Positions 1 to 64,000 of a stretch of DNA of 64,000 bases are shown here, one piece after another. Where the stretch lies: positions 38,130,001 to 38,194,000 of the forward strand of contig OX597823.1 of NCBI GenBank assembly GCA_951406725.2. Reading direction: 5' to 3'. The notes beneath the pieces were generated by a model, which did not search any database, was not told the DNA's origin, and saw only the letters and a list, made by a program, of their open reading frames with translations. Numbering within the stretch: position 1 is the stretch's first letter; each line of letters starts with the position of its first letter. The stretch comes from Octopus vulgaris. Taxonomy: Eukaryota. Made by a program: the position numbers and the translations under genes.

Positions 1-949
1 AATGGTGATGATGGTAATATTTTATTCTTTCTCTCCATATTTCTTCATAAATAGTTGCCCTTCCTACTATTAATCATTCAGCTATGAAATATGAGTAATA
101 CTTGTTCTTTAGTCGTTGTTGCTTGCTCAGGAACATAAAACAGTAACAGATGGTCCAAACTAATGGACTGTAGATCAGTCTCATAATTTAACCTAATCAT
201 TTTGACTTAAAAAAAAAGAAATTCAAAATATTTTTTCTAAGTTAAAAATGTATTTCTCACATAAATCTTCTAAAATTTATTCTTTTAGCTTTTTACTGCT
301 TTCAGTTATTGGACTGCATCCATGTTGGGGGTATCAATTATATTGAGTCCCTAATATTTAATATGTGATCTCTGTTTAATTGAGTGGCTGAATTCATCAA
401 TTGAGTTAATTCCCTTTCACGAGTTGTTTCCCCTTGGGGTATATATACCATACGGACTTCACACTTGTACACACACTCGCAACATACATACACCATCATC
501 GTCGTTTTAATGTCCACTCTTCCATTTTCACATGAGGTGGAGGGACTTCATTCAGGAAGATTTTCTGCAGCCGGATGCACTTTCTTTACCTGCCTTCACC
601 TGTTCCCAAACAATGTTATATTTTACCCAGTCTGTTTAATAACTAAAAAAAAGCCCAAACAAAGATTGTGCAACATGTCAAGAAACCTGGATGTGCTTTT
701 GTGGTTCACTGTAAGCATACAACTCTGTGTTTACAGAATTTAAGCAGGTTAAAGACAAGGAGAAATCAAACACTTGGAGTCACATTTCACATACACACGC
801 ACACGTTTTTTCAGTTTTTGTCTATCAATTTCACTCAGAAGGTATAGGATGTCCTGCAGCTGTAATACAGAATAATATTCATGTGGTGGAGACAGAACCC
901 CCAAAGTTCTCAAGCAAACTTCTTAACCACATACACATATGTATATATA

Positions 950-1310
950 GGTGCTGTAGTGGCTGTGTTGTGAGAAGTTTTCTTCCCAACCACATTGTTT
1001 TCAGTTCATTGTTTTCTGTCCTACTGTGTGGAACCTTGGGCAAATGTCTTCTACTAGCCTTTGGCAAATGGAAACTAAAAGGAGCACTGTGTGTGTGTGT
1101 ATATGTGTATATATGAGTGTGTGTATGTATTTGTGTGCGTGTTACTGTCTTTTTGCCTTGACATTGTGTGATTCTGATCTTGGGGAAATGTTACCTTGCC
1201 TGGAAACAAGTGAGAGTTGGTGATAGGAAGGGTATCTGGCCATAGAAAACCTGTCTCAACAAAATTCCAACCAACCCATGCAAGCATGGAAACATGGAAG
1301 TTAAATCAAT
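950..1310 (+). mobile_element. tRNA-derived SINE (family B, CORE-like 'accttgggcaa' body), decayed
   Basis: Head ggctgtgttgtgagaagtt...ttcagttc, body ggaaccttgggcaaatgtcttctacta and an RTE-like tail aacccatgcaagcatggaaa. Homologous to copies at 12871, 43170, 47176 and 57480. Confidence 0.7.
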
Positions 1311-1329
1311 AATTATGCATACATATATA

Positions 1330-2850
1330 TATCATCTTTTTTTTAACATCTATTCATGCTGGCATGGGTTGGATGGTTTAACAGGAGTTGGCCAGCTGGA
1401 GAGCTGCCCTGGCTCCATTTGTCTGTTTTGGCATGTTTCTGTGGCTTGATGCCCTTCCTAGCACCAACCACTTTACAGAGTGTACTGAGTGCTTTTATGT
1501 GACACTGGCATGGGCGCTTCTACATGGCACCAATGCAGGCACTTTTATGTAACACTGGCATGGATGCTTTTACGTGGTACCAGAACAGATGCTTTTACAT
1601 GGCATCAGAATGGGTGCTTTTACATGGCACCAGCACAGGCACTTTTACAGGGCACCAGCACTGATGCTTTTACATGGCACCAGTGCCCATAACACTAGAA
1701 TCTCTCAGCTCAGAGAGGGATGTAGAGGATATGCCAGCATGCATGGACAGCCACGAATTTACTTAGCTTGACGTGTCTTCTCAAGCACAGCAAATTGTCG
1801 GAAGTCTTGGTCCCTTGTCATCTCCTCTGTGAGGCCCAACATCTGAAGATCCTTTCTCACCACTTTGTACCTCATCTTCCTGGGTCTCCCACTTCTACAT
1901 GTTCCCTCAACAATTAGAGATTGGTACTTCTTAGTGAAGCCGTCCTCATCGATATGCATCACATGACCATACAAAAGCAGTCTTCTATCTTGCACACTAC
2001 ATCTGATGCCTTGTATACCCAATTATTCTCTTAAATCATATACACACTATCATACATGCACACTGACATTACCTATTCAGCAGAACATGGCTTCATTTCT
2101 TTCAAGCCTTTACATATCCTTAGCAGTCATAGCCCATGTCTCTCAGCCATGTACTATAGTTGTTCATAAACAAACATCATACAATATACTTTTCACTCTG
2201 AGTGAGAGGCCCTTTGCTACCAATAAAGATAGCAGCTCTGTGAACTTTTCCCAGCCTATTCTTCTAGCAGCTACACTTTCAGAACTACTTAGGTAACAGA
2301 AACTGTCTACTACTTCTAGGGATTCCACCAGACATATGAGGGAGTCTGTTTCCTGTACCTTCCTGATGTTTAATGTACCTGCATGTCTACCACATATAAA
2401 GACTATTTTCTCTGTTAATCTTCCCATGATACCACTGCACCTCTTGTGTGCTCATAGCTTGTACTGAGTACAGTGTATGGAATTTCTATCAACACCTTTT
2501 CTACATATCAAGTAGGGCCATCTCCCTGAAGGGATCAGTGATTTGTCTGTTTTCCTATTTACTAGGACTTTGGTCTTCGTTAAATTAATTCTAAGGTCCT
2601 TTGATTCTAGACCTTGTTTTCACACCTGAAATTTTTCCTCTAGTTCAGGTAGTGATTCAGCTATAAGAACAAGGTCATTGGCATAGAGGAGCACCCAAGG
2701 GCAGCCAATCTTAAATACATCTGTGATGGCCTGGAGGACTATGATAAACAGGAGTGGGCTGTTCACCTTACTGACAGCATCTCTGTACATGGTTTATACA
2801 GCTCTCATCAACAGCTCATCTATCCCTAGCTTCTGCATTACTCACCAGAT
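1330..2850 (-). mobile_element. RTE-clade LINE, older subfamily, 5'-truncated (RT C-terminus plus 3' UTR)
   Basis: Minus ORFs 2164..2427 (RIGWEKFTELLSLLVAKGLSLRVK) and 1759..2022 (RRLLLYGHVMH...GRPRK) are homologous to the RTE ORF at 3688..4515. The shared RTE 3' tail lies at 1330-1490. Confidence 0.85.
1488..1690. repeat. 25-bp minisatellite, about 8 units, inside the RTE 3' UTR
   Basis: Units such as gtgcttttacatggcaccagcacag are repeated head-to-tail without spacers. Confidence 0.85.
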
Positions 2851-2868
2851 GTTGTTCACAGAGTTATT

Positions 2869-4515
2869 GTGCCGAATGTTGACCCAACAGAGGGACCAGC
2901 TATCCGAGTTGACAGTTCCTTGGTAGTTAAGGCAATTAGAAGCATGAAGACAGGGAAAGCCCCAGGCCCATCAGGAATCACTGCAGAGATGCTCAAAATA
3001 TCCGGTAGTGTCGGCTATAGCCTAGTCACCCGTATAGTTAATCAGGTGATACACAAAGGAGTCATACCCAATGACTGGTGTAGCAGCATAATAGTCAACT
3101 GCTACAAAGGTAAAGGTGACGCCCTAGATACAAATAATTACAGAGGTATCAAGTTGTTGGATCAGGTAATGAAGGTTACGGAGAGGGTCATAGCCCAACT
3201 AATTAGAGAGAGAGTTAGTTTAGATGAGATGCAGTTTGGGTTCGTGCCAGGGAAAAGTACCACTGATGCTATATTCCTGGTAAGGCAGCTGCAGGAGAAA
3301 TACCTAGCCAAAGATAAGCCCCTGTACCTGGCTTTTGTTGACATGGAGAAAGCCTTCGACAGGGTCCTCCGATCCCTTATCTGGTGGTCAATGAGGAAAC
3401 TAGGGATAGATGAATGGTTAGTGAGAGCTGTGCGAGCCATGTACATGGACGCTGCTAGTAAGGTGAGGGTTGGCAACGAGTACAGTGAAGAATTCCGGGT
3501 AGAGGTAGGGGTCTACCAAGGCTCAGTCCTCAGCCCCCTCCTATTTATCATAGTCCTCCAGGCAATAACGGAGGAATTCAAGACAGTATACCCCTGGGAG
3601 CTCCTCTATGCTGATGACCTTGCTCTAATTGCTGAGTCACTATCAGAACTGGAGGAGAAATTTCAGGTGTGGTAGCAAGGATTAGAATTGAAGGGCCTGA
3701 GAGTCAATCTAGCTAAAACCAAAGTCCTAATAAGTAGGAAGGTAGACAAATCACAAACACCTTCAGATAGATGGCCCTGCTCGATCTGTAGAAAAGGTGT
3801 AGGTAGAAACTCTATAAGATGCACCAAGTGTAAGCTATGGACACATAAGAGGTGCAGCAATGTCAAAGGAAGGCTAACTAGGAAGATAGTTTTTGTATGT
3901 GGCAGATGCTCAGGAGCAATAAACACCAAAAATGCTCTGAGACCAACTTCTGCCACTTTCCAGGGAGAAAAACTAGAAATAGTTGATAGCTTTCGTTACG
4001 TAGGTGACCAAGTCTGTAGCCGGGGCAGGTGTGCTGAAAGTGTAACTGCTAGAGTAAGAATAGCTTGGGCAAAGTTCAGAGAGCTCTTACCTCTGCTGGT
4101 GACAAAAGGCCTCTCGCTCAGAGTAAAAGGCAGACTGTATGACACGTGTGTACGAACAGCCATGCTACATGGCAGTGAAACATGGGCTGTGCCTGCTGAG
4201 GATATGCATAAGCTCACAAGAAATGAAGCCAGTATGCTCCGCTGGATGTGTAATGTCAGTGTTCATACTCGACAGAGTGTAAGTACCTTGAGAGAAAAGC
4301 TGGACCTAAGAAGCATCAGATGTGGTGTGCAAGAGAGACGTTTGCACTGGTATGGTCATGTGGCAAGAATGGATGAAGATAGTTGTGTGAAAAAGTGCCA
4401 CACCCTAGCAGTTGAGGGAACCTGTGGAAGAGGCAGACCCAGGAAAACCTGGAACGAGGTGGTGAAGCACGACCTTCGAACTTTAGGTCTCACTGAGGAA
4501 ATGACTAGAGACTGA
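2869..4515 (+). pseudogene. RTE reverse transcriptase ORF (partial, interrupted by a nonsense codon at 3673-3675)
   Basis: YADD catalytic motif and a continuous frame across the TAG. The homologous copy at ~6900 reads WK at this position. Confidence 0.9.
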
Positions 4516-5079
4516 GACCTCTGGAAGTATGCTGTGCGTGAGAAGACCCAGCAGGACAAGTGAGACCATAACCCATGGCCTTCTACACGGGATGTAGTCA
4601 GTCCACTTATGCATACCTTCCCTTCTTGGGACACAAAACTCTACTTGTGAAGACCTGTTGAGGCAAGTGAGAATCAGAATCGAAATCGGTCAATGGAAAT
4701 TGCAGCTGAGATACCAGTACCGGTAGCACGTAAGAGAACCATCCAACCGCGGCCATTGCCAGCGCCGCCCCGACTGGCCTCGTGCCGGTGGCACGTAAAA
4801 AGCACCATCCGTTCGTGGCCATTGCTAGCCTCGCCTGGCCCCCGTGCCGGTGGCACATAATAAGCACCATCCGATCGTGGCCGTTTGCCAGACTCGTCTG
4901 GCACCTGTGCCGGTGGCCCGTAAAAATCACCCACTACACTCATGGAGTGGTTGGCGTTAGGAAGGGCATCCAGCCGTAGAAACATTGCCAGATCAGACTG
5001 GGCCTGGTGCAGCCTTCTGGCTTCCCAGACCCCAGTTGAACCATCCAACCCATGCTAGCATGGAAAGCAGACGCTAAAC

Positions 5080-5110
<31 letters not shown>
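2869..5110 (+). mobile_element. Young RTE-clade LINE, 5'-truncated: RT domain, PHD-like finger, 3' UTR with ~60-bp subrepeats, (GAT)n tail
   Basis: ORFs 2869..3675 and 3688..4515 are in the same frame, split by one TAG. Motifs: KAPGPSG, NYRGIKLL, QFGF, FVDMEKAFD, GVYQGSVLSP, LLYADD, HGSETW, GRGRPRKTW. Tail gatgatgatg at 5081-5110. Confidence 0.95.
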
Positions 5111-5112
<2 letters not shown>

Positions 5113-5336
5113 AAGAAGTTAGAAAATTTATTAGTATTATTATTCACTATCACACATATTTCATTTTCTACTAGGAATTACATAGTTTTACACATACATG
5201 TACAAAATAACATACACACAAGCATATGTATATGTATGTCATTGTGTATAGGTATGTGTATATAAAAATTTTTATGTGTATACATTTACATATGTATTTA
5301 TGTATGTATATAAATAAATAAATAATCAAGGTATCC

Positions 5337-5410
5337 TTGGCCTGAAGAATAGTTTGTTGTATAATTAGTACTTCTCAGGTTCCGCTAGCTATAAAACATA
5401 TGTTATCCCA
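5337..5410 (+). ncRNA. Decayed type I hammerhead-ribozyme-like motif
   Basis: CTGAAGA (5342-5348), stem II atagtt/agctat, AAAAC (G12>A), palindromic ACatatGT stem III and GTT. Stem I is poor. Confidence 0.4.
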
Positions 5411-5429
5411 TTCCCTAATTTTGGATATA

Positions 5430-7974
5430 TCATCATCATCATCATCATCGTTTAACATCTGCTTTCCATGCTGGCATGGGTTAGATGCTTTGACTGAGCC
5501 AGAGGCTGCACCAGGCTCAATCTGGTCTGGCAAAGTTTCTACAGCTGGATGCCCTTCCTAATGCCAACCATTCCGAGAGTGTAGTGGGTACTTTTTACAT
5601 GCCACTGGCATGAGGGCCAGTCAGACGGTTCTGGCAATGACCACGCTCATGCTCAAAAGGTGTTTTTACGTGCTACCTGCATGGGAGCCAGACCAGCGGC
5701 ACTTGCAACAACTACGCTCAAGTGTTGCTTTTCATGTACTGGTAAGGCGGCGCTGGCTACGATCATGCTTGAATGATACTTTTCACATGTCACAGGCACA
5801 GGAGCCAATCCGTGGCCCTGGCAATGGTCTTGCTGAGATGTGCTTTTAATGTTCCATTGGCACAAGTGCCAATCAGACGGTACTGTCATCAGCTACGTCA
5901 GTGATTTTGGTTTGTTTACACTTGCCTCAATAGGTCTTCACAAGCAAAGTTCATTGTCCAATGAATGAGGGGTATTCATAAATGAGCTGATTACACCAAC
6001 TGGCATAGGCTATGGGCTATGGTTTCACTTGGCTTGTTGGGTCTTCTCAAGCACAGCATATCTCCAAAGGTCCCGGTCATTGCCTCGGTAAGGCCCAATG
6101 TTCGAAGGTCGTACTTCACCTCATCCCAGGTTTTCCTGGGTCTACCTCTTCCACGGTTTCCCTCGACTGTTAGGGTGTGACACTTTTTCACACAGCTGTC
6201 CTCATTCATTTGCAACACATGACCATACCAGTGCAGTCGTCTCTCTTGCACATCACATCTGATGCTTCTTAAATCCAACTTTTCTCTCAGGGTGCTTGCA
6301 CTCTGTTGTGTATGCACACTGATATTACACATCCAGTGGAGCATACTGGCTTCATTTCTTGCGAGCTTATGCATATCCTCAGCAGTCATGGCCCATGTTT
6401 CACTGCCATGTAGCATGGCTGTTCATACACACGCGTCATACAGTCTGCCTTTTACTCTGAGCGAGAGGCCTTTTGTCACCAGTAGAGGTATGAGCTCTCT
6501 GAACTTTGCCCAAGCTATTCTTACTCTAGCAGTTACACTTTCAGCACACCCGTCCCCGCTACTGATTTGGTCACCTAGGTAACGGAAGCTATCGACTATT
6601 TCTAGTTTTTCTCCCTGGAAAGTGGCAGAAGTTGGTCTCAGAGCATTTTCAGTGTTTATTGCTCCTGAGCATCTGCCACATACAAAAACTATCTTCCTAG
6701 TTAGCCTTCCTTTGACATTGCTGCACCTCTTATGTGTCTATAGCTTACACTTGGTGCATCTTATAGAGTTTCTACCTACACCTTTTCTACAGATCGAGCA
6801 GGGCCATCTACCTGAAGGCGTTTGTGATTTGTCTACCTTCCTACTTATTAGGACTTTGGTTTTAGCTAGATTGACTCTCAGGCCCTTCGATTCTAATCCT
6901 TACTTCCACACCTGAAACTTCTCCTCCAGTTCTGATAGTGACTTAGCAATTAGAGCAAGGTCATCAGCATAGAGGAGCTCCCAGGGGTATACTGTCTTGA
7001 ATTCCACTGTTATTGCTTTGAGAACTACGATGAATAAAAGGGGACTGAGGACAGATCCTTGGTGGACCCCTACATCTACTCGGAATTCTTCACTGTACTC
7101 GTTGCCAACCCTCACCTTACTGACAACATTCATCTATCCTTAGTTTCCAGATAAGGGATTGGGGGTCCCTGTCAAAGGCTTTCTCCATGTCAATGAAAGT
7201 CAGGTACAGGGGTTTATCTTTGACTAGGCATTTCTCCTGCAGCTGTCTTACCAGAAATATAGCATCAGTGGTGCTTTTCCCTAGCACGAACCCAAACTGC
7301 ATCTCATCTAGATGACTCTCTTCTTAATTAGTTGGGCTATGACCCTCTCTGTGACCTTCATTACCTGATCCAACAACTTGATACCTCTGTAATTATTTGT
7401 ATCTTAGGCATCACATTTACCTTTGTAGCAGCTGACTATGGTGTTGCTACACCAATCATTGGGTATGACTCCTTCATGTATCACCTGGTTAACTATATGG
7501 GTGACTAGACTATAGCCGACACCACCAGATATTTTAAGCATCTCTGCAGTGATTCCTGATGGGCTGGGGGCTTTCCCTGTCTTTGTACCCTTAGTTGCTT
7601 TATCTACCAAGGTACTGTCAATTTGGATAGCTGGTCCCTCTGTTGGGTCGACATTCAGCAGACTCTCTTTCTCCCATTCATTCTCTTTATTGAGCAATCT
7701 TTCATAGTGGCGTCTCCAAACCTCTCTCTTTGCAGCCTCATTTAGTGTAAGAGAACCATCATCCATACGGACACATTTCTCTCCTACAACATCACGATTC
7801 TCTCTCATGCACTGTCTTGCAACACGAAATACCTCAAGTCTTTAGTTCTCACAGTGCAGAACATTGGCAAATTTTTTCTTATCTGCTTCCCCTCTGGCTA
7901 AATAAACCTGTCTCCTAGCTTCCCTTCTGGCAGTCTGATACAATTCCCTGCTACCACCATTCTTCCAGTCTTTC

Positions 7975-7978
<4 letters not shown>
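5430..7978 (-). mobile_element. Young RTE-clade LINE, 5'-truncated, with frameshifts
   Basis: Minus ORFs 7404..7808, 7117..7302, 6900..7133 (LLYADD) and 5991..6416 are near-identical to the 2869-4515 protein. (CAT)n tail at 5430-5449. The 5' end abuts (TA)n. Confidence 0.95.

Positions 7979-8038
<60 letters not shown>
7978..8038. repeat. (TA)n microsatellite
   Basis: Direct reading. Confidence 0.95.
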
Positions 8039-8041
<3 letters not shown>

Positions 8042-8218
8042 CAGAGCAGTCACCATATTCTCTTCAATATCAGTGAACTTTGATGAGCGTAAGGTTATAT
8101 AATCAGATTGTTACCTAACATTCAATTGTATTCCTTGTGAGAAACCGATTGTTAAAATCAGCCATGATGGATATATATAATACTGTACATTTTGGATGAT
8201 GTATATATATATATATAT

Positions 8219-9055
8219 AGCAAATAAGTAACAAGGATGTCCAGATATCAGTGCATTATGGTCGTTTCATGCGGCTCCATTTAATTCATCAATGAAAACA
8301 TCACATCAGTTTGGAATAAACCACTCTCCTTGGGCGCAGACGACTGTATAGATTTCCAACATAAAGAATAAACCATTATTTTTGTAGACAACCCTTTAGA
8401 ATTCTAAGGGGTTGTAGACAATTGGCTGCATTAAATCTTATGAATGTGATAAAGATAAATACAAATGTAGCTATATCACCATTCCTCTTTCTTGACTCCC
8501 ATTATTTTTGTCTGCCACTCTAAATTGTAGTAGGCTTTTAATATACATTTTTTCCCTAAATTCATTAAATTTCTTTACTACCCACAAGGGGCTAAACACA
8601 TAGAGGACAAACTAGGACAGACAAATGGATTAAGTTGATTATATTGACCCCAGTGCATAACTGGTACTTATTTAATTGACCCCGAAAGGATGAAAGGCAA
8701 AGTCGACCTCGGCGGAATTTGAACTCAGAATGTAGTGGCAGACGAAATACCGCAAAGCATTTCGCCTGGCATGCGAACGATTCTGCCAGCTCGCTGCCTA
8801 AATTCATTTCCCTAAATTCATTCTGCCACAAAAATAGCAAATTGAAACAATGCAGTTATTTTAGTCTTTTGTACTGATAAAATTTTGCTAAAAAATAATG
8901 GTTTATCCTTTATGTTGGAAATCTATATGTTTGTCTGCATCGAAGGAGAGTGGTTTATTTCAAATTGATGTAATGTTTTTATTGATTGGTTAAATGGAGC
9001 TGCTTGAAATGGCCGTAATGCACTGATATGTGGATATCCTTATTACTTATTTGCT
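8219..9055. mobile_element. Element with ~165-bp imperfect inverted arms (8219-8385 and 8888-9055), probably Penelope pLTR-derived
   Basis: The arms are reverse-complementary (caaataagtaacaaggatgtccag... versus ...gtggatatccttattacttatttg). Each carries a decayed hammerhead layout (tgcat-cgaagga...GAAA..GTA-atgca) and resembles the 54310 and 56840 elements. Confidence 0.7.
8567..8797 (-). mobile_element. tRNA-derived SINE (family A) with target-site duplication
   Basis: The minus strand reads gcgagctggcagaatcgtt...gagttcaaattccgccgaggtcgactttgcctttcatcctttcgggg. Flanked by ttccctaaattcatt at 8552-8566 and 8808-8822. Confidence 0.85.
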
Positions 9056-9107
9056 TTTTATTCATCTAACTTTGAGCTGCATGGACTATACCAAACTGGC
9101 TTGATGC

Positions 9108-9264
9108 CACATACATACATAAATACATACATACATAGATAGATAGATAGATACATACATACATCAATACATACATACATACATCAATACATACATACAT
9201 ACATACATACATACATACATACATACATACATACATACATACATACATACATACATACATACAT

Positions 9265-9296
<32 letters not shown>

Positions 9297-9340
9297 GCAC
9301 ACACAGACACACACACATACATACATACATACATACATAC
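9108..9340. repeat. Compound (TACA)n/(TAGA)n/(CA)n microsatellite
   Basis: Direct reading. Confidence 0.95.
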
Positions 9341-9711
9341 TGTTGTAGCTCTCTGTTGGTTGCGCCAATGAGGATTCCAGTTGATCCAATCAATGGAATA
9401 GCCTGCTCATGAAATTAATGTGCAAGTGGCTGAGCACTCCACAAACATGTGTACCCTTAATGCAGTTCTCAAGAAGATTCAACGTAACACAGGGTGTGAC
9501 AAGGCTGGCCCTTTGAAATACAGGTACAACAGAAAGAGTGAGAAAAAGTTGTGGTGAAAGAGTACAGCAGGGTTCACCACCACCCTCTGCTAGAGCCTTG
9601 GAGCTTTAGGTGTTTATGTTAAAAAAAACACTCACAATACCCGATCTGGGAATTGTAACTGCAATCCTACCTCCTCAAGTCCATTGCCCTAACCACTGGG
9701 CCACTGCGCCT

Positions 9712-9712
<1 letters not shown>
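9341..9712 (-). mobile_element. tRNA-derived SINE (family C-related)
   Basis: Minus head ggaggcgcagtggcccagtggttagggc. The 3' part matches the SINE at 15541-15838 (gccagccttgtcaca...gtggagtgctca). Confidence 0.7.
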
Positions 9713-9771
<59 letters not shown>

Positions 9772-10012
9772 TAGAAAATTACAGAAAAACAAAGACGAAG
9801 AAGGTGCATAAGCAACAAGCAGGTGTATTAGTTTAATGCTCAGGAAGGTGAAAAAGTCTTTTATGTTTTGAGCCTACACTCTTCAACAGAAAGGAACACA
9901 AGGAAACAAAACAGAGTAAGAAAAAACAGAAAATTCAAAATAGTTCAAAACGGTTCAAATGTCATGGTGTATTGGAATGATTTTTTATCAACTGAAGAGT
10001 TCAGTGAAATCC

Positions 10013-10046
<34 letters not shown>

Positions 10047-10440
10047 TTAAAACTTACATTGGTAATTGGTTCCAAGACATTAGTTGGTAAAGCAACAAAA
10101 TATGAAATAAAATATTTAAACATTGATTTGCTTATATCTGTTTTAATAAAGGATCTGTAAATATTTTCATATTTGATTTATTTGATTTTTTCCACTTCAG
10201 TTTTCATTTCCAGTTGTGTTTTTAATTTTTATTCTTTTAAAAATGTTCACTGAGACCAGCACGAAGCCAGATAAATTGACTGAAGTTAAGGTTCACTTTT
10301 TCCATTAGTTTCTTATAAAAAGAATGGAAGGTCAAACAAGATATAACTTAGGACAATGTAAATTGAAGTATGCTTGTATATAGGTTTGTTTGTGTGTGCA
10401 TATATCTATACACAAATACACACACACACACACATACATA

Positions 10441-10580
10441 TATTTTATTATTTTTAATCAGCAGAAGTTATGATGTGTCTCAAGGGCTGAGAGTTTTATG
10501 TATGGCATGCGATAAGTACCTTGCATGAAACTCTTATCCCTCAAGCCACATTTCTACTGATTCAAAATAATAAAAATATA
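10441..10580. repeat. ~140-bp imperfect palindrome (fold-back), PLE-terminus-like
   Basis: tattttattatttttaatcagcagaag...gagttttatg pairs with gcatgaaactc...tttctactgattcaaaataataaaaata. Confidence 0.7.
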
Positions 10581-11588
10581 TACATACTCATGGACTGAGT
10601 TCTATTTATCCTGTTTTTGTTTCTACCAAACCTATGTCTGTATGTATATATTATATCTATATCCATGTGTACACACATACAAGCAGATATGCACATACAT
10701 ATACATTTTTAAAAATACAGGCCTTCGTGATTGCAGGTCCCATTAGAGATGTTAATCAAAAATGGGTTTGAACAAGCCAATCACAAGTTCACATTTCTCA
10801 AGGAGAATATGACAGAAAATGTTTGCACATGTGACTTTTGGCAAAGTTTGCATTCCATCAGTTGAAATGCCTCCGATTGCAGTTTTCTAAAGTTTCCTCT
10901 GCATGCCGATAGCTAAATGCATCACACTTAAAGAAAGCATGTTCACAATTGTAACTGCTGTCGCTTGAACAATGACATCATCCATATAGTAGCAATAGCA
11001 TAGCTACGAGTTCTGATCAGCTGTAGCTATCATACAGTTTGTAGAGTCCTGTATTGTGTTGCAGTAACCTGTATCCTAGGATATATGCTGTTGATAAGAA
11101 GGCTGTAGCTAGATTTAGCTCAATAAAATGTGACAATCCACAGGTACTTTCTTTCAGTTGTGTCAAGGTAACTGGATATGCAATGAGAAGAATTCATCCG
11201 TAACAGAGATAACTACACAACAAAGCCTGGTGCCGTATAAATCTTAATTTCATACTTAATGACTTTGCAAATTGTCATGATGTTCCAATACTTTGTAGCA
11301 GTCAGTGTGCATATTTTCAGCCCACACCTGTTGCTATATATAGAATCAATCACAAATTCAAGAGTCCTTATATTTCTTAAAGTCTAGTTAAATTTTTTAT
11401 AGATTACATACATACATACATACATGCATGCATTTATACATACATACATACATACATACATACATACATACATACATAGACACACACACACACACATTTG
11501 CATATATAAATGTATGTGCGTGTGTGTGGGTATTTATGTTTTTCAACCCAATATTGACATACTATTATTTATAGCTTTATGTGATGTA

Positions 11589-12875
11589 CAGGGGTTGGAC
11601 AAAATAATGGAAACACCTAGCATCATAGCATCGTAATTTTGAAATATCTATAAAACTGTCAAAAGCTTGTTTATTTTTATGTTTTTTGATTTATTATTAG
11701 TGTTGTTGAATATGTTTTGCTAAAATTGCAGCTACTTTTCAGATATTACCAGAAAAATAAATCAAAATTAATTAAAATGACAGATCTCTCAGACTTTCAA
11801 AGAGGTCAAATTGTTGGTGCTCATATGGTGGGCACTAGTGTAATGAAAACAGCCGGAATATTTGGGGTATCAAGAAGTACTGTCTCAAAAGTAATGACAG
11901 CTTGGAAACACCTTAAAATTTCAAACAAATTTATTTTAATATGAGGTAGGACAGACATTGGCAGTAATTACAGCCTGAATTGTACGACGTATGGTCTTGC
12001 ACAAAGTTTGAATTGTTTCCAAAGGAATTTTTGTCCATTCTTCAGCTAAAACAGTCTCCAGTTCTTGTAGTGATGATGGTGGAGGATATTGACTCCTTAC
12101 TTCTTTTCCCAAAATGCACCATAAATGTTCAATAATATTGAGATCTGGGGACTGTGGTGGCCAGATACGATGTTCAACTTCACTAGAATGTTCTTTATGC
12201 CATTCAGTAACAACTTTAGCTGTGTGAATTGGTGCATTATCATCCTGAGAGATTGCGTTTCCCTCCGGAAACAGCTCCACAACCATAGGATGAATTTGAT
12301 CAGATAAAATGCTTAAATAGTCTTGACTATTAATTCTGCCATGAAAGGAAACTATTGGGCTGACAGATTTACAAGATATAGCCCCCTCCCCCCAGATCAT
12401 CACAGATCCTCCTTCATGTTTAACAGTTAGAAGAAGGTAGTCTGGGTCAAATGCTTCTTTTAGCTGTCTCCACATGTGTACTCAGGCAGTGGTCAGAAGT
12501 AAGGTAAAGGATGAGCGCCCGAAAAAATGACATTCTTCCACTGCTCTAGGGATCGATTCTGTAGGTTTTTACTCCACTCTAAATGCTTTGCAATGTTTGT
12601 TTTTGAAAGTAGTGGTTTTCTGATTGCAGCCCTCCTGTGAAATCTGGCTTTGTGCAGCTCCTGGCGAACAGTTTTTGTGGAAACTGGGTTCTCGAGGTGG
12701 TCATTATGCTCTGCAGTAATTTTGGGAGCTGTACTTTTGTGATTCTTTCTAACAATTTGTGTAAGAGTCCGATGGTCCCTATCTGAAAGTTTTGGTTTTC
12801 TTCCAGAGTTTTGTTTCGATGAGGAGTTTTTCCCTCTTTCTCAAAGCTGTCATTACTATTGAGACAGTACTTCTT
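11589..12875. mobile_element. Tc1-like DNA transposon with an internal inversion
   Basis: TA followed by TIR caggggttggacaaaataatggaaacacct. The plus strand encodes the N-terminal HTH (MTDLSDFQRGQIVGA...GVSRSTVSKV). The rest of the transposase (GGSVMIWG, QDDNAPIH, WPPQSPDLNIIEHLW, DD34E type) is on the minus strand at 11936-12875. Confidence 0.9.
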
Positions 12876-13020
12876 TCAGTTTCTGTCTCCCAAATCCACT
12901 CACAAGGCTTTGGTTGGCCCGAGGCTATAGTAGAAGACACTTGCCCGAGGTGCCATGCAGTGGGACTGAACTTGGAACCATGTGGTTCATCAGCGAGGTA
13001 CTTACCACACAGCCACTTGT
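12871..13020 (-). mobile_element. tRNA-derived SINE (family B), 3'-truncated against the Tc1
   Basis: The minus strand reads gtggctgtgtggtaag...ggttccaagttcagtcccactgcatggcacctcgggcaagtgtcttc...gaaactgaaagaag. Confidence 0.85.
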
Positions 13021-13108
13021 TCGTGTGAGCGTGTGTGTTTGTATGTCTGTGTGTGTCTGTGTGTCTGTGTGTGTCTGTGTGTCTGTGTCTATGTGTGTAT
13101 ATATGTAT

Positions 13109-13143
<35 letters not shown>

Positions 13144-14169
13144 AACATAAATGTATGTATGTATAGGTCATCATCTGTTTATGCAAAACTATGCAAAGCA
13201 CCAAAGAGGAACAAAGAGGAAGTGTTAGAGAGGACACTGTTACAAGAATATTGTGTGTGTGAGAGTGAAGTATAAGTAGGAGTAGAGAAAAAGAAATATA
13301 AGAGAAAAAAAGGTAAATATCTTTGAGAATATTAAGAACTACACATATTTTCCACTGATCTTATTGTATTGTGATGTTCAATATTAGACAATTGATATAA
13401 GTCTCATGATATAATTACTAAATGCTTAAAGTATCAGATGGCTGCCATCTGCTCCTGTATTCTAGGCCATGGTTTTGCTTCTGCTGTAGATGTTTTATTA
13501 ACTCTCTTGGAAAATACCTTTCTTTTCTTGTCTAGAATTTCATATATATGATCAGGAACTCAAAATAGTTGAATGTTTGAATGAATAAAATATTGGTATT
13601 TCAGCTGCTAGGTTATGGCTTCAGGCTTAATTTAGAGCTATTATTTTCTAATTAGTTACACATTCACTAAATACTTCATTGTTAGCCAAACATTTGAAGA
13701 GAATATATTTCAGTCTTAATTAGTGAACTGGTGCAATAGTTCAGAAAAGAAGAGAAAACTGATAGCAGGGTTAAGCAATTTTATGGCTGAATAAAAGAAA
13801 CTTTTAACTAAAACTATAATTAAGACACTTCTAAAAACATCTTTGATAAAATCTCTGCTAACATAGAGAACAGAGTGATTTACTTGCATCATTTTAATGA
13901 TTAACACCTGTTTAAAATGGAGGAATATTATTATCTTATTACTGTTGCTTTAGTCCTAATTTTGTTTCGTTTACTCTCATTTCGGTATTTAAACAGGCTG
14001 TTGGTGTGTAGTCAACAAATTTGTTTCCCAACAACATGTGTGGCACCATAGGCAAGTGTCTTTTACTCTAGCCTTGGTCTGACCAAAGCCTCGTAACTGG
14101 ATTTGGAAGAGAGAAATTAAAACAAGCCTGTCATGTATGTATGTATATACATACATACAAACACACATA

Positions 14170-14710
14170 CAATTGTGGGTCTATGGCTATGACCCCAAAA
14201 CTGAAGAAAGCACAAATGAGGTGATTGTTCATCATGAGTATGCTTCTTTTGGTCAGACAGTAAATAAGGAGTACTACTGCAACGTTTTGTGGTATTTGCA
14301 GGATGCTATTCATCAGAAAAGGTCACAATTGCATGTGCCCGGTGAGTGGCACTTGTACTATTCAGCGCAACTTGTGGTGCAATTTTTGGCTAGGCATAGC
14401 ATACCCCAGGTCCGACAACCACTGTATTCCCCAGATCTTGTCCCTTGTGATTTTTCCCTCTTTCCAAAAATCAAATCCCACTTGAAGAAAATTTCAGGAT
14501 GTCAATGAAATTGAAGTGAATGTGACGAGGCAGTGCTGATTATCCCAGAAAAAGAGTTCCAGGAATGCTTCCATCAATGGAAACAGCACTGGATTAAGTG
14601 TGTGGCCTCTGAAGGGGACTACTTTGAAGGAGATTAAATACCAAATTTGTATGTGGTGTAGTTTTGTTTTTATAGCATCAGTTTGAATACTTATTGATCA
14701 GATTTTGTAT
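14170..14710 (+). mobile_element. Mariner transposase remnant (internally deleted)
   Basis: ORF 14137..14508 carries WVYGYDPKT and YSPDLVPCDFSLFPKIK. It is followed by decayed FHQWKQHWIKCVASEGDYFEGD and a TIR-like end. Confidence 0.85.
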
Positions 14711-15540
14711 ATATGTATACACACATACACACACACACAAACGTGTGTGTGTGTGTGTGTGTGTGCATGTGCATGCATGTGTGTATGTGTTTTATTGTCT
14801 CCTTATCTTGACATTGCATGATAGTTGTAAAGAGCCATTACTGTCAAACAAGCAGTGTCAATCATTTCCAATCTTCCATGAAAAATATGTCTGGTTATGA
14901 GGAAACAGAAAATCTACTTCAATAAATTCAGTCCAAACCATGCAAGCATGGAGAAGTGGATAATTAAATGATGATAATGATGAATTCTTCAGAAATCTAG
15001 AAGAGAAATGCTTTCTTTATTCCTTTAATTTTAGAACTGGCAGCTGGTCTGAGATATGTTTCCAAAGATCAGAACATGTTTTCATTAGAAATTTAACATG
15101 CAAAATATCAAATATCATCTTGAAATGAAATAGATTTTAATATGAAGAAGACAAGAAGAGCCGTGGGCTGGTAAAATCATTAGTATAACTGGCAAAATGT
15201 TTAGTGGTATTTTGTCTGTCTTTACATCCTGAGTTCAAATTTTGCCAAAGTTGACTCTGTCTTTCACTCTTTCAGTGTTGATAAAACAACCAGTTAAACT
15301 CTGGGGTTGATATAATTACCCTACCCACTCCCATGAAATTGCTGGCCTTATGCCAAGATTTGAAACCACCATGAAGAAGACAAGAGAATAGTATATCTTT
15401 ACTCTGTACAGAGTTTAGGATTTCATAATTCAGACTTCAAATTTCATCATGAAGAGAGGGAGAGGAACAGATCCTTATTATAAAAGATGTTTCAGTCATG
15501 ACCATCCCATTTTTTGTATATCAGAAATTATACTCTGGTT

Positions 15541-15838
15541 TGGGTGTTCCACTTATAGCCTTACATCAGTGAGTTCAATTCCTGGCAGTGCATTGTATCC
15601 TTGAGCCAGGCACTTTATTTCACATTGTTCCACCCCACTCAGATGGCGAAAATGAGTTGTGTCTGTATTTCAAAAGGCCAGCCTTGTCACATTCTGCGCC
15701 ATGCTGAATCTGCCTGAGAACTACATTAAGGGTATGTATGTTTGTGGAGTGCTCACTCACTTGCACATTAATTTCATGAGCTGTCTGTTCTGTTGATCAG
15801 ATCAACTGGAACACTTGTCATAACTGATGGAGTGCCAG
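15541..15838 (+). mobile_element. tRNA-derived SINE (family C)
   Basis: B box gagttcaattcc and body tgtatccttgagccaggcactttatttcac, shared with the copy at 26789. Confidence 0.7.
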
Positions 15839-15850
15839 TAGTATATATAA

Positions 15851-16289
15851 CCTTTTTGAAACCAATCTTTCTGAGATAAAAAAAAAAAACCCAAAAAATT
15901 CCCATTTTAACCCTTTCGTTACCAACTCGGCCCAAACCGGCTCTGGCTCTGTAGTATTAATGTCTTGTTTTCATAAGTTTTTCATTAAAATCTTCCACCA
16001 AACCTTAGTTGCAATTTATGTTCCTAACACTAGCTTAATGATAAGTAAGTTATTTTACTAAATTCTTTATAATATTTAAAATAATTGAAAGAAACACAGA
16101 GCGTCTCAAAAACAATATGGTAACAAAAGGGTTAAAGTGATCTAAATTAAAACCTTCCATCAAACTTTCTTGTTAATTTATGTTCTAAATACTATCTTAA
16201 TAATGACAGAGCTATTTTATTTAATTCTTCATTATTTTAAAAATTAATTGAAACAAAGGTAGTGCATTTCATCAGAAATAACGAAAGAG
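15851..16289. mobile_element. Older piggyBac-type MITE interrupted by a younger relative
   Basis: Degenerate ends (a)taa-cctttttgaaacca and taacgaaagag-ttaa. Segment 16136-16289 is homologous to 15985-16131. Confidence 0.6.
15911..16131. mobile_element. piggyBac-type MITE with TTAA target-site duplication
   Basis: TTAA-ccctttcgttacca...tggtaacaaaaggg-TTAA. Confidence 0.85.
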
Positions 16290-16959
16290 TTAAGCAGGTA
16301 AGTTATGTTTTTTAGAGATTTAGCGTCTATTTGTGCAAGTTCATTGACCGTATAAAAGCTCCCTTGTTGACCACTCTGAGACCAATCAACATACATTCAC
16401 ATCATCTTACACACAGAAGAAAGTATTGTTTGACAGCAATACAGAAGGCAAGCAAGACATTTGCTGAGAAACAACCCCACCCTTATCTGTTATATCTATT
16501 CCATTCCTTCAGAGATGTGGTTGGTGTAAAAGATGGCGTGAGGAAGAATGTGATGGTTAGTGGAAAAATGAAGAGCTAGCAGTGTTTTGGTTACATATAT
16601 TGATATACTTAGATAAGTACCCTTACTATAAGGCTTATCCTTCTTTATTTAATTTTAAATTAGTGGCTGCATGTATTTTAAAAAAATGGACTGATCTTTG
16701 ATAATGAACTTTTAATCATGTCAGTTTTAATTACATCCTTAAATAAATTCATAAAATTTAATAAAAATAGCATATATGATAAAAAAAAAATTGAAAGAAA
16801 TAGAAATAGAATGAAAGAGAAATTAGGAATTTTTCTTAGTGAATAAGGATAATAAAAATCAAATCCTCAATTTATATTTTTAAGCTGTTTATAGTTGTTT
16901 ATTTTCAGCCAGACTTTGCTATTTTTATTTCATTGTGTTTATAATGGAAATAAACAACT

Positions 16960-17370
16960 AAACAAATCCACCCTCTCACACTCTCTGTCACTCTTAATTT
17001 TTCCTTATTCTTTCTTTCACACACCCTTTTTTCTCACTCACATCTCTTTACATTTTTCTTTATGCACTCACTTCTCTCTTTCTCACATGCATCCTTTTCT
17101 CTTCCACTTTCTCTGTTCCTCACACACAGTATCTCTTTCTTTCACACGCCCTCTCTCTCTCATACACTCTCTCTTTCTTTCTTTCACATATCCCTCCCTT
17201 TCTCTCACACATACTCTCTCTTTCATTTCTTTTTCTTATGCTCTCTATTTTTTTTATTCCTCTCATACTTCCTCTTTCCTTCTCATATGCTCTCTCCCTC
17301 ACACCTGCCCTCTCTTTCCCATTCTCACATACCCTCTCTTTTTCTTTCTCCCACACATTTTCTCTGCTCA
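16960..17370. repeat. CT-rich low-complexity tract
   Basis: Degenerate (CT)/(CA) repeats. Confidence 0.85.
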
Positions 17371-17599
17371 CTGAATTCAATTTGATGTTTATCAAAATCA
17401 TCTTCTGTAATTTCAAAAAAATAATTCTAATAAACAAAAAGGTAAAATAATAAAAATGTGACAAAAACAGAAAAAACAACAAAAATATAAATTTTAAAAT
17501 TCCTTCTAGTTTTTCTTTTTTTTTTGTGTTGTTGCTATCGCTGTTGTTGCCGTCTCAGATTAAATGATTCCAGCTATGACCATCCTGTCTTTTTATTCA

Positions 17600-17800
17600 T
17601 TAACACTTTTCTTACAATATTTTTGTTAAAATATACTGTTTTTACTTAAATTCATTTTGAAAATAATGAAGAATTTACTAAAATAATTGTAATTATTAAG
17701 TTAATAGTATTTGGAAAATAAATTAACATGAAATTTTGATAGAAGGCTTTAACTGAGATCATTTCAAAACAGGAAGTTTGTATCAAAGGACTAAGGGGCA
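17600..17800 (-). mobile_element. Decayed copy of the same piggyBac-type MITE family
   Basis: Reverse-complement similarity to 16136-16293 (aaataaattaacatgaaattttgatagaagg versus ccttccatcaaactttcttgttaatttatgtt). Confidence 0.55.
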
Positions 17801-17924
17801 TTGTTGCTGTTGTTATCATTGCAACTGTTATTCATGCTGTTCTTGTTCATGTTACTGATAAGATTAAGATGACATTTGGTAATATTTGAATAGAAGCAGC
17901 TGGTTATGTTACGATTAAGAATAT

Positions 17925-18790
17925 TGGTGGAAGTAGTGCTGATGCTGGTGATGATGGCAATGGTGGAAATGGTGATGATAATGATGGTAGCTGTGGTATT
18001 GATGATGATGATGATAGTTGTGGTGGTGGTGGTGGAGTGGGTGATGATGACAGTGATTATAGTGATGGTGATTGTGGTGTTAGTAGTTCGGTGATTGCAT
18101 TGATGGTGGTGGTGGTGGTTTTGGTGGCAGTGGTGGTGTGGTGGCAGTGGTGGCAGTTGTCGTGATGCTTGTGCCATTGGTAATTGTGATATAGGTTGAG
18201 GTAGTGATGGCTGTGTTAGTGGATGTGGTGATGGTTGCAGTTGGTGGTGGTGGCTGAGCGGAGGAAATAAAAAGGAAACAAATCACCAAAAAGAAAAAGA
18301 AATCTTCAGCTGTTTTACTACAAGCACCACCACCTACACCATCTTCTTTTCATTAGTATCATGATCCTCTTCCTCCTCATCATCATAATCTTAACCACCA
18401 ACACCACCATTATCACCAATATTATCAGCATTCTCACCACCACTGCCGTCACCACCACCAAAACCACCACCACCCACCACCACCACCACCACCACCACCA
18501 CCACCACCACCACCACAATCTTATTTAGAACTATATTGTCACAGTTGTCAATGCAACAGCCATTGCCAAGCACTCTAACCATAATTACAATCACCACAAC
18601 AACTACAACTACAGTCACCACCACCACCAACACCATTGCTGCTGTCACCGCTGCAATCTCCATCAACACCACCACCGCCACCACCCTACAATTATAGGTA
18701 CCATCAGAAATGAAACCACCACCTGCTACAACCAACACCACCACCACCACCACTACAGCTAAGAACTCTAATATCACTAACATAACAACT
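17925..18790. repeat. Degenerate (GGT/GAT)n tract followed by a degenerate (ACC/ATC)n tract
   Basis: Direct reading. The strand bias switches at about 18260-18320. Confidence 0.85.
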
Positions 18791-19481
18791 AGTACTAGCT
18801 AAACCTTCTTCAAATCACAATCTGCCATCAAAGAAAATGAAGAATACATTGGTTTAATGTAGTTCTAGATATACAAGGATGGTCATAACTGGAATGTCTT
18901 TAACCACAAGTTTACTGATTAGGATTGGTATGGACTAAACAACAACATGAATATCAACAAGAACCACCACCACCACCACCACCAATATCAATTATGATAT
19001 AAAACTGGATTTGCAAGAATAATTTAAAATTTAATTATGGTAGTTAAGTTTATTACACTGATTCTTATACCTGCCTACCTGCCTGATTGCCTGCATACCT
19101 GCCTAATATCTACCTATCTACCTACTTATCTACCTATATATGATGATGATGATGATGATGATGATGATATAGTCTCTTGTAGTCCAAGAAAGATGGTTCT
19201 GTAATTTGCTGAACAACCTGCACACATGATTTGTTTATAGTGATCATATGTATGTGCTGTACTTTAGCTCTCTCCCTCCATTAAATTGCCATTGCCTGAA
19301 CAAGTGTACTGTGTACCATGCATCAGGTATCAAAGTGATTGCAGAGCAATGTGAGATGAACCGTGAGCAATGTGAGAGGAAGTGAAGCCACGTTCACACG
19401 ATTGTGAGTACAACACACTAATCACTAGGCATACACCTTCATATATATACATATATGTGTGTGTGTGTGTGTGTGTGGATC

Positions 19482-19850
19482 TTCATCGTCATCACCATCA
19501 TTTAGCGTCTGCTTTCCATGCTGGCATGGGTTAGACAGTTTGACTGGAATTGATAAACTGGAGAGCTGCACCAGGCTCCAGTCGGATTTGGCATAATTTC
19601 TATGGCTGGATGCCCTTCCTAATGCCAACCATTCCAAGAGTGTAATGGGTGCTTTTTACATGTCACCAGCATGGGTGCCAGTTACGTGACACTGGCATTG
19701 GCTACAACAACGATTTCACTTGGCTTGATGGGTCTTCTCAAGCATGGCATATAGCCAACAGTCTTGGTCACTTGTCATCACCTCTATGAGGCCCAATGTT
19801 TGAAGGGTACTTTTTACATGCCACCAGCATGGGTGCCAGTTATGTGACAC
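19482..19850 (-). mobile_element. Short RTE 3'-end fragment
   Basis: RTE tail tttagcgtctgctttccatgctggcatgggtt...gctggatgcccttcctaatgccaacc, plus the ORF end gggtcttctcaagca. Confidence 0.8.
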
Positions 19851-20599
19851 TAAATCATCATCATCATCATCCTATGCAACTTCAAGTTTTGTAGGCTTGT
19901 AGATTGAATTTAGCATGTCAGGCATCTAGAAAGAGTGTAAAAGGATGAGACAAATTCAATATGGTCTCAAGAAGTTAGGCCTCTATTGGTTAACTCAAAT
20001 CAGGAGAAACAACAATAATTGATGCTGCATCAATTATTTTCTTTGCATTTTGGTCCATGTGGTCAGACAGGATGTTAGCAGGTAGTTGTCACTGCTAAGT
20101 TTGGAAGCTGTGGTATAGTTCACTTAGTGACACAGTTTGCTGCATTAGATGCTACATGTGACAGTGTGAGGTGTTGTTCCAGGCTAGTGGAGAAGACTGT
20201 GGGAACAAATTTGGCAATTTTTGACAAAATATGTACCCTTTTACCAAGTTATAACAAAAAGTTAGTGAAATATTTAAAATGTTTACAGTTGGATAGATAG
20301 ACAAATATAACAAAATAATTTAATAAAAAATGTGAATTTTTAATTATTTTCTGAGATTTTACAAAAACAACAAAAATATTTTTTAATTATCTTTTGCAGC
20401 AACAGCCTTTCTGTGAGTGTAACCAGATTTGAAAATGCTGGATTAATATTTAGTGGTAGTAGGTTGGATTGTCAGCATGGATTTAATTTAGTTTATACAT
20501 GTGGCAGGAGTTAAGTACCATGCTATTGTGTATAGAACAGCCAGGCCTAAGGTGGTATAACTGGATTGTCGGTTACCAGCGGCTTGAAGTTCATTAACA

Positions 20600-21200
20600 A
20601 GACATACCACTGGTGGCAACAATGAAATAGTTCATTCTTTCTGTTGATTGATATAGGTTGATGGAGTATGTGTCATCTCCTGCAAAGGCAGAGTTGGTAA
20701 TAACAAGTTTCAGATGAATATGGGGTGGTTCTATCAATGATATTTCTTTGATGTTAAGGAAGTCATTCTGATAGCCATGGAGTCTACTTAAAACTGGACA
20801 GGGTGGTAGAGGTATCTCTATCCCTGCATCTGAAGGAGTTATATGCTGTGTCTACCTTCGCTTGAAGTCATTGGCTATCATGCCCATGTAGTGTAAGTGA
20901 CTCTATAGAGCACAATTCTTGAGAGACAGGATCCTCCCAGTGGGATGTTGATAATATTTAGACAGTTACAGGTTGGGGGTGAATACTGGAGGCTGTGCAG
21001 GTATGCATATGTTTCTATTGTAATGTGTAATGTTGTCTAAGTAGATGTATCTGACCTTGGCATTATGGGGGTTGAAAAGTTCATAATGTTTATGGATTCT
21101 TGGGAAATGTTTTTAATTAGTGTCAGGGAGCCCTAAGTTATGTTGGTTGAAACTTCTAGGTTAAATGGAGCATTTTCTCCATTGCCAAAAGCTATTTGGT
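20600..21200 (-). mobile_element. Highly decayed Penelope-like element (linker and GIY-YIG region)
   Basis: The minus strand gives broken peptides ...KHFPRIHKHYELFNPHNAKVRY... and IIDRTTPYSSETCYYQLCL. These parallel HFPVNHTYRKLFNRHNLKISF and ILARCKPY...CGLC in the 60 kb element. Confidence 0.55.
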
Positions 21201-21419
21201 GGCTATCAAGAGTTTTCTTTCCATTTCCTCAATTGTATTTATTCACCCCCACTAATATTGCACACCTATGAAGGATTTATGGGAGTGAAGGAAATTGTAA
21301 TTCTTGCTGCAGCCAATACCTGTTTACACTATGCACAAGGACCTGCTGCCATAGGTAAGCAATTGAAGATTATTTCTTTCTAGATGCTGAAAACTCCTTA
21401 AACTATCCCCCTCTACTCC

Positions 21420-24400
21420 CTAGCTCTACAAACTTAGAGCTGCTACAATCATCATTAACACAATGAAAGGTAGGCCTTGCAAGGTTGTTGAAATCCTTGA
21501 GCAGAGGTATGTAGATGTGTACTGGATGCAAGAAATACAATGGAGAGGAGCCTCAGCTAGGTTGCTTGTGGGCAAAGAACACAGATACAAAATCTGTGTG
21601 GGCTGCAGTGATGGATAGGTTGTGTAGGTATTCTTCTAGCAGATAAATTAGTCAATAAGGTGACTGAAGTAGTCAGAGTGTGTAATAAGATTATTAAGCT
21701 AAGAATAGGCTTGTTTAATGTAATAGTGACATCTTCGCATATGCTCCACATGTCAGACTGGCAGTTGTTCAGAAGGATCATTTCTATGAATCCCTTCTGT
21801 AAACTAACTCAATAACAAAAGGTGACTTCAATGGTCATGTTGGGAAGCACTTTGATGGATTTCAGGGCGTTCATGGAGATTACAGCTTTGGTTCTAGAAA
21901 TGAAGAGGGAACAAAGCTGCTGGAGTTTTGTGATGTAAATGACTTGCTGGTCTGCAATGCTATCTCCAGGAAACCTGGCAGTCAACTGATCACTTATCAA
22001 TCTGGAGAGCACACACCCAGATTGATTACATTCTCACCAGAAACTAGGACAGGCTGCTGCTCATAAACGTAGTCTTACCTTGGTGGAGAATGTGCACCAC
22101 AACATAGTTTAATGGTTAGAGATTTTGGACATAGGGCTAGAAGGACCAGAGATGCAAACCAATATGGAAAAGGAGGTCATGGAAGGTCAAGGATCCTTCA
22201 AATGGGCAGAGGTTTAGAGATGTTCTAAATGAAACATTTAATGAGAAGGAAGAAGAGACATATGACATAAAGGATACCTGTAAATTCTTACAGGATAATC
22301 TACCAAGGGTGACAGACCAACTTTGTGGTTGGAGCAAAGCTTCTGCCAGATCAAGGGTGATATGGTAGTCTAACAATGAGGTTGACAGAAACATAAAAGT
22401 GAAGAAACAGGTTTGGAAAGAGTGGAAAAGTTGGGGTAGGAAAGAACCATGTCAGAAACTAAAAGAGAAGCAAGGTAATGGGTTTATCTAGCAAGGGTAG
22501 AACAAAAAGGAAGAGGTTTGCTAAAGTCTTACAGCATGAAGATCAGTGACTTAAGGTGTTCTGTATTGATAAACAGTGTCAAAGAGAATCAAGATATTGT
22601 GGGAAAGAAGTGTGTAGGAATGGATAATGGTATGCTTGCACTTAGTGATTCTAAAATGAAAGAGGTGTGGAATAGCTACTATCAAAGTTTATTAAATGTG
22701 GAGAATAAATGGGAGAAAAGGAGTCTTTCCCTTGTGAATTCAACAGAGGGACTAGCTATCCTAATTGATAACAGTATGGTAGATAAGGCAATTAACGATA
22801 ACAATACATGGGAAGCCTCTAGTCCATCAGTAGTTACCATGGAGATGTATAAAATATCTGGTAGAGTAGGATACTGTCTAGTCACCCATATTGTTTATCA
22901 GGTTATTCAGGAAGATGTAAGCCCCAATGACTTGTGTAGCAGCATTATAATCAGCTGTTACAAGGGTATTGGAGATTCCTTAGATAAAAGTAATTATAGA
23001 AACATCAAATTGCTGGAACAGGTGATGAAAGTTATGGAGAGAGTTGTAACCCAATTGATTAGGAACACAATTAAGCTAGATGAAATGTTGTTTGGCTTTG
23101 TGCCAGGGAGATGCACTACTGGTGCTATTTTCATAGTCAAGCAACAACAAGAAAAGTATGTAGCTAAGAAACTGTTATACTTGGTATTTGTTGATCTGGA
23201 GAAAGCCTTTGATGGGGTACCTTGCTCTGTGATATGGTGGTCTCAGAGGAAGCTGGAGATAGAAGAATGGCTTGTGAAAGTGGTACAAGCCATATACAGG
23301 AGTACTGTTAGTAAGGTAAGAGTTAGCCAAGAGTACAGTGATGAATTTAGTGTATAGGTGTTCATCAAGGCATGGTTCTCAGCACCCTCCTATTCACCAT
23401 TATCTTTCAGACCATAACAGAGGAGTTTAAGACTGGATGCCCATGTAAATTACTAAATGCTGATGATTTTACTCTCATAGCAGAATCTGTAACAGAATTA
23501 GTAAATTAGTAAAGACATTCCAGGTGTGAAGCAAAACCTTAAATCAAAGTGTCTTAAAGTTAACTTAGCAAAGACCAAGTTCCTAGTAAGCAAGGAAACT
23601 AACAGGACCCTATCTATCTTAAGGAAAATGGCCCTGCTTGATATGTAGGAAAGGTGTAGGTAAGAACTCCATTTGGTGTACCCAGTGGAAGTTATGGATA
23701 CACAAGAGGTGCAGTGAAATAGTTGGAAGGTTAGCAGAGAAAGTAGTGTTCATGTGTGGAAGATACACAGAAGTCACAAAGTTTACTGATACATGGAAAA
23801 CTAATTTTCTTGTATGACCCATAGGCTCTTTAGAGATTGGGGATGATTTCTGTGGCCTAGGTAACCTAATTAGCTGTGGAGGACGATAGGGTTTCCAAAA
23901 GTATAATTGCTAGAATAAAAATGGGATGGAAAAATTTTAAAGAGCTTTTACCCCTGTTGGTATTCAAAGGTCTCTCACTTCAAGAAAAAGGAAGTTTGTT
24001 TGAAGTTTGTGTACAAACTGCAATGCTAGATGGTAGTGAGATATGGGCTCTAAATGCAGAAGACATGTAGAAACAAAGAAGGAATGAAGCTAGTATGCCC
24101 CATTGGATGTGCAATGTCAGTGTACACGAAAGACTGTGTGTTTGTGTATTGAGAGAAAAGTTAGGCATAAGAGGAATTAGCTGTAGTGTGAAGGAGGAAA
24201 GATTGTGTTGGTTCGATCATGTGATGCATATGGACCAGGACAGTTGCATAAAGATCTGCTGATCACTTAAATTAGATGGAACTTGAGGAAGAGGGACATC
24301 CAGGAAGATGGGGACGAAGTATTAAGGCTAATCTCAAGATGCTGAGCCTCAAGGAAGAAATGACAAAGGATCAAGATATCTGGTGCTTTGCTGTACTTGA

Positions 24401-25575
24401 GAAAACTCACCCACTACCTGAGAATTGAAATCCTAAGACCACACTGGTAAATGCTTGTACCTGCAAAGCTCTGCCCCACCTCCATTCTCACTGCTCTGTC
24501 AAGCTTCTATATCTCCTTTCCTACACTCATCCTTTCTTTATATCTGCTATTATTCAGCTACTGTAATAACCTGAGAGCAGAATACTTACATACTATGTAC
24601 CCCACCCCACCCCACCCCAACTCTTTGCTACCTTCCCCTTTTCTCCCACTCTCCAGAACTATTTCTATTCCTCTTCTTCTGCCATGATTTCTACCCTCTG
24701 TTAGACTCTATCCTTATAATCACTTCCATTCCTTATTATCTTTCTCCAGCCATACTCTCTCCTCTCCGCTAGACTCCATCCATTACACTTGTTTCATCTC
24801 CTATCTCTCCCAGTGCCCTCAGATATCTTACACAACCCCATCTCCCCCTGAGTCATTCCTATATCTCTCACCTTCAATTATTAAAGTCACTTCTATTCTA
24901 TCTAACCATCTCCTCACATTCTTGTGAAAATTTCCCCTCTGTCCCTTCACTCAGTCCAATTCTCTGTATCACTTCACCTATATTCTCTCTCACTTGCCTT
25001 GAGAGTCTATCCTATCATCATCATCATTGTTCGACCGTGGTCGAGACAATGGAATTTACTATGTTACGCCAGACTTCACGGTCCATCATAGCATTACGGA
25101 GGTCCTGTTGCTGGATGCCTGTATCCCTGGAGATTACATCAGGGTAGGAGAGTGTGCGCCCTCTGGTATTGCGAGTAGATGGCTATCCTAACACATTTCC
25201 ACCACTATCTCTCCTACTCTCTCTATCTCTATCTTTCTTTCTAAGTCTCCTTCTGCCTTCATTTTCAACTGGATATTCTTGTATCTCATCTACAGCAAGA
25301 CACTTATCTCTATTCCTCCATTATTGTTTTAGTCTCTCAACTGGAACAGAGCTACCTCCCTAAATACTATTATCCCCAATTGAGGGGACTTTCTCTTGTC
25401 TTACAAACTGCTTGGTGATCTTGTTGATGTTGGTGCATGAAAAAAAAGCACCCAGTACATTATGTACAGTGGTTGGCATCCAGCCGTAGAAACCAAGCTA
25501 AAACAGATAACAGACTATGCCAAACCATCCAACCAATGCCAGCATGCAGAATGGATGTTAAATGGCGATGATGAT
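21420..25575 (+). mobile_element. Old near-full-length RTE LINE (APE plus RT, many stops), long pyrimidine-rich 3' region and RTE tail
   Basis: APE start NTMKGRPCKVVEILEQRYVDVYWMQEIQWRG at ~21458, with GDFNGHVG and QIDYIL. RT ORF 22518..23357 (FVDLEKAFD). Tail ggcatccagccgtagaaacc...gatgatgat at 25475-25575. Confidence 0.85.
25015..25182 (-). mobile_element. 3' end of a different RTE-type LINE inserted in the old RTE
   Basis: The minus strand reads RNTRGRTLSYPDVISRDTGIQQQDLRNAMMDREVWRNIV, then (TGA)n. Flanked by the direct repeat ctatccta. Confidence 0.7.
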
Positions 25576-25729
25576 AATCTGATTTCTCTTTCTGACTCTC
25601 TTCAGGTTTGTGTGTGGTGGGGATGACCTCCCCACCCATGCATGCATACATCTATGCACAAACTCTCTCTCTCACACACACACATACTGACTTCTCAGTG
25701 AATCCACTCTTCACTAATGCCTTGTTATA

Positions 25730-26330
25730 AATGATGGTGGTAGCAAGGGATGCAATCTTGTTGAAGATCTCTCTCTATCCACTGATGGTTTAAAGATTCT
25801 TCTATTTATGCCTGTGACTATGTTTCTAATTATAGCTGGGACATGGTTGGAGTTTGTGTGTATATATACACAGTTTTCTTGTATGGGTAGCACTTGTCCA
25901 TCTTCAGGCCTAGAGTTGACCTTCAAAAGAGTGATGGTAACTGTTATAGATAGGTTGAATTCTTAGAAGATCTCTGTCAGATCCTTCCTGAACTTGTCCA
26001 TGGAGTTGTTATTCATATAACTTAAGATTCACTGACCATCGTCTCTGTACAGAGCCAAGATAATATTAGTTCACAATGATTCCTGCTGGGTGAATACGTA
26101 AGGTGACTCACTGTTTGACATATCTATAGGGAGCAAAGACTTCCAGAAAGTTTAACTGACAAGCATTGTTCATTTTACACCATATGAGAAGAAAAAGCCA
26201 TGAGCATTTGGTGACAACCAGGAAATTAAATGGAACAAGAAGTTTGGGAAGATATAGAGAGAAGATAAGAGATGGCCTTAACCAGTTGTCTTCAGAAGGA
26301 CCACTAATGTAATAATGTACCAAGTTGTGG
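25730..26330 (+). mobile_element. Very decayed RTE-like LINE RT fragment
   Basis: Residual QGCNL, GST and GTRSLGRYREKIRDGL motifs in shifting frames. Confidence 0.4.
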
Positions 26331-26788
26331 GTGGGACAGTAAGTGTATGAGGTTTATGATTATTGATGACTGTAGGCATGGAGTGAGAGAGAGAGGGGGG
26401 AGAGTGAAACGGAGAGAGAGGGGAAAGAGAGAGAGAGAGTGAAAGAGAGAGAGAGAGAGGAAAAGCAAGAGTCACTACTTTGTCTTTCCCTTCTCCCACA
26501 ACTAGTGTTTTCATTATCATGTTTCAAATCATGTGCTATTCATCCTACTTTTGTCATTCTTTCTATTGCTGTTACCAATGACTGAAATCAGAAAAAAGCA
26601 CAAGAAAAAAAAAGGAAAGGACAAAACAAAGAAATTTTGTCTGCATATATCCTGAAGTCGTGACTACCACCCCAGCAGTCCTGGTGACATTTCATAGTGT
26701 GTGTGAGTGTGTGTACATGTATACACACACACACACACACATACACACACACACACACATACATATATATGTGTGTGTGTGTGTGTGA

Positions 26789-27120
26789 AGGTGCATGGCT
26801 CAGTGGTTAGAGTATCGAGCTTATGATCATGAGGTTGTGAATCTGAATCCCGGACTGGGCTGCGTGTTGTGTTCTTGAGCAAGACACTTTATTTCATGTT
26901 GCTCCAGTTCACTCAGCTGTAGAAATGAGTTACGACGTCACAGGTGCCAAGCTGTATTGGCCTTTGCCTTTCCCTTGGATAACACTGGTGGCATGGAGAG
27001 AGGAGGCCAGTATGCATGGGCGACTGCTGGTCTTCCATAAACAACCTCACCCGGACTTGTGCCTGTGAGGGTAACTTTCTAGGTGCAATCCCACGGTCAG
27101 TCATGACTGAAGGGGGTCCC
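26789..27120 (+). mobile_element. tRNA-derived SINE (family C), near full length
   Basis: A box tggctcagtgg, decayed B box aatctgaatccc and body gtgttcttgagcaagacactttatttca. Confidence 0.8.
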
Positions 27121-27123
27121 AGC

Positions 27124-27157
<34 letters not shown>

Positions 27158-27282
27158 ATGTGAGGGTGTTTGACTGAGTATGTAGTATGAGCATGTTTAA
27201 ATTTTTTTTTGTCATTTAAAGAAAGTCAGGTGTTTGTAAAATTATGTGTGTATGCATGTGTACATGCACACACATACATATA

Positions 27283-27445
27283 TGCATGGATCAAAACAAT
27301 TTAATTAAAATTCATTGGTACTCCTAGTTTCAGGCTTGATGCTAGTCTTCGGCCATTTTGAATTCAAAATGGCCGAAGACTAGCATCATGCTTGAAACTT
27401 GAAGTACCAACGAATTTGAATCAAACTGTTTTAATCCATATATGT
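27283..27445. repeat. Palindrome with a 52-bp perfect core (27337-27388) and hammerhead-like arms
   Basis: tgatgctagtcttcggccattttgaa|ttcaaaatggccgaagactagcatca. Imperfect arms extend to about 80 bp per side. Confidence 0.9.
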
Positions 27446-27509
27446 AACTCCCAATAAATTTGTTGAATACCCTTCTTTTGTTTGTCCACTCACTTGTGTG
27501 TGTGTGTAT

Positions 27510-27716
27510 AGAAATGTTAGCACGCTGGGCGAAATGCGTTGATGTATTTCATCTGCCGATACGTCCTGATGTCAAATTCCGCCGAGGTCGACTTTGCCTT
27601 TCATCCTTTCGGGGTCGATAAATTAAGTACCAGTTACGCACTGGGGTCGACGTAATTCGTTTGTCGGTCCTTGTTTGTCCTCTCTGTGTGTAGCCCCTTG
27701 TGGGTAGTAAAGAAAT
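27510..27716 (+). mobile_element. tRNA-derived SINE (family A)
   Basis: gttagcacgctgggcgaaatgc...caaattccgccgaggtcgactttgcctttcatcctttcggggtcgataaattaagtaccag. Confidence 0.85.
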
Positions 27717-27817
27717 ATATATATATATATATAATCACCATCATCATTTATCATTTATCTTGCATATTCCATAAGTTGGATAGTTTGACAGGATTTGAGA
27801 ATGTGGGTATATATATA

Positions 27818-28307
27818 ATTACATTATTTATATTTGACGGATATTTGTCCTCATCTTGTTTGTTGTTAACACGTTTTGGCTGATATACCCTCCAGTCTTC
27901 ATCAGGTGTCTTGGGGAAATTTTGAACCTGGCTTCTCATTCCTAAGGTATTTTTTGATGTTATTATTATTATTATTATTAAGGTCACTGCCAGGAATTGA
28001 ACTCAGAATCTTGGGGTTGGTAGCCCGTGCTCTTAACCACTATGCCATATAGCGTAGAGCGCAGGCTACTAACCCCAAGATTCCGAGTTTGATTCCAAGC
28101 AGTGACCTTAATAATAATAATAATAACATCAAAAAATACCTTAGGAATGAGAACCCAGGTTCAAAATTTCCCCAAGACACCTGATAAAGGCTGGAGGGTA
28201 TATCAGCTGAAACATTGTGTTAACAACAAACAAGATGAAGACAAATATCCGTCAAATATAAATAATGTAAATAATGTACATAATTTCATATCTCTTAAAT
28301 ATAGAAC
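27818..28307. mobile_element. Head-to-head inverted pair of a ~240-bp element with a tRNA-like head, (AAT)n linker and minimal hammerhead-like motif
   Basis: 27818-28050 (minus) and 28051-28307 (plus) are homologous. The minus copy has A box tggcatagtgg and B box gagttcaattcc. Two-copy consensus: gacac-CTGATGA-a-ggctg...cagcc-GAAAC-GTT-gtgtt. Confidence 0.8.
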
Positions 28308-29247
28308 TGTAATGATACGAGTAGGTCAATCCGTGAACAACTGCTTTGACCTACTTTGCTTGGGGTGTAGTCTGGAAGTCTACAATCTAAAGTTATTGTC
28401 CTTTGTTCTGTCAGATTCACGAAAGAGTGATGGATTTTGGAAAGACCCCTACCCTTTTCCCGGTCAGGGAAGGGTCAAGGAAACTACCCTATAAAAAAGC
28501 AGGAGCTGTGAATCTGTGAGTCAGTCGGCCGGAGAAACTGAGGTGGTAACAAGGCAGATGGGATTACGAAGGAAGCGGCCAGTTGAGAAAGACAGACACA
28601 CAATCTGAGAGATGACAGGCGAGAGAGTGACAGTGACAGCGTAGAGGAAGACAGACAGATGATATTACAGAACTAGGAGAGAGAGACTACGGTGTAAGGC
28701 ATTGGCTGTTGTACGGTATGTGTTAATTGTTGTATTGATGTTGAAATGTAAAAGAGTTGATGTGCTGGAAAAAAGAGATCATAAAGGACATTGTGAATTA
28801 AGTAAAAGACTTGTCGAAAAGAAAGAACAGTGCTAAAGAGACTTTAAAAGAAGGAGAATGACTTTGAACTGTATCGTGAACATTAATGTGATTTGAACAT
28901 TGTATAATGTATTGATTTGTTGTTTTCTTTAAATGCTTTTGATTTGATGTATCGTTGTTTTGATTTGATCTGAACTTATTTGTCTATGAACTGTATAATT
29001 GTATAAACCGTTGTTAAATGTAGCCAATTGCCTTCCGCCGTCTCTCTTTGTGTCTCTTCCTACTGTTGTTGCTGATTGGTATCTCCGGTCGCCGGTTTCG
29101 CTGCTGCCATTCTTCCCCGCCGAATTCTCTCTTTCCGTGGTGAACTTTCCCCGATCGATCGAGCCAGTCAATCGTCGTCGCTCGACTTGGTAGGGTCCTG
29201 GGTTTTTCCCGAAGAGTTTGAGCGACGGCAGGTGGGATTCCGTAACA
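28308..29247. mobile_element. Possible solo LTR (~940 bp)
   Basis: TGTAA...TAACA termini, TATA-like ctataaaa at ~28489, and higher GC/CpG content than the flanks. No TSD found. Confidence 0.45.
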
Positions 29248-29249
29248 GT

Positions 29250-29290
29250 AATATATATAATTGTATGTATATGTATAATATATGTATATT

Positions 29291-29367
<77 letters not shown>

Positions 29368-29418
29368 GTCTATATATGTATATATATATGTATATATATA
29401 TATATATATATGTGTGTG

Positions 29419-29450
<32 letters not shown>
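29250..29450. repeat. (TA)n-rich microsatellite
   Basis: Direct reading. Confidence 0.95.
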
Positions 29451-29451
<1 letters not shown>

Positions 29452-29784
29452 GGCCTGCTCGCTTACCCAGCGGGGTGGCATCGTTCGAAGGATAAAACAA
29501 TGCGACCACATTGTGACCAGCGATGTGTAGCAACATCTGATGGTCTGGTCAGTCACGTGATCACGTAATATATATATATATATAAATGATGATGGTAATT
29601 ATATTGGTCAAAATATATTGGTCAAAATAAGGAGTCTGTTGCATTAAGTGAATATTTTCAGAAGTCAAAATGTATTGTAATAAACAAAGGGATAAAAAGA
29701 CATACTAAATGCTCTGAATGCACAGACACACAGAGAACAAACCATGGTCACGAATTCCTCATCAGTTATCGGCCAGGCTCTGGT

Positions 29785-30240
29785 GCTGTTATGTGGCACC
29801 AGCATTGGTTATTTTATGTGGCACTTGCATTGGTGTTTTTTACATGGCACTGGCACATGTCTCTTGCAGGCCAATCCTCTTCAGCAGGGGTAGAGGCATT
29901 AACATTTCTGCTGTGGAGGACAGGTCTTCTAGAGGACAGCAAAGTGCCAGATATCTCAGTCCTTTGTCCCCTCCTCCATGAGGTTCAGTGTTCTGAGATC
30001 GTCTTTCAGTACTTCATCTCATGTCTTCCTAGATTGCCCTCTTCCATTAGTTCCATCCACTTTGAGTGATCAGCACTCCTTTATGGAGCTGTTGACATCT
30101 GCATCACATGACCAAGGTAGCACAGTCTTCTCTCTTACAGACTGCATATAATTCCTCTTATACCTAACTTTTCTCTCATCATCCAAGCACTCTATCATGC
30201 ATGTACACTTACATTGCACATCCAGTGGTGCATACTAGCC
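29785..30240 (-). mobile_element. Old RTE 3' fragment
   Basis: The minus strand matches ASMHHWMCNVSV...REKLGIRGI, followed by the tggcac-type UTR repeat. Confidence 0.7.
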
Positions 30241-30299
30241 TCTATTGACTATCACTCATCTCCAATCCAAGACCTTCCCTGAAATGCTATACAATGTGG

Positions 30300-30740
30300 A
30301 AAAAAACAAATGGGTTTCATAGAATACCATCTAATGATCATTATTGTGTGCATGAAGATCAACCCCTTTAACTGAGGATGCATCCTGGATTAGGAAGAGT
30401 GAAGAGGGTGATTTTGATGTTATGATGGTGCAGAAATCAGTGAGTTAGTAAGATTGTTCCCAATGCAAAATATAGAAACTTCATTTAACAACATCAGTAC
30501 AGCATAGCACAGGTTATTGAACTCATGATTATGATTTTTGGAGTGAGTGGAAAGCTGATAAACCCAGGAAATAAATCATATCAACTTTCAACCTGAAGGT
30601 GAATGTTGAAGGTAATCTAACAAAAGCAAAGTTTTTAGATGTTATGTTTGACTTAACAGCAGTTTCATGTGAGCCATTCAATAACTAAAAAAAAACACCT
30701 CATTATATATCCATGTAAAATCAAATTACACTGTGTAACA
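30300..30740 (+). mobile_element. Decayed Penelope-like reverse transcriptase fragment
   Basis: Broken frames read WIRKSEEGDFDV/YDGAEISELV and FNLKVNVEGNLTKAKFLDVMFDL. These resemble PLE RT motifs FDVxMGSxDGAExCELVG and FLDVTLDL. Confidence 0.65.
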
Positions 30741-30983
30741 AAATTTTAATTAATTAATTTATTTTTGTCTTTGGTCAGTAAGTGTTGTTTCTTATTTGAT
30801 TCTATCTAGAAATCAGAAGAAATTACTACTATTACCTTCAAATTTTGCTTTTGTAATCTGGACATTAATGTTTTGAAACTAATTTATTTTCCATTTCAGA
30901 TAGATTCAGTGCTGAATTGCTGAATCAGAAATATTGTTTTAGAAAATATTCTGCTCAGAACCACAGATTTGCTTGTCACTTAC

Positions 30984-31145
30984 TTGACCATAACCACTTG
31001 AGCATGTCCCTTAGTAGTTGACGATGTGTTTTTCTGATCATGAGCAGGAGCATAACAGTCAATATGTTGAGAGGGATTGTTTGGGTTTTGAATAAATGTA
31101 ACAAAAGCAAAGTTTGATAGAAATATTAACCACTTTTCATACTTT
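30984..31145 (-). other. Candidate host exon (162 bp, phase 2-2)
   Basis: Acceptor tttcttatttgcttacccttAG, donor caa|GTAAGT and an open frame KYEKWLIF...HAQVVMV. No recognisable homology. Confidence 0.25.
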
Positions 31146-31655
31146 CTAAGGGTAAGCAAATAAGAAATAACAGTTGCTATCCAAGGATAAAAACCAAAAA
31201 TGATATTTATTTCAGTAACTCCAGAGGAATAAACATTGAGGGTGACCTGAGCTAAATTTGAACTTGAAATATAAAGGGTTTGATCTACCATATGGCATTT
31301 TGATCACCATTTACAATTTCTTTCTGCCAGTCTACTGTAAACTAATGGTTTCTGATATTGGCACCGGACAATGTTCTTCTGTTCTTGGTGCTCCACCAAC
31401 TTAACTTATTGTTCAGCCTTTAAACAGTTGCTTGACCTGCTAGAAATAGCAAGAAAATCATCATCAGATGACACCCCACTATTAAAAGAAGAGAAAGAGA
31501 AGCCAGATAATATAAACCCACATGTGTAATGTTCCAGTAAAAGATGGAATGGTCATAGATGGCACATTTTTCAGGCATAAGTCTATTTGTTCAAGACTGA
31601 CCTGCAGCAACAACAACAATTGTAAAATAATGTGTATATTTTAATCAGTTTATAA

Positions 31656-33376
31656 CACTGGTCTACAAGGTGTTTGGTGTTTAGACAATAGACGTCATTC
31701 CTATACAAAATCGGTCTCCTGAATCCAAATATAACCTTCTTTTTGACCTATTAGATCTAGTTTTTAAGTTATTGAGCCTTATAATCACGTGGCGACTGCT
31801 ATTTTTGTAACCTAAATTTGAAGGGTAATAACTGGAAAAAAATTGACAAACGCTTGTCTATTCTAATCTTGCCTTTGCTATTAGACCGGTTCCACACAGT
31901 GAAGAGCTTCCTGTTCCTGTCTTCAATGTCTTGCCTCAGATAACTTTACCCTCAACCAAAGAAGATTCATTACCTGAAGATGACCGCTGAGATCAAGACT
32001 TTGCAGTTGAGACTTTACCTCAGCAGTTCTCCCAGATAGAGTTGAGTGATCTAGTTCATGACTTGAACCTCCCCCAAAACTCTGCAAAACTGTTGGCTTC
32101 CTGACTGAAAGAGAAGAATCTTTTAGAGGATGATGTCTGTATAACCTTTTATCAGAGTCGGCATGAAGAGTTTCTTTCTTTCTTCACATAAGAGGAAGAG
32201 CTGGTTTACTGCAGGAGATGTCAGTGGGCTTCTTAATAAACTTGGCATTGAGGAATACAAAGCAGAGGAATGGTGTCTTTTTATAGACAACTCTAAGCAT
32301 AGTTTAAAATGTGTATTGTTGCACACTTGGCCACTCAAGAACTCTGAAGGTAAGATATGAAGAAATTAAGTTGATTTTATAGAAGATACTGTATCATGAT
32401 CATAAATGGGTCATCTGTGTTGACTTAAAGATGGTGAATTTTCTCATGGGACAGCAATCTGGTTGTACAAAATACCCATGCTTTCTTTGCATGTGGGATA
32501 GTAGAGACCGAGTAAACCATTATGTTAAGAAAGACTGGTTGCCTCAAACAAATATGGCTCCATGTAGAGCTGCCAATATATCGGAAGAACTTTTAGTTGA
32601 GCGAGATAAGATCATTTTCCTCCCTTTGCACATCAAACATGGATTGATCAAGCAATTCATCAAAGATCTTGACAAAAATGGGAAGTGCTTCAAGTATATC
32701 TGCGGTGTATTTCCCAGACTTGACGACTGAAAAACTTAAAGCAGGGATTTTTGATGGACCACAGATCCGTAAGCTCTTGAAGGACACAAATTTCATGAAA
32801 ATGATGAGTGAAAATGAATTATCAGCTTGGTTAGCTTTGAGAAACACAAAAGTGAAAACTATAAAAACTTTGTTACCAACTTGGTATCAACTTTTTGTGA
32901 TATTGGAGCGAATATGAGCATCAAAGGGAATTATCTTTTTAGTCATCTTGGTCGTTTTCCTGAAAACTAGCAATGAACAAGGCAAACAATTCCATCAAGA
33001 CATCAAGGAGATGGAAACTCAGTACCAAGGACTATTGCTGGTGTTTAAAACGAGATACTCCTGTTGCTTAACATTCACAGTGCACAAAGAAGCGTAAATT
33101 TATTCCTTGAATTTTCTGCCAAACATATTTGCCAATGTGCATTTTCAATTTTGAATTTTTATTTGTTTTGTTTTGTTTTGTGTTACACTCTCTTTATTGA
33201 TTCATATTATATGCCTCGTGTACGAATAAAATACTTACTCTATCAGGTCTGTTTCAGAAAACTAGACCTGGTAGAGACAAACTGATGTTATTTTTGAATT
33301 TAGCAGGCAAAATCACTTACAAATTCTTTGAAATATTTTAGGCATCAGACAAATAAAATTTTTTTGTTGCCCAGTG
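31656..33376 (+). mobile_element. Chapaev3-type (CMC) DNA transposon, decayed, both ends present
   Basis: TAA-cactggtctacaa...ttgttgcccagtg-TAA gives CAC/GTG termini and a 3-bp TWA TSD. Peptides EWCLFIDNSKHSLKCVLLH, KYPCFLCMWDSR, PLHIKHGLIKQF and KLKAGIFDGPQIRKL. Confidence 0.8.
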
Positions 33377-34449
33377 TAATCTATCTGTCAGAAGCTTGTA
33401 ATTTTACTTAAACCAGAACAAAGCAAGCAATTTAAAAAAAATTTTTTAAATGAAATAAAAATGTTAAAAATACAAAAAGATAAAGAAAGAAGATTCAGGA
33501 CCAAATAATGCAAAATGATTATTTTAAGAATCAGAATTAAAACCTAAAATTTTATCGCAAGTTTGTTGAATTCCAATGTGAATAAGGCAAATGAGCAAAA
33601 CATTGAAAATTGTTGTTGTGTAAAAATGTTTCTAAATTAGCAGCGATTATAAAGATATTCATTATTTGCTCATCTCTTTCAAAGAAATATTATGTGTATC
33701 TGTGTGTGTTTGCACAGTTCTAAGGAGAATCATGTGTGTGTTTGTTTATTTCAAGAGCAATGTGAGCTGTATGGGGAAGAGGACAAAAGCAATCAAGTTC
33801 TTTAAGAATTTAGATGCCCATCCCCTTAGGAGTTAATATGAAATAAAATCAGGACAGTTAATTAAAATAAAAAAATAAAAAATTGACACATAAAAAATTT
33901 TGTAAATCACAATAGCAATTTTCCACAATTAGTTGATTTATTGTCTTAAAAAAATAAAGCATATTATTTTGCGTTGATGTTTGTATTTTTAAGACAAGCA
34001 TCTCAAAATACATTCTTCAATTTCCATACATGTGGTTTTTGGTTCAGTAGTGAATGAAAAAGGCTAGTCAGTTGGTGGAATCATTAGAGAGTTGGATAAA
34101 TATATTTTGTAGCTTTTGCATTCTGGGTTCAAATCTTGCCAAAGTTACCTTTGTCTTTCATTATCTTTAGTAAGTCAATGAAATAAAGTAACAGCCACAT
34201 AGAGTAGGAGAAGGTGTAATTGTATATAGGAAGAGACATGACTACGTGATTAAGAAGTTTGCTTTCCAACTACATTGTGCTGAGTTCAGTCTCACTGCCT
34301 TGGGCTGACCAAACCCTTGTGAGTGGATTTGGTAGATGTAGACTGAAGAAGCCCTCTACTTGTTGACCATGCAAAAGAATTTTTAGAATATGACCACTTA
34401 CATTCAAACATGTCTTGCCCTTCTGTACTGAATTCTCAACACTATGTTT

Positions 34450-35380
34450 TTGATCCTGGAAATATCACATTTTTCTTAAATTTTGACATTTGACATCTTA
34501 TCTTGCCATTTTATATTTCAGATATTGTGCAGACAGTATATGTGAAAGGTTTCAAGTTTCTTTATATGTCTGTAGTTGGGAGTCCATGCTTCTGCCCAGT
34601 ACAAAAGTGTGCTCAAGATTTATATACATTTATTTTAGTTTTCAGACTGAAACCATGTTCATCCCTTAAATGATGGGACAGTTTTCCAAAAGCACTTGTA
34701 GCCTTAGATATTCTAACATTGATTTCACCATCAAGAGTATTCTTGAAGTTTACTATACTTCCAAGATATATTTAAATGACTTGACCTATTTGACTGGCTT
34801 ATTGTCAATCATTGCATTTGAATCTTGAGTATGTTCTGTCCTAGGCTTTGGTTAGAGTAAAACTTCAATCTTCTTAATGCTAATAATCAGCCAAAATACA
34901 CAGGCTGCTACAGTAAACCTGTCAACTATTTCTTGAATTCCTTCAAATATATAAGAAATCAAAGCACAATCAGCAACAAGCAGAAAATCATGTACAGTCA
35001 CTTCTTTGTTTTTTTTTCTTCAATCTGAAGTGTTGTCCATTTAGTTTTAGTAAAATTCTGTCTGTGCAAAACTGAAATTTTACACCTTCATGGTAATCCT
35101 TAAAAGCATATTGGAAGAATTTTGTACCAGGGCTAAAACACAGCTCTGTTTTAGTTCCTGTGGAAGCAGAAAATGCCTCTGAACATTGATCATTAGATAT
35201 CACTGGTACCATCATTTCTTCATGCAAAGATAGTATTACTCTTTCCATTTTATTGGGAAGACCAACTTTTGGTAAAATTTTCCCAAACGCCTCATGATTC
35301 ACTATATCAAAAGCCTTGGTCTAGTTAACAAAGACTATATACAAGTCAGTATTTTGTTTATATGCATTTTTAAAAAACTT
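34450..35380 (-). mobile_element. Old RTE/BovB-like LINE RT fragment
   Basis: DLYIVFVN*TKAFDIVNHEAFGKILPKVGLP, and further downstream DGEINVRISKATSAFGKL. Confidence 0.7.
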
Positions 35381-36164
35381 GCCTAAGGGCAAAAATTATG
35401 TCAATTGTGCCTCTCTCAGCCAGAAATCCACATTGGGTTTTAGAATATATGATGTTTACTACCTGCTTATTGATGCAGTTAAGAATCACCCTCACAAGAA
35501 TTTTGTCAGTTATGCACAACTAATTTATTCCCTTGTGATTATCACATACATTATTTTTCCTTTGTTTTTGTGCAAGTGCATTACAGATACATCTTTGAAC
35601 TGTTGGACAACACATTCATTTTCCTGGATCAAATAGATCAATTTGTGCAGCTTTCTTACAAGCTGTTTACACCATGCTTATATAGTTCTATGTGAATGCT
35701 GTCTTGTCTAAGAGCTTTACCACTGGAAAGTTTTTAATAATGGTATTTATCTGTCTCTGATAGTTTCTAGATGCTCTAAAAAATCTTTTGTCTATTTCAA
35801 ACCAATGAGGGAGCCTCTATATAGTTACTCACTTACCTTGAAAGAGCAAACATATCTCCCTCAAATTACATCTTAACAACATAAAAGGACACATTGTTTA
35901 AAGTAGTCTTAGAAAAATAAAAGGACAGATGGTCATGATTAGAGTGCCATTTATCACAAACCTGTTTGGTCAGGGCTGAGCTAGGGTTAAACACCATCAA
36001 CCCATTTATATGTGTAAATAAGAAACGTTTTCATTTTGGAATTATTAACATTAAAATAGCTTTAAGTATTTCATTTATTGATTTATTTAGGGTTTTGTAA
36101 CCATGAGGTTTGAAGATCAATCCCATTGCACCCTGGTAAACAGAAATCTCAAGAAAGCCTGTTA

Positions 36165-36360
36165 TAAATGTACTTATGTGTACATGTATGCACATGTGCA
36201 TGTGCAGACGCATGCACATATATGTGCACATGCACACACGTACATGCACACATGCACATGCACACATGCACATGTACACATGCACATGTACACATGCACA
36301 TGTACACATGCACACACATGCAAACACACACAGACACATATGTGCACTCGTGTGCATACA
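36165..36360. repeat. (CACATG)n-like alternating purine-pyrimidine repeat
   Basis: Direct reading. Confidence 0.9.
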
Positions 36361-36596
36361 ATGGATTACTTTCAGTTTCTGTCTACCAAATCCTCTCACA
36401 AGACTTTGGTCAGCCTAGGGCACTGGTAGCTCAAAGTGCTACACAGTTAGAATGAAACTGAAAGTCTGTGACTGGGAAGTTAACTTAACCACACAGTTAT
36501 GCCTGCCTGCCTGCATGCATGCATGTATGTATGTATGTATGTATGTATGTATCTATAGATAGAGAGATAGATGGACAGATAGATAGATAGATAGAT

Positions 36597-36675
<79 letters not shown>

Positions 36676-37229
36676 GTATGTATCTATGTATCTATGTATC
36701 TATGTATGTATCTATGTTTGTATACATGCTTGCATGAATGCATTTATTTATGTACGTAAATGTTTATCTTTCTGCAAGTATAAATTTCTAATAAGCTACA
36801 TAAAATTCCCATGTATTTCTAACAATGGCCCTATCAAAACATATTTTGTTGTGACACTTGAGTTGTTTCAAATAAAACTGAAATGATAACACAGAATGCA
36901 ATAAATTTACTGAACTGTTAAAGCAGCAGACAAAATGCTTCGTTCAATTTATTCTGACTTTACATCCTGTGTCCAGGTATGTGTGGTGTACTTGTCTGTA
37001 TCTAGCAGACAAAATGATGTCTTGTAAAAAATATATCTGAGGGAAGGGATATATTATCACAAAGCACTTGAGAAGGAGTTTACCAGTGATCATTAGTCAG
37101 CCTGATAGTGCTTAAAGGAAACTAATTATAAAAAAAACAGTTTAGCACTTTATAAATACTGATTTCCTCATTAACTCTACTGGATGTTTGAGCTAAATTT
37201 GATGATCTTTTATGTCCCTTTTTTTTTCA

Positions 37230-38020
37230 GGAACAGAGCATAATGATTAAAGTTGTAGTTGAGAAAAAGTTAGCTGACATGGAGAAATGGAAACCATCTG
37301 AATATTGAAAAAGAGCTACTTGTAGCATGAGGATTCACATTGAACATCGAAATGCTGCTCAATGCTCTGTAAACACTGTAAAGACTGCAATCATGATATG
37401 GACAACTGCAATGGGGACTACGAAGCTGTGGCCAGCAGGAAGAGACACAACAAGTGTTCTGACTGCATCTGCATGCCAGAATTCATTTCCACATCTTTGA
37501 ACAGGGCCTTAGGCTCTATTCAGATGATTATGTGAAGCTGCTGAACACTGTGATCAAACACTGGCTGGAGAGGGTTGCTGCTGGAAAGCCTTATGTGAGG
37601 TAGCAGGATTTGGCTCTTTACCATACCTTCAGAAAGAGTTAGAAGTAGATATCACAGAATTTCTACGACCTCACCAGCCCTAATTTATGGTCTCCTAATT
37701 CCCATGGATTACTATGTGTGGTGCATGGTTGAGAAAGATACCAGCCACTCTGCCTGCTACACCAAGGCTAAGCTAGTGGCCAAGATCAAGGGACTGTTCA
37801 AAGATTTTTCCAAGGATACAATGAGAATGCATGTGTCAGGTTCTAGAGCCATTTTCAGGCTGTAGTGGAAGCTGAAGGCATCTAATTTGAGTTAGTAAAA
37901 TGTTATCTTCCAGCCATTATCTAGTTGATACTTAAAAATTTTTTTAAATATCATTTTTGAGTGTGATATTGTGCTTTGCTTTCCTTTTATATAAACTATC
38001 AAATTTGGCTCAAACACTGT
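37230..38020 (+). mobile_element. Tc1/mariner-superfamily (maT/DD37D-like) transposase remnant
   Basis: Broken frames read WLERVAAGKPYV.QDLALYHT...NFYDLTSPNLWSPNS and MDYYVW. Confidence 0.7.
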
Positions 38021-38100
38021 AATATCTAATTAGTGTAGATAATCTTATTGCAGGGTTCTAATTACTCAACTTGATATTGGATTTTACTGAGGGTAATTAT

Positions 38101-39428
38101 ACAAAGGAATGTTTCTAATTTGGTGTGCTGGTCTTTCTTCAAATAGCACTGGTTTTCAGCTGATACAGTAACTATAACCAATTTACGATATTAATTCTGT
38201 CACTAAATAATGGTTTCTAATAATTAATTAATAAGATAACAAATTAATTAATTAATTCATTTATTTCTTTATAAGGTGGTAAAGTGGTAGAGTTAGAAAG
38301 AATGCCTTGTATTATTTGTTCTGAACCTCTGTGCTCTGAGATCAAATCCTGCTGAGGTCTACTTTCAAAGTGAATGTATGAATACCAACCCAGGGCCATA
38401 ATTAGCAGAATTGTTAGAGAGTCAAGCATAATATTTGGTCCTATCTGTTCTGGTTCTTTGTGTTCTGACAGCAACACTTGTGGTAGTCTGGTACCAAACA
38501 CTGCATCAGCCCAAGTCAGCAGCCTTTCATCTATGGAGAGAATTTTTTTTTATTGTGAGCGAGTGTTTGTCTTTTACAACAAATTTTGTCCATATACGAA
38601 GTGGATCAAAAGTCACACACAATAAGTCCAATACATTCTAGAATTGTCAAAGACATGCTTCAATTTTTCTAATACTAAATAGAATAATAATGAATACACA
38701 CATACATCTCCATGATGGACAAAATGAATAACAACGATAATAATCTACTAGAATAATACTCTTGTGTTTTTCACTGTCACAGCATATGAATGAGAAAGGA
38801 AGGGGTGGTAGATGAATAAGGAAGGAAAGATTGATGACAAACTGGTAGTGGGATGATGGAAATTCTACAGTGAAAAAAAAATCAAACAGTGCAAAAGGGG
38901 ATGTATGTGAATGTTTGTGTGTGTGCGCAATGGAAGTGGGATGGGGAACATTCAATGCTGAAAAGAAAAATCAAACAGCATTTCAACTCTGTGTATTTGG
39001 TATTTACTTGCCAGCTCCCGTATTTAGTCATGGTCAAGAAGGAAGGAACACTTAAAAATTCTTTTGAAGGAAACCAGCAGTTGAGGGATGTTAGCTGTGG
39101 ATAGATTTTTCACAAAAAATTTGGTAATAAAAGAATTATTAAACTAAAAACTTGGTTTTGTACCTTATTTATATATATAAAAAACCCCACAATTAGCCAT
39201 CGTTTTTGACAGCATGGGGCCAGCTAGTATAATATAAATAAAATGGCAAATGTTTTGGTGCATGACTTTTGGTCCACTCTTTTATGTGCAGACTCATGTG
39301 TTTCTTCATTTGTGAACAATATTGTCATTGAGTCCAATCACAGTATTTCTGATGGTGAAAGTGACAAAGGAATGTTTCTAACTTGGTGTGCTGGTCTTTC
39401 TTCAAATAGCACTGGTTTTCTGCTGATA
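38101..39428 (+). repeat. 65-bp direct repeat pair (38101-38165 and 39364-39428)
   Basis: acaaaggaatgtttctaa(t/c)ttggtgtgctggtctttcttcaaatagcactggttttc(a/t)gctgata, with 2 mismatches. Confidence 0.85.
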
Positions 39429-40849
39429 TTTCCACTGGTTCCCTAGAAGTAGTCAATACCTTTGGTTACTTAGGTGACAATGGACTCACAAAGTGATGTT
39501 GCGTGATCACAAGCAAACTAACAGGAAAGTTCAAATATGTTTGGGGCATATTTGAATCGGTAAGAAAGCCATTCATTGTGTTTTGCCATGGATAAAATTT
39601 CTCACCGTAAACAAATGGTGTAGTGAGATACAGCTACAGCATAAAATTTTCTCAAAACACAGTGAATGGCTTTCTTACAGATTTATGCACATCACCACTT
39701 AGTGCTGCCACCCTGGTAGAGATCATATGTAGAAAGCACACCAGGGAAATAAGCACAAAACCCTATTATTGAAATGTGAAGTGGGACAAAATATGTTGGC
39801 AATTAAAAAAATCAAAAAAATCCCAGAAACATTAATAATTAACATTTTCAAAAAAAAAAAAGAAAAGAAATAGTTAATTTATGAATTATTAAATTTTTGT
39901 AGTTAGCAGTAAGAGCACTTTATGAAATGAAGTCTTTCAACTACTGACAATAATTGCTGTAAGAACCTAGGTAATTAATGTAAGGCAATTACATTACCTA
40001 GGTAACACAATCAGCAGTGAAGGTGAATATAAGAATGACATTACAATATGGAAGACATTTCTAAGTGTTGTTGTATTGTAGCAGACTTTAAAATGGCATT
40101 ATCAATTTGTAACTCACTATTTTATAAGAGAACAAAGTTATTTACACAATTATAAATGGCTTTTGAATTAGGTACAAATCAACAGCTTTGAAGGGAGTTA
40201 GTTGATACCATCGACCCTAGTAATTGACTGGTATTTTATTTTATCAATCCTAAAAGGATGAAAGACAAAGTTGACCTTGGTGAGATTTGAACACAATATA
40301 AAGAGCTGGAAAAAAATACCACCAGGCATTTTATCTGACACCCAGAAAAATATCATACCACGTCTTTAAAAAAATAAATAAGAAAGCCAATATTATAGGC
40401 ATCATTAACTGTGAGGATTCGTATAAGATTCATTGTGTCATGACAGTCAGAAATTCTTTTCATTCACATTGTTCAGACAGATTCTTCAGACAATATTGAT
40501 ACTCCTTTGTGGGATATTTGACTCATTTTCTTGGAGGCTTACCACAAGAACCCATAATCAGGACTATTGATACCAGAGTCTGACACTTTCTAATAATTCT
40601 ATTGACCATCCACCTACTTTGGTGGTTAGTTTACTCAAACTCACAGAATGTGGATCTCATGTAGACTGTTGGTGAGAATATCATCATCAGTGGTGGTCTG
40701 ATGAACAGTCCATAACTGTGGTGGAAATGGAAGATGAAGCCTTCTCAACCATATCAAGAAGAGCTGCCGTATGGATATGATGATGTGTTGAGCAGATAGG
40801 AGTTACTGAAATATTCCATTAAAGCCCTTCAGTCCTTCAACATTAGGCA

Positions 40850-41550
40850 TATTCCCCATTAGATAACCCATCCGTTACCTTATCTTGGAATAGAAAAAGC
40901 TTGCTATCTAACATACTGCAAAATGTTTCATTTGATAATCAGTCATGTATGCAGTGGTGGTCAGTCTTAACCTTTGAACTGTTCTTCATGTTCTTTTGTA
41001 CAGATGGTAGAAACAGCGTTATATGGTCCCAGAAATGTACAAATAGCATTTGGTCATTGCGCCTTTAAAATTGGTCATCACAGTGATGGAATCTGGACTG
41101 AATCCCAGATAATCATAGTAATTCAGTATTTTCTTGAAGAATCCTTCCTTCTAATTTTGAAGAGAGAGAATAGCAGATACACATGTTGCAAAAGATAATA
41201 CAAAGAAAACTTGAATGATGTGTAATTGCTGGAACAGTCTCAGAGATGTTGCAAAAGAGCCATTCCTAAACCAGATAATATTGCGAGATAACTATTCATG
41301 TGCCTGGTTAGTTGTGAATATATAATTCTCTCTGATACCTCAAGTCTATTGTTATAAATAAGGAAATCCTGGTATTCTGGAATTCCCATAGTTTTCCATT
41401 CATCACTAATATACTGTAATTCTAATGAGGGAGTTGGGTCTTTTGGCAATCATCCTTTCTGTAGATTTCAAACATTACTTTTCCAAGAGCCAATTGAAAC
41501 AAGAGCATAACAAACTTCAAGTGGTTGTTAGCATATGATATCAATATGTA
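40850..41550 (-). mobile_element. Possible very decayed Polinton/Maverick-like protein-primed DNA polymerase fragment
   Basis: QYISDEWKTMGIPEYQDFLIYNNRLEV followed by IWFRNG..TVPAIT. These recall the pPolB segments W...M.TF.DFL.WYNN.DV and D.FK.GISVPG. Recognised from memory only. Confidence 0.35.
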
Positions 41551-41885
41551 CAGATGTGACTGTTAGTCAAAACTGCTGTCTTTATGATATTTCTTATATT
41601 GCCTGTTATGATCTGAACTAAGATTATCTTCAGTCATAGAAAGTTGGTGTTTTACATCCAAATCTATAGGAACACAACCTTTACAAGAAATTACATTCCT
41701 TTGAGTATTGAGAGATTTCTTGAACACTTCTTTGTATGTTAGTGCCTTTTTGTATGGTTTATGTCCTCCTTTACTGGTCTTAATGATCCCCATGGCAGTT
41801 GAAGAATTTATGAGTTGCTCAGAGAGTATAAAAAATTTTAAGACATGCACACAAGCACAACGACACACAGACACACAGACACACA

Positions 41886-41948
<63 letters not shown>

Positions 41949-43169
41949 TTGAGTGGTTAAGAAGTTTGCTTCCTGACCAGATGGGTTTGGATTTAACCCA
42001 GCAGCATGGCACTGGGCAAGTGTCTTCTACTGTAATTCTGGACAGACAAAAGCCTTGTGAATGGATTTTGTAGATGGAGAATGAAAAAAGCCCATTGTAT
42101 AATGATTTTTCTTGTCGCCATGAAAGCAAAGTGGAGCTTATGTTGACATGATTGGTAGCTCTATGCTTTTGAAGACCTGTGGAGTATAAAATTCCTTTCT
42201 TGAAAAACAGGTGAAGGTTTGTGACAGGAAGAGCTTCCTGCTGTAAAATCCTGCTTCACATAAGTCTCTGTCAAGTTCATGGGAGCATGGAAAAACAGAC
42301 ATTAAAATGCCACAAAGCTCATTGTATCAATTACTGTATTTGTTAGTGTTTAAGATGCACTAGTATTTTACAAATACATTTTGTGGAAAAAAACACATTT
42401 AGTATTTTTTCTCATGCACTTATAGAAAGATAAACTTTACGTGGTTTTGTAGGGAAAAATATGTATGAATATGTGTATGCAACTACAATATTGTGGCAGT
42501 ATACTGGAATAATGTATGAGGCTATAAATTTATAAATAAACTATATTATGGAAGTCCTGTATTTTATCATTATCTTCTTTCAGATCTACTGTCTAGTTGT
42601 TTATAATTTGGGCAAGAGAATTGCCATACAAGATGTAAAACTTGTATTTCTGGTTGTGATATTTTATACAATCATAACAAATCATCAGGGTGGTGCACAT
42701 TGTTGTCATCATTCACACATCTTAGGTAGCTGACAGGCAGGTGAAAGTTGAACATTCTTTTTATCTTTCTGGGAAAACTTTTCATTTAGATAATGGTAAC
42801 AAAGTTATTAAATAATATGAGACATATCAAGTATTGGTTATTTCTGCTGCAGGAGATATAATGAGATGATGTGACCTCCATGTAAAACTGTTGACATACT
42901 TGTAAGCAATTTTTCCCAAGTTTATGCCAACAAACTGTGGAATTTGATTTATTTTCAATATTTTATTATTAACCCATAAAGTGCCGGGATTTGTTCTTAT
43001 ATAGCATGGACTGCTGAGCACATTTTATGAAAATGAGTCTACCATGCACACATAAAAAACAAAAAATCCTGGCAATCTTGAGTTAATAAAATCTTGGAAG
43101 GCCTGTTTGAAAGCATTGTTGGAATTAAATTTTTTTCCTTTCAATAAGTTATCCAAATTCTGGAAGAAG

Positions 43170-43572
43170 TCAGTTGCTCCTCAATTACATGGTTCCAGGT
43201 TCAGTCTGCATGGCACCCAGGGCAAGTGTCTTCTACTATAGCCTCAGGCTGACCAAAGCTTTGTGAGTGGATTTGGTAGTTAGAAACTGAAAGAAGCCCC
43301 CATCCCTAACCCTAACCTATTGTGTTTGCTGTGTGTGTGTGTGTGTGTGTGTTTGTGTTTGTGTTTGTGTTTCTCCCCCACTACCACTTGACAGCTTGTG
43401 TTGGTGTGTTTACTTCCCTGTAGCTTAGCAGTTCAGCAAAAGAGACCGATAGAATAAGAACCAGGCTTAACAGAAATAGGTACTGGGGTCAATTCATTCG
43501 ACTTCAAAGTAGTTCTCTAGCATGGCTGCAGTCTAATGACTGGAGCAAGTAAAAGATAAAAGATAAAAAAAG
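43170..43572 (+). mobile_element. tRNA-derived SINE (family B)
   Basis: catggttccaggttcagtc...gggcaagtgtcttctactatagcc...gcagtctaatgactggagcaagtaaaagataaaag. Confidence 0.8.
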
Positions 43573-44059
43573 ATATTTCCACTAATGAATAAATATTACT
43601 TCCATTCTCTCCCCTGAAGAAACAATTCCCAGTAATCCCACCACATGTTTATAAAATGCTGGATGGATTTCAAATGCTATAAAACAGAAACAGATGGCAG
43701 AGTGTGATTGCAAGACGAGATAAAAAGACACTGGTTCTAAATCATCCCAACGGATAACACAACAAGAAAATGCAGTCAGATATTTTTTATTTGCACCCAG
43801 GAAGAACATACAAAGGGCTTGTGCAAGTGTCCAAAGGGAAAAAATTAAATGTATCTATACAAAGAACTATTACACAAGGCAAATATATACTAGGGCTATT
43901 TAAAAATGAACAAACAAAAAAAGAAACATGCAAGATATTTCTAAAACATCCCTCTATCTCTATCTCTCTTGCCTTCTTTTCTCCACTGTCAGAAGAAGAA
44001 GAAAAATGAAATAGATCATTTTTAATTTTTAAATGAATTTAGATCAACTAATTTAAAAA

Positions 44060-44140
44060 TCTTGAGTTATATTATCCTGAAGAGTCTAGAAAGAGGATGA
44101 AATAGTGCTATCAGTGGCTATCAGAGACTTTATTTCAAGA
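44060..44140 (+). ncRNA. Type I hammerhead-ribozyme-like motif, partly decayed
   Basis: CTGAAGA 44077-44083, stem II gtct/ggat, GAAA 44099-44102, stem III tagt/gcta, ATC triplet and distal stem I tcttgag/ttcaaga. Proximal stem I is mismatched. Confidence 0.4.
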
Positions 44141-46351
44141 ATAAATAAAAGAATTATATGGAAATATATGTATGCTCTTTTCATTGTTTGACTATGATTT
44201 CTCAATATAAGAAAAATAAACTTCTCTCTCCTTAAGTATCAATTCCCTGTAATTCCACCATATTATAACTTCCATTATTTTACATAAAATATATTTTATT
44301 GAAAAGCTTTAACTAAGGGGTCTCTGAATTGTTTCAATGATAGAGGGCTTCTCCTTTGTTGTTTTCCCCCAACAACTATAATCTGCTAAATCAAACTACA
44401 ATTGGTACAACATATCACATTGCTATTAATCCCTGTTTCCTTTTTTTGATAAAGTGACAGCGATTTGTAAGTAATCAAACATTTGTTATAGACAGATATT
44501 CAACAGCAGTCACATGAGATAAGCTAAGTGACCAAGTAGGGAAGTAGTCTAAATGGTTATTGTTGTTGTTTAGTTCCAAGTCAGCCCTAATTCTGCAGAA
44601 CTATGATTAATGATATTCCAGTTGTGGCCATCCAAACCTTTTTTTTCCAGATAGAGTATATCTAGGGTGCCATTATTCAATGTTTTACTCTTTTCTTAAA
44701 TATGTAGGGTGTAATATAAGAGAGGATATGGCTGCTGTTTCTTTCAGGTCAAGCAGCCATGTAAAGACTTTCAGTGGTTCATGCCAAAGTGTCATGTTTT
44801 AAAAGCCAACATGAAAATATTGGCACCAGTCAAACTGACTAAATTTATCCAAACACTTTAGTTTCTATTTAGCTATTATTTAAAAGCTGTCAGTTGACAT
44901 TTCTATTAAGTTGACATTTAAAACTACATCTATCTTGATAACAGATCTATAAATTGTGTCTATGTCATTAATATCAGAAAGCCATTTCGATCCGAATTTT
45001 ATGATTGCATCTACTTAGTCAAAATCATATCTGTCTAGTTACTTCCATCTTCTGGTTGTAGTTCTTCATGGCTTGTTTGGTAAAGCATCAAGACTTTACA
45101 GAGTATCCTGTGAGGGTTGCAGCTCAAGTCCTTCAGTGGATGCAGTAATATTTTTCACAGTGAATCAGTAAATGGTTAATTAGAACCTGTAATTAATGAT
45201 GCTATTATTCACAATTACTTATCAATCTAAAATAAAATATGGCAATGTTTAAAGGTTGAATTGCTCTAGGTGTTACCCCACTTTCTAACCAGCTTTGACT
45301 TATATAAACAAATGGATATACCTTCTTACATGATTTAATCAACATTTCTAATGTTTGTGTTTACCGTAGTAACCTTTAAGAGTTGTTACTATCTAACATT
45401 ACTATTATTTAATGTGTACCTGTGTGGGTTTTCACCCTTGCAACCAGAACTGAATGGTACATCTGGAAGTAGTCAAGGTGGCCTCACGACTGCAATAATA
45501 GTTTCTGATTTTGAATAAGGTTAATACTTTTGAGAGAAGGGAGCTAGTTATTTCCATGGGTTCAGCACTTAACTGGTACTTTATTTTATTAATACTGGAA
45601 GGATAAAGAGCAAAGTTAACTTTGGTGGTGTTATAATCCTTTTAATGTTGGATTATCATAATACCCACTTCAGTATACAGTACACTTAGTAAAACCAGTA
45701 AAGACATGACAATATCTGACTCCCTACTATGTACTCTTGTACTTCGCATACTTCTCTTTATTTAGAGTGATTGGATTGTTCCATTTTCCCGTGGGATGGG
45801 TGTACCATTATTACTAGTTCCCTACAACAGGTGGGATTTGAACTCAGAATGTACAGACCCAGAACAAATATTGTGAAGCATTTTTTCCTATGCTTTAATG
45901 ATTCTGCCTTCTTGTGGCCATAGTGATAACACATAAAATGATATGATATTCTTAGTTGTAACTAAATAAGCTAAATAAAGCTTGGAAAGCAATCACCAAG
46001 TTTTTCATCATCATTTCACATTAGTTAAGATAGTATCTGTTTTTTTTTTATAACTTTGAAAAGCTCCGATCTATATAAAATAACAATTATATATTTGTAC
46101 ATTAGGGTTCAAATAACTAACTAAAATCTCGTCTGAAATTAAATGGAAGAGTCATTGCTCAGTCATATTGCTTAGAAATTTTCTGCGAATTGTGATATCA
46201 TGAATTAGATTTCTTTTTCTAGTCTGACAAAGAACAATCTCAGATTGACAACTCCCTAGTTTGGATGTGTAGCAAGAACATCAACTCACTGCCTAGGACC
46301 TGAACCTGAAAACACAGTCAGATGTGAAAGTATTTGCAAACACCAAAACAT

Positions 46352-46572
46352 TCTTTTCTACTCTAGGCACAAGGTCCAACATTTTTTGGGGAGGGGGCCA
46401 GTCAATTAGATCGATCCCAGTATGCAACTGGTACTTAATTTATCGCTTCCCCCTCCTAAATGATGAAAGGCAAAGTCGACCTCGGCGGGATTTGAACTCA
46501 GAACATAAAGACAGACGAAATACCGCTAAGCATTTCACCCAGTGTGTTAACGTTTCTGTCAGCTCAGCACCT
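46352..46572 (-). mobile_element. tRNA-derived SINE (family A)
   Basis: The plus strand reads gatgaaaggcaaagtcgacctcggcgggatttgaactcag, as in the copy at 8567. Confidence 0.8.
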
Positions 46573-47175
46573 TCAAACACCAGAACATTGAAAAAAGGAT
46601 GATACAAACATTTTTAGATTTTAGGGATTTTTATAAATTTCTTCCAACCGCTTCAAGTTTTTAAAATTTTCATCTGATTATTTAAGACAAAATGTAGTTC
46701 TGATATAGTTCTGCAGGCTGATGATGGGAATTGCACTCATTTTTTTTTATGAATAATAAAAATGTTACAAGTATCTAAGATTATGTACTTTTAGCCTTTA
46801 ATGGGTGGTATAAAGTCTCTCTTGGTTTTATACTACTGATAACAGTTGTACCATTATACACTATATGCTGCATGTTTACTTGTGGAAATAATATAAGAAA
46901 CAAACTTTAAAAATAACAGCGAGACTCTATTCCTCTGCAAAGCAGTACAGTGAATCAAGAAAGAAACATCATGAATTCTGGTGGTTGTAGTTCACCCATC
47001 ATTTGGACAATTCAGCTCAGGTTGTCATTAGTTTCATGTGCCCTATTATATTAATTTTGCTCTAGTGAATAACGACAGGAAAACAACATGACTTGCCATC
47101 ATGAAAATCGCTCACCCCTCTGATCATATTTGGTTCACTCTACTATTTAACGGAGGAATAAAGTCTCACTCTCTC

Positions 47176-47554
47176 TTTTACTTGTCTCAGTCATTTGACT
47201 GCGGCCATGCTGGAGTACTGCCTTTAGTCGAGCAAATCGACCCTGGGACTTATTCTTTGTAAGCCCAGTACTTATTCTATCGGTATCTTTTGCCGAACCG
47301 CTAAGTGACGGGGACATAAACACACCAGGGGGACAAACACAGACACACAAACCCACACACAAACACATATATATATATATATACATATATACGACAGGCT
47401 TCTTTCAGTTTCCGTCTCCCAAATCCACTCACAAGGCATTGGTCGGCCCGGGGCTATAGCAGAAGACACTTGCCCAAGGTGCCACGCAGTGGGACTGAAC
47501 CCGGAACCATGTGGTTGGTTAGCAAGCTACTTACCACACAGCCACCCCTGCGCC
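47176..47554 (-). mobile_element. tRNA-derived SINE (family B), young and full length
   Basis: The minus strand reads ggcgcaggggtggctgtgtggtaag...ggttccgggttcagtcccactgcgtggcaccttgggcaagtg...gcagtcaaatgactgagacaagtaaaa. CpGs are retained. Confidence 0.9.
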
Positions 47555-49531
47555 TACTGTTATTTTTAAAGTTAGTTTCTTGTATTATTTCCATGATTGA
47601 ATATGCAAGATATATTGTATAATGGTATACAAGATTCTGTAATAAACCAAGGGAGACTTTAGACCAACCTCTTAAAAGCAGCTTACTTAGGTCAGGTGGG
47701 GCACAATGAGTAAGATTTACTACATTTTTGACTTTGAGGAGAAATACATTTTTTACAAATGTTCCCAACCTTACAAGAACTATATCAGCGAAGCAAATGA
47801 TCTTCCCCAAATGTATTTAAAACACTGTAACATATTTAGAACATTATTTCAGAAAATTATCTCCGTTCTCTTTGAGAATATAAGAGACAACTTTAGCTGG
47901 GGTAAAATGATTAAGCCAAGATAGTTAAATTTGCTTCTTCATTTCTCCAGAATTACATTCTGGAAAATACTCATGCACATCAATATTTATCCTTAGACTT
48001 CAAAAAGATCAGAGATGCAGCAACATTTTAAAATATCTAGGTGAAATAAAAGCGGATCATGGAAAAATGGCACATGATATAAAATTCACCAAACTTGGCT
48101 ACATGTAAAATGTTAACATGTAGATTCTTCATGATTTGCTGCAGAGGCTCTCTTCCTGATATATTTATGCACCATGCAGTTAAAATGAAGAAATTGAAAT
48201 TAGCTGTTACTTGTTTTGCCCCAGTTTAGACATCATGTTTTGAAAATTGAAAATTATCAAGGTAGACATTAGTGCAGGGAAAAAATTTACTTAGAATCCA
48301 ATAGAGAAAAGAATATTGATTGTTAAACACCAAAATCTATCCAGATATTTTATTAGCAATCTTAGTTGCAATCAAGTTGAAGTCAAGGGAAAATTTCTTG
48401 AAAAAAAAAAAGCATCTGTCACCTGACTATATTTCAAACACTCTTAACTTCACCAGCAACAACAACTATGCTGACCAATTTTTACTCCCAAAGATGATGC
48501 AATACTTGCAATGTAATAGCTTGAAACAGGTAGGGAGAAAATATCATGAAATTGGAAATTACTCATTTTACTCCAGTTACTAACTTTGCTCCACACTCCA
48601 TTTACACAAGTTCACCAGTACTTTGTTGATCTGTTCCCAAATACATTCATTATTTCTAACTTTTCAGACAGGGACGTGTTTAACAACTAGCCAAACTTGA
48701 TACAGTTAAAAGTCTTGCTAGTTGCTGATTTTCCTCACAATTGCTGTCCTCTACCATTTATAAAACATTGAGTGATCAATAACTATGATATTGATCCTCA
48801 TTACATTTGTTTTGCCTACTTAATGTATAAAACAACAATGTACCCTGACCTCACCCACCACACTTATAAAACAAATTCAACTGAAGGATTCATTGGACTG
48901 GGTACCTTTTGTGCTATTGCAGTGACTACTCAGTTATGCTAACACATAATTCCATTTTCCACCATCTAAAGTGTTTACTGAAACTATTCCTTGATGCTAT
49001 ATGGTAACAATTATACTCTGCTCTTCATAAATGGAATAGAGTCAAAATGAAAATATAAGCGTATAAATAATATAAAATAACCAAAAAAATACTAAAAAGG
49101 AAAGATATAATAGAAATAAAAATACATTGTTGCTGTTGTTATTGTTGTGTACTTGTAAAGGTCAGCTGTTGTACAACATGGCAGAGCTGTTAATGACATT
49201 TTGATAAGACAATGATAGGAAAAGGTGGTCGTCAGTCACTTGTGAACAGTAGATATTAAATTAATAAAAACAAAAGGAAACATGGGAGATAAAGATACAA
49301 AAGTTGTTGATATATAAACCAGAAAGCTACAAAATAATGCCTTATCTATCTATAAGTATTGATAGTACAATGATTGGCAGTAAAAGAAAATGGGAAAACT
49401 GTGCAGAGTTCTATGCAAAGTTGTCATCATTTTTGAGAAATTTTCATCAAGGATGAAATCAAATCAGTCTGAGGATAAAAAAGGTGTTAGTTACAGAAGA
49501 AATGAATTAAGTTTTTCTGTCTTCAGTGACA

Positions 49532-49924
49532 TCTTTAAATATGAAAGAGAGGTAGTGTGCTGTCTGTCTACTACGATTTAGATTCCTTACTACTCCCACA
49601 TTTTGCAGTGCAGTTTAACCAAAACCGAGTATCTTATAGTCGTGATTCATATCAAGCCCTTCTGGGTATTAGCGCACGTCTACGATGAGTCTACGATTTA
49701 AAAAAATATTTACCATCAATTTTTCCCATTTTTAATGCATTTTTGGCATATATAAGGGAAGTAACTCTCTAAAAATTTATTAAATCTCAGAATGTAAAAA
49801 GCTACAGTAACACCCCCCCTTTGTGGTTAGCCATATTGAGATGGCTATTATACTTTACATCTCTAAAAATGCTTATATAGTTATTTCCCTTACAAACCCG
49901 AGCAACGCCGGGTGATACTGCTAG
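49532..49924 (+). mobile_element. Non-autonomous Helitron
   Basis: A|TC start at 49532, subterminal hairpin acccgagcaacgccgggt, and end CTAG|T at 49921-49925. The 5' boundary is inferred. Confidence 0.7.
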
Positions 49925-50144
49925 TGTTATATAGATTGATATCATTAGAAAACCTTATCAGTGGCAGCCGGTGATACAGAGTACTGATGTTTTATTTAAT
50001 ACTGTGTCATTCTAAATATCCAGCAGGAATGTTAGATTAAAAAGAAATTATTACACTGGGATTGATGTCATCAACTAGTCCCCTCCCTCAAAATTTCAGG
50101 CTTTGTACCTTTAGTAGAGGATTATTATTGTTATTATCAGCATT

Positions 50145-50345
50145 AAGGCAGCAAGCTGGCAGAATCATTAGCATGCCAGGCAAAATGATTAGCGACATTT
50201 CGTCTGTCCTTACATTCTGAATTCAAATCCTGCCGAGGTTGACTTTGGCTGTCATCCTTTTGGGGTCAATGAAAAAAGTACTAGTTACGCACTAGTTGAT
50301 GATATTCTCCCATGAAATCTCAGGCCTTATGCCTATAGTAGAAAG
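50145..50345 (+). mobile_element. tRNA-derived SINE (family A), with a second head at 50494-50580 beyond an (ATT)n tract
   Basis: ggcagcaagctggcagaatc(a/g)ttagcatgccagg occurs twice. (ATT)n spans 50347-50490. Confidence 0.75.
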
Positions 50346-50359
50346 GATTATTATTATTA

Positions 50360-50430
<71 letters not shown>

Positions 50431-50939
50431 GTTATTATTATTATTATTATTAGTAGTAGTAGTAGTACTATTATCATTATTATTATTAATATTAAGGCAG
50501 CAAGCTGGCAGAATCGTTAGCATGCCAGGTGAAATGTTTAACAACACCTTGTCCATCTATATGTTCTGGGTTCAAATTCTACTAAGTATATATATATATA
50601 CATATGTACGTGTATGCGCGCGCGCGCGCGTGTGTGTATGTGTGTGTGTGAGTGTGTGTGTGTGTGTGTGTGTCTGTCTGTGTATCTATGTGTGCATCAC
50701 TAAAACTTGAGAACTACCAAACCGATTTCATTCAAATTTTACACATGTATTACTTAGGGCCTATGCAGTGTCATGGGCCAAAAAATTCTCAACTTCTTGC
50801 CTATTGTGAGCCCGGAGCAATCTCTTACACTATTTCAGTATTATGTATCAAAAGTGAAACAATAACATCTCTATTGTAATGTGAGATAATACTTTCAGTT
50901 TAATACTTTCACTATTAATACTGAAACTATCATCTCACA

Positions 50940-50952
50940 TATATACATGCAT

Positions 50953-50987
<35 letters not shown>

Positions 50988-51090
50988 CATATATATATAT
51001 TTTACATCTGCACATATATATGAATGTATATATATATATATATATGTGTATATGTATAGATGTATATGTATATATTTATATGTATATTAT

Positions 51091-51151
<61 letters not shown>

Positions 51152-51186
51152 TATATATATAACATATATATATATAGATTTATATG

Positions 51187-51218
<32 letters not shown>

Positions 51219-51228
51219 TATATGTATG

Positions 51229-51274
<46 letters not shown>

Positions 51275-51290
51275 TATATATGTATATCAT
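50940..51290. repeat. (CA)n/(TA)n/(TATG)n microsatellite block
   Basis: Direct reading. Confidence 0.95.
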
Positions 51291-52510
51291 CATTATCATC
51301 ATCGTTTAACGTCCGTTTTCCATGCTAGCATGGGTTGAAAGCTTGACCGGGGTCTGGGAAGCCAGGAGGCTGCGCCAGGCTCTAGTCTGATCTGGCAGTG
51401 TTTCTACAGCTTGATGCCCTTCGTAACATCAACCACTCCGTGAGTGTAGTGGGTGTTTTTTACGTGCCACTGGCACAGGGGCCAGAGGAGGTTGGCAAAC
51501 GGCCACACTCGGTTGGTACTTTTACTTATCACTGACACGGACGCCAGTCAGGCGGCGCTGGCATCTGCCACATTCAGACGGTGCTTTTTATGTGTCACCG
51601 GCATGGGTATTTTAACTACAATTTCCATTTGATTTTTATCTCGATGTTGGTGTTGACGTACTTGACTCAATAGGTCTCCTCAAGAACAGTGGGTCACTCT
51701 ACGATCCAAGGTTAGCACAGCAGGCCATCCTGCAAGCCATGAACTCACTTCATTTGTTGGGTCTTCACCGTCACAGCATATCTCAGAGGTCTCAGTCTTC
51801 GTCATTTCCTCTGTGAGGCCCTATGTGCCACTGGCATGGGTATCACAACTACAACATCCATACGATTTTTATTTTGATGTTGATGAACTTGACACAATAG
51901 GTCTCCTCAAGTGCAGCAGGCCTTCCTGCAAGCCATGAACTCACTTCATTTGTCAGGTCTTCGAAGTCACAGCATATCTCCAGAGGTCTCGGTCTTTCGT
52001 CATTGCCTCTGTGAGGCTCAACGTACAAAGGTCATGCTTGACCACCTCGTCCCATGCCTTCCTGGGTCTATCTCTACCCCAGATTCCTTCAACAGCTTGG
52101 GAGTGGCACTTCTTCACACATCTCTCCTCATCCATCCGTAGTACATGACCATACCAATGCAAACGTCTCTCCTGCATGCTACATCCAATGCTTCTTATGT
52201 CCAACATGTCTCTCAGGGCGCTTACCCTCTGTCGTGCATAGACACAGACATTACTCATCCAGTGGATCATGCTAGCTTCATTTCTTTCGAGCCTACGCAT
52301 GTCCTTCGTAGTCACAGCCCATGTTTCACTGCCGTGAAGCATGGCAGTTCACAAACATGCATCGTACAATCTTCCTTTCACTCTGAGAGAGAGACCCTTT
52401 GTTGCCAGTAGGAGAAGAAGCTTCCTAAACTTTGCCGAGGCTATTCTTATTCTAGTGGTAACATTCTCTGAGCATCCACACCCTGCTACTATCTTGGTTA
52501 CTTAGGTAGC
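51288..52510 (-). mobile_element. RTE LINE 3' fragment with a tandemly duplicated ORF-end/UTR segment
   Basis: ORF 51953..52342 (HGSETW...ERRLHWYGHV). Segments 51590-51820 and 51823-52018 repeat each other. (CAT)n tail. Confidence 0.9.
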
Positions 52511-53169
52511 AGATGTGTGTGTGTATATATATATATGTATATATATGTATAAATATATGTATGCATGTATATATGTGTATATATATATAGGTACATATAT
52601 ATGTATGTATGTATGTATTTATACAGATGTATATGTATAGATGTATATACAGAGATTTATATGTATATATATATATTATATCTTTTTAATTGTCTTGCTT
52701 GCTTTACGTTCTGGCATTTGCGGAATTTTCTTGAGAACAACTTTTCTCAGTGGTCAGACCATATGGGGTCTACATTTAGCATATTTAAAATCTACCGAAC
52801 AACCGGGTAGATTTTAAAAAACGTCTAAACAATCATTTTTCCTCTTTTAGGCTCAGACATAAGGCAGGTTGCACAACATTATGTAGTAAAATTTGGGAAC
52901 TAAAAACAAATAATATAGAATTCAACATAAAATGGGATATAGTTAGAAGAGCGCAACCTTATAGAAATAGTAGGGATGGTTGTCAACTTTGTTGTATGGA
53001 AACTTATGAAATTTTGAAACATCAGAGTAATACAAATCTGTTGAATAACCGTTTGGAGCTGTGAGTGTCTTGTATACATCGTACGACCCGAACGTTTAAA
53101 TACTTTAAATAATAATTTTGTGAATATTCCTATATTTTTCAAATTTTAATTCTTTATAACCAAATAAGA

Positions 53170-53650
53170 AGGAATATACCATACTAGCTTTCAATTTAAC
53201 ATTTATAGATGACTAAAATAACTTCACTGCAAACTTAGAATTGAATTCTTTTTTCTAAAATTAATCTGTATGAATCTAAATAGTTGGAATCCTAAATAGT
53301 ATGAATCCCAAATAGTAGGAATAATAAACAGTATGAATCATATGTCCCTAAAGAAACTATTCAGTTCACCTTGACTATCTCACTTCCATTTCTTAATATA
53401 TAATTAGTCTAAGATATCTTTACAAAATATATTTAACCAAATAGAAACGAATATACCATACTGGTTTTAGGTTAATACCCATAAATGATTAAATAACTTC
53501 ATTGCAAACTTAGAATTAAATTCTTTTATTTTATTATGTTCTCCAATACTAAGTAGTATTAATCCTATGTCCCTAGGGAAACTATTTGGTTCATCTTGAT
53601 TATCTCACTCCCATTTCTTAATATATAATTAACCTAAGATATTTTTACCT
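53170..53650. repeat. Diverged tandem duplication (units of about 280 and 200 bp) in the PLE 3' UTR
   Basis: gaatataccatact...gcaaacttagaatt at 53172 and 53450. atgtcccta...tatctcact..catttcttaatatataatt at 53343 and 53568. Confidence 0.75.
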
Positions 53651-54444
53651 AACCAATTAACTTTTATCCGCAGGTAGTAAATTTTATTTCCAATAGATCC
53701 TATATTTTAATTCATTAATATCAACTCACTATCCATGAAATTTGAATAATTTACTCTTCTAAATTACCTCTCTTCATATTATAAAATATGTCGCCTTCTA
53801 CTAAACCTATGAATATCTTCCTTCTTTGATTTTCCCTCTTCCATCTCTCTTAGTATATATTTTGATCCCTAATATGTTCACTTGACTAATAAGGCTTTTC
53901 CCCTCAGTTAATAAGTACTATGCCTACTCATAATAAGTGATAGTCTCTTTCTCCAAATTTGAATAAATTTTAGATTTATATTTTTTCCTTTATTCTAACG
54001 TGTCAAAGTACTTGGAACTTATAGACCAACTGTTGTGATGATGTGCATAGGGCTTGTAAGGTCTCTGCATTCTCTGTGAATGTTATTGTGACCATTTGGC
54101 ATTGATCTAGTTCTCCTAACACCAAATCTGTTCATCAAATAGTAGTAATTGGCATTTAGTTGTGACAATGCTGTCTTCTACATAAATTCCTTATATGGAG
54201 CTATGACATCCCCTTTACCCCATTTCTATAATTCTATAAATCTTTATTGTCTCTTTTCACTTGTTCTTCCCTCTCAGAACCTTACAGTAGTCTGGAACAA
54301 CTGAATCTTAGTCAGTCAGTTGATGGGCTCCACTACATCAAATGTTCTTAAAATTTAAATCCACATCTTTGTCTATGTATCTACCTTCTCTATAATGTTG
54401 CCACTTGATATGAAAATTTTTGTATTAATGGAAAACCTCTATAA

Positions 54445-54530
54445 TTGGCTGATGAGTGCTCAGCATTTTAAAACTGTTGTAATACTTACAACATTTAATA
54501 AAATGATGTAGTACAAAACGATCGTACCAA
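54445..54530 (+). ncRNA. Type I hammerhead ribozyme motif (G12>A)
   Basis: ttgg-CTGATGA-gtgct...agtac-AAAAC-gatc-GTA-ccaa, with an apical hairpin tgttgtaa/ttacaaca. Confidence 0.75.
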
Positions 54531-54561
54531 ATTACCGGAGTCAATCTTGTTGCTTATTTTG

Positions 54562-54592
<31 letters not shown>

Positions 54593-56839
54593 TATCCTGA
54601 AAATAGGCGAGAGCTGGGTATGCTCACTATAGAAAATACATGGTAGTTCTCAGAAGGATTTCAACTGAAACTCCAAATTTTTCATCAAAAGTAAGGCCCA
54701 CACCGTCAAGAGCAGCTGTAAGAGAGATCCAAACCAACCTGGTATGGAGATAGCAATGGAGATAGGCTTGATATAAATATATTTACATGGAGCACTAAAT
54801 ATAAAGAATAAAAGTACAGAATGAAATATGAAAAAATATGTAATTTCTTAACTCAACAGCTGTTTTAGGAAGTTCAGAGCTTCATAATCATAATAACCAT
54901 AAATTGCAAATGAAATGTACAGAACGTTGTGGGTATGTAACTAGTAATCAGTCACATGAAGATATAACAATAAATCCAACTCCCCTCATCAAAAGAAGAT
55001 TGGCAAATGTGGTTCTTATAGTAGTGATAGCGATGGGTAAAGGGAGAGAGGAAGTAGAATGAGATCAAGGGTGAGGAAGGGGAGGAAGGATAACTTCTAG
55101 AACATAAGAAAGGAAAAAGGATAGAATAGAAGAAACAAAGAGAAGAGAGAAGGGAAAAAGATAGAGTTAAACTCATTCTAGTGAAAGGGGATCTCACAAG
55201 TGGTAAGGATACTGTTAAGCAGATCATAAATCAGTTAGGAATGTCAGCTGACCAGACAAAGAGGCAGGAAGAGATAAGTTTTGAGGTAAAGGAGTAGGGG
55301 TGGGGGTATCAGAAAAGAAAAGTATGTTGAGAGAAAGAGAGTATGATACAAGGAGAGGTGAAATTGGTACTTATTTGAATAAAAAGTGAAGAGTCCTCGT
55401 AACTTAGCAGTTCAGCAAAGAGACTGATAGAATAAGTACTAAGCTTGCAAAGAATAAGTCCTGGGGGCGATTTGGTTGACTAAAGGCAGTGCTCCAGCAT
55501 GGCCACAGTAAGCGATCCAGTCACAATTAGCAGGCATTATAAAGACTTTATAATGAACAAATGTGGAATAAAACATATGTTTACATGAGAATATTACATC
55601 AGAGTCCCTACTGACTAATGAAGTATTATAATGGTATAGAACTATGGGTGGTTCCCTGCAACATAAATTACAAGTGAAATAGTTAGCATTGTATGGGATA
55701 CCCTCATGAACTATGAAGCAGGACAAGGTATTGAGAATGTCCTGGGATTTGAAGGGGTGTATGTATGTAGCTAAGAAAGTTTAAAGGTTCCATTTGAAAA
55801 AGAACTCAAGTAAGCCTGGTAGCTATGCTTGAAATCAAAAGTGCCACCAATGTAGATCTTAGCCTGATGGGAATGTGGGGTTATGACTCGAAATTTATAT
55901 ACCAAATTATAGCATAAGCAAAATCCACCTAACAGGCATTGTCAGACTGCTTTTGATTTTGTGCCTGTTCAGTCAGGTCTAACTTGATGGTTAAGCAATA
56001 ACAAGGACAAAAGCATCTCCATCAAATCAACTATGGTTTTGTCATACACAAATCTGACTAAAATATAAAAGATGGTTAATAAGTGATATGGTTTTTATAC
56101 TTCAGTCAATGGCGTATTATTGACTTTTATTAATATCCAGAATAGTTGAATTGAAATTGTCATTTGTACAAAACTATTTTGACATCTTTAATCTGAATTG
56201 ATGTGGCTATCATTATTTATTTATTTATTTATTTATTTTATTTATTTATTTTCCAATTTATCTTTTGTGAGTTCATCTTTCAACAATAATGTGTTAGCAA
56301 ATATTAATGAAAATGTCCTGACATTTAAAACAGAAAATCTATAGACTTTTATATACATATATCGTCATCATCATCATCATCATTGTCGTTGTTGTTGTCA
56401 TTGTTGTCATTATCATAATTGTCATCATCATCTTCATGAATATTATCATCATCATCAATTTTGTTGTTGTCGACATCATCATCATCATCATCATTTCCTT
56501 CTTTATGTCCACCTTTCTATATCTGGTTAAAGGTGACGGGTCTTCTCCAGTCCTGCATTGTGCCGCTTTTTTTCTTCTGGCACTATTGTGAGTCACATCA
56601 TCCCAAGATCACAATTCACCACTTCTGTCTATGATTTTCTTCTACTTATTTGAAAGCCTCTGTCTGCTTCGAAAAGTGACAGAATGGGTTGTGTGGAGTG
56701 AGTGTACCTCACAGAGTGAGTCACCTTATTTACATATGTTCACTGGAGTTGAAGAATATGCAACATTAAGAAAGTGGCTGTCCAATTTGGTGGCCACACA
56801 GGGTAGCCAAAAACTTTATGTTTAATATATATATATATG

Positions 56840-57100
56840 TAATCAAAAAATAAGCAACAAGAATGAATCCGGTAATTTAGTACAATTGTTTCATACTACA
56901 ACATTTTATTAAAAGCTGTAAATATTACAGCAGATTTAAGATGCTGAGTAATCTTCAGCTAATTTATATAGATTTTCCAATAATATAAAAGTTTTCAAAT
57001 CAATTAATGACATCTTAGGGAAGGTAAATATACAGATAAAGATGTAGATATGAAACTTAGGAACATGAGGTCGTGTGGTTCAGATGCTAACTGACCAAAA
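56840..57100 (-). mobile_element. Solo PLE terminal repeat homologous to 54310-54565
   Basis: The reverse complement aligns along ~250 bp with 54310-54565. Confidence 0.75.
56877..56962 (-). ncRNA. Type I hammerhead ribozyme motif, core nucleotides intact
   Basis: The minus strand reads ttag-CTGAAGA-ttact...agtat-GAAAC-aatt-GTA-ctaa. The first pair of stem II is mismatched. Confidence 0.75.
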
Positions 57101-57479
57101 GTTTGTTTATAACTGACTGCTGTAAGAAAATTTCTTTAGTTATAACTAACTGCTGATGATGACACACATATGTATATGTGTGAATATACATTTGTGTGTA
57201 TGTGTCTCATTTTTTCTATGTATGTATGAGGATATATATGTATGTATGTTTATTTTATTTATTTATTAATTCTCAGTGGCTGTTTATTTATTTCTATTAT
57301 ATTCTATTGTCTGCATTTCATATGTTGTATTGATTGTTTGTGTATGATATTTGTATATATATTTGATATTGTAACATTTCATATTGTACTACCATGACCT
57401 TCACCACCACCACCACCATTCCAAAAGCCATTATTATAGCTACCTTGTTATCTTCAGTTGTCATATTTAGAATAAACAA

Positions 57480-57863
57480 AGGAGTTGTTTTGTGGAGAAA
57501 GAAATATCTTTCCTATCACATGGCTCCGGTTCAGTTCCACTGCATGACACCTTGGGTAAGTGTCTTTTACTATAGCTAAAATCTTATGAGTGGATTTGGT
57601 AGACAGAAACTGAAAGAAGCCTGTTGTGTGTGTGTGTCTTTGTGTCTGCATTCGTTCTCCACCAGCACTTGACAACTAGTTGATGTGTTTATATCCCTGT
57701 AACTTAGCAGTTTAGCAAAAGAGACCAATAGAATAAGTGCTGAGCTTAAAAGAAAAGAAAAAAAATCTAAGTACTGAATCGGTTCATTTGACTAAAAATT
57801 CTTTAAGGTGGTGCCCCAGCATGACCACAGTCTAATGACTGAAACAAGTAAAAGATAAAAGAT
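57480..57863 (+). mobile_element. tRNA-derived SINE (family B)
   Basis: cacatggctccggttcagttcc...gagtggatttggtagacagaaactgaaagaagcc...aatgactgaaacaagtaaaagataaaag. Confidence 0.8.
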
Positions 57864-58546
57864 ATGGCTTAGAATTCTTGGGCTGGGTCAAAAATGAAGT
57901 CAAAAATGGTTTTCTTGGTATATTGTTTCCTTACTGAAATCTATAAGGACCCACTCACCCATCCTTGATTGTCAGTCCCTATTCTCTCTTTATCTACCAT
58001 CTAGTACCTTGAGAGTAAATCCTGATATCTCATTTCCACCATTCTTTTTCCATTTCCAGCTGGAGTAGTCATATGTATCCACTACAATAAGACACCTGTG
58101 CCCATCCCTCTCAACACCTGACATAAAGCTACCTGTTTCAATATTGCACTCCCACTTCGTGAAGGGTTCTTGCCTTGCAAGTTACTTGGTGACTTCAGTT
58201 CTGCTGGTGCAACATAAAAAGCACTCAGCACACTTCAGTGTTGGTGGTCTCATGTGGGTTGGTGTTAACAGGGTTGAATGGGTTATTTTTACTGTAGATC
58301 CTTGTCTCTTCAAGAAGACCTGCATAATAAAGAAACTAGTAGCAGCAGCAGCAGTAGTAGTAGTACCTGCCCCACCACCATCAGCACTACTACTATCACA
58401 AGAATCTGCATTTCCTACAGCAGCACTCCTCCACTACCTACCCCTACACCCACCAGCATTAATCTCATAACCAGTAATAACAGTAAAACCACTGCTATCA
58501 CATACATACATACATACATACATACATACATACATACATACATACA

Positions 58547-59710
58547 TCAAAACAAATCAAAATAGATGAACATCAATGGAATTTGTATCTTTGTGGTACC
58601 AGTGCCGGTGGCACACAAGAAAACCATCCGAACGTGGCCGTAGCCAGTACCGCACCGACTGGCCTCCGTGCTGTGGGCACGTAACAAACACCATCCGATC
58701 GTGGCCGTTCGCCAGCCTCTTCTGGCACCTGTGTCGGTGGCACATAAAAACACCATCCGAAGACCCGGCAAGACTAGTCAGGCCATAACCTGTGGCCCCT
58801 ACCTGGGACGTAGTCAGTCCACCTGTGCATACCTTCCTTCTTGTGACACTTGTGAAGACCTGTTGAGGCAAGTGAAAATCAAATCAAATCAAAACAAATC
58901 AAAATAGATGAACATCAATGGAATTTGTATCTTTGTGGTACCAGTGCCGGTGGCACACAAGAAAACCATCCGAACGTGGCCGTAGCCAGTACCGCATCGA
59001 CTGGCCTCCGTGCTGTGGGCACGTAACAAACACCATCCGATCGTGGCCATTCGCCAGCCTCATCTGGCACCTGTGTCGGTGGCACATAAAAACACCATCC
59101 GAAGACCCGGGAAGACTAGTCAGTCCATAACCCGTGGCCCCTACCTGGGACGTAGTCAGTCCACCTGTGCATACCTTCCTTCTTGTGACACTTGTGAAGA
59201 CCTGTTGAGGCAAGTGAAAATCAAAACAAATCAAAATAGATGAACATCAATGGAATTTGTATCTTTGTGGTACCAGTGCCGGTGGCACACAAGAAAACCA
59301 TCCGAACGTGGCCGTAGCCAGTACCGCATCGACTGGCCTCTGTGCTGTGGGTACGTAACAAACACTATCCGATCGTGGCCGTTCGCCAGCCTCATCTGGC
59401 ACCTGTGTCGGTGGCACATAAAAACACCATCCGAGCGTGGCCGTCTGCCAGCCTCGTCTGGCACCTGTGTCGGTGGCACATAAAAAACACCATCCGAGCG
59501 TGGCCGTTCGCCAGCCTCGTCTGGCACATAAAATCACCCACTAGACTCTCGGAGTGGTTGGCGTTAGGAAGGGCATCCAGCTGTAGAAACACTGCCAGAT
59601 CTGACTGGCCTGGTGCAGCCTTCGGGCTCCCCAGACCTCAGTTGAACCGTCCAACCCATGCTAGCATGGAAAGCGGACGTTAAATGATGATGATGATGAT
59701 GATGATGATG
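58547..59710 (+). mobile_element. RTE 3' UTR amplified as three tandem units, then the normal tail and (GAT)n
   Basis: atggaatttgtatctttgtggtaccagtgccggtggcac at 58576, 58918 and 59250 (periods 342 and 332). Homologous to 4540-5110. Confidence 0.9.
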
Positions 59711-59920
59711 ATATATATTGTCAAAATAACATATTTCAGAAAAAGAAGCACACTTTAAAGAATAGAGCAGTAAGCATTAACTTTAACTTTATGTTTAATA
59801 TATATATATATATATATATTGATAAAACGGTAAGATAACAAAAGAAAGAAAGAGACCTCAATATTATGTAAATAGAGGAAATTTATCTATACAATAATAT
59901 GTTACATTACTCGGTAGTCA

Positions 59921-59983
59921 AGATAAAACTCTGAGTTTCAGATGCCGAAGTGGAAATCCACAACACCATCTCTTCGGTTATCT
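59921..59983 (-). ncRNA. Type I hammerhead ribozyme motif with variant CCGAAGA core
   Basis: The minus strand reads agataa-CCGAAGA-gatg...catc-t-GAAAC-tcaga-GTT-ttatct, with a perfect 6-bp stem I. Confidence 0.75.
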
Positions 59984-60162
59984 GGCTATTTGAAAACGCT
60001 ATGAAAAAATACCGTTAAATAAAGGGAAATTACTGTGTTATAACTCTGCTTGCCTTCGTACTTATACATCGCTCGCATTTTTCGTCATAAAAATTATATA
60101 AAAATACATAAAAAATATATAAAAATATATAAATTCTTGGGACATAACATAGAAAGCATGTT

Positions 60163-60784
60163 CTATCTGTTTTCTTTAGGGGACCAAAAACGTAACAGAA
60201 ATTTAGTCACATGTGGGCATGATCCGAAAAGCTCTGTCCTTGTATTTAGACATGTAGTAGGGTCTAAGCTGCTTTTTCAGATAAGCCATCTCTCCATGTC
60301 GCATAGACCGCACCTTCCGCTACCGTTGGTATAGGGCTTACATCTGGCCAAAATCTTCCATTGTATGTTATAATCGACACCTTTATCTCTTAAAGACCAA
60401 ATATGATTAGATAATTCTGTCGCTTTTCTTTTGTTCCAGTGCCTAAAGCTCAAAGTGTGGTTATTGAACCTGGCCTTGAAATTACCCTCTGTAAGGCCCA
60501 CGTATTTCTTCGTCGAAATGGTGTCTTTAGTGGTTATAGAGTTTACGGTAGCTTCATATATGATGGTCTTGGACATGCAAGCTCCATTTAGCGGGCACAA
60601 TTCTTTATTCCTGCATGAACAGCTGTTTTCTTGTGTTTTTTGTATGTTATGTTTGATTATGTTTTTAAAATTGGTAGTTGAACTAAAACTAATTTTTAAA
60701 TTGTGTCTATTGAAGAGTTTCCTATAAGTATGGTTAACTGGAAAATGTCTATCTATCAGTGCTAGGAAATATTTATCTATATTG
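60163..60784 (-). pseudogene. PLE GIY-YIG endonuclease coding segment with one in-frame TGA (60277-60279)
   Basis: The frame continues past the TGA as KSSLDPTTCLNTRTELFGSCPHVTKFLLRFWSPKENR*. Confidence 0.85.
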
Positions 60785-60832
60785 TCAGAGTTTTATCTTG
60801 ACTACCGAGTAATGTAACATATTATTGTATAT

Positions 60833-60985
60833 ATCATCATCGTCGTTTAACGTCCGTTCTCCATGCTAGCATGGGTTGGACGGTTCGACCGGGGTTCTGG
60901 GAAGCCAGAAGGCTGCACCAGGCTCCAGTCTAATCTGGCAATGTTTCTACAGCTGGATGCCCTTCCTAACGCCAACCACTCCGTC
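60833..60985 (-). mobile_element. RTE extreme 3' tail (~150 bp)
   Basis: catcatcgtcgtttaacgtccgttctccatgctagcatgggttgg...gctggatgcccttcctaacgccaaccactcc. Confidence 0.85.
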
Positions 60986-61444
60986 GTTATATATATATAT
61001 ATATACGTATGTATATGTGTAAATATACATATGTATATTCCCCCACTCCTGTCCCTGCCTCCCCATACACCACCATCATCATCATCATCATCATCAACAG
61101 TAGCTTCTCCTTCACTACTCCAATCATCACTGTCATCATCATATTCACCTCCATCATCATCATCATCTCCTCCACTATCATCATTGATAGCAGAAACATC
61201 ATTGCTAATTATTGTTATTGGTAGAACCATTTAAGTAACAAACCAAATGTCTTGTGGTGTTTGTTTTGGGTTTTTTACATTTTGAGTTCAAATTCCATCT
61301 AAGTCAACTTTGCATTTCATCATTATGGGGTCAATGAAATAAAGTATCAGTCAAGTGCTGGGGTCGATGGTATCAACTTACTCCTCCCTTCAAAACTGTT
61401 GGTCTTGTACCAAAATCAGAAATCACCATCATCATTATTATCAT

Positions 61445-61905
61445 CACAGATCTATTGTGCATTCTGTTGTGCGTGTAATGTGAGTTTGTTATTTTATTGG
61501 GTTTTAACCTTGTATATTATATGTCATGCAAGTTGTGTCATTCTAGATTATTAAGTGATGTTTGTTGTATAAGGTGTTTCTACTGTGCATGAAGATCGTT
61601 CTATTTGAGCTACACCAGTGAGTCGAGACATATACTATTGAATTGATAGTGTCTTGTGTAAGATGCAGCCTGTTCTTAGCAGTGCTATTTTTGGGCAGTG
61701 TGTAGTTGCAAGTCCTGGTATGGCTTCTATGTTTGTTTTCATATTTTTTAATCATGCTTAATGCTCCAACTACTAGTGGTATTGTCAACATCTTCATGCC
61801 ACACATCTTGAATATTTTAGTCTCAACATACTTGTATTTTGATAGTTTTTCCACTTCCTTTTGGACACTATTTTCATCAGAAGGGATTGTAATGTGTATT
61901 AGTGT
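61445..61905 (-). mobile_element. RLE-endonuclease (R2-superfamily, R4/Dong-like) non-LTR 3' fragment
   Basis: ITIPSDENSVQKEVEKLSKYKYVETKIFKMCGMKMLTIPLVVGALSMI fits the D..P...K..KY...P.V.GALG RLE signature. The fragment abuts (TAT)n. Confidence 0.75.
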
Positions 61906-61950
<45 letters not shown>

Positions 61951-62129
61951 ATCTGTTTTTATGCTTTGAGATCAGATTCCACCATGGTCAAATTTGCTTT
62001 TCATCCCTTCAGGATCAATAAAATAAGTATCAGTTAAACACTGGGATCATTATAATTGACTTGTATCCTCACCCAAACTTCCTGGACTTATGCCAAAATT
62101 TGAAACCATTATTACTATTATTAATATTA

Positions 62130-62690
62130 TTGAGTGAGAGAGCAGTGCATGCCATCAAAGTAACACTGGGGTACAATTATATGAAGCCCAATATACCCAT
62201 CAAAACTACCTGTCTGATAAGGGTACACCAGGCACATGCAGCACAACCACATGTGCATGACATGGTGATCTTATATCAAGATAAACAGTGCATGCATGAC
62301 CTTGCAGGTAGGGCCCAGTTAGAATTTTCGTCTGGTTGAGTAGCCATCCTACTCAGAAGGTCCCTGAATAAGGTTTGTTTAAGGATGATGAATGAAACAC
62401 CCATGTTTCCAGAGGTGAATTATCCAAACCTCCAAGAATCCCTCTCAACACATGGCTATGATGCTGCCCCACTACTTCTGCTCGTGATCAGAGATACCCA
62501 TATCGTCAGCCACTAAGGGACATGCTCAACTGGATAAGGTCAAACAACTGACAAGCAAATCTGTGGTATTGAGCAGAATATTTGCTGTAGCCTATTTTTT
62601 ATACCAAGACAAAACAATGTACATGATAACACTTCCAATTCATTAAGATCAGAAGCTATGAGAACCACTGCCTAGTATTGCATCAGGGAA
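62130..62690. mobile_element. Unclassified ~560-bp insert flanked by (TAT)n
   Basis: A GC-richer block bounded by TAT repeats on both sides, with no recognisable ORF. Confidence 0.35.
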
Positions 62691-62880
62691 TTTATTATTA
62701 TTATTATTATTGTTGTTGTTGTTGTTGTTGTTGTTCTTGTAGTCATTATTAACATTTTTATTTTTAGTTATTGAGGCAATAAGATGTGTTCTTATGAGTA
62801 GTGGAAATTTTGGATTTTAACTGGTGTGAATGAAATATCTCTTCAAAATTTTGGACGTTTATGAGTAAAAGACTGTCCAA

Positions 62881-62924
<44 letters not shown>

Positions 62925-63039
62925 ATGTGTTTGGTGTCTATAGCTGTCATTTTTTGGAGCAGACCTTAATTATTTACTTAACCAGACCTTCTACTGGTAA
63001 CATTCCAGTATTTATGATTATACCAGATATACACCTTCA

Positions 63040-64000
63040 GTGTATTTACTATTGCAAATACATTAATTAAACTATCAGAACTTACAGCATTTAGTATATC
63101 TTTTACAATAGTTAATATTATCAAGTCACTAAGTCGTTCTTGATTTATTGCAGCTTTCATGCATGTTAGAATTAATTCAGCTTGTTGAAGAACTCTTTCA
63201 CAACTGGTTACAAAAACCCTAAAATCTGCATTGCAGATTTTAAATTTGGTAAAACATTTTTATCGCATGAAATAATAAATGTTAGCAAATCAATTACATT
63301 GTTTGATTGAAGAAAATTGGTTCATGTTCTTCTACTTATTTACAGTCTACAGCTTTTTGTCTGTCTGTACACTCTTGGTCCAGTTATATCACTTAGTCAG
63401 TTTTTTACTAACTTAAAACATTTTTCATCACCAAAATTTCCTGAAACATTATTTTTCACATCTGGTAAAAATCCAAACTGTGAACCTAAATCTCATGAGA
63501 AAATCTTTCAGCTATTTTTGTAATCAGGTGATCAATAATATCCTTCATGATGTGACAAGTTTCCTGTTCAGCAGTCAATCCACCATCAGCTATATTTTTA
63601 CTATCAGCTATATTTTTACTTTGCATTAATTTACAATGTATTATTCTATTTTCATTAGTCAATCCCCATGTTTCACATTGATTCTTAGTCATTTTCAGTG
63701 CTTCTTGACAGAACTATGCATATGATTTTATCAATTTGGCTTTCAGACAGTCAAGATCAGGAATTGCTTCTCTAAAATTCATTTTTGGATCCTGAAGATG
63801 TTTCTGCAATTGATTGAGAAATGATAAAAGATTTCTCCAAAGATGCCAACTTCTGTGTAAGAATATTTTACAGAATATTATCTGCACTACATCTTGTTTC
63901 AATCATGTTTCGTTCTCAAAGTCCTCATAGTCATCCCATTTTCTAAAATTCTTTTGTGTACACTTACTACCACTCCACTTGTATTTTGATGTCACATTTG
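63040..64000 (-). mobile_element. Decayed hAT transposase (C-terminal dimerisation domain)
   Basis: The minus strand reads VTSCER../ELILTCMKAAINQERLSDLIILTI, similar to the hAT motif ERSFS.LK.IK..LRS.M.QERL..L.IL.I. Upstream: FLNQLQKHLQDPKMNFREA. Confidence 0.7.

Follow-up and report, generated by a model that had tools for sequence, protein, structure and literature searches.

Minimal type I hammerhead ribozymes have been described in metazoan Penelope-like retroelements, with pseudo-LTRs, a short stem I and a palindromic stem and loop III, and a model of cleavage as a dimer has been published for them (Cervera and de la Pena 2014, PMC4209133; reviewed in PMC6765202, citing Lunse et al.). 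They occur as many families per genome that differ by compensatory changes, mostly as single truncated copies, and they cleave weakly even as dimers (PMC4209133). The Hydra clade, a group of Penelope-like elements with a C-terminal endonuclease that includes Hydra-1_Obim (Craig et al. 2021, PMC8557442), combines a reverse transcriptase (RT) with a C-terminal GIY-YIG domain and is characterized there by a CxCX5C linker, CxxC and CxH motifs, DKT and RW(K/R), the absence of CCHH, (TA)n targets, and, at the 3' end in sense orientation, a type I hammerhead. In Anolis, the hammerhead of a Penelope-like element is reported to require the element protein, and uncut RNA was the template for reverse transcription in vitro (PMC11167929). 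In the axolotl retrozyme HHR_Amex2 (Cervera and de la Pena 2020, PMC7229834), a tandem repeat that is non-coding and in which loop 1 contacts loop 2, stem III has 2 bp capped by a tetraloop, and the basal pair of stem II is a U·U. The literature has yet to settle what the hammerhead does for Penelope-like elements (PMC8557442, PMC11167929).

The octopus elements described here, found from a 64-kb window (the whole stretch of DNA that was analysed), share the pseudo-LTRs, short stem I, palindromic stem III and multiplicity of families of the first of these systems and the domain order, protein motifs, targets and 3' hammerhead of the second. Each of the two motifs in the window is a type I hammerhead that lies at the 3' end of a Penelope-like retroelement with Hydra-clade traits; the two insertions are independent, and both are truncated at the 5' end. 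The retroelement class and the dimer model are known; what differs from print is a long stem II with an embedded hexamer, the long arm being a variant and the hexamer a lead. The stem II insert measures 51-63 nt in three segments, versus 12-26 nt in 26 published Hydra motifs (our count; PMC8557442), and it folds into an arm in which about 20 bp are interrupted by internal loops, in contrast to the 6-8 bp of helix II in the hammerheads of PMC4209133. The units span 4.6-4.7 kb and have Asn-rich linkers, whereas Hydra-clade elements are generally shorter than 3 kb (PMC8557442). The hammerhead of Hydra-1_Obim differs in sequence, so that the octopus elements represent another family. HHR_Amex2 resembles them in its 2-bp stem III with tetraloop and its U·U, but the octopus elements code for protein and have no defined loop 1.

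The two hammerheads are organized as follows, according to a descriptor scan and an alignment of both copies.
54445-54530, plus strand: hammerhead copy A, 86 nt
54445-48/54527-30, plus strand: stem I of copy A
54449-55, plus strand: core CUGAUGA of copy A
54456-54514, plus strand: stem II of copy A, 59 nt
54515, plus strand: G12 of copy A, mutated to A
54524-26, plus strand: GUA of copy A, followed by the 3' strand of stem I; stem III is palindromic
56877-56962, minus strand: hammerhead copy B, 86 nt
56958-52, minus strand: core CUGAAGA of copy B
56892-88, minus strand: GAAAC of copy B; stem II is 59 nt with a U·U at its base
56883-81, minus strand: GUA of copy B; the predicted cut lies between 56881 and 56880

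The initial annotation had placed two diverged hammerheads exactly at these positions, within homologous repeats that we find to extend over about 220-250 bp at 80-81% identity. On both strands of the window, the descriptor scan returned these copies and one unrelated candidate at 62509. Rfam at the gathering score gave no match in the 64-kb window, probably because of the length of stem II; that arm, already singled out as unusually long, has an insert of 59 nt in each copy and folds at z of about -3.4 to -4.4 relative to shuffles. All three double changes that had been proposed to preserve pairing were recovered: TTGG/CCAA in copy A versus TTAG/CTAA in copy B (stem I), GTTGTAA/TTACAAC versus GCTGTAA/TTACAGC (apical stem II), and ACGATCGT versus ACAATTGT (stem III). 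They account for 6 of the 16 differences over 86 nt. By our reading of the fold, two others keep or gain a pair, three fall in loops or at N7, and two, read from fold and alignment, break pairing within stem II, in its AU-rich middle; two more convert the first stem II pair from G-C to U·U in copy B (10.1-11.1), and the last is the change of G12 to A in copy A (position 54515), which gives AAAAC. The broken pairs, the U·U and the G12 change are additions to the initial annotation.

The type I core (CUGANGA, GAAA, NUH; three helices, open at stem I) is present in copy B, whose CUGAAGA, GAAAC and GUA are intact as annotated, and in the majority of the family; copy A departs from it at G12. This residue is required for hammerhead catalysis, and copy A is likely inactive. 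The change is seen in 2 of the 30 best family A matches, one of them copy A itself, and all four sequencing runs compared at position 54515 have G there. Copy B may still cut if its minus strand is transcribed and a partner is present; a 92-mer identical to it makes up 9 of 107 collected rows, in which copy B is itself counted twice. We also considered its U·U as decay and rejected this, as it is shared by 22 of the 30 best B matches, by 22 of the 62 sampled copies that carry a 5' core, and by published motifs (14 of the 26 Hydra motifs tabulated in File S2 of PMC8557442, by our own count).

The host insertions comprise the following features.
52785..52805, minus strand: inverted 21-bp piece of duplicated element sequence, at the 5' truncation junction of copy A; its reverse complement matches endonuclease coding sequence there
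52806..53112, plus strand: C-terminal half of a GIY-YIG endonuclease, family A, with CxxC, E, N and CxH motifs and one in-frame stop
53113..54444, plus strand: family A 3' UTR, collinear with other copies at 90-94%
54531..54589, plus strand: U/GU-rich conserved tail of copy A, with the 3' end near 54563, then (AT)14
56825..56876, minus strand: (TA)n target and tail of copy B, with the 3' end near 56839
56963..57145, minus strand: family B 3' UTR remnant, 5'-truncated at 57145

The copy A insertion extends over 1.76 kb, from 52806 to about 54563, and its 5' end falls mid-frame in the endonuclease. In an intact ORF of family D, residues 880-980 match this endonuclease fragment at 62% identity, and of the 40 scored genome matches of the fragment the 39 besides itself are at 91-96%. 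The copy B insertion, of about 310 bp, consists of 3' UTR and tail and is 96% identical over 320 bp to a locus (L134) that has RT and endonuclease sequence upstream. Family B was considered as a 320-bp non-autonomous unit, and this was rejected, the common 320-bp start being the window copy's own truncation. Both families run upstream into RT-endonuclease ORFs, unlike non-LTR retrozymes, which are non-coding tandem repeats of 150-450 bp. Both window copies are inserted in (TA)n and are ordinary truncated insertions; their tail-to-tail placement on opposite strands, with an older repeat between them, marks them as independent. The initial annotation named neither the host elements nor this independence. 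This old dispersed repeat, at 54600-55000, has matches at 69-97%, the best long match being at 77%.

Full-length relatives were sought by an RT search of the genome, in which 150 of 5,523 candidates were scored and 20 regions were then fetched. Several of these contain open frames of 970-1091 aa with both an RT and, C-terminally, a GIY-YIG domain, so that a single ORF of the kind that defines endonuclease-positive (EN+) Penelope-like elements exists in the sister families, and the intact ORFs are bracketed by hammerheads of the same type 4.6-4.7 kb apart. Pseudo-LTR tandems, inverted 5' copies, 5' truncation and the tail, which also belong to EN+ elements, were all found. Matches in the Atlas, a single source, were to RT-like and GIY-YIG clusters; Pfam gave no family for two intact ORFs and the window fragment, and PDB sequences gave no match. 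The CxCX5C linker and the CxxC and CxH motifs beside conserved E and N, without CCHH, are present in families A, B-type, C, D, E and F. DKT was present in every family checked, and RWK in D and B2, with RWR in C, RWA in E and RWI in one B copy; this check covers family A without its N-terminus, which was not recovered in frame. The placement in the Hydra clade is by motifs, the reference Hydra proteins having been compared by eye. In families C and D (L116, L117, L120-L123, L135), many frames are intact at 970-1091 aa and contain long Asn-rich linkers, and the hammerheads are near-identical; both families consequently look recently active. Two fixed 3' ends lie about 100-120 nt apart (L264-L293; L032-L060), compared with 30-40 bp in print (PMC8557442), and each of the 30 family D copies whose match crosses the junction follows the reference to +148/149, the long end.

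Other repeats in the window and the genome were noted alongside. A third Hydra-type fragment, more distant, lies at 59800-60760 on the minus strand; its endonuclease is 36% identical to that of family D, it ends in (TA)n, and at 59927-59977 (minus strand) it contains a hammerhead-like motif with a CCGAAGA core and a 31-nt stem II. A decayed Penelope-like RT remnant at 25771-26055 (minus strand) is 30% identical to family D. An unrelated young repeat (L117:318-422, plus strand, and L246-L257) has a very stable 86-nt stem II and a palindromic AGCT loop III, with 40 scored matches at 93-100% and no RT or endonuclease match in 12 loci; one locus (L246) has two diverged motifs 1.4 kb apart. The window also contains a 1,020-bp inverted repeat at 92% (3442-4461 and 6117-7136) and, at 58546-59549, a tandem array whose units measure about 340 bp and contain 62-bp subunits.

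A motif pattern in which only GAAAC, GTH and the tail were fixed found at least 8,822 copies genome-wide, with 1 in the reversed control. Of the first 100 copies listed, 99 were recovered. Loop III is AATT in 41 of them, GATC in 28 and GATT in 26, these three making up 95 of the 99, with 4 other. A 5' core lies 50-66 nt upstream in 62; among these, the stem II insert is 57-60 nt in 59, and a 3-bp stem I is kept in 59. In the same sample of 99, 57 copies stop at the short end, in TA repeats, and 31 continue into the long tail.

The three paired differences between copies A and B are subfamily differences, not decay of the window copies. Among the 30 best matches per copy, a sample biased toward the query, 29 of 30 for copy B have AATT as loop III and 29 of 30 for copy A have GATC, and the apical pair is C-G in all 30 for copy B and T-A in all 30 for copy A. 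When 16 real copies, hand-picked as subfamily representatives, were aligned under a consensus structure drawn from the same rows, 89.6% of 394 cells were paired and both sides had changed in 13 of 25 pairs. The covariation score was 0.44, versus 0.22 for shuffled alignments (0/500) and at most 0.12 for slid ones, counts that are not probabilities, since the structure derives from these same hand-picked rows, which are related to one another. RNAalifold recovered the fold unaided, with 19 of the drawn pairs. Helices I, II and III covary, as a type I hammerhead should; within stem II this holds for the outer and apical helices, while the middle has no consistent pairing across families.

These observations bear on whether the paired differences could be purely mutational, arising by CpG decay and DNA-level repair between the inverted arms without any selection on RNA. 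The initial annotation had itself allowed that the stem III change might be a double CpG decay, and GATC to AATT is indeed two CpG transitions; moreover, all four kinds of single CpG decay occur in individual copies. Symmetric CpG decay would give GATT, which pairs by G·U, about as often as the non-pairing AATC (A·C), but among the 8,822 copies there are 2,049 of the former and 216 of the latter, a 9.5-fold excess that CpG decay alone does not explain. Likewise, G·U and U·G cells outnumber A·C and C·A cells by 38 to 8 in the 16 representatives, which points to sense-strand RNA, and several covarying pairs include double transversions (pairs 6-93, 21-73, 22-71, 23-70 and 38-52). A hammerhead tree built without the loop columns nests the GATC family C inside AATT families, and in an RT tree of 15 of 46 loci (12 distinct; those with 700-1300 nt of RT plus a matched hammerhead) it is family A that is nested among AATT families. 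The trees conflict on the placement of family A, so that recombination is possible. By parsimony, each of them requires AATT to have changed to GATC at least once, unless there was recombination, and a simple one-way CpG decay agrees with neither tree as built from these sequences. The suggestion of CpG decay is thus largely answered by the near-fixation of AATT among the best B matches, the double transversions and the nesting of GATC within AATT, and we regard a mutational origin of the pairing as highly improbable and already largely refuted. The accompanying proposal, that the RNA structure was under selection in the source subfamilies, is supported by subfamily fixation, covariation, the RNAalifold result, the G·U excess and the GATT and AATC counts. 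Selection would have acted on the master elements and not on the two window copies.

How the fold cleaves can be addressed by comparing its two possible states. Stem III, with 2 bp and a 4-nt loop, is too weak alone (+2.4 kcal/mol for the monomer hairpin in the first four rows), so two hammerheads would pair their palindromes and cut; the 8-bp self-duplex has -5.8 to -10 kcal/mol in all representatives. In the alternative, cleavage takes place in the monomer, where a tertiary contact or a protein site provided by the long stem II would stabilize the weak stem III, and the palindrome is incidental. The monomer fold lies just 0-5 kcal/mol above the minimum-energy fold, the Anolis hammerhead is protein-assisted (PMC11167929), and the axolotl motif reaches 22% cleavage as a monomer, but this same motif cleaves better as a dimer (PMC7229834). 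Furthermore, loop III keeps its self-complementarity as GATC, GATT, AATT and ATAT, and as AGCT in the unrelated family, and the central A-U pair of the palindrome is possible only in a dimer; we consider monomer cleavage unlikely. A different proposal, in which the window copies function as a pair or have been exapted by the host as a regulatory unit, could draw on their separation of only 2.3 kb. They belong, however, to different subfamilies on opposite strands, tail to tail, each with its own (TA)n and with an older unrelated repeat between them, an arrangement that allows no dimer of A with B from one transcript; the loss of G12 is private to copy A, and copies as numerous as these (at least 8,822 in 2.8 Gb) do come to lie close together. 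We give this proposal almost no credence.

We therefore favour dimeric cleavage, a fair reading of the palindrome that the initial annotation had offered and that is the published model for such hammerheads (PMC4209133): the two motifs are 3'-end hammerheads of sister families, and in the parent elements the fold probably self-cleaves after GUA as a dimer through the palindromic stem III. A tandem element would give an RNA with one hammerhead per pseudo-LTR, and two hammerheads would pair their 8-nt palindromes, cut after GUA and release a unit-length RNA. The template of the genomic copies appears to be an RNA that was left uncut or was ligated again. No family D insertion among 30 starts at the cut site; all span it, the nearest start being 13 nt upstream, which speaks against a cleavage role visible in insertions and agrees with an uncut template (PMC11167929). 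Across read-through junctions, in loci mostly gathered through the hammerhead itself, 80 of 82 have an exact GAAA(C/T)..GT upstream, and the other two are mutated, not truncated.

The middle of stem II contains a hexamer in both window copies.
54497..54502, plus strand: AATAAA in stem II of copy A, a possible poly(A) signal, 24 nt before the predicted cut site
56905..56910, minus strand: AATAAA of copy B, likewise in stem II and 24 nt ahead of its predicted cut site

All 16 representatives have AATAAA (12) or ATTAAA (4) at this place, 17-26 nt before the cut site, and so do 83 of the 99 sampled copies. The segment is the best-conserved part of the arm (0.84 versus 0.69-0.80), a hexamer turns up in 2-30% of shuffles, and its pairing is inconsistent (unpaired 0.01-1.0). 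A U/GU-rich conserved tract lies just past the cut site, and a hexamer followed by such a tract is the layout of a poly(A) site. Tentatively, the long stem II might exist to carry the poly(A) signal of the element, an idea to which we give a minority chance; other possible explanations of the hexamer are common descent, AT-rich sequence and a protein site. If it is a signal, polyadenylation and self-cleavage would compete over a single site, giving a fold-dependent switch between an RT-endonuclease mRNA, a cut and ligatable RNA, and an uncut template. By our count from the supplement of PMC8557442, 5 of 26 published Hydra rows have a hexamer directly 5' of stem I. In contigs of 7 sequencing runs whose RNA status was guessed, we saw no joints, no end pile-up and no poly(A) among 25 of 36 loose contig ends, a result that bears on neither expression nor polyadenylation. 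The literature searched gave no report of an octopus hammerhead with a long stem II or an embedded poly(A) signal, a point on which Repbase, Dfam and Lunse et al. may bear.

Together, these elements provide a natural mutational series of about 16 subfamilies and at least 8,822 copies, with young members that have intact ORFs, and this series shows that the pairing, including the self-complementary stem III, has been maintained by selection. As the long arm hides such motifs from Rfam, standard searches probably undercount them. Should the embedded hexamer prove to be a true poly(A) signal, it would offer a testable reason for the presence of a ribozyme in these retroelements.

Follow-up and report, generated by a model that had tools for sequence, protein, structure and literature searches.

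The 64,000-nucleotide stretch of Octopus vulgaris DNA analysed here (the window) carries at 59817-60832 a 5′-truncated copy of a Hydra-clade Penelope-like retroelement (PLE). Breakpoints and arm positions are numbered relative to the predicted cut of its hammerhead ribozyme (HHR), which lies between −1 and +1. The long arm (59817-60784, minus strand) spans −872 to +107 and is 96% like an intact unit taken from a tandem array of this genome. It comprises the 3′ end of the open reading frame (60277-60784, minus strand), encoding a CxCx5C linker, a GIY-YIG endonuclease (E = 0.0097, below the Pfam cut-off) and a CxxC motif; a 3′ UTR or pseudo-LTR upstream of the ribozyme (59989-60165, minus strand, boundaries approximate); a type I minimal hammerhead (59915-59988, minus strand), laid out as the Hydra HHRs in File S2 of Craig et al. 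2021 (PMC8557442); and a 67-nt tail extension, +41 to +107 (59817-59883, minus strand), found on one arm only. In this copy the frame is closed prematurely at 60277-60279, a point through which intact copies stay open, and a PDB search with the ORF gave no match. Joined head-to-head with the long arm, without microhomology, is a short inverted arm (60785-60832, plus strand) running from −8 to about +40. As the first-pass annotation stated, its 60785-60831 portion is an exact 47-nt inverted copy that mirrors 59888-59934 and begins 8 nt before the cut; the element interval proposed there, 59888-60832, is too short, since it omits the 67-nt tail that extends to 59817. The long-arm end abuts an unstranded (TA)n target tract (59796-59816), a near-universal flank across copies of the family, and at 60832 the short arm, too, gives way to a short run of TA. 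The element is flanked, tail-to-tail, by two copies of a different repeat that has (GAT)n tails (59550-59712 and 60833-60983), and together these produce a larger apparent inverted repeat around it, and three near-tandem units of ~340 bp each, the first two 98% alike, occupy 58546-59519.

Intact tandem arrays elsewhere in the genome consist of 2,579-2,585-bp units with a 717-residue open frame, so that, as is typical of the Hydra clade, the unit is shorter than 3 kb and has a single ORF with a reverse transcriptase (RT) and, C-terminally, a GIY-YIG domain (E = 0.018 in the intact frame, below cut-off). The family protein, which has 842 relatives at E ≤ 1e-20, contains RMRWKA (RWK), SDKTKN (DKT), CSCRNKELC (CxCx5C), CGLC (CxxC) and CPH (CxH), with CxCx5C as a linker, CxxC and CxH around the endonuclease and no CCHH motif, and TA tracts follow nearly all of 124 arm ends sampled from the family. 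RWK, DKT, CxCx5C, CxxC, CxH and (TA)n are among the Hydra-clade marks given in Craig et al. 2021 (PMC8557442). By motifs, unit size and (TA)n target, the family belongs, on sequence grounds, to the Hydra-clade PLEs. A further mark of the clade, a canonical CUGANGA HHR in the pseudo-LTR, is present in an older sister subfamily and replaced by CCGAAGA in the young subfamily to which the window copy belongs. The closest named element is Hydra-1_Obim (Craig et al. 2021, PMC8557442), from which the family is separated by different HHR stems and by a protein divergence that is clear by eye in the unaligned sequences. With the Hydra-clade PLEs of that source the family has in common a unit below 3 kb, a single ORF, the motifs, the C-terminal GIY-YIG, (TA)n targets, a type I HHR with a 4+1+4 palindromic stem III, and tandem and inverted 5′-truncated copies with a tail, whereas its tail measures 67 nt against 30-40 nt in the Hydra elements described there. 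One array (L071-L072, G000:C1:57207500-57225500) has five tandem units facing two on the opposite strand, 99% alike, several of them with open 717-residue frames, and is likely a recent source locus. A metagenome scan returned four loci, one with a 3′ UTR; a Hydra-like metagenome element with 45% protein identity carries a canonical CTGAAGA hammerhead with a palindromic stem III (L306:3020-3075) and terminates in (TA)n.

On the minus strand the ribozyme comprises a perfect 6-bp stem I (AGATAA/TTATCT, 59983-59978 with 59926-59921), the core CCGAAGA (59977-59971), in which C4 at 59976 stands in place of the invariant U4, stem II (59970-59941), an extra U (59940) just before GAAAC, whose GAA occupies 59939-59937, and a near-palindromic stem III (ACTC-A-GAGT, 59936-59928); stem I, core, extra base and stem III are as the first-pass annotation described them. 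The predicted cut falls between 59927 and 59926 on this strand, and a bulged extension continues beyond stem I. The three helices open at stem I, as in type I hammerheads, and stems I and II are well supported; stem III is weak in the monomer fold (0.31) and stronger as a duplex, with a predicted HHR self-duplex of −7.4 to −15.6 kcal/mol. Among the invariant core positions C3, U4, G5, A6, G8, A9, G12, A13, A14, A15.1, U16.1 and H17, U4 alone is missing, so the invariant core is incomplete. Monomer folding is unremarkable (z = −1.4), and an Rfam scan reported no HHR at E ≤ 1 and only microsatellite noise. The identical HHR has 3,739 genomic occurrences and a control pattern has none, which shows that it is no chance pattern, and pair-keeping changes between subfamilies occur in its helices. 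Two later changes weaken the fold, namely a mismatch in the stem I extension and a C-to-U change at −14 in the young subfamily, whose U is able to pair with A9 (probability 0.92), a pairing that in the fold model may disfavour the HHR core. In File S2 of Craig et al. 2021 (PMC8557442), all 26 Hydra rows (25 families) have a CTGA core, in contrast to the CCGAAGA of the window family; an extra base precedes GAA in 19 of the 25 families, and the stem III of Penelope-3_HM is the same as here. The extra base and the palindromic stem III are hence normal for the clade, and U4C alone is unusual. The minimal PLE hammerheads of Cervera and de la Pena 2014 (PMC4209133) are likewise type I, lie in the pseudo-LTR and have a long stem II and a small palindromic helix III predicted to work as a dimer; the core variant named in its running text is U3-A8, as opposed to U4C.

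Exact 19-mers around the core, counted over the 2.8-Gb genome, number 3,739 for CCGAAGA, 559 for CTGAAGA and 110 for CCAAAGA, and the U4 copies belong mostly to the older sister subfamily, which upholds the earlier suggestion that U4C is a family-level variant and not decay. When the CCGA and CTGA cores were counted among 74 young copies selected by their tail, with the core disregarded, C4 was present in 73. That the window's C4 is a decay product or error of this one copy is therefore next to impossible in view of these unbiased young copies and the 3,739 identical ones, even if private CC variants do occur elsewhere in the window (see below). Because C4-G5 is a CpG, decay alone predicts about as many CTG as CCA copies, and since CTG is roughly five times as frequent as CCA, the U4 copies form a real subfamily. 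CpG decay was accordingly ruled out as the source of all CTG copies, these being five times the opposite-strand decay control. The CTG loci have diagnostic flanks in common as well as heavy CpG decay; in the sister-subfamily context, the first 100 of 225 matches, classified by eye, comprise 87 TG, 10 CG, 3 other and 0 CA. In an intermediate group (1,468 matches), some copies have U4 and others C4, and their stem II sequences form a stepwise series; a sample of 20 contains 14 CCGAAGA, 3 CTGAAGA and 3 other cores. C4 is thus fixed in the youngest subfamily and present in most of the intermediate group, and U4 is found in the older sister. Non-CpG divergence amounts to 1.1% for the young C4 copies, 3.3% for the U4 sister and 5.0% for the intermediates, which are heterogeneous, so that divergence fails to place the intermediate group after the U4 group. 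Every outgroup has U4, including the 25 of 25 Hydra families in File S2 of Craig et al. 2021 (PMC8557442), the L306 element and the 27337 family described below, which indicates that C4 is the derived state, one that persisted across several subfamilies. In contigs under four organism labels that cover the ribozyme, position 4 shows no other letter at 5 in 100, a measure too coarse to carry weight. A minor core, CCGATGA, which adds A7U to C4, was seen in 4 of 74 young arms, at locus L124 and others, and in both arms of one insertion.

The CC core had also been noted in a palindrome near 27337, where CCGAAGA indeed occurs twice within 27279-27446. Its extension to that family as a trait does not hold, since 39 of 43 family matches have CTG, two of the three CC matches are this insertion's own arms, and CC is private to it. 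The 27279-27446 palindrome is made of two head-to-head arms of a different repeat that also has a hammerhead (core, stem II, GAAAC, GUA); the arms are joined just 5′ of stem I, a geometry as in the window PLE family; the private CC change is common to both arms, as one template would give. A CC-type core had further been considered plausible for the arms near 8219, and there a relaxed hammerhead descriptor finds no HHR in 8206-8383 or 8891-9068. These 178-nt inverted arms are 84% complementary, have their tails outward and border (TA)n at one end; the pair looks like an old PLE-type inverted insertion.

Between the U4 sister and the young subfamily, 10 of 74 HHR positions and 32 of 182 UTR positions have changed. 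Under a structural/flexible split of HHR positions that was drawn after the changes were seen, these comprise 1 of 45 core or firmly paired positions, U4C itself, versus 9 of 29 flexible ones (p = 0.0007); for the changes after U4C, the figures, on the same split, are 0 of 45 versus 4-5 of 29 (p = 0.02-0.007). A count of core versus remaining mutations among young copies was discarded, because many of the loci had been chosen by their core. The ten other core positions and the stem III pairs are unchanged across subfamilies, and this constancy argues against a dead or irrelevant C4 ribozyme. According to that alternative, which we regard as unlikely though deserving serious weight, U4C drifted to fixation in one source lineage in which cleavage was unneeded, the fold being kept for a protein or promoter role and ends at +1 arising from RT pausing before stem III. 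HHR conservation may indeed reflect protein binding or promoter function. It is also consistent with this alternative that most arms traverse an uncut HHR and that, in a viroid hammerhead variant (Ambros and Flores 1998, as related by Perreault et al. 2011, PMC3088659), U4C is reported to lower activity in vitro considerably.

The inverted end of the window copy was placed among 124 arms, taken from 59 consecutive loci (covered by the first 100 matches to the tail, out of 3,618) and 19 tail-variant loci. Their 3′ ends fall at +107 in 61 cases and at +40 in 55 (38 directly, and 17 that read as +31 owing to a 3-nt indel), the rest being tandem read-through or near variants, and in all 37 simple inverted pairs one arm ends at +107 and the other at +40. 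The 5′ starts range from +7 to about −2580: 72 arms start upstream of −81, 31 in −81 to −52, 14 in −51 to −12 and 7 in −11 to +10. The 31 starts in −81 to −52, which projects onto ~59978-60007 of the window (minus strand), contrast with 2 in −130 to −82 (p = 2e-11), and this cluster likely marks the RNA 5′ end. Plotted against the cut, the breakpoints are no more frequent in the cut zone than in its upstream neighbourhood (7 versus 14 arms, p = 1.0), contrary to the first-pass expectation. The idea that the 5′ inversion results from reverse transcription being primed or redirected by the ribozyme cut appeals to the window arm starting 8 nt from the cut and to a small excess of starts at +1 (see below); with 7 of 124 starts in −11 to +10, no denser than in −51 to −12, with 72 of 124 upstream of −81 and with fixed ends at +40 and +107, away from the cut, we consider it very improbable. 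The window's start at −8 lies off the cut, at a common non-cut breakpoint, and its inversion is the family's ordinary head-to-head insertion form.

In L1-type twin priming, the inverted piece represents an internal, non-overlapping RNA segment; here both inverted arms hold the same 3′ region. Among the 37 pairs, the +40 arm reaches further 5′ in 15, the +107 arm does so in 13, and both start within 10 nt of each other in 9. Since the tail-less +40 arm reaches further in 15 pairs, neither arm was generally copied from the other. This speaks against snap-back or self-priming of one cDNA, or of an antisense template, at palindromes, as proposed for rotifer Penelopes (Arkhipova et al. 2013, PMC3846280), as the general route. 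The 9 pairs with nearly equal starts, folds at stem III in 15 of 38 young and about 23 of 40 older-subfamily short junctions, and eight rare variants common to both arms would fit such priming; two pairs of these variants are refetched loci or subfamily marks, and the shared variants are unusable as proof of one template for that reason. Self-priming is overall a rather improbable source of the inverted ends, and could account for the short palindromic class. The Penelopes of D. virilis and rotifers also form head-to-head inverted, 5′-truncated copies with a one-sided tail (PMC2377424; PMC3846280), and their junction palindromes have been read as self-priming, whereas here the 15 of 37 pairs exclude arm-from-arm copying. 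By a BLAST estimate made with no null, the arms overlap by 1-14 nt at 26 of 42 junctions, meet bluntly at 2 and are separated by inserted bases at 14.

Closer to the cut, a pattern search of the whole genome for arms with starts from −8 to +8 gave 271 matches, of which 100 were tallied by eye; 65 of these were kept, once indel variants (22), starts ambiguous at −8 (10), unclear cases (2) and one start at +8 had been set aside. Twelve of the 65 start at +1, versus 4.9 in simulations with chance matching (p = 0.003; 0.04 when independent events are counted). Among 38 short head-to-head junctions of the young subfamily, the stem III palindrome is the fold point in 15 and an imperfect extension of it in 5; a further 5 link −8 to about −13 through short homology, 5 are perfect palindromes with a blunt join and their centre at the cut, and 8 are of other kinds. 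Against 12 possible centres, five cut-centred palindromes have p of about 7e-5, and any neighbouring centre has at most one. All their flanks differ, so the five are independent; they include three tail variants, and each has one long and one short end. These five blunt junctions on the exact scissile position weigh against a dead ribozyme, and the small excess starting exactly at the cut is likely a footprint of cleavage, as far as genomic ends can tell. Priming or template switching at the ribozyme, which the first-pass annotation had suggested for the inverted piece, may thus stand for very short arms, with junctions at the stem III palindrome (15/38) or the exact cut (5/38), but not for inversions generally, whose starts are broad and mainly clustered 52-81 nt upstream. 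RT pausing before stem III, on the other hand, would also end cDNAs at +1. In the U4 sister, the 40 junctions derived from the element (from 50 listed loci out of 60, after 10 had been set aside by eye as unrelated; Fisher p = 0.024 versus 5/38) include no cut-centred palindrome, and about 23 of them fold at the stem III palindrome. This lack, which favours a dead ribozyme, runs opposite to the prediction of a more active U4 form; old perfect palindromes may have been lost. A dead ribozyme also draws support from the in vitro work of Frangieh et al. 2024 (PMC11167929), in which HHR mutants had no effect on insertion and no RNA ends lay at the cut.

The explanation that we favour, at a probability of about 60%, is that the window holds a truncated young Hydra-clade PLE whose source lineage fixed U4C, that cutting was likely weakened and not abolished, and that the inverted end likely consists of two joined cDNAs. 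U4C is predicted to weaken cutting by analogy with the viroid hammerhead, in which the same substitution is reported to lower activity in vitro yet to leave enough in vivo (Perreault et al. 2011, PMC3088659); the viroid U4C is a single variant, whereas here it has become the fixed state of a retroelement lineage that counts thousands of copies. Copies starting at the cut are a hint that the U4C ribozyme likely still cuts, and it would act as a dimer or with protein help. Uncut RNA would be the main template, and nicks in both strands of a (TA)n target would each prime a separate cDNA, the two then being joined head-to-head, with the fixed ends at +107 and +40 corresponding to two internal RT start sites. 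Synthesis of each cDNA would terminate at a random point, or where the RNA begins just upstream of the ribozyme, or, in rare cases, at the 5′ terminus that self-cleavage creates; the cDNA ends would then be joined, often with the stem III palindrome or a microhomology of 1-5 nt as the link. As Penelope transcripts start in the upstream pseudo-LTR (Schostak et al. 2008, PMC2377424; Arkhipova et al. 2013, PMC3846280), the RNA 5′ end would be a transcript start there and the −52 to −81 cluster a run-off product. Frangieh et al. 2024 (PMC11167929) report for PAc that the PLE protein nicks and extends both strands, that RT starts at two internal sites bounding the tail and that uncut RNA is the dominant substrate, and the 15 of 37 pairs fit the two-cDNA model, a route that PAc takes in vitro. 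As proposed for the window family, this Poseidon element has its two RT start sites downstream of the HHR, where they bound the tail, and like that family it has AT-rich targets; unlike the family, PAc has a canonical core, belongs to another clade and yields no RNA ends at the cut in that report, whereas a few genomic arms of the window family start exactly there. We further entertain, as a distinctly speculative extension, that the U4-less hammerhead stayed under selection and cuts in vivo, and that its 3′ product is copied by two RTs at once, which would make the cut-centred perfect palindromes a genomic record of cleavage; the damped ribozyme, by sparing more template from cutting, may then have helped the lineage to amplify beyond its U4 predecessor.

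The element class, inverted PLE ends with a one-sided tail and U4C in a viroid are already known from the sources cited. The literature searched on hammerheads and U4C, CCGA cores and Penelope junctions, which covered PLE-variant surveys in part, contained no case of U4C in a retroelement among the titles listed. The family bears on the question of whether PLE hammerheads cut in vivo, and for what purpose. That C4 became fixed may mean no more than that cleavage is of little consequence. The family is also a natural matched pair, with a U4 ancestor, a C4 descendant and stepwise intermediates, and it offers thousands of insertions with mappable ends. The rule for its 3′ ends, together with the 5′-end cluster, constrains how PLE inverted repeats are formed, and searches that require CUGANGA overlook the most abundant young copies in this genome.
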